This document shows positions 1-64,000 of a DNA stretch of 64,000 nt, piece after piece. The notes below the pieces were generated by a model. The model was not told the origin of the DNA. It ran no database searches and worked only from the letters and a program-made list of their open reading frames with translations. The translations under genes and the position numbers were made by a program. Position 1 is the stretch's first letter. Every line of letters begins with the position of its first letter. The stretch is taken from sequence record OR352942.1. The stretch is one strand, 5' to 3'. This DNA comes from Escherichia phage AV112.

Positions 1-489
1 AGGACGAGTTAGTCCAGAATCTTCAACTTTATTATAGCCATTGATAACAATTTTACCATCTTTATTTGTAATAGCAATTGTATCAATCTGAAGACCACGT
101 GAAACTCGAAGCAATTGTTGAAGGTCTTCAGCTTTAATTTCAGTAATCACAGAAGCCACTGGGAATTGAATTGGTTTATTAGGAAAAACAATGGTGCTCT
201 TGTCAGCGGCAGGCCAATAAACCGTGGAACGTGTATCTGCAATTTTAATATTACCATCGGTGTGCATTGAAATTTCAGCATCATCAGACACTAGACTCAA
301 AATGCTTAAGAAGCTATTCAAATCATAAAGTGCTACGTCAAAATCAATTTCATCGGAGATATTTGCTTCCGCATAAGTGGTGCCATTAACTGCACGAGTC
401 ATAATAAATTTACCTTGACTCAGCAGAATGCCGGAGTTAATAGAGGCAAAGTTTTTCAGAATAGCGATAGTATCTTTAGACAGTTTCAT
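1..489 (-). CDS. 45: gp45 sliding clamp (partial; C-terminal part lies beyond the window start)
   Basis: Manual reverse-complement translation from the ATG at 487-489 gives MKLSKDTIAILKNFASINSGILLSQGKFIMTRAVNGTTYAEANISD..., closely matching T4 gp45 as recalled. Not in the ORF track because it is truncated. Confidence 0.85.
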   Translation of the reverse strand, partial: MKLSKDTIAILKNFASINSGILLSQGKFIMTRAVNGTTYAEANISDEIDFDVALYDLNSFLSILSLVSDDAEISMHTDGNIKIADTRSTVYWPAADKSTIVFPNKPIQFPVASVITEIKAEDLQQLLRVSRGLQIDTIAITNKDGKIVINGYNKVEDSGLTRP

Positions 490-531
490 TTTATTTCCTT
501 TCAAGACAATTCAAAGTTTATAACAAATTTA

Positions 532-948
532 TTACGCAGCAACCATTTGCTTTTTAATAGCTTCAGGCAGTGATTCAATATATTCTGGAATTTTAGAAGC
601 AACAATTTCGCCAGCTGCAATTAGTTGTTCGTCGGCATCAACACAGTAGAAATCTTCCAGACGCTCAGAACCATCTTTATCAAGAACGATTTTTCCGCCG
701 GCTTCAATAGAATCTTTATAGTGCTTACGCATCAGATGAATCCACATATCAGATACATCATTATCAATAAAACCATAAATCATAAAACGAGTTTCTTGTG
801 GCAAAGATTGGAGTTTTTTAGCACTTGCGTCATCACAATGCAGGACCCATGCTTTACGAACACGATTATGGTTATGTGGGTTAGCGTCAGTACGGATAGA
901 AGTAACTTTCAGATCAGCAGCGGTGAAACCTTTAGCAGTAGTAAACAT
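532..948 (-). CDS. rpbA: RpbA-like RNA polymerase-binding protein (assigned by position between 45 and 46)
   Basis: 138-aa ORF in the position T4 rpbA occupies; assignment is positional, sequence not verified. Confidence 0.5.
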   Translation of the reverse strand: MFTTAKGFTAADLKVTSIRTDANPHNHNRVRKAWVLHCDDASAKKLQSLPQETRFMIYGFIDNDVSDMWIHLMRKHYKDSIEAGGKIVLDKDGSERLEDFYCVDADEQLIAAGEIVASKIPEYIESLPEAIKKQMVAA

Positions 949-960
949 ATTATTTCTCTC

Positions 961-1161
961 TTATTCGTAGAAGTCGGTAACTGTCCATGCGGAATTGCGA
1001 TTAGACATTATTTTATTATACTCATCTTTAAAAGCAGATTTGAGCATTTGTTCAGTAACAATATGTTCTTCACCTGAAAACGTATTGGTCAAAACATATT
1101 TTTTAATTTCAGGGACAACGAGAAGATGTTGGCCGGTTGAATACTCCATGTTGTTCTCCAT
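961..1161 (-). CDS. hypothetical small protein (45.2-like by position)
   Basis: 66-aa ORF between rpbA-like gene and gene 46. Confidence 0.4.
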   Translation of the reverse strand: MENNMEYSTGQHLLVVPEIKKYVLTNTFSGEEHIVTEQMLKSAFKDEYNKIMSNRNSAWTVTDFYE

Positions 1162-1203
1162 TTAATTTGATGTGGTCATTATAACCACATCTTGTTAAAG
1201 CGT

Positions 1204-2892
1204 TTATGAAACAGTCATTACCGTAAATCGTCCAACTTTGCTCATTTGAAGATGTTGTCCATAACGTTGAGGGTCATGGTCTCGATGAGAGATAATGAAC
1301 ACATTAGTATTTTGTAAACTTCCAAGAATGGTATCTATAGCCTTAACAGCCTCAGAATCGACAGCACCATCAAAAACCTCATCAAGAATCAGAGTGTTGA
1401 TTTTAACACCAGAGACCTTTTCAGCAATATCTCGCCATGTAAACAACAATGCGATATCGATACGTGCCTTTTCACCTTGACTAAATGAAGCATAACTAAA
1501 ATCTTCACGACCACGTGATTTTATAGATTCATTGAATTCTTCGTCAATAGAAAACACGTAATCAGCTTCCATGATTTTAAGATAATAGTTAATCTGCTTG
1601 TTGAACAGAGGCACATATTTTTTAATGATAGCACCTTTAATACCAGAATCTTTTAACATATCTGTGATAATACCACGATGGTATTTTTCAAGAACGATAT
1701 CAGATTTTGTTTTAATGATTTTATCAAGTTCTTTTTGAAGCAAAGCTATCTCATCAGCATGGTCGATAAATTCCGCCGAGGCTTGTTCTATTGCAGCTTT
1801 AACTTTCTTAGCTTTATCAATAGTGGCAATCATTGCTTGTTTCTTGGTACGAATATCAGATGCAAGGTCCTGTTTAGTCTTAACATTAGCTCTATATTCG
1901 TCCACTAGGACACTCAGATTATCTCTGTGGCATGTAAGTTGCTCGAATGAGTGATTACATTCGTGAAGCTTATCGGTAATCTTAGAGACAATAGGATCAC
2001 CCTGGTGCAACTGCGATGCACAAGTAGGACATGTACCACCATCATGATACATCTTAATAACTTTGTTATATGAGTCGATTTTAGATTTAATCAAGAATGC
2101 TTCTTGTCCGATCTTGTTGAATGCCTCAGTAGGGTCTTCGTCAAGAACGATATTAAGTAGACGCTCATTAGCTTCTTCAATTTCTGCTTTTAATGAACGA
2201 GCTTCTTTGGCTAGGTCGTCATACATATTCTGTAGACGCGCTACATTATCACCAGATAATTTCTTTTGTCGTTCGATATTCTCGTTATAAATCTTAATTT
2301 GTTGGATAACACCATCTTTCTTGGCATCGAGAACTTGTCCCTGGGAATTAAGTTCTCGAACTTGAGACTTATTGATTTTATCCATTTCAGCGAGTGTGCC
2401 GACTTCTAAAAGGTCTTCGACAAGTTTTCTGCGAGCAGGGGTGCTAAGAGCCATGAAAGGGGTATACCCTGCCGTCCCAAGCACAACGATTTGTTTAAAA
2501 GACGCGTATGACATTCCGATGCTGCGTTCAAATTCTTCTTGGAAGTCACGACTGCTGGCAGATTCATCAAGACGAACACCGTCAACGGAGATTTCGAAAA
2601 TATTGGGCTTTTGGCCACGTTTAATGAAGTATTTTTTACCATCGAATTCCATCCAAAGCTCAACTAAGAGCTCTTTCTTGTTCGTGCTATTAATGATTTG
2701 CCCTTTCTTAACATCACGAAATGGTTTACCGAAAAGTCCGAAAGTAATGGCTTCTAACATCGTAGATTTGCCACCACCATTTTTACCAGTGATTAATGTC
2801 TTTTGGACTTTATCTAATTGGATATCGATAAAATTTTGCCCAACAGACATTATATTTTTATAACGAACACGATTTAATTTAAATGTTTTCAC
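1204..2892 (-). CDS. 46: gp46 recombination endonuclease subunit (Rad50/SbcC-like ATPase)
   Basis: 562 aa; Walker A GKNGGGKST near the N-terminus, long coiled-coil middle with CPTC zinc hook, C-terminal LILDEVFDG Walker B/signature region; same length class as T4 gp46. Confidence 0.92.
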   Translation of the reverse strand: MKTFKLNRVRYKNIMSVGQNFIDIQLDKVQKTLITGKNGGGKSTMLEAITFGLFGKPFRDVKKGQIINSTNKKELLVELWMEFDGKKYFIKRGQKPNIFEISVDGVRLDESASSRDFQEEFERSIGMSYASFKQIVVLGTAGYTPFMALSTPARRKLVEDLLEVGTLAEMDKINKSQVRELNSQGQVLDAKKDGVIQQIKIYNENIERQKKLSGDNVARLQNMYDDLAKEARSLKAEIEEANERLLNIVLDEDPTEAFNKIGQEAFLIKSKIDSYNKVIKMYHDGGTCPTCASQLHQGDPIVSKITDKLHECNHSFEQLTCHRDNLSVLVDEYRANVKTKQDLASDIRTKKQAMIATIDKAKKVKAAIEQASAEFIDHADEIALLQKELDKIIKTKSDIVLEKYHRGIITDMLKDSGIKGAIIKKYVPLFNKQINYYLKIMEADYVFSIDEEFNESIKSRGREDFSYASFSQGEKARIDIALLFTWRDIAEKVSGVKINTLILDEVFDGAVDSEAVKAIDTILGSLQNTNVFIISHRDHDPQRYGQHLQMSKVGRFTVMTVS

Positions 2893-3754
2893 TTAAATTT
2901 TTCCTCATGAATTCAGAAACTAAAGCCTGTAAAGAACTTTGTATAGGATATCCTAAATTGACTAAATTTTTAGAAAAAGTCACATATTTAGGTTTGTTCA
3001 TTTTAACCCATTCATCGTAAAGCATATCAAAATTTTCCCAATGATATCCTTTTCTTCTAGATTTCAAATGAGTGTCTCTAACTTTAGGATTTTTCCAACT
3101 GCGTGAAACTCCAGCCGATAATGATTCTCTATATTCGGCTGTTTTAGATATTTTACGACAAGCATCCAAATGTTTTTGTTTATTAATAGGGTCACTAAAC
3201 CACTTTTGGGTCATAATAGAGACGGTTTCTTTAAATTCCTTTGAACTTGTCATAATTCTGTGTTTCTTTAAATTTTCCGGATTTTTAAACCATGCTTTTA
3301 AAGCTTGACTAATCTTAATTCTATTATCCTGATTGGAATAGTATAATGTCATTTTTATAGAATTAACTTTACAAACATTTTCGAATTCTAAAGAATACGC
3401 CTCGGCTATATTATTTAGTTCATGCGTTGTACAATTTAAATTAAATCGCCCGGTATACATTCTTTGAAGCGCGTTAATCATCTTGTGGTTGCCAGTTTTT
3501 GCCAAAATGCTATGTGCAATAAAATGGTTATAATGACTTAAATGACACAAGTTCCATTTACATGTTTTAAAATCTGGAAAAATAGATTTTGGTAGTATAT
3601 GGTGAACCTGAGTCAGTCCTTTTACTTTATTAGTTGAATTAGTTTTTATAAAGTTTAAATACTCATCAAGTCCTTCCCACGAAGGGAAGGAGGTTTTAAG
3701 AATTTTATAAATTTGAGTTTCATAATCAGTCTTCGTCATTATACGCGTCCTCAA
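2879..3754 (-). CDS. free-standing HNH homing endonuclease (Mob-like)
   Basis: 291 aa; HNH-like motif QVHHILPKS...CHLSHYNHFIAH and repeated W-x-NP-x-K-H DNA-binding modules (KAWFKNPENLKKH, KWFSDPINKQKH, SWKNPKVRDTH); overlaps the start of gene 46 by 14 nt. Confidence 0.65.
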   Translation of the reverse strand: MRTRIMTKTDYETQIYKILKTSFPSWEGLDEYLNFIKTNSTNKVKGLTQVHHILPKSIFPDFKTCKWNLCHLSHYNHFIAHSILAKTGNHKMINALQRMYTGRFNLNCTTHELNNIAEAYSLEFENVCKVNSIKMTLYYSNQDNRIKISQALKAWFKNPENLKKHRIMTSSKEFKETVSIMTQKWFSDPINKQKHLDACRKISKTAEYRESLSAGVSRSWKNPKVRDTHLKSRRKGYHWENFDMLYDEWVKMNKPKYVTFSKNLVNLGYPIQSSLQALVSEFMRKNLSENI

Positions 3755-3983
3755 TACACGCTTCAGCCATTTTAAGAATAGAGCCAGGAGTATCGTTGTC
3801 CATTATATTAAAGCTAAATTCAACAGCCCAGTCGGTGCAGACATGAACTGCTTTAACTTCATTACCTTCAACGCGTAATGGCTCAATCCAATACTTGATA
3901 GTGTTCTCGAATCCATCATCATCTTTAACGTCCATTTCAACTTCAAGCCTGAGTCCAGCATTGTTAAATTCATCTAAAGTCAT
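3726..3983 (-). CDS. hypothetical acidic protein
   Basis: 85-aa ORF between the HNH gene and gene 47. Confidence 0.4.
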   Translation of the reverse strand: MTLDEFNNAGLRLEVEMDVKDDDGFENTIKYWIEPLRVEGNEVKAVHVCTDWAVEFSFNIMDNDTPGSILKMAEACIEDAYNDED

Positions 3984-4999
3984 TGTGTTGCCTCAATATA
4001 AAGTTCGTTGGAATATTTGACCAGCGCTTCTCTGTCTTCGTCTGAGATATCTGGAATCGCGTCAATATATTCTTTAATGATATCTTGAAGAGATTTAATC
4101 TCGATTTCCTGGTCGTCATCAGATTCAACACTGTTATCAACTTTAGAAACCATACGAAGAGAGTGAACTACTTTTTCAAGTTCAGATTCAAACTTAGTCA
4201 ACTCTGAATCAATTTCTGATACTATAACACGTACGGCTAGATTAGTATAATCAGAATAATTGATTTTGCCTTTAAACGGATAAGTGATTCGTCGATGCCA
4301 TGTTGTTTCGTTAGGAATAAATTCCATACGTTCAACATCAGTGTCAAATACCCAAAATCCGCGCGGGTCGTTCTCATCACCTGCAGTAAGGGTCCATGGT
4401 GTCCCAATATATTTGACGTTAGCAGCTTCAGAGATTGTGTGGAAGTGGCCGGACCAGACTTGTTTATAGGTCTTTAAGAAATCAGGTTCAAGCCCATGAG
4501 ACTTCATTCCTTTATAGAAATAAAAACCATTCAGTTCCCAGTGCCCAACACAATACGCTGCGGAAGAAGTCTTGATGTGCTCTAAGATTTCACCTGTATT
4601 TTCTTCGCACATCCATGGAACGATATCAATCAGACATCCGTCAAAATCTACAGTAGTTGGATGCTCGTAAATAGTAAAGTTTTCAAATTGAGTTAACAAT
4701 TCAGAAACAGTGTTAGGTGTTATTGTATTCTTAAACGCCATGTCATGGTTTCCTATCGTGACATGAACGTGAATGCCTGCTTTAGAAATCATATCAACGA
4801 TTTCACGATTGAATTCCATTGTACGATGTGTTATTGCTTTACGGACGTCAAACCAATCACCGTACTGAATCCAAGTTTTAATCCCATGTTTCTTAGAGTA
4901 TTCAATTGCTTGACGAATACCATCACGTTGAATATCTTGAACCCATGGGTCGTCTTGTTTGACTCCGATATGGAAGTCGCCTAAGTGCAAAATTTTCAT
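3980..4999 (-). CDS. 47: gp47 recombination endonuclease subunit (Mre11/SbcD-like phosphoesterase)
   Basis: 339 aa; N-terminal MKILHLGDFHIG and GNHD metallophosphatase motifs; same length as T4 gp47. Confidence 0.92.
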   Translation of the reverse strand: MKILHLGDFHIGVKQDDPWVQDIQRDGIRQAIEYSKKHGIKTWIQYGDWFDVRKAITHRTMEFNREIVDMISKAGIHVHVTIGNHDMAFKNTITPNTVSELLTQFENFTIYEHPTTVDFDGCLIDIVPWMCEENTGEILEHIKTSSAAYCVGHWELNGFYFYKGMKSHGLEPDFLKTYKQVWSGHFHTISEAANVKYIGTPWTLTAGDENDPRGFWVFDTDVERMEFIPNETTWHRRITYPFKGKINYSDYTNLAVRVIVSEIDSELTKFESELEKVVHSLRMVSKVDNSVESDDDQEIEIKSLQDIIKEYIDAIPDISDEDREALVKYSNELYIEATQ

Positions 5000-5040
5000 A
5001 TTATTTCCTCATTAGTTAATTCATTCTATCATCCGCTTAT

Positions 5041-5071
5041 AAAGCAAAAAAAGGAACTCCGAAGAGTTCCT
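5041..5071 (-). terminator. rho-independent terminator (8-bp stem, UUCG tetraloop, U-run)
   Basis: Plus strand aggaactc-cgaa-gagttcct preceded by aaagcaaaaa; on the minus strand this is a hairpin followed by UUUUUGCUUU. Confidence 0.55.
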
Positions 5072-5243
5072 ATCCACATAGTACACCATACAGAGGCTCA
5101 TTTGAACTTTTAAATCGAATGGGCTTGTATGTAATAGTTCCTTCGGCTTTAGCTTTATCATAAGACTCTTTAAAACGCCTCATTCTTTCTGCTTTGCCTT
5201 TACGGATTTTATCGAAATTTTCAGAGGTCAGGTCGTTCGTCAT
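5070..5243 (-). CDS. hypothetical small basic protein (57 aa, 47.1-like position)
   Basis: Manual translation MTNDLTSENFDKIRKGKAERMRRFKESYDKAKAEGTITYKPIRFKSSNEPLYGVLCG; GAGGTGA ribosome-binding site upstream; below the track length cutoff. Confidence 0.35.
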   Translation of the reverse strand: MTNDLTSENFDKIRKGKAERMRRFKESYDKAKAEGTITYKPIRFKSSNEPLYGVLCG

Positions 5244-5282
5244 GCATAATCACCTCTCAGAAAATACCTAAATCGATTTCTC

Positions 5283-5504
5283 TCATCGTTTCCACCATTT
5301 CTTAACTTGAAATGAGTCAACCCACACGAGTTGTTTTGGGTCGGCCCTTACAACAGGTGGACAAATTTCTGTAATAGAACTGTCGTGATATTCCTTTTCA
5401 GAGATTTTAACACAAAGAGGACCTCCCAATTTAAGGGTGAACCCTGCGTTCAGCTTAAGACGTTTAAACTTTGTTTGAACTAGCGCCATTAATGATGTCC
5501 TCAA
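5283..5504 (-). CDS. hypothetical protein
   Basis: 73-aa ORF in the interval where T4 carries alpha-glucosyltransferase. Confidence 0.35.
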   Translation of the reverse strand: MRTSLMALVQTKFKRLKLNAGFTLKLGGPLCVKISEKEYHDSSITEICPPVVRADPKQLVWVDSFQVKKWWKR

Positions 5505-5787
5505 TAGCCTGACGAGTAGTAACCCACTGGATTTTAATTAACTTGTCATTATATGGTTGTCGTAGAATATCCCGAGATTTCTTAATAGCATATTCGTAAG
5601 CTTCGAAGTTGTTTTGAATTGCTGCTTCTTGAGCATGAGCATAAAGACGGTTTAGTTCAAAACGATTCTTTTTAAGAATCTTTTCGGATTTTTTACGTGC
5701 TTCAGCTTCATTTTTCTTTTGGATTTCTTGTAGCATTTTAGCTACTGCATCTTCTGCTTCTTTATTTTCAATAATCTCGGTAGTCAT
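5464..5787 (-). CDS. hypothetical coiled-coil protein
   Basis: 107-aa ORF, Lys/Glu-rich. Confidence 0.4.
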   Translation of the reverse strand: MTTEIIENKEAEDAVAKMLQEIQKKNEAEARKKSEKILKKNRFELNRLYAHAQEAAIQNNFEAYEYAIKKSRDILRQPYNDKLIKIQWVTTRQAIEDIINGASSNKV

Positions 5788-5788
5788 A

Positions 5789-5998
5789 TTATCTCATTAA
5801 ATTAAAATAAAAACGTCCATCCTCTTCAATACGGAACTCATACTCAACCGGAGTCCCATTTATCGAAAATGACACGTCATGTGGGTTCAAAGGGTCGATG
5901 TCAAAATTAATTTTAAATTCACGACCCAACAGTTTTACCAAATAAGGGATTGCTTCGTCAAAAGGTTCTTCTAAGTAGTTAGAGATGTCAATTGTCAT
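5789..5998 (-). CDS. hypothetical protein (start uncertain)
   Basis: Track ORF 5789-6082 overlaps the 3' end of gene 55; an internal Met start would reduce the overlap. Confidence 0.3.
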
Positions 5999-6545
5999 CC
6001 TCATATAAAAAATCCAAACTAGGCGAATCGCTAACAACTTCCTTCTTTTCAGCCCCAGGAGCTTTATAAGCGGATTCTTCATAATGCGTCATTTTATCGT
6101 AGATGTCTTGAATAAACGTTTCATCTACCAACGCTACCATATCATCGTCATGACTGTCGTAGACGTTATGAACGAAGTAACTATATTTCTTTGCAACTTC
6201 CTTACGTTCTTTTTTGATACGTTGGACAAAAGCATTAAAACAAGCTCGAGTTATGTATGCATGTGGGTTATTGTACTTAGTTTCGTCGAAATTATGAAGT
6301 CCCTTAATAGAGGCTTCAATCCCATCTGCAATCATCTCCTGCTTCCAAGACTGGGTATATCCTGAAAAGTTGAAACGTTTGGACAGGCCTTCGGCGATAA
6401 GCATAATTGCTAAACCGATGGTATCATTCTGACGAATAATTTTGTTTGGGTCTTTATTATTTAAGAGCTCCTTTTTCCACTCGATTATAGCGGCGAGAAG
6501 CTCTTTATTATTCACATAGTTATTTTTAGGTTTTTGTTCAGTCAT
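5988..6545 (-). CDS. 55: gp55 late-transcription sigma factor
   Basis: 185 aa; near-identical over long stretches to T4 gp55 as recalled ([71 protein letters not shown]). Confidence 0.9.
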
Positions 6546-6574
6546 AAGTACCTCTTAGCTCAATTCATAGGTCT

Positions 6575-6610
6575 ATTATATCATAATATTTAGAGACCTA
6601 TCTTAAAGCA
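6575..6610 (-). promoter_or_regulatory. candidate promoter upstream of gene 55: -10 TATAAT inside an 8-bp inverted repeat, MotA-box-like TGCTTTA upstream
   Basis: Plus strand ataggtct...agacctat flanks attata (minus TATAAT); RC of taaagca is TGCTTTA, but its spacing to this -10 is about 23 nt, longer than I recall for middle promoters. Confidence 0.3.
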
Positions 6611-6700
6611 CGAGATACTACCAAAGATACGTAACTTTCATAAAGTTGTCGACTTAAAATTCACCAAACTTTTATTCGGTTATAGTAATTCGAGATAGTT

Positions 6701-6928
6701 TCATTCTATTTCCTTTGCTGCAAATAAGGCAGCATCCAACGAATCAAATTGGTCAACGAAATCAATATTCAATGCATCGTCATCCGTAGCATATAACCAC
6801 CATTGTTTGAATTCGTATTCTAGAATAAATCCAGGACCTTCAATCTGAGGAAGACCTAGACTATTTGTACTAACTTCATAACCAGCTAGACGCAGGTCAT
6901 TAATCAAAGTTTCTGTTAATACGTTCAT
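6701..6928 (-). CDS. hypothetical protein
   Basis: 75-aa ORF. Confidence 0.35.
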   Translation of the reverse strand: MNVLTETLINDLRLAGYEVSTNSLGLPQIEGPGFILEYEFKQWWLYATDDDALNIDFVDQFDSLDAALFAAKEIE

Positions 6929-7260
6929 TTTACCGCCTTAACAATTTTCAGGTCAACGAATTTTTTCTTACGTTGATTTTTCATACGACGGATAGTCTTT
7001 TCAGAGATTTCATGTTTCTGATAAGCTTTAGATTCAACACCAAATGCAGCAACGTCAAATTCAGAAAGAATATATTGTACTAGAATTTCACGAATAGAAT
7101 TACGTCCAATTTTCTGGTCGTGTTTTTGCATGATTTCATAAAGACGGAATTCCCACGCGTCAAGAACTTGAGGAGTAACAATATTGCCGGATTCAAGAAG
7201 AGCAACAACTTTATCGAAAGCGAAAGAATTAACTACGTTTTTGATTTTAGTAGACATATT
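6925..7260 (-). CDS. hypothetical protein (start moved to internal Met)
   Basis: Track ORF 6925-7296; the Met at 7260 (MSTKIKNV...) follows GAGGAAAATAAT and lies downstream of the promoter repeat at 7276-7321. Confidence 0.4.
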   Translation of the reverse strand, partial: NMSTKIKNVVNSFAFDKVVALLESGNIVTPQVLDAWEFRLYEIMQKHDQKIGRNSIREILVQYILSEFDVAAFGVESKAYQKHEISEKTIRRMKNQRKKKFVDLKIVKAVK

Positions 7261-7275
7261 ATTTTCCTCGGTTAT

Positions 7276-7321
7276 TTTATTATCCAATGAGAGCATTATA
7301 CTCTGCTCTCAAGAGTTTGTA
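7276..7321 (-). promoter_or_regulatory. early promoter/stem-loop cassette, copy A of a 46-bp perfect direct repeat
   Basis: tttattatccaatgagagcattatactctgctctcaagagtttgta is identical to 37920-37965. Minus strand reads TTTACA-17 nt-TATAAT with inverted repeat GAGAGCA/TGCTCTC flanking the -10. Confidence 0.6.
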
Positions 7322-7326
7322 AATCG

Positions 7327-7539
7327 TTATCCGAACTTTTTAGCGCCTTTCCAGCCTTCGTACATAACTGCACAAGTCAGTAATACAGCGTGCTGGCATT
7401 CTTTGTATTTGTAAATCCAGAACCAGCGTAAAAAGTCTTCATCCTCAACACCGTTGAGTTTCATGTTGGCAAAGAATTCGGCACGTTCTTCACGAAGTTG
7501 CCATGACACAATATTTTCAGGATTCATTTTGTGTTCCAA
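7327..7539 (-). CDS. hypothetical protein
   Basis: 70-aa ORF. Confidence 0.35.
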   Translation of the reverse strand: MEHKMNPENIVSWQLREERAEFFANMKLNGVEDEDFLRWFWIYKYKECQHAVLLTCAVMYEGWKGAKKFG

Positions 7540-7751
7540 GCCCCGTTTTCGTCGATGAACTTAATCCAGTCATTTACAGACCATTTAGTTGTATCACCCT
7601 TTAGATTAACATTTAAAGTATATAATCCCTGCTTAAAAAGCATTCGTTTGATATTCATAATTTCCTCAACTGTAACGATAACATTCGTTAGCTTTACGTT
7701 TGGCTTCAGTATGAGAAGTATTATAATCATAATCTTCTTTACTGTAAACAT
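7524..7751 (-). CDS. hypothetical protein
   Basis: 75-aa ORF. Confidence 0.3.
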   Translation of the reverse strand: MFTVKKIMIIILLILKPNVKLTNVIVTVEEIMNIKRMLFKQGLYTLNVNLKGDTTKWSVNDWIKFIDENGAWNTK

Positions 7752-7959
7752 CTTTTTTCAACTTACGAACTTCTTTGCGGAGTTGTCGATTCATTTCGTT
7801 CTTGACTTCAGAATCAACGCCTTTCATACGTTTCCATTTATCCGAGCGGAAAATGTTTTCAACCATGTCTTTGTGGCTAACACCGTCAGGAGCTTTACGT
7901 TTACCAAAATAGTCGTAATCACGAACTTTCAAATCTTTACGACGATACGTTTTACCCAT
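7666..7959 (-). CDS. hypothetical basic protein (start uncertain)
   Basis: Lys/Arg-rich ORF; overlaps neighbours in the track. Confidence 0.3.
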   Translation of the reverse strand: MGKTYRRKDLKVRDYDYFGKRKAPDGVSHKDMVENIFRSDKWKRMKGVDSEVKNEMNRQLRKEVRKLKKDVYSKEDYDYNTSHTEAKRKANECYRYS

Positions 7960-7966
7960 AAGTACC

Positions 7967-8335
7967 TCAGAGGTTGATTGATACAATGCGTTTGATAAAA
8001 TTCACTTCACTTACTGAAAGGTCTTTAAGACCGATTGATTCTAAACGCTGAGTAAGCGTCAACATCGGGATATAGTCCCAATGTGTTTTAGACGTTTGAT
8101 AAGTACGGGCGCCATTAGCAATTTCAACGTTCAAATCAGAAATGGTAATGAATACCAGACGTTCGTTGTTTACATTAAGAGTTAGAACAACTTTCTTCGA
8201 ATTCAGACTAATCATTTTGTTTTCCTCTATAGTAGATGGTTTAATCTTAACACATCTATTGAGGATGTAAACTGTTTTATGAAAATATTTTCGATTTGAG
8301 AGGGGCACAAGGAGATAGTGAAGTGAAGATTCCAA
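7967..8335 (-). CDS. hypothetical protein
   Basis: 122-aa ORF. Confidence 0.4.
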   Translation of the reverse strand: MESSLHYLLVPLSNRKYFHKTVYILNRCVKIKPSTIEENKMISLNSKKVVLTLNVNNERLVFITISDLNVEIANGARTYQTSKTHWDYIPMLTLTQRLESIGLKDLSVSEVNFIKRIVSINL

Positions 8336-8380
8336 TGGATTATATTAGAAATGAGATAAAGAAGACCAGGCGGCACCTGG

Positions 8381-8704
8381 TCAATCTTCTATGATATCAG
8401 AGTCATATCCTAATGAAATCAAGGACTTTTTAAACTCTGCAATATTCTTTTGTTTCTTATCATTTAAAAATATGACAGGATAACGAATATTAAGTGAAGT
8501 GAATCCTGCACGTTTAGCAAGAGATACGATTAAAGGACGGTCATATTCAATCTTACCATTATTAGTGAGGACTTTATAAAATGTATAAGGAGCATTGAGC
8601 TCCTTTAAAAGTTTTGTAACAGTATAACATCCTGGACAACGTCCTACTTCTTCAGGGATGCCATAGATTTCAATCTTGTTCTTTAAGTTCGAGTTTTGTT
8701 CCAC
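8381..8704 (-). CDS. nrdH: NrdH-like glutaredoxin (likely GTG start)
   Basis: KIEIYGIPEEVGRCPGCYTV...GYDSDIIED with a CPGC redox motif. The track ORF extends upstream with no in-frame ATG near the conserved N-terminus; a GTG at 8702-8704 follows AAGGAA. Confidence 0.7.
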   Translation of the reverse strand: MEQNSNLKNKIEIYGIPEEVGRCPGCYTVTKLLKELNAPYTFYKVLTNNGKIEYDRPLIVSLAKRAGFTSLNIRYPVIFLNDKKQKNIAEFKKSLISLGYDSDIIED

Positions 8705-8987
8705 GAGAAATAATTCCTTGGTAAGCCCAATAAGGAGGATTAACAGAATCCTCGCCAGAGTTTTCTTCAGGAAAATAAACCTGGATAACAAATCCAGATT
8801 CATCAAAGGTAAAATAAACTGTAGGTAATTCACCTAACAATTCAGCACGATTATTAATTTCTTCGAGTTCTCGTTCGCATCCAGCCCAAAAACTAGGATT
8901 TAGACTACATTCATAGAAATAATAGTCATTACCGAACATATCAAAACCATTCCAACTCTCAACCACATACCGCTCAAAACTAATCAT
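8670..8987 (-). CDS. hypothetical protein
   Basis: 105-aa ORF whose stop overlaps the nrdH start. Confidence 0.4.
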   Translation of the reverse strand: MISFERYVVESWNGFDMFGNDYYFYECSLNPSFWAGCERELEEINNRAELLGELPTVYFTFDESGFVIQVYFPEENSGEDSVNPPYWAYQGIISRGTKLELKEQD

Positions 8988-8989
8988 AA

Positions 8990-9229
8990 TTAAGCCTTTT
9001 TATCAAGAACAGAATTCAGTTTATTAGTAATTTTGTCCAAACGTTCATTGAATTCGCTGGAAGATAAACCCTTTTCAGGAGAAATTAAACTAATCACGAA
9101 AAATACAACAGTAAAAGGAATAAGAAAAATAGCTCCAACTGCCATAAACAAAAAGAACGTTACAGTTGTAAGAAAATCAGCTAAACCTTTACGAAATTTA
9201 TACATATTTACCCTTAATTGATTAACCAA
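8990..9229 (-). CDS. small membrane protein
   Basis: 79 aa with one long hydrophobic segment FFLFMAVGAIFLIPFTVVFFVISLI. Confidence 0.45.
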   Translation of the reverse strand: MVNQLRVNMYKFRKGLADFLTTVTFFLFMAVGAIFLIPFTVVFFVISLISPEKGLSSSEFNERLDKITNKLNSVLDKKA

Positions 9230-9319
9230 ACATTGATAAACACTAAACTATATTGCGAATAAAATTCTGGACCAAAACGAAAAATCATATCATTTATAGT
9301 ATCCATAGTGTAATTCAAT

Positions 9320-9790
9320 TTAATCATGTTTCCACACCCCGTCGGTATTTGTCCAAAGTCGCTGATTATCTGATCCTCGCCACAGTTTTTTGGTCGGAAG
9401 ATTTTTCTCATACTTCCCATCAATAATAACATCAACATATTTAAGCATTTCTAGTTGTTTAATATCTTCAAACTTATATCCTGTCCACAACCAAATGCTT
9501 TTATTGGGATAAAGTTTTTTTACTGTTTGAACAATGCAATGAACAACATCTTGGTTATCAGGATAGAGAGGGTCTCCTCCAGTTATAGTTAATCCTTCTA
9601 TATAATCATTATTCAAACATTCAATTAATTGTTCCAGCGTTTCACCGGTGAATGGGATACCATTTCTAGCGTTCCATGTTGATTTATTATAACACCCCTC
9701 GCATTTATGCAAACAACCTGTAACGAAAAGAACGACCCTGCAACCGGGGCCATTCACAAAATCGCAAGGATAAAATCTATCATAATTCAT
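9320..9790 (-). CDS. nrdG: anaerobic ribonucleotide reductase activase NrdG (radical SAM)
   Basis: 156 aa; CxxxCxxC-type cluster CLHKCEGC; same length as T4 NrdG. Confidence 0.9.
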   Translation of the reverse strand: MNYDRFYPCDFVNGPGCRVVLFVTGCLHKCEGCYNKSTWNARNGIPFTGETLEQLIECLNNDYIEGLTITGGDPLYPDNQDVVHCIVQTVKKLYPNKSIWLWTGYKFEDIKQLEMLKYVDVIIDGKYEKNLPTKKLWRGSDNQRLWTNTDGVWKHD

Positions 9791-11604
9791 TGGTGTTTAA
9801 CCCTATGCATGATTTCTTTATTTTTGCCGAGATTAAATCCGCGTTCGTTCGGATTTCCAAGATAACCGCATGTTCTTCTTATTGTGTTCATCTTTTTAGG
9901 ATCAGTTTCTCCGCAAACTGAACAAACAAATCCGGTTTCAGTAGGAGTCATTTCATGAGTACTTCCACATGTAAAACATTTATCTACTGGCATATTAACA
10001 CCAAAATAATCTAAATGTTGTGCAGCATAATCCCATACAGCCTCAAGACCTTTTAGGTTATTTTTCATATCAGGAAGTTCAACATAAGAAATGTGACCAC
10101 CAGTCGCAATGAAATGATATGGCGCTTCACGAGAAATCTTTTCAAACGGAGTAATATTTTCTTCTACTGAAACATGGAAACTATTAGTGTACCAGCCTTT
10201 ATCAGTAACATCTTTTACACTTCCATATTTTTCTGTATCAAGTTTACAGAAGCGATAACAAAGGTTTTCAGCAGGAGTAGAATACAAGCTAAAAGCAAAA
10301 CCGGTTCTTTCAGTCCACTGCTTAAGACGAGCATTCATTTTAGTTAAAATTTCTTGCCCAATATCACGTCCGGCAAGAATATTCAATTCGTGAATACCAA
10401 TGTATCCTAAAGACACTGAACTTCTACCGTTTTTAAATAACTCAATTATATCGTCATCAGGTTTAAGACGAACCCCGAATGCACCTTCTTGGTAAAGAAT
10501 AGGAGCAACAGTAGCTTTAACTCCTTTTAAGGAACTAATTCTACACATCAAAGCTTCAAAACACAAATCCATTCGCTCATTGAACAATTCGATAAATTTC
10601 TGTTCATTGAACTGTGTTCCAATATAAGAATCTAACGCAATGCGAGGAAGATTCAGTGTTACAACACCGAGATTATTACGTCCATCAAGAATTTCATTAC
10701 CAGTCGAATCTTTCCATACGCTCAAGAAACTACGGCAACCCATTGGAGAAACAGGAATAGACGAACCAGTGATAGCTTTATTGTTCTTAACTGAAATAAT
10801 ATCAGGATACATTCTTTTGCTTGCGCATTCTAAAGCAAGCTGTTTAATATCATAGTTCGGGTCGTCTTTATAAAGATTAACACCCTCTTCAACGAACATA
10901 ACAAGTTTAGGGAAAATAGGAGTTATTCCATCACGACCAAGGCCTTTAATACGATTTTTCAGAATTGCTTTCTGAATCATTCGTTCAGTCCAGTCAGTTC
11001 CAGTACCAAATGTAATTGTTACAAAAGGCGTTTGTCCGTTTGAACTAAAGAGAGTATTTACTTCGTATTCATACGCTTGGAATGCATCATATACGTCTTT
11101 TTCTGTTTTAGATTGAGCATAATTCAACGCATCAGCGATTTGCCATTTTTCTGCATCTTCAATATGTTTTGCATAGGTGCGTTTAACATAAGGAGAAAGA
11201 ACTTTATCGACATTCGCAAATGTAGTTCCACCATACTGATGCGAAGCAACCTGTGCGGTAATTTGTGCCATAATTGCAGTAGCAACACCAATCGATTTAG
11301 GCGTTTCAATTTGAGCATTGCCTAATTTAAATCCATTCTCAAGCATTCCTTTTAAATCTACTAAACAGCAATTAGTAAAAGGCAATGATATACTGTAATC
11401 TAAATCATGAAAATGAATTAATCCAACATTATGTGCATTTACAATATGACTTGGAAGAATACGACAAGCGATATGTTTAGAAACAATACCGGCCATTAAA
11501 TCTCTTTTTGTTGGAAAGACACGAGAATCTTTGTTGGCGTTTTCGGTATTTAATTCTTTATCTTTATTTGAAATAAAATTTAAAACATCTTTCTCTAAAG
11601 ACAT
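9787..11604 (-). CDS. nrdD: anaerobic ribonucleoside-triphosphate reductase NrdD, uninterrupted
   Basis: 605 aa; C-terminal glycyl-radical motif RRTCGYLG and C-terminal Cys zinc ribbon; continuous ORF. Confidence 0.92.
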   Translation of the reverse strand: MSLEKDVLNFISNKDKELNTENANKDSRVFPTKRDLMAGIVSKHIACRILPSHIVNAHNVGLIHFHDLDYSISLPFTNCCLVDLKGMLENGFKLGNAQIETPKSIGVATAIMAQITAQVASHQYGGTTFANVDKVLSPYVKRTYAKHIEDAEKWQIADALNYAQSKTEKDVYDAFQAYEYEVNTLFSSNGQTPFVTITFGTGTDWTERMIQKAILKNRIKGLGRDGITPIFPKLVMFVEEGVNLYKDDPNYDIKQLALECASKRMYPDIISVKNNKAITGSSIPVSPMGCRSFLSVWKDSTGNEILDGRNNLGVVTLNLPRIALDSYIGTQFNEQKFIELFNERMDLCFEALMCRISSLKGVKATVAPILYQEGAFGVRLKPDDDIIELFKNGRSSVSLGYIGIHELNILAGRDIGQEILTKMNARLKQWTERTGFAFSLYSTPAENLCYRFCKLDTEKYGSVKDVTDKGWYTNSFHVSVEENITPFEKISREAPYHFIATGGHISYVELPDMKNNLKGLEAVWDYAAQHLDYFGVNMPVDKCFTCGSTHEMTPTETGFVCSVCGETDPKKMNTIRRTCGYLGNPNERGFNLGKNKEIMHRVKHQ

Positions 11605-12416
11605 AATTCTAATTTATCCTTTTGAAATTCTTCGTCTAAATATGGGTTCCAACCCATTTTAAACCTTTTGATGAAATTATCAATTCTAAATTTCGGTAAG
11701 TTTAAATCCGCAAAAATAGATGATTTACTTTTAAAATCTGGACCTAAATAATCATATAAAATTTCTGCGTATTTTAACCATAATATACAAGTACCAGATT
11801 TAATTGCGTTCGGAGTTTTCCAAGGTTTTACACCATACATCGGATTTCCACTTCCTTTATGCCTGATAGAAGATGAAATTCCAATTTTAATTTTAGCTTC
11901 CTTTGTATGCGAAAATCCACGATGCGGATTTTCTTTCCAGTATTTTTTAGAAGCTTCTGATATTTTCTTTCTGGCTAAATTAGTATGATGCTTTCCATAA
12001 AATCCATGATTTTTGCCTTTATTACGATTTCTTTTAATCATGGTTATTGATTGCTTTTCTCTAGTTTCTTTAGAAGGAGAAATACCATATGTCGTAAATT
12101 TGCCATCAGCATATGCTAAATTAAAATACTCTTTATTCCATACATCTTTTTCTATATTCTTTTGAAATTCAGCTTCAATGCTAGTTATTTGTTCATCTCC
12201 GACTAATTGAAAATATAATATTTCAACTTTCGGCGTTTCTTTCAATAAGGCTTTTTGAAATTCGGAAGATGACGAAGACGAATAATAAAATTTACCATTT
12301 TTATCAATAATATTCGTTCCATCAAAAGTGCAATTGGTTTTACTTCCAATGTAATAATATGGTGGGGTTTTAGCATTAATTCTATTAATAAATGATAGTT
12401 TATATACTACATTCAT
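11595..12416 (-). CDS. free-standing GIY-YIG homing endonuclease (Seg-like)
   Basis: 273 aa; N-terminal VVYKL...PYYYIGSK GIY-YIG-like motif; NUMOD3-like repeats HTNLARKKISEA and HTKEAKIKIGISS; sits between gene 49 and nrdD, stop overlapping the nrdD start. Confidence 0.65.
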   Translation of the reverse strand: MNVVYKLSFINRINAKTPPYYYIGSKTNCTFDGTNIIDKNGKFYYSSSSSSEFQKALLKETPKVEILYFQLVGDEQITSIEAEFQKNIEKDVWNKEYFNLAYADGKFTTYGISPSKETREKQSITMIKRNRNKGKNHGFYGKHHTNLARKKISEASKKYWKENPHRGFSHTKEAKIKIGISSSIRHKGSGNPMYGVKPWKTPNAIKSGTCILWLKYAEILYDYLGPDFKSKSSIFADLNLPKFRIDNFIKRFKMGWNPYLDEEFQKDKLELCL

Positions 12417-12886
12417 TTTAAACTCTTTCTAAGCTGCTTTTTGAATGAAGCTATTAATTGTGTTTTGGTATCAGATTCATTATATTCAAATCCTCTTTGA
12501 AGCATCTCGGCCATCATTTCCTCTTTACCTAGTCTTGAGAACTCTTTAGTTTTGTCTGGAACAAAATTAGGATGGATATTATTATCAGAATAATCTTGTT
12601 TCAAATAAGCGAGAAGAGCTTCAAGCCATTCGAGGTAGTCGACATCACGTCCTTTAAGACCGGAACGGTTGAACTTATGCTTCATTTGACCTTCTGCTGC
12701 GTTGCACAGATTACAGAGTAATCCACGAACTCTACCGGCTTTTGGCCCGTTTAATTCATGGTCGTGGTCAAGATGGTTACCTTGAACATCAGGGTCTAAT
12801 TCACGGTGGCAAATAGGACACTTACCGTTCTGTGCATCATAAAATTTTTGTTTTTCTTCTTTATATTTTGCGCCTGATAATAACAT
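12413..12886 (-). CDS. 49: gp49 endonuclease VII (Holliday junction resolvase)
   Basis: 157 aa; near-identical to T4 endo VII as recalled (GKCPIC..LDHDHELNGPKAG.VRGLLCNLCNAAEGQMKHKFNRSGLKG). Confidence 0.92.
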   Translation of the reverse strand: MLLSGAKYKEEKQKFYDAQNGKCPICHRELDPDVQGNHLDHDHELNGPKAGRVRGLLCNLCNAAEGQMKHKFNRSGLKGRDVDYLEWLEALLAYLKQDYSDNNIHPNFVPDKTKEFSRLGKEEMMAEMLQRGFEYNESDTKTQLIASFKKQLRKSLK

Positions 12887-12921
12887 GATAAACCCTTACC
12901 TTAAATAGATAAGGGTATTTA

Positions 12922-13347
12922 TTAACTTAAACGTCTTTCTAAATATTCAATGTATTCTGCGGCTGCTTGCATCAGGTTACCTTCATAGCCGTCGTTATTT
13001 TCTTGTCCAGCTAATTTAGCTAATGCATAAGAAATTCGTTCACCTTCGAATTCACCAAGTTTACTACCTAGCACATCCGCAATATCAGCCGAATCAATTT
13101 CTTCGAGTTCATCTATTGAATGGGATTCCCAGAAGCACCAAAGAGAAGTATCACGGTCATAGATGCAAAGTTTCTCACCTGTGTTCAACATCACTTCGAT
13201 AATGCCATGGCCGCCATAACCATCTTCGGTAGTAGTACCAATTACCTTGATGATTGTTCCTTTCTTTAATTCAGGAAACTTGTCTTGTAGTTCTTCATCT
13301 TCTTTAACAATCTTGAACCATTTACCGCGAGTTTCAGAAATATTCAT
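12922..13347 (-). CDS. hypothetical acidic protein
   Basis: 141-aa ORF upstream of gene 49. Confidence 0.4.
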   Translation of the reverse strand: MNISETRGKWFKIVKEDEELQDKFPELKKGTIIKVIGTTTEDGYGGHGIIEVMLNTGEKLCIYDRDTSLWCFWESHSIDELEEIDSADIADVLGSKLGEFEGERISYALAKLAGQENNDGYEGNLMQAAAEYIEYLERRLS

Positions 13348-13647
13348 ATCAATATCCTCTATAAAAGTTGCGATGCGTGCGTTTCGCTTTGCGAAGCTGA
13401 CGTTTAGTTGGTCGAACCGTAAATGGTCGTCCGGAGAAAAAATTTGGTTCAGTTTTAATCAACACATACCAATCGTGTTCGCCACTTTTTAATAAACGGT
13501 ACAATAATTTAACTTGCATAATAATCTCTTCCCATTTCCAAATCAATCATATCGTTTACTGTAGGTTCATCATAACACGTTTCTTTGTCGTTGTAAACTG
13601 TTTCGACGTCTGGCTCGACAGTTTCCCATCGAGCCGAATACCATGGT

Positions 13648-13983
13648 TTAACCCCGGAGTTTATTGAGCTCTTCATAATCAATCCAGGATTCTAGCCCTG
13701 ACGGCAGGTCACATTCAATGTTCCACAGAAGCTCTTCGATGGCTTGTAGGCGATTATATTCTTCAACAGTAATAGTAACCATTGTTTCAGGCTTTTTAAC
13801 CATCATGTCATTCATCAGAATGTACAGGTCTTCACAAACAGCCGGGTCGTCCCATGTCCATATTTCAGCATCTCGAACTAATGAAGTCGGAATCGAATTT
13901 AAAACTTCAAGCTTAGTAGGAGCGTCAGGGCCGAGAAGAGTTGCTACAAATTTATACGCTCTGGCGAAATCAATATCATTCAT
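13648..13983 (-). CDS. hypothetical acidic protein
   Basis: 111-aa ORF. Confidence 0.4.
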   Translation of the reverse strand: MNDIDFARAYKFVATLLGPDAPTKLEVLNSIPTSLVRDAEIWTWDDPAVCEDLYILMNDMMVKKPETMVTITVEEYNRLQAIEELLWNIECDLPSGLESWIDYEELNKLRG

Positions 13984-14243
13984 TTAAAATATTCTCGCAG
14001 TTGGTCGAATCCACCAATGTGACTTCCGTCAGGAGCAAACACTTGAGGCATAGTCAATCCGACTTGTGATTCACGTCCAAGCTTAACCAGAAGCTCAGCA
14101 ATTTTCTCATCATCAAAAACACCTTTTTCTGGCATAACATTAATGAATTCGAATGGCTGTTTCTTAACAGTCAGTAATCGTTTCGCATTATCGCAATAAA
14201 TGCATTTATGAATAGTAGAGTCATACCCGTACACTTTAAACAT
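13980..14243 (-). CDS. nrdC: NrdC thioredoxin/glutaredoxin
   Basis: From the internal Met: MFKVYGYDSTIHKCIYCDNAKRLL...GGFDQLREYFK, CIYC redox motif; near-identical to T4 NrdC as recalled. Confidence 0.9.
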   Translation of the reverse strand: MFKVYGYDSTIHKCIYCDNAKRLLTVKKQPFEFINVMPEKGVFDDEKIAELLVKLGRESQVGLTMPQVFAPDGSHIGGFDQLREYFK

Positions 14244-14649
14244 TATTTTTCCTTTCATCGATTAAATATGCAACGCCAAATACAATACATGTAATAAAAC
14301 CTGTGATACAGATAGAAACCAACAACACTGTACCAAAGAACCAAATCAAGTTATCTTTAGTAGTTTGTTTGATATCCATCTCACGAATTTCTATAGCTAT
14401 TGTATCACCTTTATTCAGAAGCGTATAAAACGACGGTGATACATGCCTGTCAAAAACTCGACCTTGTTCATCTTTATAAACTGCAATAAATTCCAGTTTA
14501 GAATATTTTCCTGTAGATTGACCTGAAATTAATTCCACTACCTCCACAGGAATTACTTTAGTTTCCATGTAAGTATTCTGGCTGTTCCAAATGAATGGAA
14601 TGATGGCAAAAACTAAAGCTACAATAAAACAACGAAGGCTATATCTCAT
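14236..14649 (-). CDS. membrane protein
   Basis: 137 aa; hydrophobic N- and C-terminal segments. Confidence 0.45.
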   Translation of the reverse strand: MRYSLRCFIVALVFAIIPFIWNSQNTYMETKVIPVEVVELISGQSTGKYSKLEFIAVYKDEQGRVFDRHVSPSFYTLLNKGDTIAIEIREMDIKQTTKDNLIWFFGTVLLVSICITGFITCIVFGVAYLIDERKNNV

Positions 14650-14954
14650 TATAATGTTCTCTCAAATTTGTGGAAGCATTTACGGCATTTCAATTTCAAG
14701 TTATCAGTGGTCCAGTTAACCAGTTGGACTTGGATAGTTCCACATTCCGGGCATGGATGTTTTGCTGCCGATTTGGCAGCATTTTCACGTCGTTCAACCA
14801 TTTTCATTATTTCGTTCCATGCCGGAGGAACGAACTCTTCTTCACCGTGGATTTTATCTCGCTGAACAAATTCAATCTTTGAACTATCGTCAATAAACTT
14901 AACCAAGCTGTGATTAGTGCTCATGTCAATATCCTCTAAAAGACGTAGTTTCAT
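14649..14954 (-). CDS. zinc-ribbon protein
   Basis: 101 aa; CPECG ... CRKC paired-Cys motifs. Confidence 0.45.
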   Translation of the reverse strand: MKLRLLEDIDMSTNHSLVKFIDDSSKIEFVQRDKIHGEEEFVPPAWNEIMKMVERRENAAKSAAKHPCPECGTIQVQLVNWTTDNLKLKCRKCFHKFERTL

Positions 14955-15904
14955 TATAAAACCTCAATGGCATTTCGTAAACCATCCGCTTTTGCATTCA
15001 GAGCTTTTAATGATTTAGTTTGTTCTGCAATCTGGGCTTCAACTTCTTTCAGACGAGATTTGAGGTATTCGCGTTCTTCTCTTAAGTTATCAACTTTTTC
15101 TGCTTTAGGCTCTTTAATAGGCTTAGGTTTATACGTATTAGGGTTCTTCAGTTTAATTAGAATGCGTGAACTGTACAGCATTGAACCATTATCTTCGGTT
15201 TCGTCATACATTTCCACTACGTCCATCATCTCCACCATCGTGCAGAGTTTATAAGACAACGAACGAATAGTTTTGTTGTGCTTATTAATTTCTTTAGAGT
15301 TCATGGTGCCTAGATTACGCGAGTAGTAATAAGGAACCTGGATATCAACTGACAATGATGCGTTACCATTGCCAGTTGGTTTGAATACTGCAGTAACCCA
15401 ATCTTTAACATGAACTTTATTTGTACGGCCATCACCGCCAGTGAATAATTTACGAGAATGTTTAAAAAGCATATTCACTTGGTTATTGAATTCACAAGCA
15501 AATTTATCAGCAAATTTAGTTTCAGGAATGGTAGATAACCAATCAGCTAAATGAGTCTTTTTAACATCGTTAATAATAGTAAATTCAACCAAATCAGTTT
15601 TAGATGTCACAGATTTAATAAAGCTCGGCTTCATAAAGTTTTTAATGTTATCGCGAGCTACAGTAGAAGATAATAAACGAGAACGTTTGAACCATTGAAG
15701 CAGTGTCCCTAATGAATGAGAATACGCATTCTGAGTATCTTTACAGATATGATTTTCTTGGCCTGTGTATGTACCAAAATCGCGAAGAATACCGCTTACT
15801 ACAACTCGGTGTGGAACATCAAATCCTAATGAACCAGAAGCACGTTGGGCATGAACGTTAGCGATAAGACCTGCAAAATAATCAATGTAATGTGAACGTG
15901 TCAT
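14954..15904 (-). CDS. hypothetical early protein with C-terminal coiled coil
   Basis: 316 aa; heptad-like tail EEREYLKSRLKEVEAQIAEQTKSLKALNAKADGLRNAIEVL. Confidence 0.5.
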   Translation of the reverse strand: MTRSHYIDYFAGLIANVHAQRASGSLGFDVPHRVVVSGILRDFGTYTGQENHICKDTQNAYSHSLGTLLQWFKRSRLLSSTVARDNIKNFMKPSFIKSVTSKTDLVEFTIINDVKKTHLADWLSTIPETKFADKFACEFNNQVNMLFKHSRKLFTGGDGRTNKVHVKDWVTAVFKPTGNGNASLSVDIQVPYYYSRNLGTMNSKEINKHNKTIRSLSYKLCTMVEMMDVVEMYDETEDNGSMLYSSRILIKLKNPNTYKPKPIKEPKAEKVDNLREEREYLKSRLKEVEAQIAEQTKSLKALNAKADGLRNAIEVL

Positions 15905-15932
15905 AATATTTTCCTCTCGTTAAGATAGAAAG

Positions 15933-15961
15933 ATTATACTCCAACCGTCCTTGGTTGTAAA
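15933..15961 (-). promoter_or_regulatory. sigma70-like early promoter with spacer stem-loop
   Basis: Minus strand TTTACA-17 nt-TATAAT; spacer contains CAACC/GGTTG inverted repeat. Confidence 0.55.
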
Positions 15962-15966
15962 CTGAT

Positions 15967-16899
15967 TTATGATTTTAATGCATTCATTGCGTTAAAAAGT
16001 TTAGAGTACTGCAACTGGAGCTTGGTAACTACTTGTTGAGCATCACGAAGCTTAGCTTGTGCTTTGTCAAGTTCAACAGACAGTTGATCCACAGTGCCTT
16101 TGATTTGATTATAATAGTAATCTTCGGCAGGAAGAAGGCCGTTAGAGATTTCCAGTTTAGTCGTCGGTGTGCCGTTAAACATAACAGGTTGTGCTGAAGC
16201 TGCATTAATCTTACCGATAGTCGGGGCGACAATAATTGACGCTTCGAACGTTGCATTTTCCTTTTTAAGATTTTGATAGTATTCAGAGTCTTTGTGCCAC
16301 CATGGCGCAGGAACCTTTTTACCAATAGATACACGAGCCTGGATAGCGATATGGCCCTTATTCTTGATAACGTCGATAATATTAAGCTCACGAGAATAAA
16401 TTGCTTTAATCTGGTGAATATTATCACCTAACACTTCCAACGCTTGGTGGAATACACGAGCAACGTTATCATTCTTAGGTTTATACGTAAGAGTGAACTC
16501 GTTCTCACTGATAACCATGATTTCTAACTTATCGTAAGTATATTTCAAATGTTTCATGTTAATTGCTTGAGGACGAATACGAGAAGCAATGGCCATCAGA
16601 TTGTTAAGGTTATTCCGGAACTGCTTAGCGAAATATTGTCCTTCACCACCAATACAAAAATTACGAAGTTTCTGTTTGGCTAATAAACGGCTGAACTCAC
16701 CGTTTTTAATGAACTCTTTAACGGGTGTGTTAGTAACGCATTCAAATTGAGTAAACTTACGAGAAGTAATCCCATAATATGAACAGATTTCCTCAATCTC
16801 TTCAGGAGTCTTTACAGGCATACGGATAGGATTAGGACCTGGGGTATATGCGTTCGAGGTAAATTCTTTGATAAGTTCTCTACGTGTAATAGAAGCCAT
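15967..16899 (-). CDS. hypothetical early protein with C-terminal coiled coil
   Basis: 310 aa; C-terminal LSVELDKAQAKLRDAQQVVTKLQLQYSKLFNAMNALKS. Confidence 0.5.
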   Translation of the reverse strand: MASITRRELIKEFTSNAYTPGPNPIRMPVKTPEEIEEICSYYGITSRKFTQFECVTNTPVKEFIKNGEFSRLLAKQKLRNFCIGGEGQYFAKQFRNNLNNLMAIASRIRPQAINMKHLKYTYDKLEIMVISENEFTLTYKPKNDNVARVFHQALEVLGDNIHQIKAIYSRELNIIDVIKNKGHIAIQARVSIGKKVPAPWWHKDSEYYQNLKKENATFEASIIVAPTIGKINAASAQPVMFNGTPTTKLEISNGLLPAEDYYYNQIKGTVDQLSVELDKAQAKLRDAQQVVTKLQLQYSKLFNAMNALKS

Positions 16900-16925
16900 T
16901 TTATATTCCTCATGTTGAAAAATTT

Positions 16926-16954
16926 ATTATACTCCAACCATCCTTGGTTGTACA
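16926..16954 (-). promoter_or_regulatory. sigma70-like early promoter, same cassette type as 15933-15961
   Basis: Minus strand TGTACA-17 nt-TATAAT; spacer shares ccaaccatccttggttg with the neighbouring cassette. Confidence 0.5.
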
Positions 16955-17950
16955 TCATTCCTTAAGAAGTTTTACTACTTGAATAAGATTAGCTCGTTCT
17001 GTTTTATTTTTACCGTTTAAGCCTGCTAATCGTGAGATTTCATCGTCAGTCTGTTGAATAGTTACATTAAGTTCGTTAATCAAAGCTTCAAAGTATTTGA
17101 TTTGCTCAGCATGTTTTGATTCAAATTTCTGAACCGGAATAACGTCTTGGTTTAGTTCATCAATAAGGTCTTTAAGAGCATCTTCTTGATTGATATCATA
17201 TTCAACTTCTTTTATTTCTTCAACGAGCTCGTCTTTATATCTAACGTCTTTTAGTCCTGGTGCTGGTCCTGAAATCTCTTCTTTAAGAGTACAAACATAT
17301 CCAATACGGTATCCAATGCCGTCTCGCTTGATATCAACTTCGTCAATAAATCCACAATGTTTAAGACCAGAGCCGATTAAGTCAAAATATCCTTGACGAC
17401 GTCCTTCAAACGTTACACGAACTACTAAGACAGTTTTACCTGCAACCTTTTGAAGCTCACATTTATAAAAGTTTGTTGAACCTGAATAACGTGGATGAGT
17501 TTTAAAGTTCATCTGACGATCTAGGCCCATTTGTAAGCGTGCTGATACGGCCATAAAACGTGTTTGGTTCTCGTTAAGATGAGCAACAATCCATTTCAAA
17601 GGCATTTTACACTGTTCACGACCGAACAAATCAGTACGTCCTAGATTACGCAGGATGTTGTTAGAGTTAATCATCGACAGAACATTAAGTTTATTCAGCG
17701 CGCTGAAGATTCCATCAGCCATTGATTTTCCGTAACCTTTACACGCTTTAATAAGCGCTCGCGGTAGATTAGCATAGATTTCAGACGGCATATGAAAATC
17801 AAATTTACTAGTCAGTAATTGATGAACTTGGATAGCAATTTGCTCATAATTAAGTGCTCTGCGATCATTATGATCTTTAAACCACACTTTAATCTGTGAA
17901 GCACATAAACCGTTAATTTCATGTTTTACCGCATCAGATGTAATGCTCAT
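16955..17950 (-). CDS. hypothetical early protein with C-terminal coiled coil
   Basis: 331 aa; acidic coiled-coil tail. Confidence 0.5.
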   Translation of the reverse strand: MSITSDAVKHEINGLCASQIKVWFKDHNDRRALNYEQIAIQVHQLLTSKFDFHMPSEIYANLPRALIKACKGYGKSMADGIFSALNKLNVLSMINSNNILRNLGRTDLFGREQCKMPLKWIVAHLNENQTRFMAVSARLQMGLDRQMNFKTHPRYSGSTNFYKCELQKVAGKTVLVVRVTFEGRRQGYFDLIGSGLKHCGFIDEVDIKRDGIGYRIGYVCTLKEEISGPAPGLKDVRYKDELVEEIKEVEYDINQEDALKDLIDELNQDVIPVQKFESKHAEQIKYFEALINELNVTIQQTDDEISRLAGLNGKNKTERANLIQVVKLLKE

Positions 17951-18012
17951 ATCTATTTCCTCAGATTGAATTGGAACTCAAAACCATTATAACCCGTCCT
18001 TGGGTAAAGCGT

Positions 18013-18540
18013 TTATGCGTGAACCGTCTTTAAACGTTCTTCAAATTTCCGAAGAGTACTAATACGTTCTGCTTTCTGTTTTGTATAGTTTGCAATACGT
18101 TCTGAAGTGAGAGCGTATCGTTCGTTTACTGTTTCTTTCATGAAGTCAGGGATTTCACGAGAAGCTTTAATTTCATCAAACTTATCGAGTACTGCCTGGT
18201 CTTCAGCGATTAAATTTTCGTACATCTCGATATCTTTCTTGATGAAGTCGATATCTTCCTGGGTTACTTTGGATAAACGAGATGCTTTATCCTTTTTGTA
18301 TTGCTCGTTAGTTTCACGAGACCAGAATAATGTACGTTTTTTGTTAGTGTTTTTGTAGACTTCCACAATTCCAACTGAATCGATGATAGCAATCCAATTC
18401 CAGCGAGATTTGAAAATCTGACCTCCGTCCACGGTAATCTCGTTACCATAAGCAACATCATTAAAGAACTTGCTTTGTGCTTCAGATTTAAATTTACCGT
18501 CGTTATAATTTACCAGGTTGAAAATATCTTTAGCGTTCAT
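18013..18540 (-). CDS. hypothetical protein
   Basis: 175-aa ORF. Confidence 0.45.
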   Translation of the reverse strand: MNAKDIFNLVNYNDGKFKSEAQSKFFNDVAYGNEITVDGGQIFKSRWNWIAIIDSVGIVEVYKNTNKKRTLFWSRETNEQYKKDKASRLSKVTQEDIDFIKKDIEMYENLIAEDQAVLDKFDEIKASREIPDFMKETVNERYALTSERIANYTKQKAERISTLRKFEERLKTVHA

Positions 18541-18564
18541 GTTTTACCTCCAGTAGTTGATAGG

Positions 18565-18597
18565 TCTATAATAACACAACCATAGACCTTGTAAACA
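18565..18597 (-). promoter_or_regulatory. early promoter with inverted repeat around the -10
   Basis: Minus strand GTTTACA...TGTGTTATTATAG; plus-strand taggtctat...atagacct inverted repeat. Confidence 0.5.
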
Positions 18598-18598
18598 A

Positions 18599-18886
18599 CT
18601 AAAAGAAACTTTTTTCGGTATTTTTTCCACTGAACCAAACCGACTTCGGGACTTTCTGTAATTTTTCGGATTTAAGTTTCTCTTCCTGTTCTTTCTTATA
18701 TGCATCCTTGTCGTACTGGAACAATTCTAAGGCATTCTTTTGTAGACGGTCTAAGGTAATTAAGGCTTTAGTTTTTCCTTTCAAGGAAGAGTCCTGGCGA
18801 ACCTCCTCGCTATATTGCATCGTAGAACTAACCATACGATGAGCATACAGTTCGACTGCGGCTTTAATTTTTTGCATAAAATCCAT
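18599..18886 (-). CDS. hypothetical protein
   Basis: 95-aa ORF. Confidence 0.4.
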   Translation of the reverse strand: MDFMQKIKAAVELYAHRMVSSTMQYSEEVRQDSSLKGKTKALITLDRLQKNALELFQYDKDAYKKEQEEKLKSEKLQKVPKSVWFSGKNTEKSFF

Positions 18887-19024
18887 AACATATCCTCTTT
18901 GATTTGTACACCATTATTTTTAAATATTTCTATGCCCTCAGTAGGTTCCTGGTGTCCTTCTTTGAGGTAAGCCATATGATTATTCATCTTTATGGCTTTT
19001 GTTACCTCAGAACTTCCTATAAGC

Positions 19025-20026
19025 TTATTTCAGTAAAGTAACTTCAGAGATTTCCTCCCAACCATCTTTATCAGTTGAAATAAAATCTGCTACATAAAGA
19101 GCCGTACGTAATGATACATTGCGAAGACGAGATACATTAGCCTTCATCCAGGACAATGCTTTATACGTTTCTGCATCTGTCAGACCACGTTTCTGCATCA
19201 TGTCAGTAGATAATATTACATCTTCAACTCGAACCATAATCTCTTCATTAGAGTGTACTCCAAGGTCGAGATACACTGAACGAGATACTAAAGCTTGAAG
19301 GTGTGGGGCAAGTTTCGAACCGCGTTCTAACTCTTTATCGATATCAACGTTTGTAATGAAAACGATAGTACCTTCAAACTCAAATTCTTTATCAATACCC
19401 TTATCATCGAGATAAGATGACGCAGTGCTCCAACAAACTTTGCGTTTATCTCCAGTATCTAATGCTGCTTTAAGAAGGTTCAAGATGTCCATATCTGAGA
19501 ATACGTCAACGTCGTCGATTAAGAGAACGCTGTCTGCATCACGGTTGAGCCAAAGTTGTTCGTAAAGGCCAATACCGGAGATTTTACCATTAATGCTTTT
19601 GTATTTGATGAAACCATTATCATTAGCGTTATTAAGTGCTTTATCCAGAGAATACGTCTTACCAATACCGGCTGCACCTGAAATAATGAGTGAACGAATT
19701 TTGCCATCGATAATGCCATTCGTCATCATGTTCATTACTTTAAAGCGTTTGTTGATACGAGTTTTCATATCTTCAGTGCTTTCAACAACTGCAACTGGTG
19801 ACGTCTCAACTCCTTCCATTACGATGTCTGATTTGAAGACCCATACTCCACGTTCAGACCCATCAATCATAACGAAAATTTTACCATCACCTAAGTGGGA
19901 ACATTCAGGATTAAGCTTTGCTGGGAACCATGTCTTTGTGGCAACATAAGAACCAGAGATTTCGTTATTACGATAAATACCTTTTTTGATTTGAACGTTG
20001 AACATTTTATTCTCCAATTTACTCAT
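19025..20026 (-). CDS. P-loop NTPase (AAA-like ATPase)
   Basis: 333 aa; Walker A ISGAAGIGKTYS and Walker B VLLIDDVD. Confidence 0.6.
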   Translation of the reverse strand: MSKLENKMFNVQIKKGIYRNNEISGSYVATKTWFPAKLNPECSHLGDGKIFVMIDGSERGVWVFKSDIVMEGVETSPVAVVESTEDMKTRINKRFKVMNMMTNGIIDGKIRSLIISGAAGIGKTYSLDKALNNANDNGFIKYKSINGKISGIGLYEQLWLNRDADSVLLIDDVDVFSDMDILNLLKAALDTGDKRKVCWSTASSYLDDKGIDKEFEFEGTIVFITNVDIDKELERGSKLAPHLQALVSRSVYLDLGVHSNEEIMVRVEDVILSTDMMQKRGLTDAETYKALSWMKANVSRLRNVSLRTALYVADFISTDKDGWEEISEVTLLK

Positions 20027-20039
20027 TTCGTTTCGATAG

Positions 20040-20072
20040 GTCTATAATAACATGTTTAAAGCAAAAGTAAAC
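20040..20072 (-). promoter_or_regulatory. early promoter (GTTTAC, 17-nt spacer, extended -10 TGT-TATTAT)
   Basis: RC reads GTTTAC-TTTTGCTTTAAACATGT-TATTAT, about 40 nt upstream of the ATPase start. Confidence 0.55.
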
Positions 20073-20074
20073 AA

Positions 20075-20293
20075 TTATTTGCGACGAGATTTTTTGGTAA
20101 GAGGTTGAAAGAACACTGCTTTACCTGCTGGGGTTAAGGTGACTCGTAATGCATTACCGATTCCTAAGGATGCTTTAACTAGACCTTTAGCTTTCAGTTC
20201 ACCGAATGCTTGACGTTGGTCTGCATCACGAGTGTTAACCATAAGACCTTTATCACCTGCTTCACGAATCATTTCTAACATTTTGGTTTTCAT
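20075..20293 (-). CDS. hypothetical small basic protein (start moved to internal Met)
   Basis: MKTKMLEMIREAGDKG... preceded by GAGGAG; the longer track ORF would run through the promoter. Confidence 0.45.
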   Translation of the reverse strand: MKTKMLEMIREAGDKGLMVNTRDADQRQAFGELKAKGLVKASLGIGNALRVTLTPAGKAVFFQPLTKKSRRK

Positions 20294-20379
20294 TTTGTTC
20301 TCCTCTTGTTTTGATAGGTCTATAATAACATATCCTAAAAGCATGTACACTACTTTTTAAAAATATTTTAACCCCCTAA

Positions 20380-20395
20380 AGGGACCCGAAGGTCC
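20380..20395 (-). terminator. hairpin GGGACC-UUCG-GGUCCC just after the stop of 20402-20683
   Basis: Plus strand gggaccc-gaag-gtcccc; minus-strand UUCG tetraloop hairpin followed by UUUAGGGGG rather than a clean U-run. Confidence 0.35.
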
Positions 20396-20401
20396 CCACA
20401 T

Positions 20402-20683
20402 TTACTTATCGCACTTAGCAACATAATTAGGCATATCACAGAATACGGAGCGAGTAACTACTCGGCCCTTTGACCATGCTTCAGTTGCTTGTCCGGCTGT
20501 GCTATTAATATAGCTTGATCTAATGTTCTCAATACCCTGAGAATGTGATGCATTTACCGAACCATTAGAAGACCCAGAAGACTGGTTACCACCAGCTCCT
20601 GCGCTACCGCTGGCTGCACCCGTGGTAGCACCAACAGAGAATGCCATCATTACTGCGAATAAACCAATTACTATTTTTTTCAT
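20402..20683 (-). CDS. small secreted Gly/Ser-rich protein
   Basis: 93 aa; N-terminal signal-peptide-like MKKIVIGLFAVMMAFSVGA, then a Gly/Ser/Asn-rich low-complexity stretch. Confidence 0.5.
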   Translation of the reverse strand: MKKIVIGLFAVMMAFSVGATTGAASGSAGAGGNQSSGSSNGSVNASHSQGIENIRSSYINSTAGQATEAWSKGRVVTRSVFCDMPNYVAKCDK

Positions 20684-20714
20684 ATTTACCTCAAGTTAAT
20701 GGTTATTTATCTAC

Positions 20715-21704
20715 TTATTTATAGTAAGAATTATGATTTTCGAGATAGACTTGTTCAAGGAAGTCATCCCAGAAACTCATATCTACTTTTTGTTGCATAC
20801 CGTTCTTGGCAGCTTGTTCTGATGCATGTTCAACTTGGTCAACGATATCTTCTAGGAATTCTTGTACAGTTTTAAACGTATGTTTACCAAGCTTAACATC
20901 GAGAATAAATGGAGCATCCTGAAGTGGGTAAACCAGGTCGCCGGTTTTATAAATTTCTAATAGTTGAAGTCCACCACGACATGCATGACTCAATGCTTTC
21001 CAGTCAATACCTTCGTTAGCTTCTGCCTTACGAGCACGTTCACCATAGTTCTCTTCCAGTTTAACCAGGATGGCATTGAACTCTTTATTGGTTAACGTGT
21101 CTTGGAATTTACGGTCTAACAGATTATAGAATGTTTGCTTACCTGTTTTCTCGTTTTCAGTTTCAACCCACGAAGCAAATTCACCTACAGGCAGAACATT
21201 CTTCATATGTGATAAACGAATTACTGCACCATTATCAAAGTATTGTCCCCATTCATTAGAACGTTTAAGGGCTTGACGAAGAACAGCCAGTCGAGAACCC
21301 TTGACACCGTATTTAGAAGCTTGTTTACGGACATACCCTAAATAAGATTTCATGTTAGTGGTATAGAAACGAGACCTGTTATCTTGAATATACTTCCATA
21401 CATCAGGCAAATCGGATTTAACTACTAAACTTGGTGGAGTGTGAAGCATATCTAATGCGACGGTTTCGCCATCTGCAGCTAGTTTAAAGAAATATTTGAG
21501 ACTATACAACTCATGGTCCACGTCGTCTTTTGTGTTCTTAGAAGATGTGTTATTTGTGTTCTTGCTCATATGTTCTTTAACGTTACCGGTCAAGATATCA
21601 CGAGCATGAGGGACATAAATTTCTTTAAAATCGACGTCAGATTCAGGAGTAGACGTTCCATAAAGGTGGCTACCAAAGTAGCCTTTCATAATTGTTTTCA
21701 TCAT
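20715..21704 (-). CDS. Pol-beta-superfamily minimal nucleotidyltransferase
   Basis: 329 aa; N-terminal GSHLYGTSTPESDVDF fits the hG[GS]-x(9-13)-D-x-[DE] nucleotidyltransferase signature. Confidence 0.55.
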   Translation of the reverse strand: MMKTIMKGYFGSHLYGTSTPESDVDFKEIYVPHARDILTGNVKEHMSKNTNNTSSKNTKDDVDHELYSLKYFFKLAADGETVALDMLHTPPSLVVKSDLPDVWKYIQDNRSRFYTTNMKSYLGYVRKQASKYGVKGSRLAVLRQALKRSNEWGQYFDNGAVIRLSHMKNVLPVGEFASWVETENEKTGKQTFYNLLDRKFQDTLTNKEFNAILVKLEENYGERARKAEANEGIDWKALSHACRGGLQLLEIYKTGDLVYPLQDAPFILDVKLGKHTFKTVQEFLEDIVDQVEHASEQAAKNGMQQKVDMSFWDDFLEQVYLENHNSYYK

Positions 21705-22174
21705 TTGGCCTTATATTCGAGAGTAGGACAGATTTTTTCTTTACGAGCTTTAAGGTATTCACCTATTAATGATTTCTTACGTTCAATAGGCTCAAGACCA
21801 TTTTTAATTCGTTCTTGGTTTTGTGCAATGAGCTCAATTTCTTTATAATATTTTCTGTCGTTATATTTGTCTAACAACCAAGACGGACCAATTACCAACC
21901 CGGTAGCAATAAAAGCCATGACTGCTACCATTAAAATGCCTACACCAATTGAGGCCGGAACTAATGTCCATAGACTGCTAAAAACAAAGAATCTAGTTAA
22001 AATTTCCTGGCCAATGATTACTACTGCTGCTAAAATAGCAAATCCAATAATTGAAACAGACAATACTGGGATTAACGTTTTCCAAAAATAAGCACACAAC
22101 GTTTTCGGGCGATTCCATGTACTATTGAACGCGGCATAAATTTTAAAGTGCCAAGAGTTTTCATTGATAATCAT
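21701..22174 (-). CDS. membrane protein (multiple TM segments)
   Basis: 157 aa; several hydrophobic segments; stop overlaps the nucleotidyltransferase start. Confidence 0.5.
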   Translation of the reverse strand: MIINENSWHFKIYAAFNSTWNRPKTLCAYFWKTLIPVLSVSIIGFAILAAVVIIGQEILTRFFVFSSLWTLVPASIGVGILMVAVMAFIATGLVIGPSWLLDKYNDRKYYKEIELIAQNQERIKNGLEPIERKKSLIGEYLKARKEKICPTLEYKAK

Positions 22175-22183
22175 AATAATTCC

Positions 22184-22714
22184 TTATTTCAAAGTCGGGA
22201 TAATAGAATCAAGATAAGCTTTAAGAGCAACTGCTTCATCTTTGTCTAATGTAATGATATGTTGACGAAGGTCATCAATTTGACGAATAACTACGACATC
22301 GCCATCTTCATAAGAAGGATTAACGCCTAAGACCGTTGTAGAGTCAGGGTTGGCCGGATTTGTAATAAAAGCATTACGGCATTTAGCCCATTGAAGTTTG
22401 GCCTTTTTGGCTGTTTCAGATTCCACGAATTCTTTCACCTTAGTGACGAATGTTTTCCAATTATTAATAGAAAAACATTCGTCTTCAGTTTCGATATTAA
22501 CCCCACTATAAAGTCCATGATAAAAACGAACTTGAAGGTCTTCGTCAATGTTAATTACAGATGCATGGCCCGGTGGATTGAGTTTCAAAATCTTGTCCAG
22601 TTCCATAGGAAGAATAGTAGCAGCATCATCTTCTTGTGTCAGAACATACACATAACCACGTTTTTCGATACATAAATCACCAAACAACTCGGTTGTTTCA
22701 ATTACAGTTTTCAT
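22184..22714 (-). CDS. hypothetical protein
   Basis: Track ORF 22184-22726; likely start at MKTVIETT (ATG at 22712-22714). Confidence 0.45.
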   Translation of the reverse strand: MKTVIETTELFGDLCIEKRGYVYVLTQEDDAATILPMELDKILKLNPPGHASVINIDEDLQVRFYHGLYSGVNIETEDECFSINNWKTFVTKVKEFVESETAKKAKLQWAKCRNAFITNPANPDSTTVLGVNPSYEDGDVVVIRQIDDLRQHIITLDKDEAVALKAYLDSIIPTLK

Positions 22715-22715
22715 A

Positions 22716-22895
22716 TTATTCACCAATTAAAGTTTCAACAAAATTCACCAAAGCATTCTGGCAAGCATCAACCTGATTTTCATAAAAGTCTCCGTTATCA
22801 TTTACCGCATGATAAGCTACATCATTCAAATCTGAATCGGCTTCACGTAAGTCACGGATAAGGTCCATCAATTTATTAGCTTGTTCACGGGTCAT
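22716..22895 (-). CDS. hypothetical small protein (59 aa, below track cutoff)
   Basis: Manual translation MTREQANKLMDLIRDLREADSDLNDVAYHAVNDNGDFYENQVDACQNALVNFVETLIGE; stop abuts the next start. Confidence 0.3.
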   Translation of the reverse strand: MTREQANKLMDLIRDLREADSDLNDVAYHAVNDNGDFYENQVDACQNALVNFVETLIGE

Positions 22896-23020
22896 TTTAC
22901 CATACTCGTTTCAATAAGATTCACTATGCCGTTTACCATGTTATAAGTAAACATCGGATAATTGTATTGTACTACAACATAAGCGATAAGCAAAAGTTTC
23001 ATTTTGTTCTCCATTTGTTT

Positions 23021-23060
23021 TGGTAGGATTACTATATCATAGTCCTACCAAGACGTAAAC
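23021..23060 (-). promoter_or_regulatory. early promoter with inverted repeat (gtagga...tcctac)
   Basis: RC reads GTTTAC-N18-TATAGT; the -10 is flanked by a 6-bp inverted repeat. Confidence 0.45.
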
Positions 23061-23293
23061 TACCGATTGTGTTTTAAATGTTGATAAAGTTCTTCAACTT
23101 GTTTAGGGTCCAAAACAATTAAGTCATTTTCTTGGCGAAGATAAATCCATCCCTTATCCCCAGGGCCATTTTTACAAAACATCACCACCGTATCATCATC
23201 TTCAGCGCTTTCAGGTAAAAGTTCAAGTACACCGTCTTCAGATTTTCCAGTATAATCGTAAAGCATAATGTCCTCACATAATCTCGTTAACAT
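23060..23293 (-). CDS. hypothetical acidic protein
   Basis: 77-aa ORF. Confidence 0.4.
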   Translation of the reverse strand: MLTRLCEDIMLYDYTGKSEDGVLELLPESAEDDDTVVMFCKNGPGDKGWIYLRQENDLIVLDPKQVEELYQHLKHNR

Positions 23294-23492
23294 ACATTTG
23301 TAATTCGGTGTGGGCTTCGGCCATCTTTTTCATAGCTTTGTTAATGTCGATGTCTCCATCTTCGCATCCATGAGCATTTTCCCAATCAGATACCGCATTA
23401 GCGTACTCTTCAATCAAAAACATTAACTTAGAAATTTTTTCTTTACGTGTCATAACGTTCTCCTCTAGTAAGTAAAGACTACTATAACACAA
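23274..23492 (-). CDS. hypothetical protein
   Basis: 72-aa ORF. Confidence 0.4.
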   Translation of the reverse strand: MCYSSLYLLEENVMTRKEKISKLMFLIEEYANAVSDWENAHGCEDGDIDINKAMKKMAEAHTELQMYVNEIM

Positions 23493-23509
23493 CCTGAGGA
23501 GAAGTAAAC
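23477..23509 (-). promoter_or_regulatory. early promoter GTTTAC-17 nt-TATAGT
   Basis: RC of gactactataacacaacctgaggagaagtaaac. Confidence 0.5.
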
Positions 23510-23519
23510 TGCTAAACGC

Positions 23520-23547
23520 AAAAAAGCCCCAACCATAAGGAAGGGGC
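23520..23547 (-). terminator. rho-independent terminator, copy 1 of a conserved GCCCC...GGGGC hairpin
   Basis: Plus strand aaaaaagcccc-aaccataaggaa-ggggc; minus-strand hairpin followed by UUUUUU, directly after the rI stop. Confidence 0.6.
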
Positions 23548-23554
23548 TAGTAAA

Positions 23555-23857
23555 TTAGATAGATGTAGGCTCTAATTTTATTTTCATGAACTCGGCAAAT
23601 TGTCTGGCAGTTTTTATGCCTTGTTCATGACATTCAAATGCATCATCACAGGGGCTATTTTTGTAATGCTTTGCCATATACTTATAGAATTTTTCAGAAT
23701 TCTCGACATTTTGAATTTCAAACAAAGTATATACGTTTTTAATCCCTGATTCCATAAAGTTATCAAAATATGGGTCGGTATACGCAGTACCAACGTTAGG
23801 AGTTGTTGCTGCAAAAAACCCCAGCATCGCCATGACAGCTATCGCTCTTAAGGCCAT
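23555..23857 (-). CDS. rI: RI lysis-inhibition regulator (periplasmic antiholin)
   Basis: 100 aa; MALRAIAVMAMLGFFAATTP signal/SAR-like N-terminus, then DPYFDNFMESGI...YKNSPCDD.FEC...MKIKLE, resembling T4 RI as recalled; sits next to tk as in T4. Confidence 0.7.
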   Translation of the reverse strand: MALRAIAVMAMLGFFAATTPNVGTAYTDPYFDNFMESGIKNVYTLFEIQNVENSEKFYKYMAKHYKNSPCDDAFECHEQGIKTARQFAEFMKIKLEPTSI

Positions 23858-23869
23858 ATAGGCCTCCTG

Positions 23870-24082
23870 TTAATTTTGGCCAGTATTTATTTTTCGCCTT
23901 TGGACGGCCTTAACATCTGTGAGGTATTTTTCCAGCTTGCGCTTGCGTGTATAATCAGCTTTAGAACCAGTTTGACGGATATCCTCGTTTAAATGAGAAA
24001 TAGAATGTCCTAATTCTCTTCGGATTTCATCCAATTGGGTTACAGTAAGATTACGAAGTTGTCTTTCGTTTAATTGCTGCAT
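23870..24082 (-). CDS. hypothetical basic protein
   Basis: 70-aa ORF between rI and tk. Confidence 0.4.
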
Positions 24083-24109
24083 ATATACCTCTTGGTTAGA
24101 TATTAGTAT

Positions 24110-24691
24110 TTATAACAACCCTGTCAAATCATTCCAATGCTTCCGGCATAATGACACATATCTATCAGTATCACCAATTTCAATTTGACTGCCATCTGTA
24201 ATTGGAAGTCCGTCTTCCGTGACTCTAGCTACCATTGTGGCCTTTTTACCACAGTGACAGACACCTTTAAGTTCAACAAGCTTATCAGCAATAGCCATTA
24301 ACGCTTGAGAACCTTCAAATAGATTACCTTTAAAATCTGTTCGTAGTCCATATGCCATTACCGGCACATTGTATACGTCAACAATACGACTAAGTTGATA
24401 CACCTTTTCAGTAGTTAAGAACTGAGCTTCGTCAACAAATACACAATGAATATCCTTTTGTGCTGCAGCCCATTTATAGAATTCAAAGATATCCATGTCT
24501 TTTGTAATTATATTGGCGTCCTGACGAATACCAATACGAGAGACTATTTCACCTTTTGAATCACGAGTATCAATAGCCGGTTTAAGAACTAATACACCCA
24601 TGCCACGTTCTTTATAGTTATGTGCGGCAGTAAGTAATGAAGCAGACTTACCAGCGTTCATAGCGGCATATGTAAAAATTAAACTAGCCAT
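24110..24691 (-). CDS. tk: thymidine kinase
   Basis: 193 aa; P-loop AAMNAGKSASLL, VFVDEAQF Walker B, C-terminal CHCGKKAT...CRKH zinc motif. Confidence 0.92.
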   Translation of the reverse strand: MASLIFTYAAMNAGKSASLLTAAHNYKERGMGVLVLKPAIDTRDSKGEIVSRIGIRQDANIITKDMDIFEFYKWAAAQKDIHCVFVDEAQFLTTEKVYQLSRIVDVYNVPVMAYGLRTDFKGNLFEGSQALMAIADKLVELKGVCHCGKKATMVARVTEDGLPITDGSQIEIGDTDRYVSLCRKHWNDLTGLL

Positions 24692-24692
24692 T

Positions 24693-24881
24693 TTAATCCT
24701 TAGTTAAATTTTCTAAATATGTTTTTAAATCATTTTCAGCTTTATCGATAGATTTTACTAATTCGTAATATGTTTCGGCATCTCCATATTCAGAAGATAA
24801 TTCAAAAGACAAATCCTTTTCTAAACTAATAATTTCACCAACTAAAAATAATATTTCGTTCTTTTGTTCGCGAGTAATCAT
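24693..24881 (-). CDS. small acidic protein, tandem paralogue 1
   Basis: 62 aa; similar N-terminal pattern to the adjacent 63-aa ORF (REQKNEILFLVGEI vs KEQKDKLFSLIHEV). Confidence 0.45.
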   Translation of the reverse strand: MITREQKNEILFLVGEIISLEKDLSFELSSEYGDAETYYELVKSIDKAENDLKTYLENLTKD

Positions 24882-25069
24882 AAGGAATTTATATAATCAA
24901 TGAGTTCTTGTTCTTTATTATCGAATTCTTTAGAAAGTTCTTCGTACTCGTTTGCACTAAAAGGACCGCATTCATTACAAACTTTTTCCAATTCACTATT
25001 TTTATCCATAACTTCATGGATAAGAGAAAAGAGTTTGTCTTTTTGTTCTTTACTTAAACTCATAACCAT
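24878..25069 (-). CDS. small acidic protein, tandem paralogue 2
   Basis: 63 aa; see previous. Confidence 0.45.
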   Translation of the reverse strand: MVMSLSKEQKDKLFSLIHEVMDKNSELEKVCNECGPFSANEYEELSKEFDNKEQELIDYINSL

Positions 25070-25287
25070 GTCACCTTTAAGCAGTATTCTTCTACATGCT
25101 GTTTACGACCTTTCTTATCAATAAAGGTATATTCAACGAATGTTCCGATGTAGTCTTTATCTACATCATGTGGACTATTAATTGGACATTTGGTACGACA
25201 AATGCGTTCCCATTGACGAATAATTACTGCCTTATTCTTTGGGTCATATGGATGTGGATAATGTATATTCATAATAATGGTTCCCAA
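25060..25287 (-). CDS. hypothetical protein
   Basis: 75-aa ORF. Confidence 0.4.
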   Translation of the reverse strand: MGTIIMNIHYPHPYDPKNKAVIIRQWERICRTKCPINSPHDVDKDYIGTFVEYTFIDKKGRKQHVEEYCLKVTWL

Positions 25288-25766
25288 TCAACAATCACAA
25301 TTTCTAGTTTAGTGGAATACGTATCTAAAATCTCTTCGATGACATCCCAGTTTCCACCACCGATACCTGCACCAATTCTTGGCATATAAATTACAGGCTT
25401 TGTTATCTTATTCTTTCCGAATTCATTTAATTCTATTATACAATTCATTAAAGCATAGTACTCAAAATTAGGTCCAGGCTCAAACTGTGTATAAAGATTA
25501 AAGCAATAAGCTTTATGGGTCTTAAAATATTTTTCATAAACCGAATAAGTCCCGAGTTTAGACTCGTCTCCGAATTCGGTTTGAAGTTTATCGGCTTCTA
25601 AAATTTTTGGATAAGCCTTTGCTAATTGTCCTGCCACACCAGCGCCCATTGTATGAAAACAATTACACCCATGAGCAATATTATTACCTTTAGAAAACAG
25701 GGCGACAATATCGCCCTTGATATAGTTTTTAATCACTTGCTGCAAGTCCTCTAGTATAAGAGTCAA
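25269..25766 (-). CDS. macro domain protein (ADP-ribose binding/hydrolase fold)
   Basis: 165 aa; macrodomain-like Gly-rich motifs HGCNCFHTMGAGVAGQL and PRIGAGIGGGNW. Confidence 0.6.
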   Translation of the reverse strand: MTLILEDLQQVIKNYIKGDIVALFSKGNNIAHGCNCFHTMGAGVAGQLAKAYPKILEADKLQTEFGDESKLGTYSVYEKYFKTHKAYCFNLYTQFEPGPNFEYYALMNCIIELNEFGKNKITKPVIYMPRIGAGIGGGNWDVIEEILDTYSTKLEIVIVDWEPLL

Positions 25767-26076
25767 CTAGACGGTCCACCATAGAATTGCATGCTGCCTT
25801 ATCTTTAGGTTCCGCCACCGAGCATTCTAATATTTGCCATTTTTTATAGTATCTTTTAATTAAGGTAGACGCCTTGAACCTACTAGTCGCCCCATCTTTT
25901 TCTCCGTCTTTATACGCATATAACAATTTTTGTGAAAAATCTACTTTACACTCTTGACTTTTACCACAATAATCAGACGCTGTTCTGTTTGTATACTCCG
26001 TTACATCAGTATATGTAGTATTAGCAAGAGCGTTAAATGAAACCAAGCCAACTATTAAAGCCAACATTTTGGTCAT
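25729..26076 (-). CDS. secreted/periplasmic protein
   Basis: 115 aa; signal peptide MTKMLALIVGLVSFNALA. Confidence 0.45.
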   Translation of the reverse strand: MTKMLALIVGLVSFNALANTTYTDVTEYTNRTASDYCGKSQECKVDFSQKLLYAYKDGEKDGATSRFKASTLIKRYYKKWQILECSVAEPKDKAACNSMVDRLVDSYTRGLAASD

Positions 26077-26615
26077 TCTTTTATTTCCAGTAGTTTGTTT
26101 GATTTAAGGTAATTAGCCTTTTCTAGGACTTCAGAAGCATATTTACTTCCAGCACTTGTCTTCCATCCCGCATTATATGAGGATATAGCTTTTCTTATAT
26201 CCCCGTTATGTATATTTAACCAATAAGAAAATTCGATATAAGCCCATCTGGCTGAATTAGACCGCTTAGATAGCATTTTCTTAATTTGGGCATCAGTCAT
26301 ATTATAACCAAGCTGGTTAATTCTTGCCCTCATTGTTGGTAGATAATTTTGGAACATTCCATACGCATGGTGACCTTTCTTATCTTTAAGATTAATACCG
26401 GCAGATGATTCCTGCCATAGTATTGCGGCCATTATGTATCCAAGTCCTTTCTTATGCATGTTTTCATGCGTTTTAAATTTTCCATCCTTAGAAAACTGTT
26501 CCCCAAACTGATAAGCATAATTCAAGTTATCGAGTTGGACATTACTAAAAGTATGCTCGGAGCTATGTGCTGATAATGAAAGAGCAAATAGACCAGCGAG
26601 TAGTGCTTTTCTCAT
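26073..26615 (-). CDS. secreted lytic transglycosylase-like (SLT domain) protein
   Basis: 180 aa; signal peptide MRKALLAGLFALSLSAHS; SLT-like motifs ILWQESSAG, GMFQ, SYNAG. Confidence 0.6.
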   Translation of the reverse strand: MRKALLAGLFALSLSAHSSEHTFSNVQLDNLNYAYQFGEQFSKDGKFKTHENMHKKGLGYIMAAILWQESSAGINLKDKKGHHAYGMFQNYLPTMRARINQLGYNMTDAQIKKMLSKRSNSARWAYIEFSYWLNIHNGDIRKAISSYNAGWKTSAGSKYASEVLEKANYLKSNKLLEIKE

Positions 26616-26623
26616 GTTTACCT

Positions 26624-27082
26624 CTAGATTTTAATCACTGCTTTAGAAGCTTTTCCTGGTAGTCGTTTACTGTTAATAATAGCCATTCTGCATTGAAGAG
26701 TCTTCATTTTGAACGCTGGATTTTCGCGACAAACTGTAAGTCCTAACCAAAGATTTCCGTCAGTTATTTCTAAACGGCCTGGGCGATATTCGACACCTTC
26801 GACAAAATCTTCATCAACATCTGGACGTGCCGGCATTGATAAAAATTCTGTAACTTCTTTAACATGATTTTTTACTTTACGAAATAATTCAAAAACGTAG
26901 TTCTCATCTATTTCTCTCTGGATGGCACGATCTAAGAGATGTTGAGAATACTTGATATGAAAGCCTGGTAGTCCAAGAGACTTTGCAGCATCTTTTATAC
27001 CGGCATTTATTTTGCGGAACTCCGTTTCAAAGATTCGACGGAGTTTATTACGGCGGATAAAAACGTCAGAATTGATAGTCAT
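26624..27082 (-). CDS. regB: RegB endoribonuclease
   Basis: 152 aa; closely matches T4 RegB as recalled (MTIN..VFIRRNKLRR.FE.EFR...KYSQHLLDRAIQREIDE.YVFELF...ITDGNLWLG.TVC...CRMAIINS.RLPGKASKAVIK). Confidence 0.85.
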   Translation of the reverse strand: MTINSDVFIRRNKLRRIFETEFRKINAGIKDAAKSLGLPGFHIKYSQHLLDRAIQREIDENYVFELFRKVKNHVKEVTEFLSMPARPDVDEDFVEGVEYRPGRLEITDGNLWLGLTVCRENPAFKMKTLQCRMAIINSKRLPGKASKAVIKI

Positions 27083-27104
27083 TTTTTATTTCTCCTCTAG
27101 TTGA

Positions 27105-27141
27105 CAGGTCTATAGTAACACATCTAGAGGAGAAGTAAACT
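27105..27141 (-). promoter_or_regulatory. early promoter with flanking inverted repeat CCTCTAG/CTAGAGG
   Basis: RC reads GTTTAC-N17-TGTTACTATAG; the -10 is enclosed by a 7-bp inverted repeat. Confidence 0.5.
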
Positions 27142-27144
27142 ACT

Positions 27145-27360
27145 TTATTGATAAAATGGAGTTAAAGCCCAAGATTCTTTAGATACCATATCGGCGAAAT
27201 GCCTCATCTCTTCGATTTGGCGACGACGCTGGTCAGCATAGTCTTCTTCGCCTTCTTCCTTACAATCTTCAAGGTCTTCTTCAAGATACTTTAAGTATTC
27301 ACTACAAATTTTGTTGATCTTTTCTTGAAAGTCCAATAACCCTGTAATAGTAGAAGCCAT
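27145..27360 (-). CDS. hypothetical acidic protein
   Basis: 71-aa ORF. Confidence 0.4.
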   Translation of the reverse strand: MASTITGLLDFQEKINKICSEYLKYLEEDLEDCKEEGEEDYADQRRRQIEEMRHFADMVSKESWALTPFYQ

Positions 27361-27626
27361 TAGTATTTTTCCTCAGGTCGAAATACTGCACGACACGCCC
27401 ACATGCTGGCTTCTTTTAGATGTTGCTTAGCATACTTAAGAGCCTGCACTGCATCCATATCTTCTTTGGTTTGTTGCTCTGATTCATTTTCTTTCAAGAT
27501 ATATGCTTCTTCAATCAGAGCATCAAACATCAATCCAAGACGGACTTCTGCATCTTTAATAGCGTTCACTTTACTGATTTTATCATCGGTATGCGGCTTG
27601 TAGCCTTTGATGTCTTCAATCGACAT
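27360..27626 (-). CDS. hypothetical protein (start moved to internal Met)
   Basis: Track ORF 27360-27794 overlaps the upstream ORF; MSIEDIKGYKP... is the likely start. Confidence 0.35.
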   Translation of the reverse strand: MSIEDIKGYKPHTDDKISKVNAIKDAEVRLGLMFDALIEEAYILKENESEQQTKEDMDAVQALKYAKQHLKEASMWACRAVFRPEEKY

Positions 27627-27840
27627 AAGGAATTTCCTCATCGGTGGCAAGGTCATATTCGACCAATTGGATAGGCTCATTAATACCGTATCCGCGTACA
27701 GTGATATCGGTTGACGGATATTTTCCAGTAATATCACCAATTCTAAATGATTCAATGAATGATTGCTCGCCTGAGCAACTAAACCAGGCGGCAAAACATT
27801 TTAAAACATCTTCAGACCCTTCTATAATCAATTTAGCCAT
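27616..27840 (-). CDS. hypothetical protein
   Basis: 74-aa ORF. Confidence 0.35.
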   Translation of the reverse strand: MAKLIIEGSEDVLKCFAAWFSCSGEQSFIESFRIGDITGKYPSTDITVRGYGINEPIQLVEYDLATDEEIPYVD

Positions 27841-28202
27841 TATAGGCTCTCAGTAAAGGTACGAGCGATAACGTCGCGCTGCTGTTCCGGAGTCAGAGAG
27901 TTAAAGCGAACTGCATAACCGGATACACGGATGGTCAGCTGTGGATATTTTTCCGGATGCTTAACTGCATCTTCCAGAGTTTCACGACGCAGAACGTTAA
28001 CGTTCAGGTGTTGACCACCTTCAATTTTAACTTTAGGTTGATGTTCAATTTCAATTTCACGGGCATTCAAACCGTAGAAAATTTCTGGGTCTACAATAGC
28101 GTCTTCTTTAAAAGTCTTAGAGACAATAATCCGGGCTTGAGCACCGTCTTCAAAATAAATAGTGCCTTTATGTACACCTTCAAGAATTTGATATGCTTTC
28201 AT
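27840..28202 (-). CDS. grcA: autonomous glycyl-radical cofactor (GrcA/YfiD-like; T4 Y06I-like)
   Basis: 120 aa; C-terminal [61 protein letters not shown] matches E. coli GrcA as recalled, including the glycyl-radical RVSGYAV motif. Confidence 0.8.
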
Positions 28203-28208
28203 ATAACC

Positions 28209-28565
28209 TCAATTAGAAAATAAATTTATCCAAGATTTTTCTTTAATCAAAAATGGGTCGGAATTAAACGCCATTAAACTTTGGGTGATTAATCCCTTAA
28301 ATGGTCCATCAATAAATTCCATTTTGAAATGTGGAATACTAGTCATCAACCGTGCATTAGGAGCAGTACAAAGAACCTGCTGACCTGCGAACGGACCTTT
28401 AGTCAAACGATATCGTTTAGGTTTAAAATGGTAAATCTCGTAATTTTCTACAAGAGCCCTTTTATTGCATACTGGGCTGTTATAACAATACTCAAAAACT
28501 TCAATAGTGGTCATCATTGCATTCCAATCACAAAAAATTGAGGACGAGCAATACCGCCGATGCAA
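28209..28565 (-). CDS. hypothetical protein
   Basis: 118-aa ORF, Cys-rich N-terminus. Confidence 0.35.
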   Translation of the reverse strand: MHRRYCSSSIFCDWNAMMTTIEVFEYCYNSPVCNKRALVENYEIYHFKPKRYRLTKGPFAGQQVLCTAPNARLMTSIPHFKMEFIDGPFKGLITQSLMAFNSDPFLIKEKSWINLFSN

Positions 28566-29053
28566 TATTTGCTTTTGCAGCAGTGCTGTATTGCTTTAAT
28601 ATGGACATTGTAAATCTTATCCATATCAGGAGCTTTAATAGGCTCGTCAATTATATACAGAATACGAGAAAGCGTTAATCCACGGAATTTAGAACCTTCA
28701 TTACCAATAAAACTACGGACAGAATCAGTAAATAAACGGAATCGAATATCATCGCTAGAATAACGTGAAAATTCTTTTTTAATGTTGCCAGCAGAAATTT
28801 TAGCATAAGCTGAAGTATTAGAAAGAACAATAACTGTTCCACCATCGAGCAGCCAATTAGCGGCAAAATTAGTTACTGCGGTAGATTTACCAGATTGTCT
28901 GCCACCGTCTAAACGAAGTGTACAGTACTGCTTGAGTACGTCTTCAAATGGTGGGGCACAACCGTTCTTACAAATTTCTTCTACTCTAGCATCAGAATGG
29001 TGTGTAAAAGCATTCATCAGGGATAGATAAGGTCCAGTTAAAAATGTTCTCAT
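28514..29053 (-). CDS. P-loop NTPase
   Basis: Walker A GGRQSGKST and Walker B ILYIIDEP; start placed at MRTFLTGPY. Confidence 0.5.
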   Translation of the reverse strand: MRTFLTGPYLSLMNAFTHHSDARVEEICKNGCAPPFEDVLKQYCTLRLDGGRQSGKSTAVTNFAANWLLDGGTVIVLSNTSAYAKISAGNIKKEFSRYSSDDIRFRLFTDSVRSFIGNEGSKFRGLTLSRILYIIDEPIKAPDMDKIYNVHIKAIQHCCKSKYCIGGIARPQFFVIGMQ

Positions 29054-29294
29054 ATTATTTCTCTTAAGGTTTGGGCCATTCCATGGCACATGTTAGGTCC
29101 TTCGATTCGCTATGTAAACCCATTACCGCACTTGGGCTCGACCTTATTACAGGTTGGCGGGAATCCCTCATAGAATCATGAGGTCCAGGTTGTTCCCATG
29201 TTATTTGAATGTAAATATTTTTGCCGTAATACTTATACCAGTGTGGCTTCGTTAAAATTTTTTCATCGAGTCATTTTACCTCTCCAAGTAATTA

Positions 29295-29328
29295 TGAATA
29301 TACTATCACAATTTTAGGAGAAAGTAAA
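29295..29328 (-). promoter_or_regulatory. early promoter upstream of the structured leader 29090-29294
   Basis: RC reads GTTTAC-N18-TAGTAT. Confidence 0.4.
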
Positions 29329-29331
29329 CTG

Positions 29332-29634
29332 TTATTTACCTTTAATTACTTTAGCTGCTTCGATAGCCGCTTGCTGAAGGTCATCCATCGACATACCGAA
29401 TTTAGAAGCAAAGTTATCAATTTTCTTTTCGACAGCATTCAAAGGCTTGGCCTGTTTACCTTCATTAGCGCCAGGAAGAGCGAGAATACGCTCTTTGTCA
29501 ATATAAAGGCTTACAAGTTTCTTACGGTCTTTATCGGACAAATCATGAAATGAATGGGCCTTTTTATTTATAGCGGCTTCTAATTTACCTGCACTCACTC
29601 GCGCTTCAGTAATAAATTCTTGATATGTTTTCAT
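29332..29634 (-). CDS. ipII: internal protein with capsid-targeting sequence (IPII-like)
   Basis: 100 aa; N-terminus MKTYQEFITEA matches the T4 internal-protein capsid-targeting sequence MKTYQEFIAE; same length as T4 IPII. Confidence 0.7.
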   Translation of the reverse strand: MKTYQEFITEARVSAGKLEAAINKKAHSFHDLSDKDRKKLVSLYIDKERILALPGANEGKQAKPLNAVEKKIDNFASKFGMSMDDLQQAAIEAAKVIKGK

Positions 29635-29675
29635 ATGTTTCCTTTAAATGTAAATAGGCCTAAATATAGGCCTTA

Positions 29676-30254
29676 TTAATTACCACGGGCTGCATTAGCA
29701 ACGGCGTAAGCGTACTGAACATTAGCGTCTTTAAACGTACCTTTAGAGGTATCTAGTTCTGCCTTAAAGCCACCTTTAGCCATAACATCGGCAAATTCTT
29801 TACGGAAGGCCATTGCATCAAGACCTTTCCATGATGATTTGTGCTTGGCGAATTCAAGACCAGCGTAGTTGACAGCCTTAGCTAATTTATTATCAATGAC
29901 CCATTTACCGGCTTTAGGCACAAACACCGGGCCTTTCTGTTTAGAGAATAGTTTTAAATTCCAGCGACGAAGATCACTGTCGGCTTTAACAAAAGCTGCG
30001 TCTAAGTTACTAGCAACAACATCTTGAATATGGCCAAATTTAAGCCCATCAACTTCAATATTTAAATCGGTACGCCAGCGAAGTCCTTCCCAAGCGAAGG
30101 CTTTAAAATCAGAAGCTTTTGTGGCTAGATATCGTTCAAGTGGAGCAGTTTTAGGGTCAAAGCCGTTACCGCCACGATAAGTCCACTCGTCCTTATTAAT
30201 GCCTTGAGCTTTTCCTGCAAAGGCCTCGGCGATAAATTCTTTATATGTTTTCAT
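29676..30254 (-). CDS. ipIII: internal protein with capsid-targeting sequence (IPIII-like)
   Basis: 192 aa; N-terminus MKTYKEFIAEA; length similar to T4 IPIII. Confidence 0.7.
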   Translation of the reverse strand: MKTYKEFIAEAFAGKAQGINKDEWTYRGGNGFDPKTAPLERYLATKASDFKAFAWEGLRWRTDLNIEVDGLKFGHIQDVVASNLDAAFVKADSDLRRWNLKLFSKQKGPVFVPKAGKWVIDNKLAKAVNYAGLEFAKHKSSWKGLDAMAFRKEFADVMAKGGFKAELDTSKGTFKDANVQYAYAVANAARGN

Positions 30255-30277
30255 TTTTGTTTCCTTGTTTGTTTTGA

Positions 30278-30314
30278 TAGAGTAATTATACCATATTAAT
30301 ACTTAAGCGTAAAC
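30278..30314 (-). promoter_or_regulatory. early promoter GTTTAC-N18-TATAAT
   Basis: RC of gatagagtaattataccatattaatacttaagcgtaaac. Confidence 0.5.
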
Positions 30315-30317
30315 TGT

Positions 30318-30578
30318 TTAAGCTTTACCGCCGGAAATAATTCCGAAGTTGTTAAAATCGTATCCAATATCGTCAACATCTACTTTAGGACTTGTAGCAA
30401 CATAAGCAATTTCACTACGTTTTGCATAGGTGTTGATTTCTTTACCATCGCCACCTAAGAAAAAATACCCATTACGTTTTAATGAGCCAAAGTCTTCCGC
30501 ATCACCAATGAAAGCTTTAACTTTAAATTTAGGACCTTTGGCATCTGCTTCAGCGATAAATTCTTGATACATTTTCAT
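30318..30578 (-). CDS. internal-protein-like small protein with capsid-targeting sequence
   Basis: 86 aa; N-terminus MKMYQEFIAEA. Confidence 0.6.
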   Translation of the reverse strand: MKMYQEFIAEADAKGPKFKVKAFIGDAEDFGSLKRNGYFFLGGDGKEINTYAKRSEIAYVATSPKVDVDDIGYDFNNFGIISGGKA

Positions 30579-30584
30579 TTTTCC

Positions 30585-30998
30585 TTAGTAAATTGATTTA
30601 CCATAGTATTTGTACCAAGTAGGACGTTGAGCAATTTTTTCATCTAAGCGTGCTTGACTTATCGCAATGGACGCTTCGGACGGGACATAATTATTACGAA
30701 ATTCGGCAGGGATGTCGGAAATATCCTGGACAGTCGTGTCCTTGATTTTGAAACCACGTTTCAAGCATTCAGCGATTAGCTCGATTTGTCGTAAACGTAA
30801 AAATTCGAGTTTGTCGTAAAAGAATGTTACGTGGCCGGTGCCTAAGATAAATGTTGGAGAGATTTTAAAATCCTTTACACGTTTACCATTTTGAACATGT
30901 TTACGGACTGCACCGAATACACGAGGTAATTCACGATACTCAGCCATAAGATGTTGGTCGGTCAGTTCAGAAACAAGTGTTAAATTGATACGGGTCAT
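30585..30998 (-). CDS. denV: DenV endonuclease V (pyrimidine-dimer DNA glycosylase)
   Basis: From the internal Met: [92 protein letters not shown], near-identical to T4 DenV as recalled. Confidence 0.92.
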
Positions 30999-31003
30999 AA
31001 TTT

Positions 31004-31055
31004 CCTCCAAGTAGTTGATGAATGTATAGTATCAAAACCCTTGGAGGAAGTAAAC
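31004..31055 (-). promoter_or_regulatory. early promoter enclosed by 8-bp inverted repeat CCTCCAAG/CTTGGAGG
   Basis: Plus strand cctccaag...tgtatagtatca...cttggagg-aagtaaac; minus -35 GTTTAC, -10 in the loop. Confidence 0.45.
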
Positions 31056-31056
31056 A

Positions 31057-31338
31057 CTATTTTTCTGAAGCGCCTGAAATATATTTTTCAAGACGTTGTT
31101 TCATCAGCGAGCCGTTCTTAGCGATTTCTTCCGGTTTATCGCACATACGCAACAAGGCTTCAAGCTTAACGATATCACTGGTGCGTTCAAATTTGCGAGT
31201 ATCTATCTTACTAGCAAGTTCAGAAATACGTGCTAATAGACTTTCGGCTTCAACCAAAGCTGCACCTAGCTTAGTTGCAAATGTGTCAGTAGCTTCGTTA
31301 AGAATAGATTCTGATAAAAATTCACTATATGTTTTCAT
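31057..31338 (-). CDS. internal-protein-like protein with divergent capsid-targeting sequence
   Basis: From the internal Met: [16 protein letters not shown]..., a diverged match to MKTYQEFIAE. Confidence 0.5.
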
Positions 31339-31823
31339 ATATACGCTTTCCAAGTTCCTGTTTTAAATGTTGAGATTACGCGTTTCGCGCGATTAGGTGT
31401 CTGACGATACCATTTAGATTGGGCTAGATTTACTGCCGCTTCGTCCCAACGTTTCTGTTGAAGCATACGAAGAGAATTAGTAAAACCGGCGACGCCTGCT
31501 ACACCCATTTGGAAGACCATATTGACCAGTGCACATCGACGAACCGCATCTAAAGAATCGTATACCGGTTTAAGTTTAGCATTACCCAAGATTCCGCGAA
31601 CGGCTTTATCAACGTCTTCATTAAATAACTTTTCAGCCTCATCAAGGGTAATTGTACCGTTGCATTTACGTCCGATCATTCTGTCAAGTTCAGCTTTAGC
31701 TACGGTTAAAGACGGGTTCTTTGTTACTAAATGACCTATGCCAATCGTCCAAAAGCCTTCAGTGTCTTTGTATAAAGTCAGTCTAAGACCTTCGTCATTA
31801 CGAAGCATTTCAAATATATTCAT
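31335..31823 (-). CDS. e: lysozyme e (endolysin, T4 lysozyme family)
   Basis: From the internal Met: [88 protein letters not shown], near-identical to T4 lysozyme as recalled. Confidence 0.93.
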
Positions 31824-31850
31824 AATACCTCCCACGTTTATAGGAGGTAT
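31824..31850 (-). promoter_or_regulatory. hairpin sequestering the lysozyme e ribosome-binding site
   Basis: Plus strand cctcc(31828-31832)-cacgtttata-ggagg(31843-31847); on the mRNA the GGGAGG site pairs with upstream CCUCC, and the loop carries a TATAAA late-promoter-like element, as in the classical T4 e arrangement. Confidence 0.6.
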
Positions 31851-31857
31851 TTATTAC

Positions 31858-32331
31858 TTATAGGAGGGTAGTGAGCACCTTATATAATGATTTGCCCATT
31901 ACATATTCCCATTGAGAAGGTTTAATTAAAGCGAATGCATCAAATTCAGGAATCTGACGTCCGTCTTGGAATGTATGATAGGAATTACAAACACTGTTTC
32001 TGAATTGCTCGTGCTCTACAGGGATGGTATATAGGAACAGATGAATATTCTTATTGTCTGAGTAATGATGTTCACCTAGGTCTTTCAGGAAGGCAGGGTC
32101 ATATTGTGTAAACCCAGTTTCTTCTTCGCATTCACGAACAGCGGCTTCGATAGGAGATTCACCTGGCTCGACACGGCCTTTAGGAATATCCCACCGATGA
32201 GCTAAAGAACCTTTAGGACGAGAACCAGTTACACGCCCCATGAATAATTCTTTATCTTCGGTAAGGAAAATAATACCGGCTGATAGTTCTTTCACTTTAT
32301 TTTTCTTACTCATCATCTCAAATTCCTGCAT
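31858..32331 (-). CDS. nudE: Nudix hydrolase NudE
   Basis: 157 aa; Nudix box GRVEPGESPIEAAVRECEEETGF. Confidence 0.85.
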   Translation of the reverse strand: MQEFEMMSKKNKVKELSAGIIFLTEDKELFMGRVTGSRPKGSLAHRWDIPKGRVEPGESPIEAAVRECEEETGFTQYDPAFLKDLGEHHYSDNKNIHLFLYTIPVEHEQFRNSVCNSYHTFQDGRQIPEFDAFALIKPSQWEYVMGKSLYKVLTTLL

Positions 32332-32804
32332 TCGGTAATAAAACGTTCAACTTCATTATTCTTGGCCTTTATCTTGTCTTTACGTTCCTGTAAACTACTT
32401 TTAACAAGATTAATAATGATGGCGGCGGTACCGCCGCCAATGATGCCACCAACAACACTTATGATACTAGATGCTAATAAGATAGCAATAATATCAACAA
32501 AACCGAAAGAACTCACCTTAGTACTGAAAAACCATATAGACGGCACAAATATAATCCATCCTGTTATCCATTGGCACTTATTGAAAAACTTTTCAAGCTC
32601 AGCTTGAGTTGTTCGTATTACTTCATCGATAGGTTTATATCCATTAATGTATCTGTTCACGATAATACCTGCTGGCTGGTCGATTTTAAATTCTTGGCAA
32701 ATATGTTTAACTAAGTAGGATGGACATCCTGTCCAATCTACTGAATAGTATGAAATACCTTCATTGCCATCGTCTATATTAGACCAATATGTTTTGTTAA
32801 TCAT
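32313..32804 (-). CDS. membrane protein with C-terminal xFIxECR tail
   Basis: 163 aa; hydrophobic segments; ends ...NNEVERFITECRNLR. Confidence 0.5.
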   Translation of the reverse strand: MINKTYWSNIDDGNEGISYYSVDWTGCPSYLVKHICQEFKIDQPAGIIVNRYINGYKPIDEVIRTTQAELEKFFNKCQWITGWIIFVPSIWFFSTKVSSFGFVDIIAILLASSIISVVGGIIGGGTAAIIINLVKSSLQERKDKIKAKNNEVERFITECRNLR

Positions 32805-33475
32805 TACCAGCCTTCCATAGGGAATTCCAGATAAACTTGAGCATTGACACGAATTTCATTGGTAATCTTTTTAACTCGGTCTGTATTACGAGATACACGT
32901 CCGAACCAACGCCATCCATTACTAATTGCACGAGAACCAGTGTGCCATGTTTGCCAATCAAACTGAAGAAGAGTACGATCTGGAGCTTCCCATTTCTCTA
33001 GTTCACCTTTTTCGATTTTTTCGAGGACTTCTTTGTGCCACTGGCGATAGATAAGTTCGCCATCAGGAATCTGACTGAACTCTGCAGTTCCTGTTGCAAA
33101 ATGAGTAGGACACACATCAGCGTTAACAAGACCAAGAATATGTTCAGAATGGTAACGAGGGTTGTCATAGTCAGGTTGTCCTGCAGTAATAAAGTGTTGA
33201 CCAACTGGAATATCAGGGCGTGGTACGTCATCATGGTGATAGCCTGGGATTGCAGGATACCAACCAGGCATCAGCATGTGGACTCGTGAATCAAATACAA
33301 CCTGGTCGGTGTTCCAATCATCAGGAAGATTTTGGATAAAGCTACGAGTAATTGGGCCACCATTATCAAAAGCAAAATTCAAATCGCAGTTAAAGAACAT
33401 AGGCTCGTTTTTAATCTGGTTGTTTTTAATCTCATGAGCAAAACCACCTACTGCACGAGCTTGGCTATTAAACAT
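32804..33475 (-). CDS. hypothetical protein (His/Asp-rich)
   Basis: 223 aa; motifs GYHHDD and YHSEH suggest metal binding; no secure family assignment. Confidence 0.4.
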   Translation of the reverse strand: MFNSQARAVGGFAHEIKNNQIKNEPMFFNCDLNFAFDNGGPITRSFIQNLPDDWNTDQVVFDSRVHMLMPGWYPAIPGYHHDDVPRPDIPVGQHFITAGQPDYDNPRYHSEHILGLVNADVCPTHFATGTAEFSQIPDGELIYRQWHKEVLEKIEKGELEKWEAPDRTLLQFDWQTWHTGSRAISNGWRWFGRVSRNTDRVKKITNEIRVNAQVYLEFPMEGW

Positions 33476-33491
33476 ATTATTTTCCTCGATA

Positions 33492-33797
33492 TTATTTTCC
33501 TCGGCATTCTTTAATGAAATTTTCTAGATTGGTAGATTCAATAGCTTTTTTACGAGCTTCTGCGTGTTCTTCTTCAGACAATTTACATTTATAATTGACC
33601 CAGGCATTATGGTCGAAACTAGTCGTGGCATATAATAACAATGCTCCGACGAATAATAAAAACGGTGATAAGAATACAAAACCAGGAACACCATCCATAT
33701 CGTAAGCCTTTTGTAATACTGCAACAGAAAGGGCCGCGTAAAAAGGTGATGCAAATATTGTTAAAAGACCAATTCGGTTGGTTTCTGTTAATTTCAT
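33492..33797 (-). CDS. membrane protein with C-terminal xFIKECR tail
   Basis: 101 aa; two hydrophobic helices; ends ...NLENFIKECRGK. Confidence 0.5.
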   Translation of the reverse strand: MKLTETNRIGLLTIFASPFYAALSVAVLQKAYDMDGVPGFVFLSPFLLFVGALLLYATTSFDHNAWVNYKCKLSEEEHAEARKKAIESTNLENFIKECRGK

Positions 33798-33826
33798 ATT
33801 ATTCTCCTCATGTTTTAATAGGACTA

Positions 33827-33854
33827 CTATAACATAGTCCTATCATGTTGTAAA
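33827..33854 (-). promoter_or_regulatory. early promoter/stem-loop cassette (palindrome ataggactactataacatagtcctat)
   Basis: Minus strand TTTACA-17 nt-TATAGT with the -10 inside a 9-bp inverted repeat; near-identical copies at 35112-35150 and 41876-41915. Confidence 0.55.
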
Positions 33855-33867
33855 CAGTTTTGTGAAG

Positions 33868-34824
33868 TTATTTGAAAGGTTTCACCATATGAAAATTTTC
33901 TTTAAACCGTTTGATGTAATCATTTTTGCCGAGCTTATGATACATAGCCACTACTTCATAATAGTTCTCGTATGCGTACTCACGGAACCAACCAGAGGTG
34001 ATGCTTGTACAGACCTTTTCCAATGCCATCATGAAACTGGCTTCAGGGTTAATTTTAAAGTCATTAGGAATCTGAGAACGTTCTAATGCTAGTACACATG
34101 ATTCTTCGTATACACCGGCCAATTTGACCATTTCTGGTAATGATTCGAACTTCTCTCGTGAGGTCATGACTTCAGAACCGTCTTTCATATAAAATGTATA
34201 CGCTGGACGGTCTGTTAGCGCAATGGCTTCATGAATAGTATCATGGTCATATGTATAGATGTCATCTTTAAAGAACGCACTTTTAGAAGTGTCAAGAACT
34301 GGGTGAGCATAGTTCAAGGTTTCTTTCTGGCGTTTCAGCATAATTTCAGTAAGTTCATCGTTCAGTGTAACACCTTTACCGCGAAGATACTGAATATGGT
34401 TCATAGTCTTTAAAAAGAATGGATTATTTTTCTTGAAACGATGAGACATCTTAATTGCAAGACACATCTCAGGAGTTGCCCAGTAAAACCCGTTCAAACG
34501 GTCTTTAGTCAAATTTTTCTTGGCGTATTTTAAAAGGTCATAAGAAGACGTGAAATCTTCAGGAGTGAGTTCACCGACTAATTCACGGACATTAGTGATT
34601 GCCGGAACAATATATGCTTCAAAATGAGTTTCGCGTCCGTTATGGAAACATTTGAAAACTTGGACACCAGGGTTATCTTGATGAACGTATACACCCATCA
34701 TTTGATTTTTGAATGCATTCCAAGAACCTTGGTCTGCAATAAAGTCCCAGTCACTATTTTTGATAGCGTTAGAATCAATAAGACCGTGATAGTGAAGTGC
34801 ACGAGAACCAATAACTAACATCAT
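33868..34824 (-). CDS. hypothetical protein (318 aa)
   Basis: N-terminal VIGSRALHYHG...SDWDF vaguely nucleotidyltransferase-like but spacing atypical; no secure assignment. Confidence 0.4.
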   Translation of the reverse strand: MMLVIGSRALHYHGLIDSNAIKNSDWDFIADQGSWNAFKNQMMGVYVHQDNPGVQVFKCFHNGRETHFEAYIVPAITNVRELVGELTPEDFTSSYDLLKYAKKNLTKDRLNGFYWATPEMCLAIKMSHRFKKNNPFFLKTMNHIQYLRGKGVTLNDELTEIMLKRQKETLNYAHPVLDTSKSAFFKDDIYTYDHDTIHEAIALTDRPAYTFYMKDGSEVMTSREKFESLPEMVKLAGVYEESCVLALERSQIPNDFKINPEASFMMALEKVCTSITSGWFREYAYENYYEVVAMYHKLGKNDYIKRFKENFHMVKPFK

Positions 34825-34852
34825 AATATTTTCCTCGGATTAATTCATTAAC

Positions 34853-35104
34853 TTAAATTTCACGACATGCGATATCATATTCATCCCATAGGTCATCGTG
34901 TGAAGCCTCTACTAATGGAACGATTGTACCATTTATGTCTTCATTATAAGGGCAAATTGTACAGTGTGCATCTTCGAATCGGATGCCTTTGTGTTCAGAT
35001 TTTTTATAACGCATATCGAATATCTTTGCAAACTTTTCACGAGTAATGGTTTTAGCAACCACTTTGGTTCCAACACTTTCGTAATAAATCATTGTGGACT
35101 CCAT
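34853..35104 (-). CDS. hypothetical Cys/His-containing protein
   Basis: 83-aa ORF. Confidence 0.4.
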   Translation of the reverse strand: MESTMIYYESVGTKVVAKTITREKFAKIFDMRYKKSEHKGIRFEDAHCTICPYNEDINGTIVPLVEASHDDLWDEYDIACREI

Positions 35105-35111
35105 TTAATTT

Positions 35112-35150
35112 GATAGGACTACTATAACATAGCCCTATCTTGTTGTAAAC
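35112..35150 (-). promoter_or_regulatory. early promoter/stem-loop cassette (copy)
   Basis: gataggactactataacatagccctatcttgttgtaaac; RC TTTACA-17 nt-TATAGT. Confidence 0.55.
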
Positions 35151-35154
35151 TGTT

Positions 35155-35352
35155 TTAGCAAGAATAACTAGATGATACCCAGCCTTGAACAGTAATACTA
35201 TTATTTGATACCGAGATTGCATTCTGGAGATTCAAACCTGCATTATCTTCAATCCACAATGTAACTTCTTCGCGTTCTTCTGTTGCAATTTGGAACAGGT
35301 TTTCTAGGGCAGCTACTGCCGTACGTACAGCACAATCCAATTCACGAGACAT
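35155..35352 (-). CDS. small protein, C-terminal W-V-S-S-S-Y-S-C tail family, member 1
   Basis: 65 aa ending ...ITVQGWVSSSYSC. Confidence 0.45.
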   Translation of the reverse strand: MSRELDCAVRTAVAALENLFQIATEEREEVTLWIEDNAGLNLQNAISVSNNSITVQGWVSSSYSC

Positions 35353-35361
35353 GTAGTTTCC

Positions 35362-35634
35362 TTAGCAAGTGTGAGAAGATGCAATCCAACCACCAGTTTC
35401 AAGGCTCAGGTTGTAGTCGTATTGGTAAACGTCAGCCCATTCAGCATAGCCGTTTTTTGTACAACGTTCAAGATCGGCTTTAAGTTGTCCGGGTGAATGA
35501 TATGTTCCACCCATACCATAAGCTGGATACAAGTCGAATGTTGTGTTTTGTTTATCAGCAATTTCTTTGGCAGCCTCAATAGCTGCATAGATTTTTGCTA
35601 CGGCTTCAGCCAGTTCGGTTTGTTCTTTAGACAT
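35362..35634 (-). CDS. small protein, C-terminal W-I-A-S-S-H-T-C tail family, member 2
   Basis: 90 aa ending ...LETGGWIASSHTC. Confidence 0.45.
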   Translation of the reverse strand: MSKEQTELAEAVAKIYAAIEAAKEIADKQNTTFDLYPAYGMGGTYHSPGQLKADLERCTKNGYAEWADVYQYDYNLSLETGGWIASSHTC

Positions 35635-35643
35635 AATGATTCC

Positions 35644-35949
35644 TTAGCACAACGCAGAAGACGAAACCCAAGCACCTTCAGTAATAACGTAACCATTACC
35701 TTCACGCTTAACATCGCCACCATTATTTTCAATTTCATCTTTCATCCACTGGGATACGATTTCACCCTTAGGATAATAAGTACGACCGCTACCATAATCA
35801 CCTACAGAAAATGATACGGCGTATTGGTCTGCGATCTTTGTTGCTTCTTCTTCGATACGTTCAGCTTGATTCAGAAGTTTATAAATTGCATCTGAAGCGG
35901 ATTTGGCATCATTAAACTCTGGTACTTTAATTTCAATAATCTTACTCAT
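35644..35949 (-). CDS. small protein, C-terminal W-V-S-S-S-A-L-C tail family, member 3
   Basis: 101 aa ending ...ITEGAWVSSSALC. Confidence 0.45.
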   Translation of the reverse strand: MSKIIEIKVPEFNDAKSASDAIYKLLNQAERIEEEATKIADQYAVSFSVGDYGSGRTYYPKGEIVSQWMKDEIENNGGDVKREGNGYVITEGAWVSSSALC

Positions 35950-36305
35950 TTTCTACATTCCTTAATAAAGTTTTCGATTGTTTCATTTTCACGTCTAGCT
36001 AGGAGTTCATTATAACTAATCATTTGAGAAGCGTAAACCTTTTTATTTTTCTTGTTATGGTTTATAAAATCGTAGTAAAAATAGACTACAGTACAAAATG
36101 ATGCGATGGATGCAAAGGCTTGGGTATACCGTAAGTCCTGCCATTGGTCTGTGAATCCACCAGTGTTCCCTATAAATCCTAACACAACGCCGTCAATAAG
36201 AAATCCAACTAATCCAAAGGCAAATCCCATGCCAATACTCATAATAAAAATTAGAATGTTCTCACCAAGAGAAGGCCATACGGTTAAGAGTTGAGGCTTT
36301 TGCAT
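35946..36305 (-). CDS. membrane protein with C-terminal xFIKECR tail
   Basis: 119 aa; hydrophobic core; ends ...ENETIENFIKECRK. Confidence 0.5.
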   Translation of the reverse strand: MQKPQLLTVWPSLGENILIFIMSIGMGFAFGLVGFLIDGVVLGFIGNTGGFTDQWQDLRYTQAFASIASFCTVVYFYYDFINHNKKNKKVYASQMISYNELLARRENETIENFIKECRK

Positions 36306-36709
36306 CTTATTTCCTTAACGAATTCCATAGCTTCTTCATATTCGTACTTTTTAACAGCTTCATCATACTGAGCTTGGGCTTTTGCGCACTGAACTTTCCA
36401 TTCTCTTAATCGGGCTCTATAATGACGTCCTTGGTGCCAATATCCTACCCAATTAATAGGCATTAATAAAAACGGTACAATAAGTGGTGCGACGAACATT
36501 AATGAAAATGCTGCATCAGACGATATAACTTCACTAGAATCTAAAACAGCTCCTATAATCGTAAAGATTAAAAATGCTAAAGCTAAAATAGGGCCAAATA
36601 GTACTTCGTTTGGGATTAATTTACGCTTGTATTCATACGCCCAGGGCTTAATTGGCATGTATAGGGTTGGCTTTGACATATTCTCTACATTCCATAATAA
36701 ATTGCTCAA
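36284..36709 (-). CDS. membrane protein with related C-terminal tail (EFVKEIRCK)
   Basis: 141 aa; hydrophobic segments; ends ...EEAMEFVKEIRCKSLNS; start probably an internal Met. Confidence 0.45.
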   Translation of the reverse strand: MSNLLWNVENMSKPTLYMPIKPWAYEYKRKLIPNEVLFGPILALAFLIFTIIGAVLDSSEVISSDAAFSLMFVAPLIVPFLLMPINWVGYWHQGRHYRARLREWKVQCAKAQAQYDEAVKKYEYEEAMEFVKEIRCKSLNS

Positions 36710-37265
36710 GGATTAAATTGTTAGTGAAATTAGGACTAACAACCATGGTTTCATAAAGCGCATCAATAGCACTTAAAGCATCAACTCTTTTAAGCAAAGG
36801 CTTGCCTTCATACATAGTTTCAGAATCGACGATTAACGTAAAGTAATATTTTTTATTATTGACCAGAACTTCTGTATCAATATAAAACATGTTAGATCTT
36901 AAAAGCTTATCTCTAAAACCATAATAATCTTCAGAGCGTTCGCTGATATATTCCAATTCAGTGTTTAAACAACAAACAGACCACGTAGGAGCAACGAAAT
37001 CAGTGAATCTAATATCATGGTCTGCAACTAGTTTAGCAATAGCTCCGATATCATGAATCATAATACCTGGGGCTAATAAAGATTTTCGGTTATTTGCATA
37101 TTCAGTTGTCTCATAAGAAGACGACCAGTACCATTTACGTCCAGTTGCAACATATCGTAATGAATCAACTAAAGACGTAGGTGGATTTACCTTATTTCGG
37201 AACTCTTCGAACATTGAGTCAATATCATTATTTTGGTTTCGCATGTTAACTCCTTTATTATCCAA
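36648..37265 (-). CDS. soluble protein with xFIMECR motif near the C-terminus
   Basis: 205 aa; ...NNLILEQFIMECREYVKANPIHAN. Confidence 0.45.
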   Translation of the reverse strand: MDNKGVNMRNQNNDIDSMFEEFRNKVNPPTSLVDSLRYVATGRKWYWSSSYETTEYANNRKSLLAPGIMIHDIGAIAKLVADHDIRFTDFVAPTWSVCCLNTELEYISERSEDYYGFRDKLLRSNMFYIDTEVLVNNKKYYFTLIVDSETMYEGKPLLKRVDALSAIDALYETMVVSPNFTNNLILEQFIMECREYVKANPIHAN

Positions 37266-37293
37266 AAGGAGGACCGGAGTCCTCCGTATTATT

Positions 37294-37887
37294 TTATTTC
37301 AAAGAGTTAATATATTCTTGTACATCAGCAGAAGTGGTTTCGACACCAGCTGGAGTGCCATTGAACGTTTCAACACGAGTCAGAGTGTCTTCGATATCAA
37401 CCTTAGTCAGTGCAGCGATTTCAATTACATCGTCAGCCGTAGAGATACCAAGGGCATTGGCTGCTCGAGTTTCACGAATGTATTCGAGTTTGATTGCCAG
37501 GTTCTGACGAGCATCGTCAAGTTCAACCACCTTACGAGCAATTTCAATTCGCATAGCAGCGTACCCGTCAGCTTTTGTATTAAGTTGTTCGGCGGTTCGA
37601 CGATACAGAAGACCAAGCTTAGCATGCATGGTAACATCTTGTCCTTCAGCCAGGAGCTTACGAATTTCAAGTTCCTTAGAAGCGGCTTGCTTATTCTTTT
37701 CATTAACAAGTTCGCGAATACGTTTTTCTTCATTAATAGATTTAACAGAAGCCGTTTTTAGTTCTTTGATTTGGGTAATCAACTTATCTGCGGCTGCGTT
37801 ATACTGTTCTTCGACAGTCAGATTTTTAGCCATAGCAGTACCCAGTTTAGTGCGGATGAATTCAACAAGTTTCTTCAGTGTGTTCAT
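37294..37887 (-). CDS. coiled-coil protein (possibly PspA/IM30-like)
   Basis: About 197 aa from MNTLKKL; long predicted helices; the PspA-like call rests on composition only. Confidence 0.4.
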
Positions 37888-37919
37888 ATTATTACCTTTC
37901 AATTGGTGGTTTATTATCC

Positions 37920-37965
37920 AATGAGAGCATTATACTCTGCTCTCAAGAGTTTGTACACTTATTTG
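37920..37965 (-). promoter_or_regulatory. early promoter/stem-loop cassette, copy B of the 46-bp perfect direct repeat
   Basis: Identical to 7276-7321. Confidence 0.6.
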
Positions 37966-38240
37966 TACGAATTAATAATCTCTTCCATTTTATCCAGAAC
38001 ATGGATATCGATTATACGAGGAAGTGCCGAAAGATTAGAACCGTCGAAAGATTTAAGGTCTTCCAAAATAATATTTTCAATGGCCTTTAAAGCTTCCGCA
38101 GATTCTGATGCAGAATTAAATTCAGGAATTTCTCCAAAAAGACGTAAGAATGAACCAAAGTATTCTGCGGCGATTTCTTTAGCTTGTTCGATATCAGACT
38201 TAAACATTTTGTTTTCCTCATTTGTTGGTGGAGTAATCAT
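37959..38240 (-). CDS. hypothetical acidic protein
   Basis: 93-aa ORF. Confidence 0.4.
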   Translation of the reverse strand: MITPPTNEENKMFKSDIEQAKEIAAEYFGSFLRLFGEIPEFNSASESAEALKAIENIILEDLKSFDGSNLSALPRIIDIHVLDKMEEIINSYK

Positions 38241-38264
38241 ATCACCATCCTTGGCGTTTGTACA

Positions 38265-38768
38265 TCATTTATTTTTAATTTTGCAAATTTTTTCTGCTTC
38301 AGCAATTGCAGCGTCAATGATGCTTTGTGCAATTTTATTACTAGTTGACCTGGCAATCACACTAAGAACAATTTCTTTTTCTTCACCACCCCAACCCCAA
38401 GTCCTTTGTTCGTGGGTACCTTTAACTACAGCTGAAACTTCAACAGAACGTCCACCATCAGAAGTTTTAACATCTACAACCCAATCACCATCTTTCTCTT
38501 CTACCCTTGATTTATCCCAAGAAATACTAATATATGATTCGTTGTCAATAGAAGTCGCCGGGTTTTTCTCTACCGTAAGACCTTCACTTTCCAGCCATTC
38601 AATAGTATTTGCGCATAAATCGGAGGAACACCTCATCGGGAACCGGCAAGATTTTTCACCTTTAGATGCGGCGTTATACATCTTTTCTAAAATACGCTTT
38701 TGCACGTTTTTAAAAATAGTTTCAGCAGATTCTTCAGATTTTTTATTCAGTTCAGTATAAAGACTCAT
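38265..38768 (-). CDS. hypothetical protein
   Basis: 167-aa ORF. Confidence 0.45.
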   Translation of the reverse strand: MSLYTELNKKSEESAETIFKNVQKRILEKMYNAASKGEKSCRFPMRCSSDLCANTIEWLESEGLTVEKNPATSIDNESYISISWDKSRVEEKDGDWVVDVKTSDGGRSVEVSAVVKGTHEQRTWGWGGEEKEIVLSVIARSTSNKIAQSIIDAAIAEAEKICKIKNK

Positions 38769-38789
38769 AACATTTTCCTATGTTGTTGA

Positions 38790-38825
38790 TAAGTCTATAG
38801 TATCATGTCCTTAGAAGAAGTAAAC
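38790..38825 (-). promoter_or_regulatory. early promoter (gataagtctatagtatcatg...gtaaac)
   Basis: RC shows GTTTAC then TATAC/TATAGA -10-like element. Confidence 0.4.
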
Positions 38826-38857
38826 ATCTTTATGAAATATTTTTATGCCCTAGATAC

Positions 38858-38885
38858 CAAAAAGCCCCAACCGTAAGGAAGGGGC
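38858..38885 (-). terminator. rho-independent terminator, copy 2 of the conserved GCCCC...GGGGC hairpin
   Basis: aaaaagcccc-aaccgtaaggaa-ggggc; U-run on the minus strand. Confidence 0.6.
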
Positions 38886-38891
38886 ATTCTA

Positions 38892-39356
38892 TTATTTAAT
38901 TTGTTTAGCAGACCAGATACGGTCTTTAATAAGTTTTTGGATATCTTCAACATACTCAAGGCTATGAGCGTGAGGATTATCTTTGAAGCTATGTGCTCGT
39001 GCCAGTTTCTGGCCTTCTGTTTTGATTACTAAAAGCTCTTTAAGAATTGCTTCATACTTAGAAATAATTCCTTTGGCGATATTTTTTTCTTGAGCGGCTT
39101 TAGGGTCCGCTTTTGGCGCAGGTGCTTTACCTGTAGCTTTCTGGAACAATTCACCTGATGCAGCTAGGCTTTTAAAAACTCGGCTAACAGTATTAGCATT
39201 AGTAAAACCTTCGGCTTTAAAATCTCTAATAAAACGGAAACGTTCTTCATCAGAGGCGTCTTTGTAAGAATATTTACCTGCTCTAATTGCTGCAATCGCA
39301 GCGGCTTTTACATCTGAACTAGATTGTTCAGTCAAAAATTCAGCGTATGATTTCAT
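38892..39356 (-). CDS. internal-protein-like protein with capsid-targeting-sequence-like N-terminus
   Basis: 154 aa; N-terminus MKSYAEFLTEQ, a diverged MKTYQEFIAE. Confidence 0.5.
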   Translation of the reverse strand: MKSYAEFLTEQSSSDVKAAAIAAIRAGKYSYKDASDEERFRFIRDFKAEGFTNANTVSRVFKSLAASGELFQKATGKAPAPKADPKAAQEKNIAKGIISKYEAILKELLVIKTEGQKLARAHSFKDNPHAHSLEYVEDIQKLIKDRIWSAKQIK

Positions 39357-39400
39357 GTTGCTTTTCCTAAGTTAATTAACTTATCTATTTATTATTATGC

Positions 39401-39428
39401 AAAAAAGCCCCAACCTTTCGGAAGGGGC
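39401..39428 (-). terminator. rho-independent terminator, copy 3 (GNRA-loop variant), downstream of the tRNA/stable-RNA unit
   Basis: aaaaaagcccc-aacctttcggaa-ggggc; on the minus strand a GAAA-loop hairpin then UUUUUU. Confidence 0.6.
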
Positions 39429-39479
39429 TATGCCTTGCGGCAACCTTGTCGGGGTTCCACCTGCTAAGGCAAGTGTTTG

Positions 39480-39740
39480 TACGAAACGCCGGGATTCGAA
39501 CCCGGTTATTAAGCAGTTGACGCTACTCAATATTTTTAAAAGGCCATATCTCGACCATATCCGAACGTTCCGTCAAAAACGCTACTCGGCTTACGGCAAA
39601 GATATTTCCTCGAATCGATAATTCTGTGCGCCGTTTCAGCTGTGATAGTAAAGAACCAGAACACAGTAAAACTGTGGGAGGAACTATACTCCAGGGAACA
39701 TCAGTCCGACGACTTACCGGTAGCGACCCGGTTTCTTGTT
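39480..39740 (-). ncRNA. probable stable small RNA(s) with tRNA-like 3' domain (T4 species 1/2-like)
   Basis: No ORF; minus strand contains a T-arm CCGGG-TTCGAAT-CCCGG followed by an acceptor-like strand CGTTTCG that could pair with CGGAACG about 85 nt upstream, but the D/anticodon region is not canonical. Confidence 0.35.
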
Positions 39741-39816
39741 TGGTCGAGACAGTAGGGGTCGAACCTACGACCTAGGACTTAGAAGGTCCTTGCTCTTCCT
39801 TCTGAGCTATGCCTCG
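39741..39816 (-). tRNA. tRNA-Arg (anticodon TCT), CCA encoded
   Basis: Manual fold: acceptor CGAGGCA/TGTCTCG, D-arm GCTC..GAGC, anticodon loop CTTCTAA, T-arm GTAGG-TTCGACC-CCTAC. Confidence 0.8.
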
Positions 39817-39820
39817 GATT

Positions 39821-39895
39821 TGGCGGACATGCATGGATTCGAACCATGGACCAATTGATTAACAGTCAACTGCTCTACCACTGAGCTACACATCC
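39821..39895 (-). tRNA. tRNA-Asn (anticodon GTT), CCA encoded
   Basis: Manual fold: acceptor GGATGTG/CATGTCC, D-arm GCTC-AGTGGTA-GAGC, anticodon loop CTGTTAA, T-loop TTCGAAT. Confidence 0.75.
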
Positions 39896-39899
39896 AAAT

Positions 39900-39986
39900 T
39901 GGTTGGGAGTGATGGAGTCGAACCACCTGAGTCGCAATGACAATGGATTTACAGTCCACACCGCTACCTCTACGGGATAACTCCCC
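39900..39986 (-). tRNA. tRNA-Tyr (anticodon GTA), long variable arm, CCA encoded
   Basis: Manual fold: anticodon stem GTGGA/TCCAT, loop CTGTAAA, about 15-nt variable arm, T-arm GGTGG-TTCGACT-CCATC; pair 1:72 appears as G-A, so the 5' end is uncertain by 1 nt. Confidence 0.6.
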
Positions 39987-39995
39987 AAATTAATT

Positions 39996-40070
39996 TGGTG
40001 GCCCTGGGTGGAATTGAACCACCATCTGGCGATTATGAGTCGCTTGCTTGAACCTTCCAGCTACAGGGCC
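39996..40070 (-). tRNA. tRNA with anticodon CAT (Ile2/lysidine type or elongator Met), CCA encoded
   Basis: Manual fold: acceptor GGCCCTG/CAGGGCC (1:72 paired, so not initiator), anticodon loop CTCATAA, T-arm GGTGG-TTCAATT-CCACC. Confidence 0.7.
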
Positions 40071-40071
40071 T

Positions 40072-40147
40072 TGGTGCTGATTGACGGAATTGAACCACCG
40101 ACCTTCTCATTACAAGTGAGTTGCTCTACCTACTGAGCTAAATCAGC
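40072..40147 (-). tRNA. tRNA-Thr (anticodon TGT), CCA encoded
   Basis: Manual fold: acceptor GCTGATT/AATCAGC, D-arm GCTC-AGTAGGTA-GAGC, anticodon loop CTTGTAA. Confidence 0.8.
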
Positions 40148-40152
40148 AAAAC

Positions 40153-40242
40153 TGGCGGAGGCGATAGGATTTGAACCTATGAGTCGCCGGAGCGACTGCC
40201 GGTTTTCAAGACCGGTGCATTAAACCACTCTGCCACGCCTCC
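40153..40242 (-). tRNA. tRNA-Ser (anticodon TGA), type II, CCA encoded
   Basis: Manual fold: acceptor GGAGGCG/CGCCTCC, anticodon stem CCGGT/ACCGG, loop CTTGAAA, long variable arm, T-arm ATAGG-TTCAAAT-CCTAT. Confidence 0.8.
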
Positions 40243-40244
40243 AG

Positions 40245-40318
40245 TCTCCATACAAGGATTTGAACCTTGGACCTCCTGATCCCAAATCAGGCGCTCTACC
40301 AAACTGAGCTACACGGAG
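40245..40318 (-). tRNA. tRNA-Pro (anticodon TGG), no encoded CCA; 2 nt upstream of tRNA-Ser
   Basis: Manual fold: acceptor CTCCGTG/TATGGAG, D-arm GCTC-AGTTTGGTA-GAGC, anticodon loop TTTGGGA, T-arm CAAGG-TTCAAAT-CCTTG. Confidence 0.8.
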
Positions 40319-40328
40319 TAAATTAAAT

Positions 40329-40402
<74 letters not shown>

Positions 40403-40407
40403 AAATT

Positions 40408-40494
40408 TGGTGCGAGAAGTGGGACTCGAACCCACAAGGAAATCATTCCGCAGCATTTTAAGTGCTGTGCCTTTACCAATTTGACCATTCTCGC
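40408..40494 (-). tRNA. tRNA-Leu (anticodon TAA), type II, CCA encoded
   Basis: Manual fold: acceptor GCGAGAA/TTCTCGC, anticodon stem CAGCA/TGCTG, loop CTTAAAA, long variable arm, T-arm GTGGG-TTCGAGT-CCCAC. Confidence 0.8.
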
Positions 40495-40495
40495 G

Positions 40496-40568
40496 CTGGG
40501 AATAAAGGACTCGAACCTTTGCATCCTGGAATCAAAATCCAGTGCCTTACCAACTTGGCTAATTCCCA
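40496..40568 (-). tRNA. tRNA-Gln (anticodon TTG), no encoded CCA; 1 nt upstream of tRNA-Leu
   Basis: Manual fold: acceptor TGGGAAT/ATTCCCA, anticodon stem CTGGA/TCCAG, loop TTTTGAT, T-arm AAAGG-TTCGAGT-CCTTT. Confidence 0.8.
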
Positions 40569-40665
40569 ATTATTAACAAAGGCTCTCAAGCAAGAACCCT
40601 TGATGATAGAGGGTATTAATCAGTGCGATATGAGTTAATAATAACAAATAATTCTTAAAGCATAT

Positions 40666-40959
40666 TTACCATTTATGATAATACATATTTACGATGCATT
40701 CAAGACCCAAAGGATTCTTGAAAATATCATATTCAAGAGGACCTTTTTCCGTTTCAATAAAGAAATCAAAGTTAACTGTGTTAAATTTACGGTCTTCCTT
40801 TACTAATTTAACTTGAGAAGATGAACGGTCAATGTAAACCTTTTCAACTTCAAAACATGTTAAAATGCCATAATCATCAATCAAGGCTTTAGCCGCATCT
40901 TGATCATATTTATATCCATTTTCAATGGATGATACTTTCGCATAAAGAATCATTATCAA
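40666..40959 (-). CDS. hypothetical protein
   Basis: 97-aa ORF upstream of the tRNA array. Confidence 0.45.
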   Translation of the reverse strand: MIMILYAKVSSIENGYKYDQDAAKALIDDYGILTCFEVEKVYIDRSSSQVKLVKEDRKFNTVNFDFFIETEKGPLEYDIFKNPLGLECIVNMYYHKW

Positions 40960-41375
40960 CCTTCATCAACAATAGTATGCGTATTGGCATTTACAATTTG
41001 CCACCAATCAAAGCGATTAGAACCATACATCAGTTTGTTTTCATTTTCTTTGATAATATCACGGAGTTCATCTTCAGTGGCGGCTTTCGCGATTAAATCA
41101 GCATATCCACCACGAGGATAATAATTATCACCTGCAAAAAGTAAAAAGTTTGGTTTAATGTTATTGAACTCTTCAAGAGTAATAACTTTTCCTGACGGTT
41201 GAACAATCTCTACATATTTATATCCCAATTTTTGAGCAGCATCTACTGCTTCAAGCAAAGTATCATGAGCCCATCCAATTTGACAACCTGGCTTTTCAGA
41301 TGGATTAGCCTGATAATCCGCATACACTTTGTACATTCTATTCACCTTTAGAAATTTTATCCATAACGATAGCAA
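40956..41375 (-). CDS. hypothetical protein
   Basis: 139-aa ORF. Confidence 0.45.
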   Translation of the reverse strand: MLSLWIKFLKVNRMYKVYADYQANPSEKPGCQIGWAHDTLLEAVDAAQKLGYKYVEIVQPSGKVITLEEFNNIKPNFLLFAGDNYYPRGGYADLIAKAATEDELRDIIKENENKLMYGSNRFDWWQIVNANTHTIVDEG

Positions 41376-41523
41376 TTAAACCAATTAAAAATGCTACTAC
41401 AAGTGAAAACACATTTTCTGCTGTAGTTAATAATCCGCATATAAATCCAACAAACATTGAAAAACTAAAAGCGGAAGCAGAAATTGCAATAGCAACATTT
41501 CGAATTAATTCACAACGTTTCAT
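41338..41523 (-). CDS. small membrane protein
   Basis: 61 aa; two hydrophobic segments. Confidence 0.4.
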   Translation of the reverse strand: MKRCELIRNVAIAISASAFSFSMFVGFICGLLTTAENVFSLVVAFLIGLIAIVMDKISKGE

Positions 41524-41581
41524 TTTATTCTCCTCTGTAGTTGATAGGGTAATAGTATCACTACCCCATCTAAAAGTAAAC

Positions 41582-41854
41582 TCATTTTAAATAAATTGCG
41601 TATTTTTTATAGCCACCAGGCTCGTGTCGAAGACCCTTATCATTAGCAAAACGCTCAATGTTGTTAATTTGATTCTGGTCAAGTTCAGAGATGTCAAACA
41701 CGAAATAGTTACGTTTGTTACCAACTGTTACATAGTCAGTTAAATCAATACCATATAGGTAATTGATGTCAGCAATCATAGTCTTGACAGCTTTGCTAAT
41801 TTTTACTTTTTCGTTAAAAGTAGCTTCATTGATAAATTCTTTAAATGTTTTCAT
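41582..41854 (-). CDS. internal-protein-like protein with capsid-targeting sequence
   Basis: 90 aa; N-terminus MKTFKEFINEA. Confidence 0.6.
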   Translation of the reverse strand: MKTFKEFINEATFNEKVKISKAVKTMIADINYLYGIDLTDYVTVGNKRNYFVFDISELDQNQINNIERFANDKGLRHEPGGYKKYAIYLK

Positions 41855-41875
41855 TTTATTTTCTTAATTAATTTT

Positions 41876-41915
41876 GATAGGACCTACTATAACATAGTCC
41901 TATCAACATGTAAAC
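41876..41915 (-). promoter_or_regulatory. early promoter/stem-loop cassette (copy)
   Basis: gataggacctactataacatagtcctatcaacatgtaaac; RC TTTACA-17 nt-TATAGT inside an inverted repeat. Confidence 0.55.
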
Positions 41916-41917
41916 TA

Positions 41918-42181
41918 TTAAATACCTGCTTCGCGCTTAACATAAGCAACATAAGCTTCGATAGCTTTCTTGCTGGTAATTTTTACCTGACCGCGTCCGT
42001 TGCCTTCTTTAGAGTTTTTCTTAACAACTACATTACCATCTTTAACACCCCATACATGGACATAAGTACCGATGTTTCGGTCGTAGAACATTGCATGGTC
42101 GTTGTTGTAAGAGAATGATTCGTAGTTCTCTGTCAGAGTAGAAGATTGAGATTCAGCGATAAATTCTTTATACGTTTTCAT
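41918..42181 (-). CDS. internal protein with capsid-targeting sequence (IPI-like by position)
   Basis: 87 aa; N-terminus MKTYKEFIAES; sits between the tRNA region and 57B, where T4 carries ipI. Confidence 0.6.
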   Translation of the reverse strand: MKTYKEFIAESQSSTLTENYESFSYNNDHAMFYDRNIGTYVHVWGVKDGNVVVKKNSKEGNGRGQVKITSKKAIEAYVAYVKREAGI

Positions 42182-42206
42182 TTTATTTCCTTGAGGTCGT
42201 TTATTT

Positions 42207-42245
42207 GATAGGATGATAGTAACACACCATCATCCTTATGTAAAC
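42207..42245 (-). promoter_or_regulatory. early promoter with inverted repeat aggatgatag...catcatcct
   Basis: RC reads GTTTAC-N17-TGTTACTATC. Confidence 0.45.
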
Positions 42246-42257
42246 TGTTTTGTGAAA

Positions 42258-42943
<686 letters not shown>

Positions 42944-42947
42944 TTTA

Positions 42948-43682
42948 TTACCTTAAGATTGTTTCAATTTTAGAATAAAGCTCTTCTAAAGAGCCGTCGT
43001 TTGTAATAACTAAATCGCCTTCTTCAATAGGCAATCCAGCTTCTGTAATATGTTTATCAGTGGATTCCGTACCAGAGCGAACCACATGAATAACTGTAGC
43101 ACCCATCGCTCTAGCGGTTTCCATTTCATGGACTTGGCGTGTATCGGTTACAACATAGTAATCGAAATCACTTCCAATATAATCCATATAGTTTAATGCA
43201 AAAAGTTTAACCCAATACATACGGTCAAATAAATTAACGACAACATCCGTACCGAGGGCTTGCATAAGACGGCGGATTGACCATGTGTCGTTGATATTAT
43301 TTATAGCTTCACGCAGTGCTTCATATGGTTTAATATCTAGATATGAATACCCACCTTCTAATGATGATAATACTTTAACATTATTAATTGGTAAATATTG
43401 ACTTTGTAAATAAATTAGCGCTTCTTCAATTAATTCAATAACATCCAACTTATTGATATTTAATGGTGTTTCACGGTCATATCCAATACCTTCAAAGTAT
43501 TCATATTTCAACTCAGTGAATACAGCAGGGTTTTCGGCGTGTCTACGTCCCCAGGCTATTGCTAGAGCGTCTTTAATCGGATATGCCAATTGGTATTTTA
43601 CGGATTTAAAGTTTGAATTGATGTAATCAGCAGTAGTGTCTTTACCACTACGTTTGATGCCGCTTAAAAAGATTAGCTCCAT
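42948..43682 (-). CDS. 1: gp1 deoxynucleoside monophosphate kinase
   Basis: 244 aa; N-terminal P-loop FLSGIKRSGKDTTAD and extensive similarity to T4 gp1 as recalled. Confidence 0.9.
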   Translation of the reverse strand: MELIFLSGIKRSGKDTTADYINSNFKSVKYQLAYPIKDALAIAWGRRHAENPAVFTELKYEYFEGIGYDRETPLNINKLDVIELIEEALIYLQSQYLPINNVKVLSSLEGGYSYLDIKPYEALREAINNINDTWSIRRLMQALGTDVVVNLFDRMYWVKLFALNYMDYIGSDFDYYVVTDTRQVHEMETARAMGATVIHVVRSGTESTDKHITEAGLPIEEGDLVITNDGSLEELYSKIETILR

Positions 43683-43735
43683 AGGTTTTCCTCATATAAT
43701 TTATGAGTGATTATAACATACGGAGCTAGAAGCGA

Positions 43736-44320
43736 TTAACGCAAGGAAGGGTGTCTAGAAATGGAGTTAGATTCGACTGCTTGACGTGGTTGTTGAGATA
43801 CAATGACCTCGCCATCCTTTTCTATCGTCATATACGCGTAGTGAATAGTTGCTACGCACGTAACGGCAGGGTCAGAGTCTTCGGTGTAACTAAATTCAAT
43901 TTCACTCAAATCAGAAATCCATGGTTTATAGAAATTTGCTGTCAAAACTACTTCGGTCTTATTGTTGTTTAAAATGTGCAAAGTAACAAACTCAGGACCA
44001 TCGGAGTGGGCCGTATTATGTCCGGTTATATAGTTATTAGTGCTGAGCATCCATTTATACATGTTCATCCAGGACGTCATGTCTTCATCAACTATAAATC
44101 GTACAACAAAAGGGTCGTATTCAAATGTGGTGCCTGCACGCATTGCACGTCCTAGCCCCATTGTGCCTGTCACAGTTTCAACAACAGGAATTCTCACACC
44201 TGGTAATGGAGCCGTTTGGGCATTGAGCACAAAACCTGAAGTTCGTGTACTATCTGGGATATCCACAACAAAGTTTGTTATATTTGTTTGGTTAAAAATC
44301 TGTCTCGCTGGACGAGTCAT
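43736..44320 (-). CDS. 3: gp3 tail completion / sheath stabiliser (by position)
   Basis: ORF between genes 1 and 2; ATG at 44318-44320 follows GAGGTG (the track start appears to be a GTG 6 nt upstream). Confidence 0.6.
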   Translation of the reverse strand: MTRPARQIFNQTNITNFVVDIPDSTRTSGFVLNAQTAPLPGVRIPVVETVTGTMGLGRAMRAGTTFEYDPFVVRFIVDEDMTSWMNMYKWMLSTNNYITGHNTAHSDGPEFVTLHILNNNKTEVVLTANFYKPWISDLSEIEFSYTEDSDPAVTCVATIHYAYMTIEKDGEVIVSQQPRQAVESNSISRHPSLR

Positions 44321-44422
44321 AAGCACCTCAAAAACGCTTTAATAAAAATGCAGTATAATGGTTTTAGGTCTCTTCCATTAATCTGGTTCAACAGAATATC
44401 AGAAGAACGGAAGAGAATAGAA

Positions 44423-45244
44423 TTAAGATTTCCAAACAGTATTCGCAGAGAAACGTTTTCCTTTTGACATAAACTGCTGAGTAGGTAACATGATTATGTT
44501 AGCCCAGTCTTTAGGAGCTATTTCTGTTATTGTTCCTCTAATGTGGCCTGGCAGGTATGCTTTAATCATTTTGTCAGCACCTTGAAATCCTTTCACCTTG
44601 CTCCAGTCTATCTTCAACTTTGTGTTATTAGTAATAGTAGTTGTGCTAGCATATTGCTTCAGCAATTCTTCAAGAAACTGTTGACGTGCTTTAGGTGGGA
44701 TATAGTGCAAGTTTAACCCATACATCAAATTATGTTTACCTAATCCTAAATAAATAATCAAAGGATATCGGTCCCAGTATGGCAGAGTATCTTTATGTTT
44801 AGCATCATACACGTAGGTATAAATTTTGCCTGGCGTAGGCTTGACTACTTTATGACCTTTTACACTTTTCTTAATTGTTTCAACAAACCACTTAGATGAT
44901 TTGTTGTTTACTGCTGCACCTTCATTTCTAATCTTTTCTCGTATTGAACTGCGAAACGAGTTTATCATCAGAAGTTGACGTTCTTGCTTATTTAGTTTAT
45001 TTTTAGGTTTAGATTCAAGCGTTTCAATTTTCTGTTCAGTTTTAATAGCTGATGCATATTTAGACATTGCAGACTTAAACGTCGAGTATTTTATTCCTTT
45101 TGATTCTGCAAATGCTTTTGCAGTGATTCCTTTCTCTTTAGCTTTCTTGTACTCTAATCCTACCTTAATCCATTTTCTTTCGTTAATAGACCTTGCGATC
45201 TTAACTACTTGCACCCCTTCAGATATAACTTGGAATATACTCAT
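44423..45244 (-). CDS. 2: gp2 DNA end-protector protein
   Basis: 273 aa, basic; length and position match T4 gp2. Confidence 0.75.
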
Positions 45245-45246
45245 AA

Positions 45247-45696
45247 TTACCCCTTGTATCCGAGTTTTCTAAGACCATCTTCGGTTAGAACTCGGAATTT
45301 TATATTTCTCTTTTCAGCAACAGCTGAGGCAGCTTTCCATTTGTCGCAGTTCACAGACCAGGTATATATTTCATTCATATAACGTTTCTTTGCTGCAGTC
45401 GTAAGATTTGCAGGCTTAATAGGTGGTTGAGTTTCTTTCTTTGGTTTTATTTCTACAAAGAACTCTTGACCTGATGCATCTTTCATCCATATGTCCATAA
45501 AGTATCGACGTTTCTTACCTTCAGCATTACAAAAATATGGAATTACTGCCGTTTCGCTGCCCCATGCAATAATTTCTGGATTTTTATCTAACCATTCGAA
45601 AAAGAATTTTTCCCAGTTTGAACGATACGTTATTTTGGTATGGTCTCCACGGTATTTTTTTAAATTTTTTGGGACCCATTTACCAGAGTAGGCCAT
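45247..45696 (-). CDS. 4: gp4 head completion protein
   Basis: From the internal Met [19 protein letters not shown]..., 149 aa; the longer track ORF would run through the divergent late-promoter region. Confidence 0.75.
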
Positions 45697-45707
45697 GTTG
45701 TCCTCCT

Positions 45708-45715
45708 TATAAATA
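45708..45715 (+). promoter_or_regulatory. T4-type late promoter TATAAATA upstream of gene 53
   Basis: Exact TATAAATA about 43 nt upstream of the gene 53 start. Confidence 0.7.
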
Positions 45716-45722
45716 GTATTAT

Positions 45723-45730
45723 TATTTATA
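45723..45730 (-). promoter_or_regulatory. T4-type late promoter TATAAATA (minus strand) upstream of genes 4 and 2
   Basis: Plus strand tatttata is TATAAATA on the minus strand, about 27 nt upstream of the gp4 start; divergent with the gene 53 promoter. Confidence 0.65.
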
Positions 45731-45757
45731 CCAATTTCATATTGGAAGGAGACTATC

Positions 45758-46333
45758 TTGTTATTTACATTCTTCGACCCAATAGGATATAGTGCTAAAA
45801 CAGTTAATAAGAATGCACCTACTATTCCTATGACAGACATATTTCGTAACTATAAAGAGTACTTTAAACGTGTTGCTGCCAATTATAGATTACGTTCTTA
45901 TTACATTAAAGGCTCTCCGCGTCCTGAAGAACTAGCAAACATAATTTATGGCAACCCTCAATTATACTGGGTCCTTTTGATGTGTAATGACAACTATGAT
46001 CCGTATTATGGCTGGATTACATCTCAGGAAGCAGCGTATCAAGCTTCTATTCAGAAATATGCTAATGCCGGCGGCGACCAAGTTCTTTATCATATTAATG
46101 AAAATCATGAGAAATTTTACAATTTGGTTTCATATCCGGACGAGCCTTTAGTGTGGTACGATAAAGGTGATGAAGCTCGTAAGTATCCGCAATATAAAGG
46201 ACCTTTAGCTGCAGTAGATACTTATGAAGCGGCAGTATTAGATAATGAAAAACTTCGTAAAATAAAAATTGTTGCAAAAGAAGATATAAACTCGTTTATC
46301 ACAGATTTGATTCGTGAGATGGAGATTGCATAA
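45758..46333 (+). CDS. 53: gp53 baseplate wedge protein
   Basis: 191 aa; MLFTFFDPI..AKTVNKNAPTIPMTDIFRNYK.YFKR matches T4 gp53 as recalled. Confidence 0.9.
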   Translation: MLFTFFDPIGYSAKTVNKNAPTIPMTDIFRNYKEYFKRVAANYRLRSYYIKGSPRPEELANIIYGNPQLYWVLLMCNDNYDPYYGWITSQEAAYQASIQKYANAGGDQVLYHINENHEKFYNLVSYPDEPLVWYDKGDEARKYPQYKGPLAAVDTYEAAVLDNEKLRKIKIVAKEDINSFITDLIREMEIA

Positions 46334-48066
46334 TGGAAATGATTAGCAGTAGCCTTAATTGGTTCGTTGGTGTTGTCGAGGACAGAATGGACCCATTAAA
46401 ACAAGGGCGAGTTCGAGTTCGAGTCGTTGGTCTTCATCCGGCGCAGAGAACACAAGGTGATGTACAAGGTATTCCTACAGAAAAACTTCCATGGATGACT
46501 GTTATTCAACCTATTACGTCTGCATCAATGTCAGGTATTGGTGGTTCTGTTACAGGTCCTGTTGAAGGAACTCGAGTATATGGTCATTTCTTAGACAAAT
46601 GGAAAACAAACGGGATTGTACTTGGTACATACGGTGGAATAGTACGTGAAAAGCCTAATAGACTTGAAGGTTTTTCAGACCCGACAGGCCAGTATCCGCG
46701 ACGTTTAGGTAATGATACGAACGTACTAAACCAAGGTGGTGAAGCTGGTTATTATTCGAACTCTAACGTAATTCAAGATAACAACTTAGATTATGGTATA
46801 AACCCAGACGATACAGATTTAGCAAATATTCCAGAAGATGATGACCCTAATTTTACAATAACAGAAATGTTACGTCGTGACGAAGGTCTTCGTGATAAAG
46901 TGTATTGGGACCATCTAGGGTATCCTACAGTAGGTATTGGACACCTTATCGTAATGGAAAAGACCCGAGACATGACTCGAATTAATAAATTGTTATCCGA
47001 TCAAGTAGGGCGTGAAGTAACAGGAAATCCGGGAACTATTACATTAGAAGAAGCAACAGCGTTATTTGAGAAGGACCTTGCTAAGATGCAGAAAGACATT
47101 CGTTCTAATTCTAAAGTAGGTCCTGTTTATGCTAAAATGAACAGATCTCGCCAAATGGCATTAGAAAACATGTGCTTCCAGATGGGCGTTGGCGGTGTAG
47201 CAAAATTCAATACTATGCTTAAAGCAATGGCCACAGGCGATTGGAAAACCGCATACAAATCTGGGCGCGATTCGTTATGGTTCCAACAGACTAAAGGGCG
47301 TGCTTCACGTGTAACAACAATTATTTTAACTGGTAACATGGAATCATATGGCGTTCCTGTTAAAACACCACCTTCACCAGGAGTTGGTGCCGATTTAGTT
47401 ACTAGAAATACCGATCCAGAAGACCCAGCTGGTCCTCCTGTTCCGTTAGATTCACGTATCCTTTTTAAAGAACCGGAATCAAGTTATCGTGGTGAGTATC
47501 CATATGTTCATGCTATGGAAACAGAAAGCGGTCATATCCAAGAATTTGACGATACTCCAGGTAATGAACGTTATCGCTTAGTTCATCCAACAGGGTCATA
47601 TGAGGAAGTTTCTCCGTCTGGGCGTCGTACTCGTAAAACTGTAGAAGACCTTTTTGACATCACTAATGGCGACGGGAACTTCTTGATTTCTGGTGATAAA
47701 CTTGTTAACGTTGGTGCTAATGAAATATATTATAATATGGCAGACCGCCTCCATCAAATAGACGGCAATGACACAATCTTTATTCGTGGTAACCAATCTA
47801 AAACTGTTGAAGGTGATGGAACTCTTTACGTTAAGGGTAATATCAAAATAGTCGTTGACGGAAATGCAGATATTCTTGTTAAAGGTGATGCTAAAACTCA
47901 GGTCGAAGGGAATCATGATTACACCGTCAACGGAAACGTTAAATGGACTGTTAATGGTAATGTTGATATGACTGTTGCTGGGGATTGGGCAGAAACAATG
48001 TCTACAATGAGCTCAGTAGCTTCAGGACAATACACTGTTGACGGATCTCGTATTGATATTGGGTAA
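46333..48066 (+). CDS. 5: gp5 baseplate hub / tail lysozyme (needle)
   Basis: 577 aa; N-terminal MEMIS..LNWFVGVVED, central lysozyme domain (DEGLRDKVYWDHLGYPTVGIGHLI) and C-terminal VxGxxxxxV beta-helix repeats. Confidence 0.93.
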   Translation: MEMISSSLNWFVGVVEDRMDPLKQGRVRVRVVGLHPAQRTQGDVQGIPTEKLPWMTVIQPITSASMSGIGGSVTGPVEGTRVYGHFLDKWKTNGIVLGTYGGIVREKPNRLEGFSDPTGQYPRRLGNDTNVLNQGGEAGYYSNSNVIQDNNLDYGINPDDTDLANIPEDDDPNFTITEMLRRDEGLRDKVYWDHLGYPTVGIGHLIVMEKTRDMTRINKLLSDQVGREVTGNPGTITLEEATALFEKDLAKMQKDIRSNSKVGPVYAKMNRSRQMALENMCFQMGVGGVAKFNTMLKAMATGDWKTAYKSGRDSLWFQQTKGRASRVTTIILTGNMESYGVPVKTPPSPGVGADLVTRNTDPEDPAGPPVPLDSRILFKEPESSYRGEYPYVHAMETESGHIQEFDDTPGNERYRLVHPTGSYEEVSPSGRRTRKTVEDLFDITNGDGNFLISGDKLVNVGANEIYYNMADRLHQIDGNDTIFIRGNQSKTVEGDGTLYVKGNIKIVVDGNADILVKGDAKTQVEGNHDYTVNGNVKWTVNGNVDMTVAGDWAETMSTMSSVASGQYTVDGSRIDIG

Positions 48067-48069
48067 CAT

Positions 48070-48585
48070 ATGGCACAAATACTTCCTTTAAATACCGACT
48101 TAGGAGAAGACATGGAAGGGGCGTCTATTGACGTCCTTTTTACTCCACAGTTAGAAACAACCGAAACTTTAGTGTCAATAAATATAACAGATTATGAACC
48201 GACACAAGGCATTACGGTAGATGGTAATCGTTTATATGGAACATATGAAAGTGTGTTTAGCTTTTCTTCGGATGCATTGAAATACCGATTAAATGACGAT
48301 TTTGAAACCGCATCTTCATGGGACGATTTACCAAAAGATGAATCCACACAGTTATATTTGTGGAGAGCTCCTCAGAATCTTCGTAAAGTGTTTAGTTATA
48401 CGGTTGAAATGATTTATAACTACCAAGAAGAAAGTTCATCAGGCGGCTCTAGAAGTGACTCTGGTACAGAACCTCCACCGGCTCCAGTACAAAAAACTCT
48501 TACTAAGGTTTATACAAAAACTATAGTAGGAAATTGGAGCAAATGGGCTCGACAATTACGAAACTATGTTTATGTGAGGCCGTGA
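48070..48585 (+). CDS. 5.1: gp5.1-like protein
   Basis: 171-aa ORF directly after gene 5. Confidence 0.6.
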
Positions 48586-48587
48586 AA

Positions 48588-48881
48588 ATGTCTGGCTTAA
48601 GTTACGACAAGTGCGTTACAGCAGGTCATGAAGCATGGCCTCCTACTGTAATAAATGCTTCCCAATCTAAAGTGTTCACCGGTGGTATTCCTGTTCTTGT
48701 GGCAGGAGACCAAATAACACCTCATACAGAAACTAAAAAACCATACGAGACTCATGGAGGTGTTACTGAACCTCGTACATCTAAAGTATACGTCACCGGT
48801 AAAAAGGCCGTTCAAATGGCCGACCCAATTTCATGCGGGGATACTGTTTCTCAGGCCTCGTCAAAAGTCTTTATAAAATAG
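48588..48881 (+). CDS. 5.4: gp5.4 PAAR-repeat spike-tip protein
   Basis: About 97 aa from [14 protein letters not shown]...; Cys/His metal ligands typical of PAAR proteins. Confidence 0.75.
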
Positions 48882-48889
48882 GAATTAAA

Positions 48890-50863
48890 ATGGCAAACAC
48901 TCCTGTAAATTATCAATTAACCCGAACAGCGAATGCTATTCCCGAGATTTTTATCGGGGGCACATTTGCCGAAATCAAACAGAACATTATCGAATGGCTC
49001 AATGGACAGAATGAATTTCTTGATTATGATTTTGAAGGTTCGCGTTTAAACGTATTGTGTGACCTTTTAGCATATAACACTCTTTACATCCAACAGTTCA
49101 GTAATAGTGCAGTGTATGAAAGTTTTATGCGTACTGCAAACTTGCGTAGTTCTGTTGTACAAGCGGCTCAAGATAACGGATATCTGCCTTCATCTAAATC
49201 AGCAGCACAAACAGAAATTATGCTCACATGTACGGATGCATTAAATAGAAACTATATCACCATTCCACGCGGCACTCGTTTCTTAGCATACGCTAAAGAT
49301 ACTTCTGTTAACCCGTATAACTTTGTTTCTACTGAAGATGTCATTGTAGTTAAAGACAAAAATAACCAATATTTTCCACGTCTTCGATTAGCTCAAGGAC
49401 GTATTGTTCGCACTGAATTAACATTTGATAGATTAAAACCTATCATTATTCGTGATAAGAATATTGACCGTAATTTGGTTAAGTTGTATGTTGACGGAGC
49501 AGAATGGATTAACTGGACTCGTAAGTCGATGGTTCACGCTGGTTCTACGTCAACAATCTATTATATGCGTGAAACAGTTGATGGGAACACTGAATTTTAT
49601 TTTGGTGAAGGCGAAATTTCTATTAACACATCAGAAGGTGCGTTAACATCTAACTATATTGGTGGCCTTAAACCTGTTCAGGGTTCTAAAATTGTAATTG
49701 AGTATATTTCTACTAACGGCGCAGATGCTAACGGTGCTGTAGGATTTTCTTATGCCGATACATTAGCTAATATCACGGTAATCGGTATTAACGAGAACCC
49801 TAGCAATAACCCAGACTTTGTTGGGGCTGATGGTGGTGGCGACCCTGAAGATATTGAACGTATCCGCGAATTAGGCACAATTAAACGCGAAACTCAACAA
49901 CGTTGTGTAACTGCTTCCGACTATGACACATTCGTCTCTGAGCGGTTTGGTTCTATTATTCAAGCGGTTCAAACATTCACAGATTCATCTAAGCCTGGGT
50001 ACGCATTTATTGCTGCTAAACCTAAGTCTGGGTTGTATTTGACTTCTGTTCAACGTGATGATATCAAAAACTATTTAAATGATTATAACTTAGGGACTAT
50101 TACACCTGTTGTTATTTCGCCTGATTATTTGTTTATCAAAATGAATATCAAAGTTACGTACGCGTTGAATAAACTCCAAGAATCAGAACAATATCTTGAA
50201 GGGCAGATTATTAATAAAATAGACCGTTATTATATTGAAGATGTAGAAATTTTTAACTCATCATTTGCAAAATCTAAAATGCTAACTTATGTCGATGATG
50301 CAGATATTTCTATTATTGGTTCTTCAGCTACTATTCAAATGGTTCGCGAAGTACAAAACTTCTATAAAACGCCTGAGGCCGGTATTAAATACAATAATCA
50401 GATTAAAGATAGATCGATGGAATCTAATATATTCTCGTTTGATTCACACAGACCTAATCCAGAAAATGCAAACGAAACTATTAAATATGGTGTTCGCATA
50501 GTATCTTCTGACCGTAATGACCGTGGCATAGGTCAAGTTATTATTGGTCCATTTGCAGACGGCGATGTTGTTGAAAACGAAAATATACAACCTTATACAG
50601 GTAATGATTTTAATAAACTTACTGTTACTGACGGACGAAACAAATACTATTCAATTGGTGAAGTGAATTATCCTGCCGATTCGATTTATTGGAACATTGC
50701 TAAAATTGACCTCACTTCAGACCGTTTTGAAGTTCAAACAATTGAACTTTATTCCGACCCTGCAGATGATATTATTTTTACAAAGGATGGTTCTTTAATC
50801 GTATTCGAAAATGACTTACGTCCTCAGTACTTAACTATAGATTTGGAGCCTATTTCACAATGA
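48890..50863 (+). CDS. 6: gp6 baseplate wedge protein
   Basis: From MANTPVNYQLTRTANAIPEIF..., matching the T4 gp6 N-terminus as recalled; the track start lies upstream in the gp5.4 overlap. Confidence 0.9.
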   Translation: MANTPVNYQLTRTANAIPEIFIGGTFAEIKQNIIEWLNGQNEFLDYDFEGSRLNVLCDLLAYNTLYIQQFSNSAVYESFMRTANLRSSVVQAAQDNGYLPSSKSAAQTEIMLTCTDALNRNYITIPRGTRFLAYAKDTSVNPYNFVSTEDVIVVKDKNNQYFPRLRLAQGRIVRTELTFDRLKPIIIRDKNIDRNLVKLYVDGAEWINWTRKSMVHAGSTSTIYYMRETVDGNTEFYFGEGEISINTSEGALTSNYIGGLKPVQGSKIVIEYISTNGADANGAVGFSYADTLANITVIGINENPSNNPDFVGADGGGDPEDIERIRELGTIKRETQQRCVTASDYDTFVSERFGSIIQAVQTFTDSSKPGYAFIAAKPKSGLYLTSVQRDDIKNYLNDYNLGTITPVVISPDYLFIKMNIKVTYALNKLQESEQYLEGQIINKIDRYYIEDVEIFNSSFAKSKMLTYVDDADISIIGSSATIQMVREVQNFYKTPEAGIKYNNQIKDRSMESNIFSFDSHRPNPENANETIKYGVRIVSSDRNDRGIGQVIIGPFADGDVVENENIQPYTGNDFNKLTVTDGRNKYYSIGEVNYPADSIYWNIAKIDLTSDRFEVQTIELYSDPADDIIFTKDGSLIVFENDLRPQYLTIDLEPISQ

Positions 50864-53800
50864 CAGTAAAAGCGCCAGCAGTCACAAGTCTCAGAATATC
50901 CAAGTTGTCCGCTAACCAAGTTCAAATACGCTGGGATGACGTTGGTGCTAATTTCTACTATTTCGTAGAAATCGCTGAGACTAAAACGTCAGACGGGGAA
51001 ATAATTCCACCTGCCAACTACAGATGGGTAAATTTAGGATATACTCCTAATAGCAACTGGTTCGAAAATAGCTTAGACCCATTAACTTCTTATATTATTC
51101 GTGTATCAACTGCCGCCGAAGGCTTCGAGAGATCTGATTGGGTATATACCGAAATATTTGAATCATTTCAGACCAACGCGTATACATTTCAACATATGAT
51201 TGAAATGCAATTGGCTAACAGTTTTATTAGAGAAAAATTTACAAATAACAACATGGCTTATGTCGATTTTAATAACGACACTATAATGGCAGCTCTAATG
51301 AATGAATCGTTCCAATTTAGCCCTGCTTATGCGGATATTTCATCTATTAAAAATTTCATTATTGGCGAAAATGAGTATCATGAAATTCAAGGTTCGATTC
51401 AACAGGTGTGTCATGATATAAACCGTGTTTATTTGATGGAATCCGAAGGAATTCTTTATTTGTTTGAACGGTATCAGCCTGTGGTTAAAGTCTCTAATGA
51501 TAAGGGACAAACCTGGAAATCGGTTAAATTGTTTAATGACCGTGTAGGGTACCCTGTATCAAGAACAGTGTATTACCAGACGGATCACACCACGTATGTT
51601 CTTGGGTATGATAAATTATTTTACGGCCGTAAATCAACCGACGTTCGTTGGTCTGCCGATGATGTGAGATTTAGTTCTCAAGATATAACATTTGCTAAAA
51701 TTGGCGACCAATTAAATTTAGGATTTGATGTAGAAATATTTGGTAACTACGCATCATTACCTGCTAACGTATCACGTATTGCAGAAGCTATCGTTTGCAA
51801 TGACGATTATGTATACGTTGCTGCTCGAGATAAAGTTCGTTTTATTAAAACTAGTAATGCCCCTATTGATTCGGACCCGTTATCTCCGACATATTCCGAA
51901 CGTTTGTTTGAACAAGAAACATTTAACATCACAGGTAACCCTAAGGCAGTTTGCTATAAAATGGATTCTGTCGGTGGTAAAATATTTGCACTGATTGTCG
52001 GTGAAGTTGTTAATCTTAATGACGACCCGAGGACCACTCCTATTGTTGATTCTGCTGATAAGGGTGTTTACGTTCTAGACCATGATGCTGGCACATTTAA
52101 ACGTGTGTTTGGTAATACTGAAGAAGAACGCCGTCGTATTGAACCTGGGTACACCAGTATGTCTACTGATGGTGTTGAGTTATCTATTTCATCTAGTAAT
52201 TTTAAATTTTTAGAATCAGATATTGTTGATGACCAAAAAACACAAGTCAAGTACGGTTTAAACGGTGCTGTTAAATACGAGTATCCTCGCGAATGGTTGG
52301 CTGATAAACATTATCATATGATGTCATTTATTTCAACTGAAGACTCTCAATGGGAATCGTTCACTCCTCAACCGATGGAATACTATGCTGAGCCATTCTT
52401 TAGTTATTCTAGAAAGTCTGGTACTCGTTGTTGGATTAATAACTCAGACAAGGCCGTTGTAATTTATTCTGATTTACTTTACACTAAGGTTATTGAGAGT
52501 CATCCACTTAGTTCTCCAGACCGTGAAGTTCATGAATATTGGAAGGACGGTGACTGTACAATAGTGATGCCTAACGTAGATTTCACCGGATTTAAAAAAT
52601 ATGCATCTGGCATGATTTTCTATAAAGCATCAGGTGAGATTATTTCTTATTATGATTTTAGTTACCGTGTTAGAGATAATGTTTCTATAATTTGGAAGCC
52701 TACTAATGTATTCTTAACAGCATCGTTACAAAACCAAGAAAAAGATACCACATGGTCTCCTGTGGAAGAGAACGGTATTGCGGACCCAGATTTACGACCA
52801 TTGCTCACTACAATGATGCCGGAGTCTTATCTTTTAGATAATACAAACTTCGAAGCATTCTGCGAGGCTTATATTCAGTATCTTTCTGACGGCTATGGGA
52901 CCCATTATAACAACCTTTTAAATCTTATTAAAAATCAATATCCGCGAGAAGAACATGCGTGGGAATATTTATGGTCTGAGATTTATAAACGAAACATTTA
53001 CTTAAACGCCGAAAAACGCGATTTAGTGTCTCGTTTCTTTGAATCAAGAAGTTATGACTTCTATTCAACTAAAGGAACTGAAGCATCATATAAATTCTTG
53101 TTTAAAGTGCTTTATAATGAAGATGTTGAAATTGAAATTGAATCTAGTTCCGGGACCGAATATGATATCATCATTGAATCTGATTCGTTGACAGAAGATT
53201 TGGTCGGACAAACCATATACACCGCTACAGGACGTTGTAATGTGACGTATATCGAGAGAAGTTACTCTAAAGGTAAATTACAATGGGCTGTAACAATTCA
53301 CAACCTCTTAGGTCGTTTAATCCAAGGACAGGAAGTTAAAGCTGAAAGACTCCCTGGTTTTGAAGGTGAAATTGTTCGTGGTATTAAAGGTAAGGAGCTT
53401 TCTCAGAACAACATCGATTACATAAATCGTGGTAGAGCATACTACGTAATGAAGATTAAATCTAAACTTCCATCATCTCGTTGGAAATCAGACGTATTAC
53501 GTTTTGTTCATCCGGTTGGATTTGGATTTATCGCAATTACCCTTCTCACAATGTTTATTAACACCGGATTAACACTTAAACATGTTGAAACCATTATTAA
53601 TAAATACAAAAACTATAAGTGGGATTCTGGATTACCGACTAAATATGCAGACCGAGTGGCTAAATTAGACCCACAAGGAAATGTTGAGTTTAACCCTATT
53701 ACAGGTGAAGCGATATATGAAATAGGCCCTATGGCTGGTCAAGATTATCCATTGCCTGAAGATTATAACGCTGAAAACAATAACTCCATATTTCAAGGTC

Positions 53801-53958
53801 AACTTCCATCGGAACGACGTAAACTGATGAGCCCATTATTTGATGCGTCCGGAACAACATTCTCTAGATTTAGAGATTTGGTTGAACAACGGTTAATCGA
53901 TAATGTAGGAAATCCAAGAGACCCCGTGAATCCACCACAGGTTAAATTAGATGAATGA
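50860..53958 (+). CDS. 7: gp7 baseplate wedge protein
   Basis: 1032 aa, same length as T4 gp7; ATGA-type overlap with gene 6. Confidence 0.9.
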   Translation: MTVKAPAVTSLRISKLSANQVQIRWDDVGANFYYFVEIAETKTSDGEIIPPANYRWVNLGYTPNSNWFENSLDPLTSYIIRVSTAAEGFERSDWVYTEIFESFQTNAYTFQHMIEMQLANSFIREKFTNNNMAYVDFNNDTIMAALMNESFQFSPAYADISSIKNFIIGENEYHEIQGSIQQVCHDINRVYLMESEGILYLFERYQPVVKVSNDKGQTWKSVKLFNDRVGYPVSRTVYYQTDHTTYVLGYDKLFYGRKSTDVRWSADDVRFSSQDITFAKIGDQLNLGFDVEIFGNYASLPANVSRIAEAIVCNDDYVYVAARDKVRFIKTSNAPIDSDPLSPTYSERLFEQETFNITGNPKAVCYKMDSVGGKIFALIVGEVVNLNDDPRTTPIVDSADKGVYVLDHDAGTFKRVFGNTEEERRRIEPGYTSMSTDGVELSISSSNFKFLESDIVDDQKTQVKYGLNGAVKYEYPREWLADKHYHMMSFISTEDSQWESFTPQPMEYYAEPFFSYSRKSGTRCWINNSDKAVVIYSDLLYTKVIESHPLSSPDREVHEYWKDGDCTIVMPNVDFTGFKKYASGMIFYKASGEIISYYDFSYRVRDNVSIIWKPTNVFLTASLQNQEKDTTWSPVEENGIADPDLRPLLTTMMPESYLLDNTNFEAFCEAYIQYLSDGYGTHYNNLLNLIKNQYPREEHAWEYLWSEIYKRNIYLNAEKRDLVSRFFESRSYDFYSTKGTEASYKFLFKVLYNEDVEIEIESSSGTEYDIIIESDSLTEDLVGQTIYTATGRCNVTYIERSYSKGKLQWAVTIHNLLGRLIQGQEVKAERLPGFEGEIVRGIKGKELSQNNIDYINRGRAYYVMKIKSKLPSSRWKSDVLRFVHPVGFGFIAITLLTMFINTGLTLKHVETIINKYKNYKWDSGLPTKYADRVAKLDPQGNVEFNPITGEAIYEIGPMAGQDYPLPEDYNAENNNSIFQGQLPSERRKLMSPLFDASGTTFSRFRDLVEQRLIDNVGNPRDPVNPPQVKLDE

Positions 53959-54955
53959 TTCAAGTGTTATCTATCGTGCAATAGTTACATCAAAATTTAG
54001 AACAGAGAAAATGCTGAATTTTTATAATTCAGTCGGGGATGGAGATGATAAGAACTCCATTTATATTACGTTTGGACGTTCAGAGCCTTGGGCGTCAAAT
54101 GAAAATGAGGTGGGCTTCGCCCCACCTTATCCTACAGATTCTGTTCTTGGTGTTACTGATATGTGGACCCATATGATGGGTACCGTTAAAGTTTTACCTT
54201 CAATGTTAGATTCTGTTATTCCTAGACGTGATTGGGGAGATGTGCGATATCCAGACCCTTACACGTTTAGAATTAACGATATAGTCGCATGTAATACTGC
54301 TCCGTACAACGCGACAGAAGTTGGAGCTGGTTGGTTAATTTACCGTTGTTTAGATGTCCCTGACGTAGGGCTCTGTTCAATAGAATCTTTAGATAATAAA
54401 GATGAATGTCTTAAATTAGGTGGTAAATGGACTCCGTCTGTTCGTTCTATGTCTCCTCCTGAAGGCAGAGGCGATGCTAATGGGGTTATCGAAACTGGTG
54501 ATGGATATATTTGGGAATACCTTTATGAGATTCCTGCCGATGTGTCAATTAACCGTTGCACTAATGAATATCTTGTAGTTCCATGGCCGGAAGAAATTAA
54601 AGAAGACCCAACCCGTTGGGGATATGAAAATAACTTAACTTGGCAACAAGACGACTATGGCTTGATTTACCGTGTTAAAGCCAATACGATGCGGTTTAAA
54701 GCATATTTTGATTCTGTTTATTTCCCTGAGGCAGCTTTGCCTGGTAACAAGGGTTTTAGGCAGATATCAATTATCGCAAACCCGTTAGAAGCTAAGAAAA
54801 ATCCAAATGACCCTAATGTTAAAGCAGAAAAAGATTATTACGACCCTAGAGACCTGCAGCGTCATTCCGGTGAAATGATTTATATGGAAAACCGACCACC
54901 TGTTATTATGGCAATGGACCAAACAGAAGAAATTAACATTTTGTTTATGTTTTAA
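53951..54955 (+). CDS. 8: gp8 baseplate wedge protein
   Basis: 334 aa, same length as T4 gp8. Confidence 0.88.
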   Translation: MNDSSVIYRAIVTSKFRTEKMLNFYNSVGDGDDKNSIYITFGRSEPWASNENEVGFAPPYPTDSVLGVTDMWTHMMGTVKVLPSMLDSVIPRRDWGDVRYPDPYTFRINDIVACNTAPYNATEVGAGWLIYRCLDVPDVGLCSIESLDNKDECLKLGGKWTPSVRSMSPPEGRGDANGVIETGDGYIWEYLYEIPADVSINRCTNEYLVVPWPEEIKEDPTRWGYENNLTWQQDDYGLIYRVKANTMRFKAYFDSVYFPEAALPGNKGFRQISIIANPLEAKKNPNDPNVKAEKDYYDPRDLQRHSGEMIYMENRPPVIMAMDQTEEINILFMF

Positions 54956-54958
54956 TTA

Positions 54959-54983
54959 GGGAGCCTTCGGGCTCCCATTTTTG
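54959..54983 (+). terminator. rho-independent terminator after gene 8
   Basis: gggagcc-ttcg-ggctccc followed by atttttg. Confidence 0.7.
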
Positions 54984-54987
54984 TATC

Positions 54988-54995
54988 TATAAATA
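54988..54995 (+). promoter_or_regulatory. T4-type late promoter TATAAATA upstream of gene 9
   Basis: Exact TATAAATA about 33 nt upstream of the gene 9 start. Confidence 0.7.
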
Positions 54996-55027
54996 GAATA
55001 TAATATCGGACAACAAAAGGCAGAATT

Positions 55028-55900
55028 ATGGCATTTTTTAAGCAAACTCCTAAACAATTAATCGATACCGGCGAAATTGGTAATGCCTCAACAGGTGATA
55101 TCTTATTCGACGGTGGTAATAAAATAAATGACGATATCAACGCTATTTACAATGCATTTGGCGATCAACGTAAAATGGCTGTAGCAGATGGAACCGGACC
55201 TACAGGTCAAACTATTCATGCCACAGGTTATTATCAAAAAGGAAAGGCGGTCGATTATCAAACTCCTATTAAACCCGGCACCATGCATGATATTGATGCT
55301 TCTGATGGTGGTGTGATTGTTATTATTGACCGTCCTGAATTAGGTGACTCTGTAGAATTCATAAACTCTAATGGGTCTATTTCTGTTAACAATCCTTTAA
55401 GTATCCAAGTAACCGATGGTTCAATTAAAGGCGTTCTTAATAATCTTGTTATTTCCACCCCTTATACCCATGTTGTTCTTCGTTGTATTGAACTTAATGG
55501 GACAACTTCAGTATGGAATTATTCTACTGATAGCATGTTTGGGCAGAAAGAATCTCCTGTCGATGGGACCTGGAGTCTTACAGGAAACACAGTTTCTATT
55601 CCTCTGTTTTATCGCACAGATTATAACATGGCTAAATTGCTTGTTACATGTCAATCCGCCGACGGTAGAAAAATAAAAACATGCGAAATAAATATTCTAA
55701 TAGATACAATTAACTCAGAAGTTCTTTCTACCGAATTTGCAGTAATGCGAGTTGGTAATGTAGATGAAACCGACGAGATTGCTAATATTAGCTTTAGTAT
55801 TATTAACAACTTTGTTACTATGACGATTACATCTGATATTATTGGATTACGTTCAGCAGTTAAAATTATCTCAACTCAGAAAATTGGGGTCGCTCAATAA
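55028..55900 (+). CDS. 9: gp9 baseplate protein (long-tail-fibre socket)
   Basis: 290 aa; LIDTGEIGNASTGDILFDGGNKIN...AIYNAFGDQRKMAV matches T4 gp9 as recalled. Confidence 0.9.
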   Translation: MAFFKQTPKQLIDTGEIGNASTGDILFDGGNKINDDINAIYNAFGDQRKMAVADGTGPTGQTIHATGYYQKGKAVDYQTPIKPGTMHDIDASDGGVIVIIDRPELGDSVEFINSNGSISVNNPLSIQVTDGSIKGVLNNLVISTPYTHVVLRCIELNGTTSVWNYSTDSMFGQKESPVDGTWSLTGNTVSIPLFYRTDYNMAKLLVTCQSADGRKIKTCEINILIDTINSEVLSTEFAVMRVGNVDETDEIANISFSIINNFVTMTITSDIIGLRSAVKIISTQKIGVAQ

Positions 55901-57705
55901 TGAAACAAAATATTAAAATTGGTAACGTCGTTGATGACGGACAAGGCGATTACCTTCGTCGAGGTGGTGAAAAAATAAATGAGAACTTTGACGAAATCTA
56001 TTATGAATTAGGTGATGGTGAAGTTCCTTATTCCGCTGGTGCATGGAAGACTTATGATGCGGCTGATGGTCTTAATCTTAATGCTGCTTGGGGTAAATCT
56101 TATGCAATTAATACTACTTCTGGGCGAGTTTCGGTAAATCTTCCTAAAGGGACAATTGCAGACTATAATAAAGTTATTCGTGCTCGTGACGTATTTGCAA
56201 CTTGGAACATTAACCCTGTTACTTTAATTCCGGCAAACGGAGACACGATTAAAGGTTCTTCATCTCCGGTAGAAATTAACGTTCAGTTCTCTGATTTAGA
56301 ATTAGTTTATTGTGCTCCTGGACGTTGGGAATATATCAAGAACAAACAAATTGATAAAATAGTTAGCTCTGACATTAGTAATGTTGCTCGTAGAGAATAT
56401 CTGGTTGAAACCCAAGGTCAGACCGATTTCATGGATGTTTTTAACGGGACCTCTTATAACGTTAACAACATTCGTGTAAAACATCGTGGCAACGAATTGT
56501 ATTATGGTGATGTATTCAGCGATAATAGTGATTTTGGTTCTCCAGGCGCTAATCCTGGTGAACTGGTTGCACTTGATGGATTTAATATTAGATTACGCCA
56601 ACCATGTAATGTTGGGGACACTGTACAAATTGAGACATTCTTAGATGGTGTTTCTCAGTGGCGCAGTTCATATACTCGTCGCCAAGTTCGCATTTTAGAT
56701 AGTAAATTGACCGCTAAAAAGTCTATTGATGGAAGTATTTACGTCACTGATTTGAGTACGTTCCGGTCTATTCCATTTACAGCATTTGGTATTAATCCTA
56801 CGGAACCACCTAACCCGAATTCGTTAGAAGTTCGCTTCAATGGTATTCTCCAAGAATTAGCTGGTACTGTTGGAACTCCTATTTTCCGTTGTGAAGGTGT
56901 GGATGCTGATTCTGAAGAGACATGCGCTAATCTCGGTGGGACATGGACTCAATCATATACAGATTATGCGATTGAATATACTGATAATATCCCTAGCGCA
57001 ATTTTGTTTGACCGTCAATTTGAAGACCAAGACATTATTACCATCACATGGTTTAATAACGATTTAGGAACTCTTCTTGAAATGGAAGAAATCCTTGATG
57101 TCGCTGATGAGAAATATGTTTCTCAAGGGTCTAACATTGAAATTACTGGTGACGTTGCATTAACCGATTTCGATAAAATTGGATGGCCTAATGTAGAACC
57201 TGTTCCTAAGTATGAACGTGAATTCTCGACTATCTCAGCAATATTTGATACAATTTATCCTGTCGGGACTATTTACGAAAATGCGGTTAACCCTAATAAT
57301 CCGGCAACTTATTTAGGTTTTGGTTCGTGGAAAATTTGGGGACAAGGCAAAGTATTAGCAGGTTGGAATGATGACGCGTCAGATCCTAATTTTGCATTAA
57401 ATAATAATGACCTTGACGTCAATGGTAACCCTACTCATACCGCAGGTGGGACCGTTGGTGTAACAACCATCACATTAGAAAATGCTGATTTACCAGCTAC
57501 ACAAACCGATGAAAAGGTTCTTATTTCTGATGATAATGGTACAGTAATTATAGGCGGTTGCCAATATGACCCAGATGAAGAAGGTCCTATTTACACTAAA
57601 TATCGTGAAGACCATGCAAAGACTAATGGATCTCATGTTCCAGCGCGTTCTATAACTAATATTCAGCCATCTATAACTGTATACCGTTGGGTAAGGATTG
57701 CATAA
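55900..57705 (+). CDS. 10: gp10 baseplate wedge protein
   Basis: 601 aa (T4 gp10 about 602); N-terminal GD-x-L-x-x-GG-x-KIN motif shared with gp9. Confidence 0.9.
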
Positions 57706-58364
57706 TGACTGTACTTAATACAAAGGCGGGAGTTATTTCCCGTCATGCTGATTTTTTGAATTACAGAAAAAATCCAGCTCAAATTGATGTTTTAAACAAC
57801 CAAGCTGTAGGTTCCGTGACTATTTCTCAGTTAGCTCGCGGTTTTTATGATGCCAACGTAGAATCTGCAATAAATGATGTCCATAATATGGCACGAGCTG
57901 ATATTGGTACTGTTGTCACAAACACTTCAGGCGTATCGCCTGAAGGTGCAGCACAAGTTGATTATTGGACTTTTTCCGGTGATGTTCTCGACGATACTTT
58001 GGACACTGGAACGCCAGTCGTTATTAACGTATTTGGACTTGCCGTTAAAGCAACAATCGGTATGACTGATAACGAATTAACGGCACAAGTTCGTATAGCT
58101 TTACAAGAAGCCATTGCTAATCAAATCGCTATTTCTTCTTATAAAGACCATCCGTCCGAAGGTAATAAACTTCAGGTGACATATTTAGATAACCAACGTC
58201 ATGTGTTGCCAACATATGCTTCGTTTGGTGTAACAATTTCGCAAGAAATTTTGTCTGAAGCAAAATCCGGATACGGAACATGGAATTTATTGGGTGCCCA
58301 AACGGTTACTCTTGATAACCATAGCACTCCTACCGTTTTCTACCACTTTGTGAGAGCCTCATGA
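57705..58364 (+). CDS. 11: gp11 baseplate wedge / short-tail-fibre connector
   Basis: From [18 protein letters not shown]..., matching T4 gp11 as recalled; start overlaps the gp10 stop. Confidence 0.9.
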
Positions 58365-59944
58365 GTAATAACAATACATACCAACACGTTTCAAACAAAT
58401 CCATTTACGTTGAATTCGACCCCGTAGGGTCGAATTTTCCAGATACAGTCACTAATGTCCAAGCCGCATTAGCTGCTATTTCTCCTTCAGGTGTTAATGG
58501 CGTACCGGAAGCAACAACTACTACACCAGGAATTATTCAAATAGCTACTCCACAAGAAGTTATTGATGGATTAGATAATAGTAAAGCTGTTACTCCGGCA
58601 ACACTGAATGCTCGTCTACAATATCCTAATGCAACCGAAACTCAATACGGCTTAACTCGTTATGCTACTGAAGATGAAGCAGTAACCGGAGCTATTGACG
58701 ATGCATCAATTACTCCGCTTAAATTGAATCAAAAAATAGACAATGTATTTCAGACAAAAGTGTCAACAGAAGCAACAAATGGTGTAATTAAAATTTCAAC
58801 TTCTGCCGCGGCATTAGCTGGTTCTGACGATACAACGGCAATGACTCCGTTAAAAACGCAACAATTAGCAATTAAACTTATTTCGCAAATTGCTCCAAAT
58901 AATAGTGACGCCACCGAATCTATTACAGGTGTTGTTCGTTTGGCTACAGTTGCTCAAGCACAGCAAGGCACCCTGCGTGAAGGATATGCAATTTCACCTT
59001 ATACCTTTATGAATTCAGTAGCGTCAGAAACTAATAAAGGTGTCGTTAAACTAGGGACACAGACTGAAGTAAATAGTAACAACTCTTCAGTTGTAGTGAC
59101 CGGTGCAACATTAAACGGGCGTGGGGCTACAACTTCTTTACGTGGAGTTGTTCGTTTAACTACACAAGCTGGTAGTCAATCAGGTGGTGATGGTTCTTCT
59201 GCCCTTGCTTGGAATGCTGATGTTATCCACCAACGAGGTGGACAAACTATTAACGGCACGCTTCGCATTAATAATACGTTGACGGTTGGTTCTGGTGGAG
59301 CTAATATAACTGGTAATGTCAATATGACAGGTGGTTATATTCAAGGCAATCGTATTGTGACTCAAAATGAATTAGACCGAATTCTTCCAGTTGGCGCTAT
59401 TACAATGTGGGCTGCGGATAGTTTACCGAGTTCTGACTGGCGCTTCTGTCACGGTGGGACTGTTTCTGCTTCAGAATGTCCGGTATATGCTTCCAGAATT
59501 GGGACACGATATGGTGGTAGTTCTTCTAACCCGGGCTTGCCTGATATGCGTGGATTATTTGTTCGCGGCTCAGGTCGTGGTACCCATTTAACTAACCCTA
59601 ATGTTAATGGTAATGACCAATTCGGTAAGCCTCGTCTGGCGGTAGGTTGTACCGGTGGATATGTTGGTGAAGTGCAAAAACAACAGATGTCATATCATAA
59701 GCATGCTGGTGGTTTTGGCGAGCATGACGATTCCGGTGCATTTGGTAATACTCGTCGTTCAAACTTTGTTGGTACTCGTAAAGGACTTGACTGGGATAAC
59801 CGTTCGTATTTTACTAACGAGGGATATGAAATTGATCCAGCGTCTCAGCGTAACTCTAAATATACCATGAATCGTCCAGAATTAATTGGAAATGAAACTC
59901 GCCCATGGAATATTTCTTTAAACTATATCATTAAGGTAAAATAA
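58361..59944 (+). CDS. 12: gp12 short tail fibre
   Basis: 527 aa, same length as T4 gp12; N-terminal [11 protein letters not shown] and repetitive Thr/Gly-rich fibre sequence. Confidence 0.9.
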
Positions 59945-61392
59945 TGACTGATATAACTCTGGTAGATTTACCATATGTTGACGGCCCACCAGACGCGGGT
60001 CAGAGTCGTATTGAATGGATTAAAAACGATGAAGAAATAACAGGTGCTGACACAAAATACGGTTCTGAAGGTGTAATGAACCGTCCTATTGTTGAAGTTC
60101 AACGTAACGTAGAAGCGTTAGATGTTAATATTAAAACTATAGCATCTTCTCTGAATACAGCCAATGAAGATATCAAAGTTATTCAAGGTATTTTAGATGT
60201 TTCTGGGGATGTTGATGCTCTTGCACAGATAGGCCAGAACACCCAAGATATCGATGTCATTAAAGTCACAGTTCAAACCCATGCTAGTGAATTGAATGAT
60301 TTGAATGAACATATTGATGCGAATACTGATGATATTGGTGTTTATAATCAGGAAACAGATTCAGTTTATAGAACTGTTCGTAACGACCTGCTTTGGATTA
60401 AAAATGAATTAGGACAATATACGGGTCAAGATATTAACGGGGTTCCTACTCCAGGAAATGATAGCACCGGTATGAAACGCCGTATTATGACTAATAGCTC
60501 CGTGATTGTTGACCACGGTGTTCGATTAACTGATTTAGAAACTAAATTTGCTGATTCTGACGTCGGCTCTTTAACTAATGAAGTCGAACACTTACGCGAA
60601 GAAATGGGACCTCGCACTTCTTTCACTACTCCAGTATTTAGTCGTCTTTCCGGTATTGATTTAACTTTGTCGCGTCAAAATGCTGACTTAGATGGCATTA
60701 AACAGTCTATTGGGTATCCTAATACGACTTCTATTATCACTACCACTAATGCAAATAGTTCAGCAATAAACGACATTAATCTTGAGCTCAATCAATCGGG
60801 TGGTATTAAACCTCGTTTGACTACAGTAGAAACTGCCATCGGCACCGATGATTTGCCTACTACAATCCAAGGACGTATTAAACTCAATACTGATGCTATC
60901 GGAGCATTGAACACTGTTGTCGGCTCTGATTCTTCGTCAGGATTGCGTTTTAATGTGTCATGGTTAAATAACGTAGTTGGTGTTGACGCTTCAGGTGGGA
61001 AACCGGAACCAGACGGCTCTTTGCTTTATCGTACTCGAGTGCTTGAAGGATCTATCAGTGAGATGAGTAATGACATTCAGAACGTTCAAACTGATGTTGG
61101 GACTAATACCACAGGAATTAAGGGTTCTGTAAACACATTAAATACTCTTATAAACGGCACCAACCCAAATGGTTCGACTGTTGAAGAACGTGGTATATTG
61201 CCTACAGTTAAAAGTCATGATACGACAATTAATGGTTTAACTTCTAGAATTGCTACTCTTGAAACTGATTTGGCCGCTGCAGAAGCTGAAATCCAAACTC
61301 TTAAGGACGCTGGATATATTGAAGATGCTCCTTCAGACGGTAAATTCTATGTTCGCAAAGATGGTGCATGGGTTGAACTTCCTACAGCTTAA
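59944..61392 (+). CDS. wac: fibritin (whisker antigen control, Wac)
   Basis: 482 aa; long coiled-coil repeats and C-terminal foldon-like GYIEDAPSDGKFYVRKDGAWVELPTA. Confidence 0.9.
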   Translation: MTDITLVDLPYVDGPPDAGQSRIEWIKNDEEITGADTKYGSEGVMNRPIVEVQRNVEALDVNIKTIASSLNTANEDIKVIQGILDVSGDVDALAQIGQNTQDIDVIKVTVQTHASELNDLNEHIDANTDDIGVYNQETDSVYRTVRNDLLWIKNELGQYTGQDINGVPTPGNDSTGMKRRIMTNSSVIVDHGVRLTDLETKFADSDVGSLTNEVEHLREEMGPRTSFTTPVFSRLSGIDLTLSRQNADLDGIKQSIGYPNTTSIITTTNANSSAINDINLELNQSGGIKPRLTTVETAIGTDDLPTTIQGRIKLNTDAIGALNTVVGSDSSSGLRFNVSWLNNVVGVDASGGKPEPDGSLLYRTRVLEGSISEMSNDIQNVQTDVGTNTTGIKGSVNTLNTLINGTNPNGSTVEERGILPTVKSHDTTINGLTSRIATLETDLAAAEAEIQTLKDAGYIEDAPSDGKFYVRKDGAWVELPTA

Positions 61393-61398
61393 TGAAAA

Positions 61399-61412
61399 GG
61401 GCCTTCGGGCCC
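61399..61412 (+). terminator. hairpin GGGCC-UUCG-GGCCC after wac (weak U-tract)
   Basis: gggccttcgggccc immediately after the wac stop; followed by taaaggattt rather than a clean T-run. Confidence 0.4.
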
Positions 61413-61424
61413 TAAAGGATTTAT

Positions 61425-62351
61425 ATGTCAGGTTATAATGCACAAAACCCTAAAGAATTAAAGGACGTAATATTACGTCGTTTAGGCGCTCCTATTGTAA
61501 ATGTTGAATTAACTACAGATCAAATTTATGATTGTATTTCACGAGCGTTAGAACTTTATGGCGAATACCATTTTGACGGGTTGAATAAAGGTTTCCATGT
61601 ATTTTTTGTTGATGACGAAGAAAAATACCGTCACGGCGTATTTGATATGCGTGGTTCTAACGTATTTGCTGTAACAAGAATTATAAGAACAAACGTTGGC
61701 TCTATTACTTCAATGGACGGTAATGCAACTTATCCATGGTTCACTGATTTCCTTTTAGGAATGGCCGGTGTTTCAGGTGGTATGGGTAGTAATTGTGGTA
61801 AATTCTACGGCCCAAACGCTTTCGGCGCTGATCTCGGGTATTATTCTCAATTAGTATCTTATATGGGTATGCTTCAAGATATGATTGCTCCTCTTCCAGA
61901 TTTTTGGTTTAACTCTGCAAACGAGCAATTAAAAGTAATGGGTAACTTTAGACAGAAAGATGTAATTATCGTTGAATCGTATGTTCGCTCTTATATCGAG
62001 ACCCATAAGATGGTAGGAAATACAGTAGGGTACGGTCAAGTAGGTCCTCGTGATTCATGGTCTATTTCTGAACGTTATGATAATCCAGACCATAATTTGG
62101 TCGGACGTCGAGTTGGTGAAGATCCTGCAACTAAACAAGGCGCATATAACAACCGCTGGGTTAAAGATTATGCAACTGCATTAGCTAAAGAGCTTAATGG
62201 ACAAATTCTTGCTAAACATCAAGGTATGATGTTACCGGGTGGCGTCACTGTTGACGGTGTTCGATTAATTGAAGAAGCTCGTTTAGAGAAAGAAGCTTTA
62301 CGAGAAGAGTTATATTTACTGGACCCTCCTGCAGGTATTTTGGTAGGTTAA
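61425..62351 (+). CDS. 13: gp13 neck protein
   Basis: 308 aa (T4 gp13 about 309), position after wac. Confidence 0.85.
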
Positions 62352-62352
62352 T

Positions 62353-63117
62353 ATGGCAACTTATGATAAAAATCTTTTCGCCAAACTAGAAAATCGTGGT
62401 GGGTATTCTCAGACAAATGAGACCGAAATCCTCAATCCATTTGTCAATTTTAATAACTATGAGAATAGTCAGACATTAGCTGATGTTCTAGTGGCAGAAA
62501 GCATACAGATGCGCGGTATTGAATGTTTTTATGTTCCACGTGAATATGTTGCTGTGGACCTTATCTTTGGTGAGGACCTTAAAAATAAATTTACTAAAGC
62601 ATGGAAATTTGCTGCATATCTGAACTCATTTGAAGGTTATGAAGGAGCGAAATCGTTCTTCAGCAACTTCGGAATGCAAGTTCAAGACGAAGTTACATTA
62701 TCTATTAACCCAGGTCTTTTCAAACACCAGGTCAACAATCAGGAGCCCAAGGAAGGTGATTTAATATACTTCCCAATGGACAACAGTTTGTTTGAGATTA
62801 ACTGGGTTGAACCATATGACCCATTCTATCAAGTAGGTAAAAATGCGATTCGTAAAATTACTGCAGGCAAGTTTATTTACTCTGGCGAAGAAATCAATCC
62901 GGTGCTTCAGAAAAATGAAGGTATCAATATACCTGAATTTAGTGACTTGGAACTTAACCCTGTTAGAAATCTTGACGGTATCCATGACATTAATATCGAT
63001 GAATATTCTGAAGTTGAGCAAATCAATTCAGAGGCAAGTGAATATGTTGAGCCGTACGTAGTAGTTAACAACCGTGGTAGACAAAATTCACCATTTGACG
63101 ATGGGTTTATGAATTAA
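62353..63117 (+). CDS. 14: gp14 neck protein
   Basis: 254 aa (T4 gp14 about 256). Confidence 0.85.
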
Positions 63118-63166
63118 TAAATAGATAAGATAAAGCAAACACCGGTCGAAAGGCCGGTTAGGAGAA

Positions 63167-63991
63167 ATGATGTTTGGTTATTTTTACAACTCGTCGTTCA
63201 GGCGATATATCACAATGATGGGCGATTTGTTTTCAAATATCCAAGTTAACCGTCAATTGTCTACAGGCAATAAATTAATTAGAGTTCCTATTACGTATGC
63301 ATCTAAAGAGCACTTTATGATGAAACTTAATAAATGGACCTCTATAAACTCACAAGAAGATGTGGCTAAAGTCGAAACTATTCTACCACGTATAAATCTC
63401 CAAATGGTAGATTTCGTTTATAACCCAACGTTTAAAACGAATATATTGAATAACTCTCTTTTGAGTAAATCGACTAAGGATATTGTAGACCAATACAACC
63501 CATCACCAATTAAAATGATTTTTGAACTGAGCATCTTTACTCGTTATGAAGATGATATGTTCCAAATCGTTGAGCAAATTATTCCATATTTTCAGCCGCA
63601 TTTTAATACGACTATGATTGAGCAATATGGGCAGGATATTCCATTTGAAAGGGATATTAAAGTCGTATGGATGTCAGCAGCAATGGATGAACAAATAGAC
63701 GGCGATAATTTATCCCGTCGACGTTTAGAGTGGTCATTAACATTTGAAGTAAATGGATGGATGTATCCTCCGGTAGGCGCAGCAGAAGGCCTTATTAAAA
63801 CGACTTATCTTGATTTTCATGCTAATGAACGAGACCTTCAATCAGCCGCCAGCGTTTTTGAATCAGTTGATACAGAAATTAAACCGAGAGACGTTGAAGC
63901 ACAAGATTGGAATGGCGAAGTTGAACAAACTTATACTCATGATATTCCAATCCCGACTCCACCAACCCCTCCTGGTCCTAGAAAACAATAA
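63167..63991 (+). CDS. 15: gp15 tail sheath stabiliser / tail terminator
   Basis: 274 aa (T4 gp15 about 272), position after gene 14. Confidence 0.85.
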   Translation: MMFGYFYNSSFRRYITMMGDLFSNIQVNRQLSTGNKLIRVPITYASKEHFMMKLNKWTSINSQEDVAKVETILPRINLQMVDFVYNPTFKTNILNNSLLSKSTKDIVDQYNPSPIKMIFELSIFTRYEDDMFQIVEQIIPYFQPHFNTTMIEQYGQDIPFERDIKVVWMSAAMDEQIDGDNLSRRRLEWSLTFEVNGWMYPPVGAAEGLIKTTYLDFHANERDLQSAASVFESVDTEIKPRDVEAQDWNGEVEQTYTHDIPIPTPPTPPGPRKQ

Positions 63992-64000
63992 GAGGTAAAT

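Follow-up and report, generated by a model that had tools for sequence, protein, structure and literature searches.

Setting of the Spacer

What occupies the 240-bp spacer between ipII and vs.8 in Escherichia phage AV112, where a promoter and a ribosome-binding site (RBS) are followed by hardly any readable gene? An earlier sequence-only reading of this DNA took it for a possible translational-control leader with tiny upstream ORFs (uORFs), or else a small regulatory RNA. The window, i.e., the whole 64-kb stretch of DNA that was analyzed, has 100% megablast identity to two RB69-like Mosigviruses, the Escherichia phages vB_EcoM-RPN187 and AV113. The genes around the spacer are those of a T4-type phage. 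Their order on the minus strand is nudE, e (lysozyme), an ip-like gene, denV, two ip genes, ipII, the spacer, vs.8, vs.7 and vs.6 (GrcA-like), leading to regB. The vs.8 product is a P-loop protein that matches PHROG 1488 over residues 3-179 (E 1e-77). Its Pfam matches, to P-loop and terminase-N families, were all sub-threshold, and a search for relatives of vs.8 returned six close loci only.

The features that had been listed for the spacer are present in the sequence (Table 1). The start of a P-loop NTPase gene had been placed at 29053, and the ATG of vs.8 is found there on the minus strand. The promoter upstream of the spacer, the strong RBS, the ORFs of three and four codons and both arms of the inverted repeat could all be read where they had been reported. 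It had also been said that no ORF exceeds 35 codons, and the longest minus-strand ORF of the spacer has exactly 35 (29064-29171). The plus strand of the spacer carries a trivial 39-codon ORF. A simple promoter scan does not list the promoter because it scores 8/12 against the sigma-70 consensus, with a threshold of 9.

Tiny ORFs and a 6-bp hairpin are expected by chance in 240 nt, and none of the listed features, each taken on its own, goes beyond chance expectation. RNA structure prediction had been suggested as a check; the z-score of folding stability relative to shuffled sequence was -0.16 over the full leader and +0.05 over an 85-nt block of it. What lifts the region beyond chance is comparison with relatives, which reveals homology to denV in the 5′ part, and conservation together with covariation in the 3′ part. 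The 240-bp spacer very probably consists of two unrelated parts, the remnant of a second denV and a conserved, structured RNA element that we infer to be a self-contained RNA module.

Table 1. Features of the spacer and its borders, with positions in the window.
Feature	Position	Strand	Details and basis
TATTTACATT, 10-bp direct repeat, first copy	29647-29656		After the ipIII stem-loop
Early-type promoter of the former denV	29300-29329	-	-35 GTTTAC 29329-29324; extended -10 TGTGATAGTAT 29310-29300; predicted from the sequence only
RBS GGAGAGG, inherited from denV	29279-29285	-	Same site before the ATG of the intact JE01 denV
denV pseudogene remnant	29205-29274	-	Alignment to the intact denV of JE01 (L001:2884-3300) and to JS09; translations
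Deletion junction	29267-29272	-	Single kept copy of the 6-bp direct repeat GACTCG
uORF1, ATG ACT CGA TGA	29263-29274	-	denV start codon entering the frameshifted junction
uORF2, ATG AAA AAA TTT TAA	29252-29266	-	Out-of-frame reading of denV codons L D E K I L T
TATTTACATT, second copy	29208-29217	-	denV 3′ end
P0, 5′ hairpin domain	29159-29197	-	Outer stem GGGAA 29197-29193 with UUCCC 29163-29159
P0, inner hairpin	29166-29183	-	CCUCAU 29183-29178 with AUGAGG 29171-29166; the inverted repeat (CCTCAT/ATGAGG) reported earlier
Three-way-junction core with closing helix	29119-29157	-	CM match, covariation, divergent paralogues
P1	29119-29157		CCA 29157-29155 with U 29122 and GG 29120-29119; G 29121 bulged
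P2	29141-29154		ACCU 29154-29151 with AGGU 29144-29141; loop GUAAUA
P3	29128-29137		GCC 29137-29135 with G 29131 and GC 29129-29128
Joining strands	29123-29127 (J3/1)		J2/3 CGA; J3/1 GGUAA
3′ extension, T4-type-specific, P1 to vs.8 RBS	29066-29118	-	Conserved blocks in the T4-type alignment
vs.8 RBS (AAGAGAAAUAAU) and CDS	28514-29065	-	ATG at 29053; 179 aa

Remains of a Second denV

At the exact position of the spacer, Tequatrovirus JE01 carries a complete denV of 417 bp, whose promoter, RBS and downstream sequence are identical to those of the window; denV is intact here in VIPECOOM01-03 as well. denV encodes T4 endonuclease V, a pyrimidine-dimer glycosylase, and the 5′ part of the spacer matches the JE01-type gene base for base at the same map position. 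The alignment shows that bases 29205-29329 are what a second denV left behind; this copy had occupied the T4/JE01 position, with ipII on one side and vs.8 on the other. The remnant still has its start, ATGACTCG, and ~20 codons from the end of the gene (LDEKILTKPHWYKYYGKNIYIQI), and the denV-derived reading covers the sequence from ATGACTCG to ATGAAAAA. Read as it stands, the spacer gives ATG ACT CGA (in translation M T R, with which DenV begins) and then, in another frame, LDEKILTKPHWYKYYGKNIY, the DenV end; the original stop codon TAA is mutated to CAA. Of the gene itself, only 8 nt at the 5′ end and some ~60 nt at the 3′ end survive.

Between positions 2 and 349 of the JE01-type denV, 347 bp were lost, taking out codons 3-118, and the GACTCG repeat lies at both breakpoints. 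Since 347 is not a multiple of three, the deletion also shifted the frame. The loss is a classical microhomology deletion. The copy in the window does not have the uninterrupted ORF of ~138 codons expected of a functional T4 endonuclease V homologue; both of its ends are homologous to denV at the orthologous map position, and the intact gene is found in relatives, as in a pseudogene. An intact RB69-type denV lies in the window at 30585-30998, 1.3 kb upstream of the spacer, and because the same phage carries this copy the second denV would have been redundant.

The exact junction of the window occurs in 15 records, which represent 13 phages of the HX01/RPN187 group, and is therefore an inherited allele, not an assembly error. 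Phage JS09 has an independent deletion in the same denV, at a GGCAAA microhomology; its product, JS09_060, is annotated as a 45-aa 'DenV' and resembles the window's copy as a truncated Mosigvirus denV, but derives from a different deletion. The upstream denV of the RB69 type is kept intact in these phages. In loci L005 and L009 the whole segment of the denV remnant is missing, and in most T4-type phages another gene, or nothing, is found at its position. L005 and L009 have a single copy of TATTTACATT, which forms the recombination junction there, and both ipII and the denV remnant are gone. Shuffling by short homologies has been reported for the hyperplastic regions of T4-type phages (PMC2839356; PMC4122927), and the neighborhood of the spacer agrees with this. 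The promoter of the remnant has, save for one -10 position, the T4/PST form TTTACW-N17-TAYWAT of the PeSLs (PMC4122927). PeSL stands for promoter-early stem-loop, a kind of cassette found in the hyperplastic regions of T4-type phages (Arbiol et al., 2010, PMC2839356; Comeau et al., 2014, PMC4122927).

Both mini-ORFs are by-products of the deletion junction. The promoter, the RBS and the start codon outlasted the deletion and now yield two meaningless mini-ORFs, and transcription from the remnant promoter presumably continues into the sequence beyond. This leaves next to no credence for a translational-control leader in which the three- and four-codon uORFs, the strong RBS and the hairpins would tune the translation of vs.8. 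The RBS, the ATG and the mini-ORFs are real, a promoter lies upstream, and the allele is stably inherited in the 13 phages. Against this, the mini-ORFs are a deletion scar, and hardly any relative in which vs.8 and the RNA element are retained has them; the relatives show the full denV, the other deletion of JS09, or no such segment, as in L005 and L009. The uORFs stop ~200 nt before the vs.8 start, so there is no geometry for coupling, and we found neither a terminator/antiterminator pair nor any terminator-like site in 29054-29331. The part of the sequence-only reading that relied on the uORFs is therefore unsupported.

A protein-coding gene in relatives had been named as the finding that would speak against a leader. 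Such a gene exists for the 5′ ~125 nt (the intact denV of JE01 and VIPECOOM01-03), and none was found for the 3′ part. The conservation of the spacer among relatives, a check that had been proposed with the reading, divides in the same way: the uORFs are not conserved, and the 3′ ~130 nt are. The history of the denV scar is an ordinary one, of a redundant gene decaying through a microhomology deletion in a recombination hot-zone. It is also a warning that a strong RBS with mini-ORFs can be a scar.

A Conserved, Putative RNA Element Upstream of vs.8

The second part of the spacer, at ~29066-29197 on the minus strand, has a GC content of ~51% vs. ~35% in its neighborhood, with a sequence that is almost the same in the window, JE01, JS09 and T4. 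The core is found at 64851-64907 of T4. Our CM matches it at 29110-29166 with 74.1 bits (E 2e-22). This is the sole copy in the 64-kb window, the next match reaching 9 bits. In its general form, the core has a helix P1 that closes 32 nt, with a bulged purine at +2, a P2 loop GURANA, a P3 with a triloop, and the joining strands J2/3 C(G)A and J3/1 GGUAA. In the 48-copy alignment 22 of the 32 core nucleotides are invariant, a conservation that is inflated among most copies because the pattern by which they were collected fixes much of the core. The same ascertainment bias affects the core identity of 0.96 when it is set against the 0.62 of vs.8, a contrast that is given no weight here. The P0 hairpin ends one nt ahead of P1, and every lineage has a P0 hairpin of its own.

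Two resemblances in the core may be due to chance. The P2 loop, CUGURAN, resembles the anticodon loops of Tyr and His tRNAs, and the cores of the Ivi type share a 10-nt identity with 16S rRNA positions 1497-1506.

The 3′ extension contains UUUACA, AAGGAC (29102-29097) and the hairpin GCCAUGGAAUGGC (29087-29075). Its consensus in T4-type phages is UUUACA, A(A/U)GGA(C/U) and a hairpin GCCA-NGGAA-UGGC, and the T4-type alignment holds no convincing covariation in this extension. A promoter-like TTTACA-N17-TAACAT is present at 29118-29090 (9/12), of which the -35 TTTACA is conserved and the -10 is not conserved in relatives. An internal promoter was accordingly rejected as the cause of the conservation of the extension, the -35 being kept and the -10 not. 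A stem of the 3′ domain (ACAU/AUGU or a GGG...CCC closure) was also rejected, as its registers are inconsistent across lineages. The extension is linked to the vs.8 RBS and may add an effect in cis in T4-type phages.

Covariation and the Fold of the Core

Pairing was tabulated over 48 distinct copies, with P1 and P0 lying outside the search pattern. In P1, position 12 pairs with 45 (AU 26, UA 9, UG 6, CG 5, GC 2; none unpaired), 11 with 47 (CG 34, GC 7, UA 5, AU 1, GU 1; none unpaired) and 10 with 48 (CG 39, GC 7, AU 1; one unpaired). The P1 pairs are thus 98-100% paired, with three to five pair types each and 14 sequence states. In an alignment of 50 copies, 89.8% of the cells pair vs. 25-43% in slid registers. 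Compensatory (double) changes were found in 7 of the 12 core pairs, and the observed values were matched in none of 500 shuffles of the 50 copies. It is from this pairing and these compensatory changes that the core is read as a small three-way junction. Compensatory substitutions keep the base pairs in independent lineages, which is the general mark of structured non-coding RNAs.

P2 (ACCU/AGGU) and P3 (GCC-NNN-G(N)GC) are almost invariant, with one to three compensatory events each. A C-G pair of P3 is changed to U-A in the copies from Vibrio phages and L077. The CM also exposed a second, divergent tandem copy in Karamvirus loci; in one such paralogue (L070), GCCU...AGGC represents an A-U to G-C change in P2, and GUC-CGC-GAC is the P3 swap once more. 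P0 was compared in 12 copies of type A, where the outer stem is 96.7% paired with one A-U to G-C swap, and the inner hairpin is fully paired (100%), with a single change of C-G to U-A and two U.G pairs. In P0 of type B the equivalent outer stem pair, 14:61, is GC in 10 copies, CG in 9 and AU in 1, and one terminal pair has A.C instead of G.U. A pseudoknot-like extra helix in the type-B P0 (columns 20-24 with 39-43) was discarded, being just 49.5% paired.

G.U outnumbers A.C in P1 by 7:1, or by 21:3 when the fourth pair is counted. That G.U is tolerated and A.C avoided, together with the co-orientation of the element with flanking genes and tRNAs, favors a folded sense transcript.

Single-sequence folding of the leader, the block and 17 lineage representatives gave structures no stabler than those of shuffled sequences (z from -1.7 to +1.3). 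The short, bulged P1 was recovered by neither MFE folding nor RNAalifold. On the core alignment, RNAalifold recovered P2 and paired GCC with GGU in place of P3. We prefer P3 over the GCC/GGU pairing, since the C-G to U-A swap in P3 recurs in three lineages. The proposed three-way-junction fold is shown by covariation, not by stability.

Coding Potential of the Conserved Block

In the T4 reference annotation Vs.8 has 219 aa, and its first 40 codons are the conserved block. The block could accordingly be protein-coding, either as the N-terminal 40 residues of Vs.8 as in T4 (MRDSRQPVIRSSPSAVMG...) or as a small independent ORF. Besides the T4 annotation that covers it, the frame is open and fused to vs.8 in JS09 and L075, and one difference between the T4 and window cores is synonymous in that frame. 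Across copies, however, the translated core is the sole shared peptide, while its flanks, stops and starts differ and many copies are without a start codon. The core itself contains a stop in 9/69 copies and is fused in frame to the next gene in 3/69; a second frame carries a stop in all 69. In the window and JE01 the frame is broken, and the PHROG 1488 profile starts at the MRTF start. The block is also found in tRNA arrays and before terminators, and covariation between paired columns is unexpected for a peptide. An N-terminal extension of Vs.8 was thus rejected, with no conserved frame, start or fusion among 69 distinct copies, and we regard a coding block as very improbable. The T4 reference annotation of Vs.8 is probably over-extended.

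Distribution and Genomic Context

A sensitive BLAST with the block alone returned 1,069-1,090 phage records. In divergent T4-type genera (phages of Klebsiella, Enterobacter, Yersinia, Citrobacter and Salmonella) the block is the sole alignable part. The central ~43 nt are found, at 86-95% identity, in phages unrelated to T4: rV5-like Vequintavirus, Phapecoctavirus, 137-kb Vibrio phages and 44-47-kb phages, such as the 44-kb Ivi. These copies lie almost always where no gene is annotated. A search with a degenerate pattern retrieved 39 loci of viral and 28 of metagenomic origin, with 70 distinct copies among them. A BLAST of the concatenated divergent lineages gave core matches in T4-type phages only. 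A 21-base sub-pattern of the core had no match in 185,579 bacterial and archaeal species (one genome each), and a BLAST of the 58-nt block had none in 5,426 complete E. coli genomes.

The element of T4-type phages begins right after the stop codon of the upstream gene (denV, ipIII, other ip genes and others) and ends at the vs.8 RBS, once at the RBS of an ip gene. In enterobacterial T4-type phages it stays fixed as the downstream edge of the internal-protein/denV cassette region, which varies. Outside the T4-type phages it is located in or near tRNA operons, on the same strand, in at least six lineages: ~550 nt upstream of the tRNA operon in rV5-like phages, 200-350 nt upstream in the 46-kb phages, inside the tRNA array in Phapecoctavirus and L077, and ~45 nt after a tRNA in L062 and L079, with an intrinsic terminator directly next in L079. 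Sigma-70-like promoters follow the core in rV5 and Ivi.

The features downstream of the element differ from phage to phage. They include vs.8, an ip gene (L022), a promoter with ORF74 (rV5), tRNA-Gly (phiWec190) and a terminator (L079). Because the core precedes different genes in unrelated phages, a description of it as an NTPase-gene leader would probably be too narrow. The small-RNA or structured-leader half of the earlier proposal survives in the 3′ ~130 nt, which are conserved, covarying and non-coding and include the hairpin it had pointed out; its assignment to this one leader does not, since the element is not specific to it.

The distance from the element to the tRNA genes is ~10 kb in T4-type phages, where the element is always in a gene leader, so a cis-regulatory role is possible in these phages. 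The element might then be a riboswitch-like or protein-responsive leader for the next gene, vs.8 in the T4-type phages. It sits directly before the vs.8 RBS in about 40 distinct T4-type copies, the closing helix around a conserved junction recalls small aptamers, and the 3′ extension offers conserved GGA motifs and a hairpin beside the RBS. Against this, the downstream feature differs in L022, rV5, phiWec190 and L079; no single functional class of genes follows the element, as it would a riboswitch. No alternative pairing that would sequester the RBS was found, and no Rfam aptamer matches. We consider such a leader rather unlikely. As the downstream feature is not conserved, the element is unlikely to serve in general as a riboswitch or as the leader of one particular gene.

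Possible Functions

The preferred reading is that of a self-contained module. The element would be transcribed within early polycistronic or tRNA-operon transcripts and act as an RNA module of its own, and its invariant unpaired nucleotides would be recognized by a partner common to the hosts of all these phages. The partner might be a protein or an RNA of the host that takes part in RNA processing or stability, in translation or in tRNA-directed defence, or else a ligand; as an alternative to a partner, the RNA itself might act as a ribozyme. The guess that we favor is an RNA module, stable or processed, that would bind a conserved host factor.

The conservation of the element across unrelated phages suggests a shared host target. 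We tentatively propose, as a possibility that falls short of being probable, that the core represents an undescribed functional RNA class of unrelated virulent phages of Enterobacteriaceae and Vibrio that acts in trans on a conserved host component. Within a trans-acting class it could possibly be a decoy or inhibitor of a tRNA- or RNA-directed defence or processing enzyme, or a small ribozyme or ligand sensor. The idea of a decoy or inhibitor comes from the likeness of the P2 loop to anticodon loops and from the travel of the element with phage tRNA operons.

A new small self-cleaving ribozyme, or an RNase processing signal between segments of early RNAs or tRNA operons, would fit the compact and highly conserved junction with its variable flanking helices. 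The element is also restricted to phages and located at gene or tRNA boundaries, directly behind stop codons or tRNAs. The element is, however, unlike every ribozyme family in Rfam, and its helices are very short. This makes a cleavage or processing site decidedly unlikely.

Comparison with Known Systems

A CM search of Rfam 15 (E ≤ 10) gave no match for the element alone, for 28000-30500, or at the element in eight non-T4 loci. ARAGORN identified 10 tRNAs in the window, none of them at the element, and no tRNA model matched at the element in the other loci. In the literature we found no match for the motif sequence or for such an RNA; a listing in the catalogue of 10,006 candidate viral RNAs (PMC10690425) is possible.

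The arrangement described by the sequence-only reading recalls trpL attenuators and ermCL-type leaders, in which an RBS and very short ORFs stand upstream of a gene with hairpins between. Unlike in those leaders, the short ORFs of the window are unconserved, an artefact of a deletion and ~200 nt from the start codon, and there are no terminator/antiterminator alternatives.

The PeSLs are closer to the locus. Like them, the element is intergenic, lies in the plastic ip/denV region, may have a Shine-Dalgarno and a TTTACW-type promoter-like sequence next to its stem-loop, and is found at the borders of cassettes that are gained and lost by recombination at short homologies. The element could accordingly be conserved as DNA, as a recombination anchor, a PeSL-type cassette or a protein-binding DNA site that borders the ip/denV region. 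PeSLs were described for exactly such regions (PMC2839356; PMC4122927), the locus has been shuffled by short-repeat recombination, and the element stays in place at the edge of a cassette region that varies. The promoter-like sequence in the 3′ extension, and the sigma-70-like promoters behind the core in rV5 and Ivi, point the same way. In contrast to the PeSLs, which are a repeated family with many members per genome, the element is single in 64 kb, and this single CM copy argues against a repeated family of the PeSL type. The stem-loops of PeSLs are simple, variable in sequence and act as terminators, whereas the element has a 32-nt, near-invariant three-way-junction core that is unlike the PeSL consensus and occurs in non-T4 families too. 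The compensatory changes, and the preference for G.U over A.C in P1, indicate a folded transcript of the sense strand. Further, the -10 of the internal promoter is not conserved, and an anchor leaves the core in the tRNA operons of unrelated families unexplained. Conservation at the DNA level is thus unlikely.

As a folded RNA, the element can be compared with purine riboswitches and hammerhead-like three-way junctions, with which it shares a closing P1, two hairpins, conserved joining strands and covarying variable helices. The likeness is architectural only. The element is far smaller (P2 of 4 bp, P3 of 3 bp) and, unlike purine riboswitches and hammerheads, comes without a conserved class of downstream genes.

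T4 itself encodes two stable RNAs, C and D (species 1 and 2), which are co-transcribed with the tRNA cluster (Uzan and Miller, 2010, PMC3014915). They are phage non-coding RNAs, as the element appears to be, and the copies of the element outside the T4-type phages lie in or beside tRNA operons on the same strand. The T4-type element differs in lying ~10 kb from the tRNA genes, and a CM search near the tRNA array of the window found nothing that resembles it. According to the same review, no riboswitch or trans-acting sRNA had been characterized in T4, and it was hoped that related genomes would suggest candidates (PMC3014915). The element, present in more than 1,000 sequenced phages of several families, T4 included, is a candidate for the class of RNA that T4 specialists sought in 2010. 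Its interest lies in this breadth, in its presence in T4 under a coding annotation and in its testability. The motif is widespread, structured and apparently undescribed, and would add a new family to the orphan non-coding RNAs of phages.

Annotation of T4 vs.8

In the T4 reference (NC_000866), vs.8 is annotated as a 219 aa product whose first 40 codons lie on top of the conserved RNA core. The annotated T4 vs.8 CDS is probably 120 nt too long, because the reading frame of these codons is unconserved among relatives and the Vs.8 PHROG profile starts at MRTF. In the window, the product of vs.6 is a GrcA-like autonomous glycyl-radical cofactor with an RVSGYAVRF motif.

denV copies and cassette loss

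The phage carries two denV loci, one intact and of the RB69 type, the other a deleted copy at the T4 position. The second denV copy of JS09 (L003 2862-2999) is also destroyed, via an independent deletion with GGCAAA microhomology. A 10 bp direct repeat lies on either side of ipII and the denV remnant. Two related loci, L005 and L009, hold a single copy of this repeat and are missing a 439 bp segment, which indicates that loss of the cassette there was repeat-mediated.

Element copies and tRNA genes

Some Karamvirus-type phages carry the RNA element twice in tandem at a spacing of ~114 nt, the second copy being divergent (42-50 bits). In a non-T4 locus (L079 6576-6800), the element begins 45 nt past a tRNA-Ser gene, and an intrinsic terminator (AAAAGCCC-AACTA-AGGGCTTTTATTT) comes no more than ~25 nt after the element, as if the element were the last gene of the tRNA operon. 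The window has its own 10-gene tRNA array, ~10 kb upstream of the element and on the same strand; the covariance model found no copy of the element at this array. In rV5-like phages and their relatives, ARAGORN calls tRNA-like genes with four-base anticodons (atcc, gtac, ctgg) within the tRNA arrays. In one rV5-like lineage (L046 ~4640-4800), the motif AGAGGGCTTGA[T/A]AGTGC flanks the element on both sides, and in rV5 it also lies upstream of the element. This motif may be a repeat with a regulatory role particular to the lineage.

Stem-loops, promoter-like site and possible CsrA motif

The promoter-like site keeps its -35 in many T4-type copies; the -10 is unconserved. The stem-loop 3′ of the ipIII-like gene was picked up by the terminator scan and is PeSL-like or terminator-like. 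GGA motifs in the 3′ extension comprise AAGGAC and the loop of GCCAUGGAAUGGC. The 3′ extension hairpin of the second L058 copy (~560-600) is GCCAAGGAUGGC, which fits the CsrA SELEX core CARGGAUG; a link between the 3′ extension and CsrA is possible.

Coordinates of features in the window and in other phage loci
Feature	Location	Strand	Remarks
vs.6	window 27840-28202	-	
GGA motifs	window 29075-29102	-	
Promoter-like TTTACA-N17-TAACAT	window 29090-29118	-	9/12; within 3′ extension
RNA core	window 29110-29166; L004 (T4) 2352-2408		T4 record ~64851-64907
Deleted T4-position denV	window 29205-29274	-	
Direct repeat TATTTACATT	window 29647-29656, 29208-29217	-	
Stem-loop AGGCCT-ATATTT-AGGCCT	window 29656-29673		perfect; directly 3′ of ipIII-like gene, then TTTACA
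Intact RB69-type denV	window 30585-30998	-	
tRNA array	window 39741-40568	-	
Tandem copies	L058 358-414, 472-526		
Tandem copies	L074 9016-9072, 9130-9184		
Tandem copies	L070 5199-5255, 5088-5142		
Four-base-anticodon tRNA-like genes	L011 3082-3180; L033 2586-2684; L040 4505-4594; L062 3587-3669		ARAGORN

Follow-up and report, generated by a model that had tools for sequence, protein, structure and literature searches.

A conserved C-terminal peptide tail on otherwise dissimilar small proteins encoded between e.6 and nudE of T-even-type phages

Genes at the locus

The DNA analysed here, referred to as the window, is a stretch of 64,000 nucleotides from Escherichia phage AV112 (OR352942.1). 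The five genes concerned belong to a Mosigvirus: the long e.2 homolog, a 101-aa gene of RB69 type, e.3, e.4 and e.5. The first-pass annotation of this DNA had reported five ORFs with a common C-terminal motif, and all five were found on the minus strand at the positions and with the ends that it gave. Immediately upstream of them lies e.6 (37294..37887, minus strand), which encodes a protein of 197 aa.

The long e.2 homolog (32313..32804, minus strand, 163 aa, phrog_2203; named ‘e.2 ... RB69’ in one source) has a soluble N-terminal domain followed by two transmembrane (TM) segments and the tail, and ends in EVERFITECRNLR. Its motif codons, from V to R, span 32325-32351 on the same strand, and the AGGA of the nudE ribosome-binding site lies inside its R-N codons. 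The RB69-type gene (33492..33797, minus strand, phrog_9798) encodes a two-TM protein with the tail NLENFIKECRGK and has its motif codons at 33501-33527 (minus strand). The ENFIKECR of this protein is the same as in the e.3 tail, and the 5 of 24 nucleotides that differ between the two are all synonymous. The e.3 gene itself (35946..36305, minus strand, 119 aa, two TM segments, phrog_2330) ends in TIENFIKECRK, with motif codons at 35952-35978 (minus strand) and a stop codon that overlaps the next start (ATGA). Its product is 36% identical to T4 e.3 with the tail retained, and the annotation of phage ATK47 reads ‘similar to T4 e.3’.

The e.4 gene (36284..36679, minus strand, 131 aa, two TM segments, phrog_2604) ends in AMEFVKEIRCKSLNS and starts more probably at the ATG at 36679 (MSKPTLY, T4-like) than at the TTG at 36709. 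Its motif codons are at 36305-36331 (minus strand), and the e.3 start codon sits within its R-C codons. The product of e.5 (36648..37244, minus strand, 198 aa, phrog_2607) is soluble and ends in ILEQFIMECREYVKANPIHAN; the start of the gene is more probably the ATG at 37244. The e.5 motif codons are at 36684-36710 (minus strand), the e.4 start lies 4 nt past the e.5 motif Arg codon, and an AF2 model has residues 177-192 of e.5 helical with low confidence. The T4 orthologs retain the tail.

Definition and specificity of the motif

A six-frame scan of the window yielded 601 stop-to-stop ORFs with a minimum length of 40 aa, and F[IV].E[CSI]R had five matches among them, all at the C-terminal ends of the five genes. 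Comparison across families gave a generalised motif, Phi-x-x-[FW]-[IVL]-x-x-C-R, with the conserved core Phi-x-x-F-[IV]-x-x-C-R. The shared motif written in the first-pass annotation as xFIKECR is real, but its acidic residue is no fixed part of the core, since this position is often occupied by Q, Y, H, G, M or R. In the e.4 family, I, S or V stands in place of the Cys. Likewise, the motif was said to close each ORF, and this is so for three of the five; in e.4 and e.5 the stop codon follows 6 and 11 residues further on, the added residues being the part that overlaps with the gene downstream. The tail is an amphipathic helix of two turns, located at the C-terminus or close to it, and a helical wheel places Phi, F, I/V and C inside an arc of 100 degrees.

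To define how specific the motif is, we counted [FW][IVL]..CR in the last 22 residues of the six-frame ORFs (60 aa or longer; 1,632 in total) from 16 loci. All 35 ORFs with a match were real genes between e.6 and nudE, and the remaining approximately 1,600 scanned ORFs of these loci had no such motif near the C-terminus. In the whole genome of AV113, a 99.9% identical phage, the looser pattern F[IV].[ED][CSI]R added only one site inside a genuine gene and two in spurious antisense ORFs, and the motif occurred at no further gene end. The recurrence of the motif at these C-termini is far beyond chance. We found no description of it in the literature.

A total of 46 tail-bearing ORFs were found in 11 representative loci, with a few loci sampled per genus. 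Tails were present in Tequatrovirus, Mosigvirus, Gaprivervirus, Kanagawavirus and the Dhakavirus-annotated phage E33, and also in Yersinia phage fHe-Yen9-01, Klebsiella phage PWKp16, two metagenomic contigs and the Aeromonas phages 65 and phiAS4. The bearers are small proteins of the fast-evolving gene set between e.6 and nudE of T-even-type phages, which we take, from T4 transcription, to be early genes. The motif is a specific feature of this gene set and, rather than being lost in relatives, is conserved across several Tevenvirinae genera and two Aeromonas phages.

Bodies of the tail-bearing proteins

To compare the bodies without the motif, we removed the last 14 residues, and no pairwise similarity remained across families (z-scores about 0). 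In hhalign the families aligned only through their last 10-40 columns, and all matches disappeared without the tails except one, between the long e.2 homolog and its neighbouring paralog in Kanagawavirus (L017 6491-6811), which kept a probability of 91%. The PHROG families of the bearers are distinct, with weak cross-family matches to the C-terminal half of phrog_2203 (E 1e-6 to 7e-3). The description of a short portable module on dissimilar bodies is therefore borne out, as similarity is confined to the tails apart from that one pair.

Four of the five window proteins contain two hydrophobic segments each and e.5 contains none, which agrees with the TM segments assigned to four ORFs in the first pass. 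These four share an N-in/C-in two-TM architecture. Since there are 8-11 Lys/Arg residues in the C-terminal segments versus 0-1 in the loop between TM1 and TM2, the tail is placed on the cytoplasmic side. Most bearers are two-TM proteins of 90-195 aa; the soluble ones are the e.5 types (178-289 aa) and a type of 92-113 aa. The bodies had been called unrelated, which holds for their sequences with the single exception above, but goes too far for the membrane bearers as a class, which share a two-TM hairpin, a basic linker helix and the tail, and often stand in tandem arrays such as the four consecutive bearers at L024 4724-6133.

This shared architecture and the tandem arrays make common descent of the membrane module possible. 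In its stronger form, the two-TM bearers would be diverged tandem duplicates and the tail their slowest-evolving remnant, not a portable element. The M[SQ]KP N-terminus common to e.3 and e.4 fits such a history, as do the weak phrog_2203 matches and the tailless similarity of the Kanagawavirus pair. However, the same tail is found on soluble proteins of unrelated size and composition, and body similarity is otherwise gone once the tail is removed. Moreover, a remnant that stays intact while its synonymous sites are saturated still requires selection, so that common descent would explain the distribution of the tail and not its conservation, and is compatible with the explanation that we prefer below. 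As a sufficient account of the tail we regard it as conceivable but doubtful.

Selection on the peptide and dual coding with the next ribosome-binding site

At the codons for F, I/V, C and R, pS was 0.84 and pN 0.19 among 18 family-by-genus tails, an estimate that pools non-independent pairs from only these 18 sequences; for the flanking x codons of the same tails, pN/pS was 0.84. Several synonymous codons were in use, with TTT and TTC for F, TGT and TGC for C, and AGA, AGG, CGA and CGT for R. Synonymous sites are saturated and replacements are rare, so that it is the residues F, I/V, C and R themselves that are under selection. With this and the conservation in relatives, neither of the findings that the first-pass annotation had named as refuting it was obtained. 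Conservation of the motif columns was 0.41-0.63, compared with 0.28-0.39 in the rest of each family. The motif ranked in the top 5-14% of 9-column windows, and in no family was it the single most conserved stretch.

The tail stretch is usually dual-coded, specifying both the peptide and the Shine-Dalgarno sequence (SD) of the cistron that follows and is translationally coupled. Of the 46 junctions, 32 have the downstream SD within the tail codons, which the first-pass annotation had overlooked. Each of the five tails of the window overlaps or directly adjoins the SD or start codon of the following gene. Stop/start overlaps such as ATGA are frequent. The SD requirement skews codon choice for Lys and Arg and also affects the two residues between them: AGA, AGG and CGA make up 77% of tail Arg codons versus 31% genome-wide, and AAG makes up 60% of tail Lys codons versus 24%. 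In Kanagawavirus and Klebsiella phages the acidic residue has become Gly, encoded within AAAGGA, so that the SD is kept and the charge lost. Part of the conservation, that of the K-E, K-G and R-G codons, is demonstrably at the RNA level.

From these observations it could be argued that the tail is kept only as the ribosome-binding region of the next cistron, the peptide having no role. The junctions do have the features of translational coupling, with an SD within the upstream coding sequence and a start within a few nucleotides of the stop. However, ordinary coupling constrains 4-6 nucleotides and yields no conserved 9-residue peptide, and the other gene ends of the whole genome lack the motif. 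The SD also falls in differing motif codons, with the next start at -1 to 17 nt from the Arg codon, while F, I/V, C and R are retained despite saturated synonymous sites. Furthermore, the motif is retained where the next SD or start is 19-103 nt further on or where there is no coupled start, as in the Gaprivervirus and Kanagawavirus e.5 types, phage 65 and phiAS4. A mere by-product of coupling is thus quite unlikely.

One junction of the window carries a tandem duplication of 15 bp (33474..33503, minus strand; CGAGGAAAATAATAT twice) between the 101-aa gene and the next gene. It doubles the SD and the stop codon and moves the downstream start, and the unit is single-copy in the relatives examined.

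Recombination between tails

In L012, ZCEC14, Yersinia PST and vB_Eco_F26, e.3 has a chimeric tail (CRKLK), nudE follows directly and e.2 is absent. The crossover maps to TGCAGGAAA, which is common to the e.3 and e.2 tails, and tail-tail recombination has thus excised e.2 precisely in some T4-like phages. Repeated tails as recombination points had likewise been missed in the first pass. A crossover of this kind removes a cassette in frame and keeps one tail together with the downstream ribosome-binding site, and so offers a route by which one tail can come to stand on unrelated bodies. Nearby, ATK47, GADS24 and L008 have a small gene between the long e.2 homolog and nudE that the window lacks, and the short repeat GATGAGTA borders it on both sides.

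PeSLs are repeats at gene borders, and recombination between copies deletes or exchanges genes; such shuffling is documented in the hyperplastic regions of T4-type phages (PMC2839356). The tails resemble PeSLs as short repeats bordering genes of a variable region, and the loss of e.2 with a chimeric e.3/e.2 tail is gene loss by recombination between copies. Unlike a PeSL, which is an intergenic unit of a sigma-70-like early promoter and a stem-loop terminator, the tails are coding sequence, are kept as peptide and not as DNA, and maintain translational rather than transcriptional continuity. Neither promoter-like nor terminator-like sites nor hairpins turned up in a scan of the five motif segments, and we rejected the tails as PeSL cassettes proper, as they lie inside ORFs without promoter or terminator.

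The tail could still be primarily a DNA recombination module, a coding counterpart of PeSL cassettes selected for cassette shuffling. The precise loss of e.2 in several natural isolates, the variably present gene bordered by GATGAGTA and the known PeSL shuffling would agree with this. But with synonymous sites saturated, identity between most tail pairs is limited to scattered bases, which makes them poor substrates; the sole crossover on record relied on a 9-base identity between two particular tails, and selection for evolvability would not keep amino acids. We consider a primary role of this kind very unlikely.

Comparison with known terminal signals

The T4 capsid-targeting sequence (CTS) is found at the N-terminus of soluble proteins that are packaged into the head, and the phage prohead protease, which cuts at [LI]-x-E, removes it. 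In the window, the ORFs ending at 30254, 30578, 31353 and 39356 carry such peptides N-terminally. Like the tail, the CTS (MKTYQEFIAE-type) is a short portable terminal peptide on otherwise unrelated T4 proteins, and it contains F-I-x-E. The tail differs in being C-terminal and mostly on two-TM proteins; its core is F-[IV]-x-x-C-R, and it shows no connection with head genes. As it is C-terminal in 46 of 46 bearers, most of which have two TM segments, and its Glu is frequently replaced, we rejected it as a CTS.

Could the tail instead be a C-terminal degradation or processing signal, either a degron of the host ClpXP, FtsH or Lon type or a site of the prohead protease? It stands at the C-terminus or close to it, the sequence ends in basic residues (CRK, CRGK, CRKLK), I-K-E and V-K-E fit [LI/V]-x-E, and F-I-x-E recurs in the capsid-targeting peptides. 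On the other hand, the motif Arg is 1-24 residues from the C-terminus across the 46 bearers, which is unfit for end-recognised degrons and led us to reject an ssrA-like or MuA-like ClpX degron at fixed distance to the carboxylate. The acidic residue is often missing, F-I-x-E is a low-information string arising from common AT-rich codons, and the bearers are membrane or small proteins of the early-gene region, not head components. Such a signal is highly improbable.

A probable common partner and e.6 as a candidate

The first-pass annotation had suggested an interaction or sorting tag, and this is still the most plausible reading. The tail probably docks its bearers to one common partner: the helix would be a docking element on the cytoplasmic side, shared by all bearers and used by them to contact this partner. 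The preferred candidate is e.6, predicted to have an N-terminal helix and a long helical hairpin; its best Foldseek matches are Vipp1/PspA, with which its fold is compatible, an assignment that is structural and ambiguous. The e.6 gene is always upstream of the tail-bearing genes, with no promoter-like site in front of e.5, and this synteny could simply be inherited gene order. As the partner, e.6 is a guess, and the alternatives are that the bearers bind each other or a host factor.

A possible parallel is with small membrane proteins that are encoded beside a helical-hairpin, membrane-associated scaffold and recruit it via their cytoplasmic parts. PspB and PspC are small membrane anchors for PspA. 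LiaI is the small membrane anchor of the PspA homolog LiaH (PMC9239133). Here, two-TM proteins with cytoplasmic tails are encoded directly downstream of e.6. We rejected the bearers as sequence members of the LiaI-LiaF-TM, PspB or PspC families, as they had no Pfam or NCBIfam match above noise and no similarity to these families. The Lia and Psp systems differ further in that many anchors and some soluble proteins share one motif here, and none is described there.

We propose that the tail is a real peptide module under amino-acid selection, dual-coded with an SD, used as a crossover point and docking to one partner, with e.6 as the candidate; this explanation as a whole has, in our judgement, about an even chance of being correct. 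An extended form, in which T-even phages have their own membrane-scaffold system of an e.6 polymer and rapidly diversifying tail-bearing anchors and adaptors, is speculative and rather unlikely. If it were true, e.6 would form a polymer of the PspA/Vipp1/ESCRT-III kind, which the bearers would regulate or bring to the inner membrane, the two-TM anchors and soluble adaptors would all present the docking helix Phi-x-x-F-[IV]-x-x-C-R, and new anchors would arise by recombination fusing new bodies to a resident tail at the dual-coded junction of tail and ribosome-binding site.

At the border of e.6 and the tail-bearing genes, the scan found no promoter-like site between a GC-rich hairpin and the e.5 start. 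This hairpin (37268..37285, minus strand) is located between e.6 and e.5, and ATK47 annotates a terminator at the same place.

Results

The tail-bearing genes of the window all lie on the minus strand, with the lysozyme gene e (31335-31835) on one side and ten clustered tRNA genes (39741-40568) on the other, and the 8.4 kb around them is 99.9% identical in AV113 and 96% identical in ATK47, both Mosigvirus (RB69-like T4-type) phages. From comparison with T4 and ATK47 annotation, the five bearers were named a long e.2 homolog (e.2-long; 32313-32804; phrog_2203), the RB69-type 101-aa gene (33492-33797; phrog_9798), e.3 (35946-36305), e.4 (36284-36679) and e.5 (36648-37244). The five ORFs delimited in the first-pass annotation were all recovered, the starts of e.4 and e.5 being slightly corrected, and their C-termini read as quoted there and share the motif. 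It had also described four of the five as membrane proteins, and we found two hydrophobic segments in four and none in e.5. In e.4 and e.5, respectively, 6 and 11 residues come after the motif and form a stretch that overlaps the next gene.

The window has 601 six-frame ORFs of 40 aa or more, and among them the pattern F[IV].E[CSI]R has exactly five matches, all at these C-termini. When the rest of the genome was assembled from AV113, the looser F[IV].[ED][CSI]R gave as extra matches one internal site in a real gene and two antisense ORFs, and no other gene end of the genome carried the motif. Across 16 loci with 1,632 six-frame ORFs of 60 aa or more, the strict form [FW][IVL]..CR was found within the last 22 residues of 35. 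Each of the 35 is a real gene between e.6 (37294-37887, minus strand; 197 aa) and nudE, and no ORF outside that interval had it. These counts in window, genome and loci rule out a chance origin of the tail.

A motif search in other T4-like phages, which the first-pass annotation had called for, found the tail in every further phage fetched in that step. In T4 the ends are ...EFVIDCRKIK (e.3), ...KFVKESRCKSQS (e.4) and ...KFVKECREYVK... (e.5), and the tail also occurs in Gaprivervirus, Kanagawavirus, the Dhakavirus-annotated phage E33, Yersinia fHe-Yen9-01, Klebsiella PWKp16, two metagenomic contigs and the Aeromonas phages 65 and phiAS4. Over these relatives the motif generalises to Phi-x-x-[FW]-[IVL]-x-x-C-R. 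The FIKECR core proposed at first therefore holds as a tail but not in its Glu, a position at which E, D, Q, Y, H, G, M and R are all found. Our catalogue holds 46 bearers from 11 representative loci. A typical bearer has 90-195 aa and two transmembrane (TM) segments, and tandem arrays are frequent; the soluble bearers are e.5 types (178-289 aa) and another type of 92-113 aa.

In the T4 reference (NC_000866), e.2 (102 aa; 3473-3961 in the coordinates of the fetched locus) is interrupted by stop codons, and its frame runs on to ...NNFITECRKLK immediately ahead of nudE. Since other Tequatroviruses have an intact 162-aa, two-TM e.2 ending in NNFITECRKLK, the T4 record holds a broken allele, and we dropped the idea that a tail frame outside the annotated T4 e.2 is a sign of DNA-level conservation. 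In the contig IMGVR_UViG_2974739009 (locus L008, 6554-7081), from a close relative, the e.3 body is disrupted to a 33-aa stop-to-stop remnant, with the ...ENFIKECRK end and the downstream start still intact. Separately, an 83-aa ORF of the window (34853-35104, minus strand) ends in ...WDEYDIACREI, a part-like tail (I-A-C-R-E) that lacks the Phe; its homologs in other genera have different ends, and its own end is probably a coincidence or a decayed tail.

PHROGs places the five window bearers in five different families, and Pfam and NCBIfam gave no match for any tail bearer. Related-locus searches in IMG/VR returned only 2 loci for e.4 and only 6 for an e.5 alignment, homologous-protein searches with e.2-long and e.5 found close relatives only, and the e.5 profile, in a full HMMER run against 1.84 billion representatives, had no remote homologs. 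Identity between T4 and Mosigvirus is very uneven along the operon (e.6 about 88%, e.4 54%, e.5 47%, e.3 36%), and the tblastn match of e.2 to T4-type phages (about 41% identical) is confined to its N-terminal quarter.

After removal of the last 14 residues, no cross-family pair of bodies scored above shuffled controls; the pairs that did were Mosigvirus/Tequatrovirus orthologs only. In profile-profile comparison of multi-genus alignments, every best cross-family alignment fell within the last 10-40 columns, and with the tails cut the sole surviving pair was e.2-long and a Kanagawavirus neighbour (locus L017, 6491-6811; probability 91%). The first-pass view of unrelated bodies thus holds by pairwise and profile comparison, except for this one pair. 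Together with weak PHROG cross-matches to the C-terminal half of phrog_2203 (E 1e-6 to 7e-3) and an N-terminus M[SQ]KP common to e.3 and e.4, the surviving pair leaves room for an old common descent of a module in which two TM segments are joined by a linker to the tail, although the soluble bearers would not fit such a module.

All five window tails overlap or abut the ribosome-binding region of the next gene. The K-E codons read AAGGAA ahead of the starts downstream of e.3 and e.4, the R-N codons read AGGAAT ahead of nudE, and the R-G codons read CGAGGA ahead of the gene downstream of the 101-aa ORF. At 32 of the 46 junctions the tail codons contain the Shine-Dalgarno (SD) sequence of the next gene; at 10 it lies beyond them, and at the remaining 4 no coupled start was found. 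With the SD inside the tail, codon choice is skewed: AGA, AGG or CGA encodes Arg in 77% of SD-bearing tails, compared with 31% genome-wide, AAG encodes Lys in 60% of tails, compared with 24% genome-wide, and Gly replaces the acidic residue to give AAAGGA in Kanagawavirus, Klebsiella and one metagenomic phage. The pattern is therefore partly set at the RNA level, and the tail codons usually double as the SD of the next gene.

The position of the SD and the codon skew would be expected if the tail were purely an artefact of the ribosome-binding site, but four observations disfavour that reading. Of the 24 bases that encode ENFIKECR in two window tails, 5 differ between the two, in each case synonymously. 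At the F, I/V, C and R codons of 18 family-by-genus tails, pS is 0.84 and pN is 0.19, whereas pN/pS is 0.84 at the flanking variable codons. The spacing between the Arg codon and the start that follows varies from -1 to 17 nt. Finally, tails with the SD 19-103 nt downstream or without a coupled start, as in phage 65, phiAS4 and the e.5 types of Gaprivervirus and Kanagawavirus, keep the motif. RNA-level constraint is thus not the whole explanation; the tail is under selection at the amino-acid level and the stretch is dual-coded, a clear natural case of a peptide motif and an SD on the same bases. A nascent-peptide effect on re-initiation was rejected, because the motif persists without a coupled downstream gene.

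The repeated ends also recombine. In the IMG/VR contig L012 and phage ZCEC14, e.2 is absent, e.3 ends in ...CRKLK and nudE follows directly; the join is at nine bases, TGCAGGAAA, common to the e.3 and e.2 tails, and the intervening 485 bases are gone. A search with the chimeric junction found contiguous matches in Yersinia phage PST and vB_Eco_F26, while e.2-containing phages match it as two pieces spanning 634 bases. The crossover preserves the e.3 frame, a tail and the ribosome-binding site of nudE. It resembles the shuffling mediated by PeSL, the intergenic promoter and stem-loop cassettes of T4-type phages (PMC2839356), but sits at a coding junction. Such crossovers could be a route by which one tail reached different bodies, and a repeated gene end permits cassettes to be gained or lost without breaking translational coupling. 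A tail that served recombination only is nevertheless disfavoured: synonymous sites are saturated between most tails, so that recombination appears to be a consequence of the repeat and not its selected function.

Two further junctions of the window differ from those of relatives. At 33474-33503 (minus strand), where the 101-aa gene meets the next gene, CGAGGAAAATAATAT is present as a tandem duplicate. Compared with the relatives examined, ATGAATAGTTCTAAAGTG is replaced by an 18-nt patch, so that the downstream protein starts with MFNSQ, not MNSSKVFNSQ. Between e.2-long and nudE, ATK47, GADS24 and an IMG/VR contig have a small RB69ORF130c-like gene (annotated as 78 aa, with the start MSIAI) that is missing from the window (32311-32331 compared with loci L002, 2007-2243, L014, 9364-9600, and L008). 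Both borders carry the short repeat GATGAGTA, which suggests that the gene was lost or gained by microhomology.

Discussion

The residues Phi, F, I/V and C fall at i, i+3, i+4 and i+7, on one 100-degree arc of a helix, and a low-confidence AF2 model of e.5 (pLDDT 58) has the motif in its last helix; a fold search from that model was set aside as not meaningful at this pLDDT. The four membrane proteins have 8-11 Lys/Arg after TM2 and 0-1 in the TM1-TM2 loop, which by the positive-inside rule places the tail in the cytoplasm. The tail thus has the geometry of a cytoplasmic amphipathic helix. In every family, conservation at the nine motif columns (0.41-0.63) exceeds that of the remaining columns (0.28-0.39), but the motif is not the top-conserved window of any family. 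We consider the chances about even that the tail helix is a common docking element. The alternative of a degron or protease site is disfavoured; for a C-terminal degron, the motif stands at too variable a distance from the C-terminus.

T4 is the most thoroughly studied phage, and to our knowledge e.2 to e.6 have no assigned function in it. The searchable literature, an incomplete sample, yielded no description of the motif, and within the same incomplete coverage nothing relevant came from searches on the gene names, the UniProt names or a phage-encoded PspA. One motif on 46 orphan ORFs from 11 loci groups them as one functional set. The tail peptide could be used as bait for a common partner, and it can be altered by mutations that leave the overlapping ribosome-binding site intact, or the reverse.

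A candidate for that partner is e.6, which lies upstream of e.5 with a GC-rich hairpin (37268-37285) between them. A scan ahead of e.5 found no promoter-like site; promoter-like GTTTACA...TATAGT sites lie further down, before 35104 and 33797. The gene was found in 1,101 phage records, and a tail-bearing gene directly follows it in 11 of the 13 loci with downstream genes catalogued, the exceptions being Citrobacter Margaery and Serratia WSPA, two phages with no more than about 35% identity in e.6. None of the sequence models recognises e.6. Its AF2 model (24 sequences; pLDDT 76, hairpin above 85) has an N-terminal helix and a long helical hairpin, and in a Foldseek search of the PDB the nine best matches were Vipp1 and other structures related to it in the PspA family (best E 6.7e-4), with archaeal CdvB2 next. 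Proteins of both classes are scaffolds peripheral to the membrane. Small membrane proteins from neighbouring genes are known to recruit PspA homologs, as LiaI does with LiaH (PMC9239133). Given this recruitment and the predicted scaffold-like fold, e.6 is the most economical candidate, and by this analogy it may be the common partner of the tails, which we rate as rather unlikely. As a putative membrane scaffold of the PspA/Vipp1 type that the phage would encode together with the anchors for it, e.6 is open to test.

Four minus-strand ORFs flanking the tail region (29676-30254, 30318-30578, 31057-31353 and 38892-39356) have a capsid-targeting-type N-terminal peptide, MK[TMS]Y.EF[IL].E, of the kind typical of T4 internal head proteins. 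Kinship of the tail through a shared 'EFI', be it with this peptide or with the helix at the e.6 N-terminus (LVEFIR), was rejected, since the match is of low information and uses common AT-rich codons.

A second shared C-terminus, W-[VI]-S-S-S-x-x-C directly at the stop codon, occurs in the same region on three to five tandem small soluble proteins of 60-105 aa (phrog_899 and phrog_4882), with examples GAWVSSSALC, GGWIASSHTC and QGWVSSSYSC. In the window these are the minus-strand ORFs 35155-35352, 35362-35634 and 35644-35949. The family was found in all genera examined (loci L017, L018, L019, L021-L025 and L029), including Serratia phage WSPA (L029), which itself lacks the FIxxCR tail. In WSPA, whose e.6 is 36% identical, the two genes after e.6 (7652-8170 and 8167-8745) have a common C-terminus of their own, RVLGDKYNPE[LI]MFT[RK]L, which differs from the FIxxCR tail, and they are possibly paralogs.

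Follow-up and report, generated by a model that had tools for sequence, protein, structure and literature searches.

Small cysteine-tailed proteins of Escherichia phage AV112 and a nucleotidyltransferase-fold enzyme: a widespread, essentially phage-specific gene pair

Nucleotidyltransferases with small partners

Several enzymes with the pol-beta nucleotidyltransferase (NTase) fold modify small partner proteins. GlnD acts on PII, MntA acts on HepT, and CitX and MdcG modify a Ser of small acidic carrier proteins with a phospho-linked group; in most of the known protein-modifying pol-beta NTases the acceptor is a Tyr. For other enzymes of this fold, the acceptor is the tRNA 3' end (MenT toxins) or an antibiotic sugar (ANT and Lnu enzymes). 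Here, we describe three consecutive small genes from a 64-kb stretch of Escherichia phage AV112 (record OR352942.1), referred to below as the window, whose products share a tail that ends in Cys. The trio represents, in this phage, a two-gene module that is phage-specific, widespread and unstudied and that pairs such small proteins with an NTase-fold enzyme. Its closest known counterparts are NTases with small cognate partners, as in MenAT/AbiE or the protein-nucleotidylylation pairs.

The resemblance to MenAT/AbiE (MenT1, MenT3/TglT, MenT4 and AbiEii) lies in the NTase fold, which the phage enzyme shares without belonging to these families by sequence. In contrast to those systems, the small phage proteins are unrelated to MenA/AbiEi and occur in arrays of one to six, and the module resides in virulent large phages rather than in bacterial chromosomes. 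Because antitoxin homology, AbiEii membership and bacterial residence are all lacking, we do not file the module as a MenAT/AbiE member. Like GlnD-PII, GlnE-GS, MntA-HepT and CitX/MdcG with acyl carrier proteins, it combines an NTase-fold enzyme with a small protein in which a hydroxyl-bearing motif is invariant; however, no sequence relationship to these pairs was detected, none of them features a C-terminal Cys, and modification of the phage proteins is a proposal only. ANT(2'') and LnuA act on small-molecule antibiotics without a partner protein, whereas the phage enzyme carries an additional conserved helical domain of about 190 aa, DUF7275. Multi-precursor RiPP clusters of the prochlorosin type likewise place several paralogous small genes beside one enzyme, and some of the phage proteins have a repeated motif. 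Unlike RiPP precursors, the phage proteins are predicted to be folded and their tail is invariant, and Pfam scans of the window neighbors found no RiPP maturase, protease or exporter family.

The Cys-tail genes and their family

The window belongs to an RB69-like Mosigvirus, with 100% identity to Escherichia phage AV113 and 97.5% to RB69 over positions 34800-36400. The first-pass annotation had described three co-oriented genes of 65, 90 and 101 aa with Cys-ending tails, and both the open reading frames and the sequence confirm this: the genes are adjacent and all lie on the minus strand (Table 1). A regular-expression search of the six frames of the whole window, covering ORFs of at least 30 aa, found the W..SS..C ending in these three only, so the pattern is not due to chance. 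That annotation had also considered the N-terminal parts unrelated, a view that the comparisons refute. BLASTP aligns the 90-aa protein with the 101-aa protein over 73 residues (E 4e-6); the two have YG[MS]G[GR]TY..PxG in common and both match phrog_899 (E 1.9e-18 and 1.3e-22, respectively), and one family HMM recovers all three proteins (E 2e-23 for the 101-aa, 1e-21 for the 90-aa and 5e-4 for the 65-aa protein). The last of these scores is weak because the central loop is missing. The 65-aa protein, which matches phrog_4882 (E 1.6e-36) and has an ortholog at the equivalent array position in Dhakavirus ESCO10, is a shortened paralog that retains the helix and the tail. By sequence comparison, the three genes are thus diverged paralogs. 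Their products are acidic, with pI values of 4.1-4.7.

The first-pass annotation had further suggested that the trio forms an operon read from the cassette upstream of 35946-36305, and the gene spacing supports this: the trio forms a tight unit behind e.3, with an overlapping first junction, and paralogs 2 and 3 are each preceded by a 9-nt spacer containing TAAGGA. Given this tight spacing, the trio is probably transcribed together with e.5-e.4-e.3. Between 37268 and 35150 on the minus strand, the scan listed two promoter-like sites, and a further one lies immediately downstream of the trio; these sites are consensus matches only, and the total number of such sites does not exceed that expected from shuffles. 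In RB69, the trio is an insertion with e.3 on one side and a block of genes specific to RB69 on the other.

Table 1. Features of the AV112 locus (window coordinates)
Feature	Position	Strand	Length	Details
Terminator-like hairpin	37285-37268			After e.6
e.3, upstream gene	35946-36305	-		Stop overlaps the ATG of paralog 1 as ATGA
Promoter-like consensus site	36037-36009	-		10/12 matches
Promoter-like consensus site, weaker	35936-35908	-		9/12 matches
Cys-tail paralog 1 (RB69ORF139c+138c intact)	35644-35949	-	101 aa	Ends EGAWVSSSALC; N-terminal helix, YGSGRTYYPKG loop, tail AWVSSSALC-COOH; tail codons 35647-35670
Cys-tail paralog 2 (RB69ORF137c)	35362-35634	-	90 aa	Ends TGGWIASSHTC; AYGMGGTYHSPG loop, tail GWIASSHTC-COOH; tail codons 35365-35388
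Cys-tail paralog 3 (RB69ORF136c)	35155-35352	-	65 aa	Ends VQGWVSSSYSC; helix and tail GWVSSSYSC-COOH; tail codons 35158-35181; central YGxG loop deleted
Promoter-like site TTTACA-17-TG-TATAGT	35121-35149	-		In the 50-nt gap 3' of the trio, upstream of RB69ORF135c and the NTase gene
Intervening gene (RB69ORF135c, phrog_3723)	34853-35104	-	83 aa	Between the trio and the NTase gene
NTase-fold partner (RB69ORF134c)	33868-34824	-	318 aa	DUF7277 at residues 2-101, DUF7275 at residues 120-305

Word-indexed searches returned close relatives only, and an exhaustive HMMER profile search of 1.84 billion representatives yielded 187 clusters (50% identity) at E<=1e-3. Nearly all of these are 65-140 aa long and matched through the very last residue. 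The homology search for the tail that the first-pass annotation had proposed therefore finds the motif conserved far beyond AV112, and a recent local duplication does not explain the three tails. The family follows a common plan: an N-terminal amphipathic helix (...EAExIADEhgl), a loop AYGMGGTYYPkG, a variable and very acidic linker, and the tail G-x-W-x-[S/A/P]-S-S-x-x-Cys-COOH, which is present in all three window proteins. The mean pI of the family is 4.75.

The tail is the most conserved part of these proteins. Among 134 representatives with Cys as the last residue, W(-7) occurs in 133, S(-4) in 133 and S(-3) in 132, and at neither of the two invariant Ser positions does Thr ever substitute. 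Minor variants of the tail include W-x-S-S-x-C, W-x-x-S-S-C and W-Y-S-S-S-M-x-x-C. Additional internal W-x-S-S(-x-C) units lie in the acidic linker of 26 of 146 members (1.9 +/- 1.4 in residue shuffles), for instance ...DRWESSSEGWESSSEGWVSSSSQC and ...DWDSSGCEWDNSGCYQEDYGWNASSAHC; given this excess, the motif behaves as a repeatable recognition unit.

At two junctions of the trio, TGC-TAA-GGA doubles as the ribosome-binding site of the next gene, as would be expected if the tails arose from a nucleotide-level constraint (a stop codon followed by the Shine-Dalgarno sequence TAAGGA) or if the ORFs were not genes. Against such an artefact, the 151 distinct genes from the fetched loci use all six codons for the invariant Ser, both codons for the Cys and all three stop codons, which places the constraint at the level of the protein rather than on an overlapping RNA or a signal for ribosome binding. 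Arrays also keep the motif in their final gene, which has no close downstream neighbor. In addition, the family comprises 187 protein clusters, and a fold is predicted with confidence for the 101-aa protein. Codon usage thus shows the tail motif to be under protein-level selection, and we regard the artefact as excluded.

The number of small genes per enzyme ranges from one to six. For instance, five copies stand in tandem at the equivalent genomic place in Dhakavirus phages, and an Otagovirus has up to six. Solitary copies occasionally occur, as after a polynucleotide kinase and an RNA ligase in Erwinia phage Hallingskeid; one jumbo-phage copy lies far from any NTase. In Phapecoctavirus nieznany, two Cys-tail copies flank a gene with a vs.4 gene product cited in its record note.

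Pfam, NCBIfam and PADLOC gave no significant match for the Cys-tail proteins, PHROGs lists phrog_899 and phrog_4882 as function unknown, and every database name for the family is "hypothetical protein." A profile search of PDB sequences matched only designed helical bundles through the N-terminal helix, and Foldseek against BFVD returned only uncharacterized family members. AlphaFold2, given a 115-sequence alignment, predicts that the small proteins are folded. Its model of the 101-aa protein (pLDDT 93.9, pTM 0.80) has a long helix at residues 15-43 and a small sheet, and the tail forms a strand at 93-96 followed by a helical turn at 97-100; the tail lies inside the fold with a pLDDT of about 90. 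Candidate identities from a record label and from weak matches were rejected. The label "inhibitor of prohead protease" comes from the ESCO10 record, in which product names are shifted relative to the genes, and T4 Inh shows neither similarity nor a Cys tail. The Pfam matches to Peptidase_S78_2 and E217_Gp32 (E about 0.01, below the cut-off) were treated as noise. Full-text literature searches returned nothing relevant on RB69ORF136c-139c, on the tail motif or on Mosigvirus together with nucleotidyltransferase.

The partner enzyme, its linkage and its distribution

The enzyme gene downstream of the trio encodes two Pfam domains, DUF7277 (E 7e-27, 94.4 bits) and DUF7275 (E 1e-77, 260.4 bits), both well above their cut-offs of 27. 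Its structural matches (scores in brackets) are the MenT1 toxin (8an4; 10.1), ANT(2'') (8.7), MenT3/TglT (8.7), MenT4 (8.0), TM1012 (7.7) and LnuA (7.2). In the family alignment, G6-S7, D25-x-D27 and E69 are invariant. They make up the canonical catalytic set, and the pol-beta NTase signature hG[GS]...[DE]h[DE]h...acidic residues is present. These results show that the partner has a nucleotidyltransferase fold of the MenT/AbiEii/ANT(2'') type with intact catalytic residues. DUF7275 is exceptionally conserved, with conserved positions at K125, H128, R165, E168, Y172-H174-P175, H194-D195, H198, E240-E241, E248-R249 and K270-V-C272-T-S-I-T-S-G-W.

Sequence searches place this enzyme outside the named NTase families. 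Seven diverse homologs searched against Pfam at E<=10 matched only DUF7275 and DUF7277, with no AbiEii/DUF1814 match, and the partner profile found nothing below E 1 among PDB sequences; at the sequence level the partner therefore belongs to no named NTase family. RlaP, the RNA-ligase-associated NTase of a jumbo-phage review, was considered as an identity and set aside, the only Pfam match being DUF7277/DUF7275. Full-text searches found nothing relevant on DUF7275/DUF7277, on PF23940/PF23942 or on phage MenT-like NTases. Position 272 is Cys in 111 of the 114 NTases in which the motif was found, and Ile in the three distant homologs without Cys-tail genes. Distant, shorter homologs of this kind occur in Streptomyces, Gordonia and Vibrio phages. 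This co-occurrence of Cys272 with the small partner is an uncounted, clade-level correlation only, and the loci L067 and L084 keep the Cys with no partner nearby.

The first-pass annotation had also proposed checking neighboring genes in relatives for a modifying enzyme, and such a check reveals the DUF7277/DUF7275 NTase-fold protein as a conserved neighbor. In two divergent family members from metagenomic and NCBI contigs, the next gene encodes a DUF7277+DUF7275 protein of about 310 aa. We tested the linkage in both directions with HMMs on six-frame ORFs. Seeding with the small proteins gave 39 IMG/VR loci, two of which are on contigs that end before the downstream sequence; in all of the other 37, a DUF7277/7275 gene lies downstream on the same strand within about 1.4 kb. 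Seeding with the enzyme gave 80 loci, 71 of which have one to five HMM-detectable Cys-tail genes upstream at a median gap of 541 nt, and four more have divergent ORFs ending in ...WVQSSC, ...WDSSTC, ...WASSRC or ...WDSSSANC. No Cys-tail gene was detectable at L067, the L084 group or L119.

When the enzymes were collapsed at 80% identity into 69 groups, a Cys-tail gene was present in 64 of the 69 dereplicated neighborhoods, and any other gene family in at most 11. The main cluster of Cys-tail copies lies upstream of the enzyme in 122 of 124 cases. The window obeys the same rule, with the trio (35155-35949) upstream of the enzyme gene on the same strand. The small gene directly abuts the enzyme gene in many other phages; the intervening RB69ORF135c is found in T4-like relatives and is not universal in the module. 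Related phages contribute some of the synteny signal, which to that extent is not fully independent. The partner stays constant while the surroundings differ across unrelated phages, which indicates that the pair is kept together. Genome comparison thus shows the Cys-tail genes and the NTase gene to be a strictly syntenic, oriented pair across phage lineages. Separately, tRNA genes lie within about 5 kb at 14 of the 69 loci, a weak and phylogeny-confounded association that we do not use as evidence.

The carriers include Straboviridae (Mosigvirus, Dhakavirus, Lazarusvirus), Tevenvirinae, Twarogvirinae, Otagovirus (about 99 kb), Phapecoctavirus (about 145 kb), Acidovorax ACP17-like phages, Aeromonas phages of about 230 kb and jumbo phages of about 370 kb. 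Every isolate that carries the module is a phage with a large genome, of about 99-366 kb. The module occurs in hundreds of sequenced large phages, whose hosts include Escherichia, Klebsiella, Enterobacter, Aeromonas, Acinetobacter, Pseudomonas and Erwinia; among these phages are therapeutic-type T4-like phages and members of the BASEL collection; tblastn searches found no T4 homolog. Among cellular genomes, one per species for 185,579 bacterial and archaeal species, there were five matches, all on phage-looking MAG contigs, four of them also with a Cys-tail gene. Judging from these genomes, the module is essentially phage-only.

Possible roles of the pairing

Our preferred reading, which we hold tentatively, is that the Cys-tail proteins and the downstream NTase constitute a two-component module in which the enzyme recognizes and modifies the tail. 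The invariant W-x-[S/A/P]-S-S-x-x-Cys-COOH would be the element recognized by the NTase, as suggested by its recurrence as extra units in the linker. We infer a protein-protein contact with the tail as acceptor: the NTase would transfer a nucleotidyl or phospho-linked group onto a hydroxyl of the Ser-Ser pair, or possibly onto the terminal thiol, a chemistry suggested by the structural neighbors of the enzyme, all of which modify hydroxyls, and by the existence of pol-beta-fold enzymes that modify small partner proteins. Early in infection, one enzyme might service an array of one to six small substrates or carriers. The downstream target, given the MenT-like fold, could be tRNA or RNA-end biology.

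Some observations argue against modification. Both Ser residues are invariant, which is unusually strict for an acceptor, Tyr is the usual acceptor of known protein-modifying pol-beta NTases, and the position of the tail inside the AlphaFold2 model suggests that it may be a structural or ligand-binding site instead of a free acceptor. In addition, a few enzyme loci are without a detectable Cys-tail gene, and one Cys-tail gene is far from any enzyme. The more specific proposal, that the MenT-like NTase with its unique DUF7275 domain covalently modifies Ser-Ser-x-x-Cys-COOH tails as an unrecognized phage-specific protein-modification system, is possible but on the unlikely side in our estimation. 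Candidate chemistries would be nucleotidylylation, attachment of a phospho-linked prosthetic group, or elimination followed by thioether formation.

The same pairing could reflect antitoxin-like regulation, which we consider rather unlikely. Here the small proteins would inhibit or chaperone a MenT/AbiEii-like tRNA-modifying NTase, with the tail plugging the active site as a pseudo-substrate, in the manner of MenA-MenT or AbiEi-AbiEii, and the phage would turn the enzyme on host translation or employ it to repair tRNA ends. Structurally, the enzyme is indeed most similar to the MenT1, MenT3 and MenT4 toxins, the small partner comes first and the NTase second on the same strand as in MenAT/AbiE operons, the acidity of the small proteins could mimic nucleic acid, and tRNA or RNA-repair genes are sometimes nearby. 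However, the near absence from bacterial genomes noted above, the lack of any sequence or fold similarity of the small proteins to MenA or AbiEi, and the failure of the enzyme to match AbiEii/DUF1814 in Pfam even at the permissive threshold speak against this possibility. So does the copy number: up to six paralogs per enzyme together with solitary copies fit one enzyme with many substrates, as the preferred reading holds, better than a one-to-one antidote.

It is also possible, if unlikely, that the Cys-tail proteins are independent effectors that act on host targets alone, as anti-defence decoys, as metal or redox binders through Ser-Ser-Cys-COOH, or by docking the tail to a host protein, and that they have nothing more than an early-gene cassette in common with the NTase. 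They are small, acidic, multi-copy and encoded in an early region, like known anti-defence genes; their predicted fold is autonomous, the jumbo-phage copy stands apart from any NTase, and the vs.4-citing gene of Phapecoctavirus nieznany sits between two copies. Such independence would leave unexplained why the NTase is the only conserved neighbor, in constant order and strand. A RiPP-like role, in which an N-terminal leader would guide processing of the tail core to a thioether ring that is then released, for example through Ser activation and elimination followed by Cys addition, appears improbable. Several precursor-like paralogs upstream of a single enzyme and the repetition of the motif within some members are in keeping with it, and the spacing of S-S-x-x-C is compatible with the ring chemistry of lanthionine-type peptides. 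In contrast, the proteins are 65-140 aa long, the fold is predicted with high confidence over the whole chain, the putative core is the most conserved part and not a variable one, and no protease, transporter, LanM/LanKC, YcaO or radical-SAM family is a conserved neighbor. The first-pass annotation had proposed precursor peptides or substrates of a modifying enzyme, or a family keeping a docking tail. Substrates or a docking tail fit the conserved DUF7277/DUF7275 neighbor; a classical precursor peptide does not fit, given the predicted fold and the conservation of the tail.

Despite the hundreds of phages that carry them, all components of the module are annotated as "hypothetical." The pairing of enzyme and motif provides a testable hypothesis for DUF7277, DUF7275 and PHROGs 899 and 4882. 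Should the enzyme modify the tail, phage infection would involve a new post-translational chemistry, and covalent modification of the tails would define a new class of modified phage effectors or carriers acting early in the infection of Gram-negative hosts. If the small proteins instead restrain a MenT-like enzyme, the module would be the first phage-borne counterpart of the bacterial anti-phage MenAT/AbiE systems. In both cases, the result is relevant to the ways in which large phages manipulate tRNA and translation or escape defence.

C-terminal motif and promoter-like sites around the trio

Besides the Cys tail, the gene block that holds the trio of Cys-tail paralogs has another conserved C-terminal motif that includes a Cys position, F-[IV]-x-E-[CI]-R. 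It is common to five genes flanking the trio, with endings such as …ENFIKECRK, …ENFIKECRGK, …ERFITECRNLR and …EQFIMECREYVK…, and similar C-termini are also carried by relatives.

Two near-identical promoter-like sites, TTTACA-17-TG-TATAGT, lie on either side of the pair formed by ORF135c and the nucleotidyltransferase (NTase) gene; both resemble T4-type early promoters (GTTTAC…TATAAT).

Coordinates of features in the AV112 window and in fetched loci of other phages
Feature	Sequence	Position	Strand	Remark
e.2	window	32313-32804	-	C-terminal F-[IV]-x-E-[CI]-R
RB69ORF133c	window	33492-33797	-	C-terminal F-[IV]-x-E-[CI]-R
e.3	window	35946-36305	-	C-terminal F-[IV]-x-E-[CI]-R
e.4	window	36284-36709	-	C-terminal F-[IV]-x-E-[CI]-R
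e.5	window	36648-37265	-	C-terminal F-[IV]-x-E-[CI]-R
Promoter-like site	window	35121-35149	-	consensus match
Promoter-like site	window	33826-33854	-	consensus match
tRNA genes	window	39741-40568		10 clustered
ORF139c + ORF138c	RB69 reference (L001)	5845-6151		NC_004928 69734-70040
Two-unit Cys-tail gene	ESCO10 (L003)	4015-4239
Two-unit Cys-tail gene	L072	4709-4954
Locus with two Cys-tail genes	nieznany (L136)	1750-3766		NC_052659.1
Locus of the solitary Cys-tail gene	Hallingskeid (L137)	1-2719		PQ464590.1
Distant NTase homolog locus	L126	2878-3968
Distant NTase homolog locus	L127	2809-3890
Distant NTase homolog locus	L128	2818-3922

Variation and annotation of the Cys-tail genes

In the RB69 reference, a 1-nt insertion splits the 101-aa gene into ORF139c and ORF138c, and a TCT to CCT change in the tail replaces the invariant Ser(-3) with Pro. 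The gene is intact in most Mosigvirus records, with 126 records at least 99% identical.

A second Cys-tail subfamily, present in 13 of the 69 dereplicated NTase neighbourhoods, has two zero-spacing motif units, one internal (…W-L-N-S-S-C-Y-G…) and one terminal (…W-x-P-S-S-C). Escherichia phage vB_EcoM_ESCO10 (OM386655.1), a Dhakavirus, carries five tandem Cys-tail paralogs of 97, 93, 65, 70 and 74 aa. The products annotated here in GenBank are named in the order of the T4 genes, and these names are shifted relative to the genes really present; Cys-tail genes are mislabelled “inhibitor of prohead protease,” “helicase” and “group I intron endonuclease.”

Genes neighbouring the module

Erwinia phage Hallingskeid has a solitary Cys-tail gene, ending …EGAWISSSQMC, directly downstream of RNA ligase and polynucleotide kinase genes; no NTase was found within 2.5 kb of it. 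Similarly, an RNA ligase is encoded about 1 kb upstream of the distant NTase homolog of Streptomyces phage Beuffert. In the window, about 4 kb separate the module from the tRNA cluster upstream of it, and tRNA genes occur within about 5 kb in 14 of the 69 neighbourhoods. This proximity is suggestive, as it fits the MenT-like fold predicted for the NTase, though shared ancestry is a confounder.

In Escherichia phage nieznany, two Cys-tail genes stand just upstream of the NTase, separated by another small gene and one whose record note cites a vs.4 gene product; T4 vs.4 is the anti-CBASS sponge Acb2.

Distant NTase homologs

Shorter, distant NTase homologs of 251-263 aa are encoded by Beuffert, Gordonia phage ClubL and Vibrio phage K412 (L126-L128). 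In all three, Ile replaces Cys272 of the NTase, no Cys-tail gene was found upstream of the homolog, and a gene for a protein of about 100 aa comes after it. Because the versions of this protein in the two actinophages, Beuffert and ClubL, have a TGY[YR]DS motif in common, it may represent an alternative partner.
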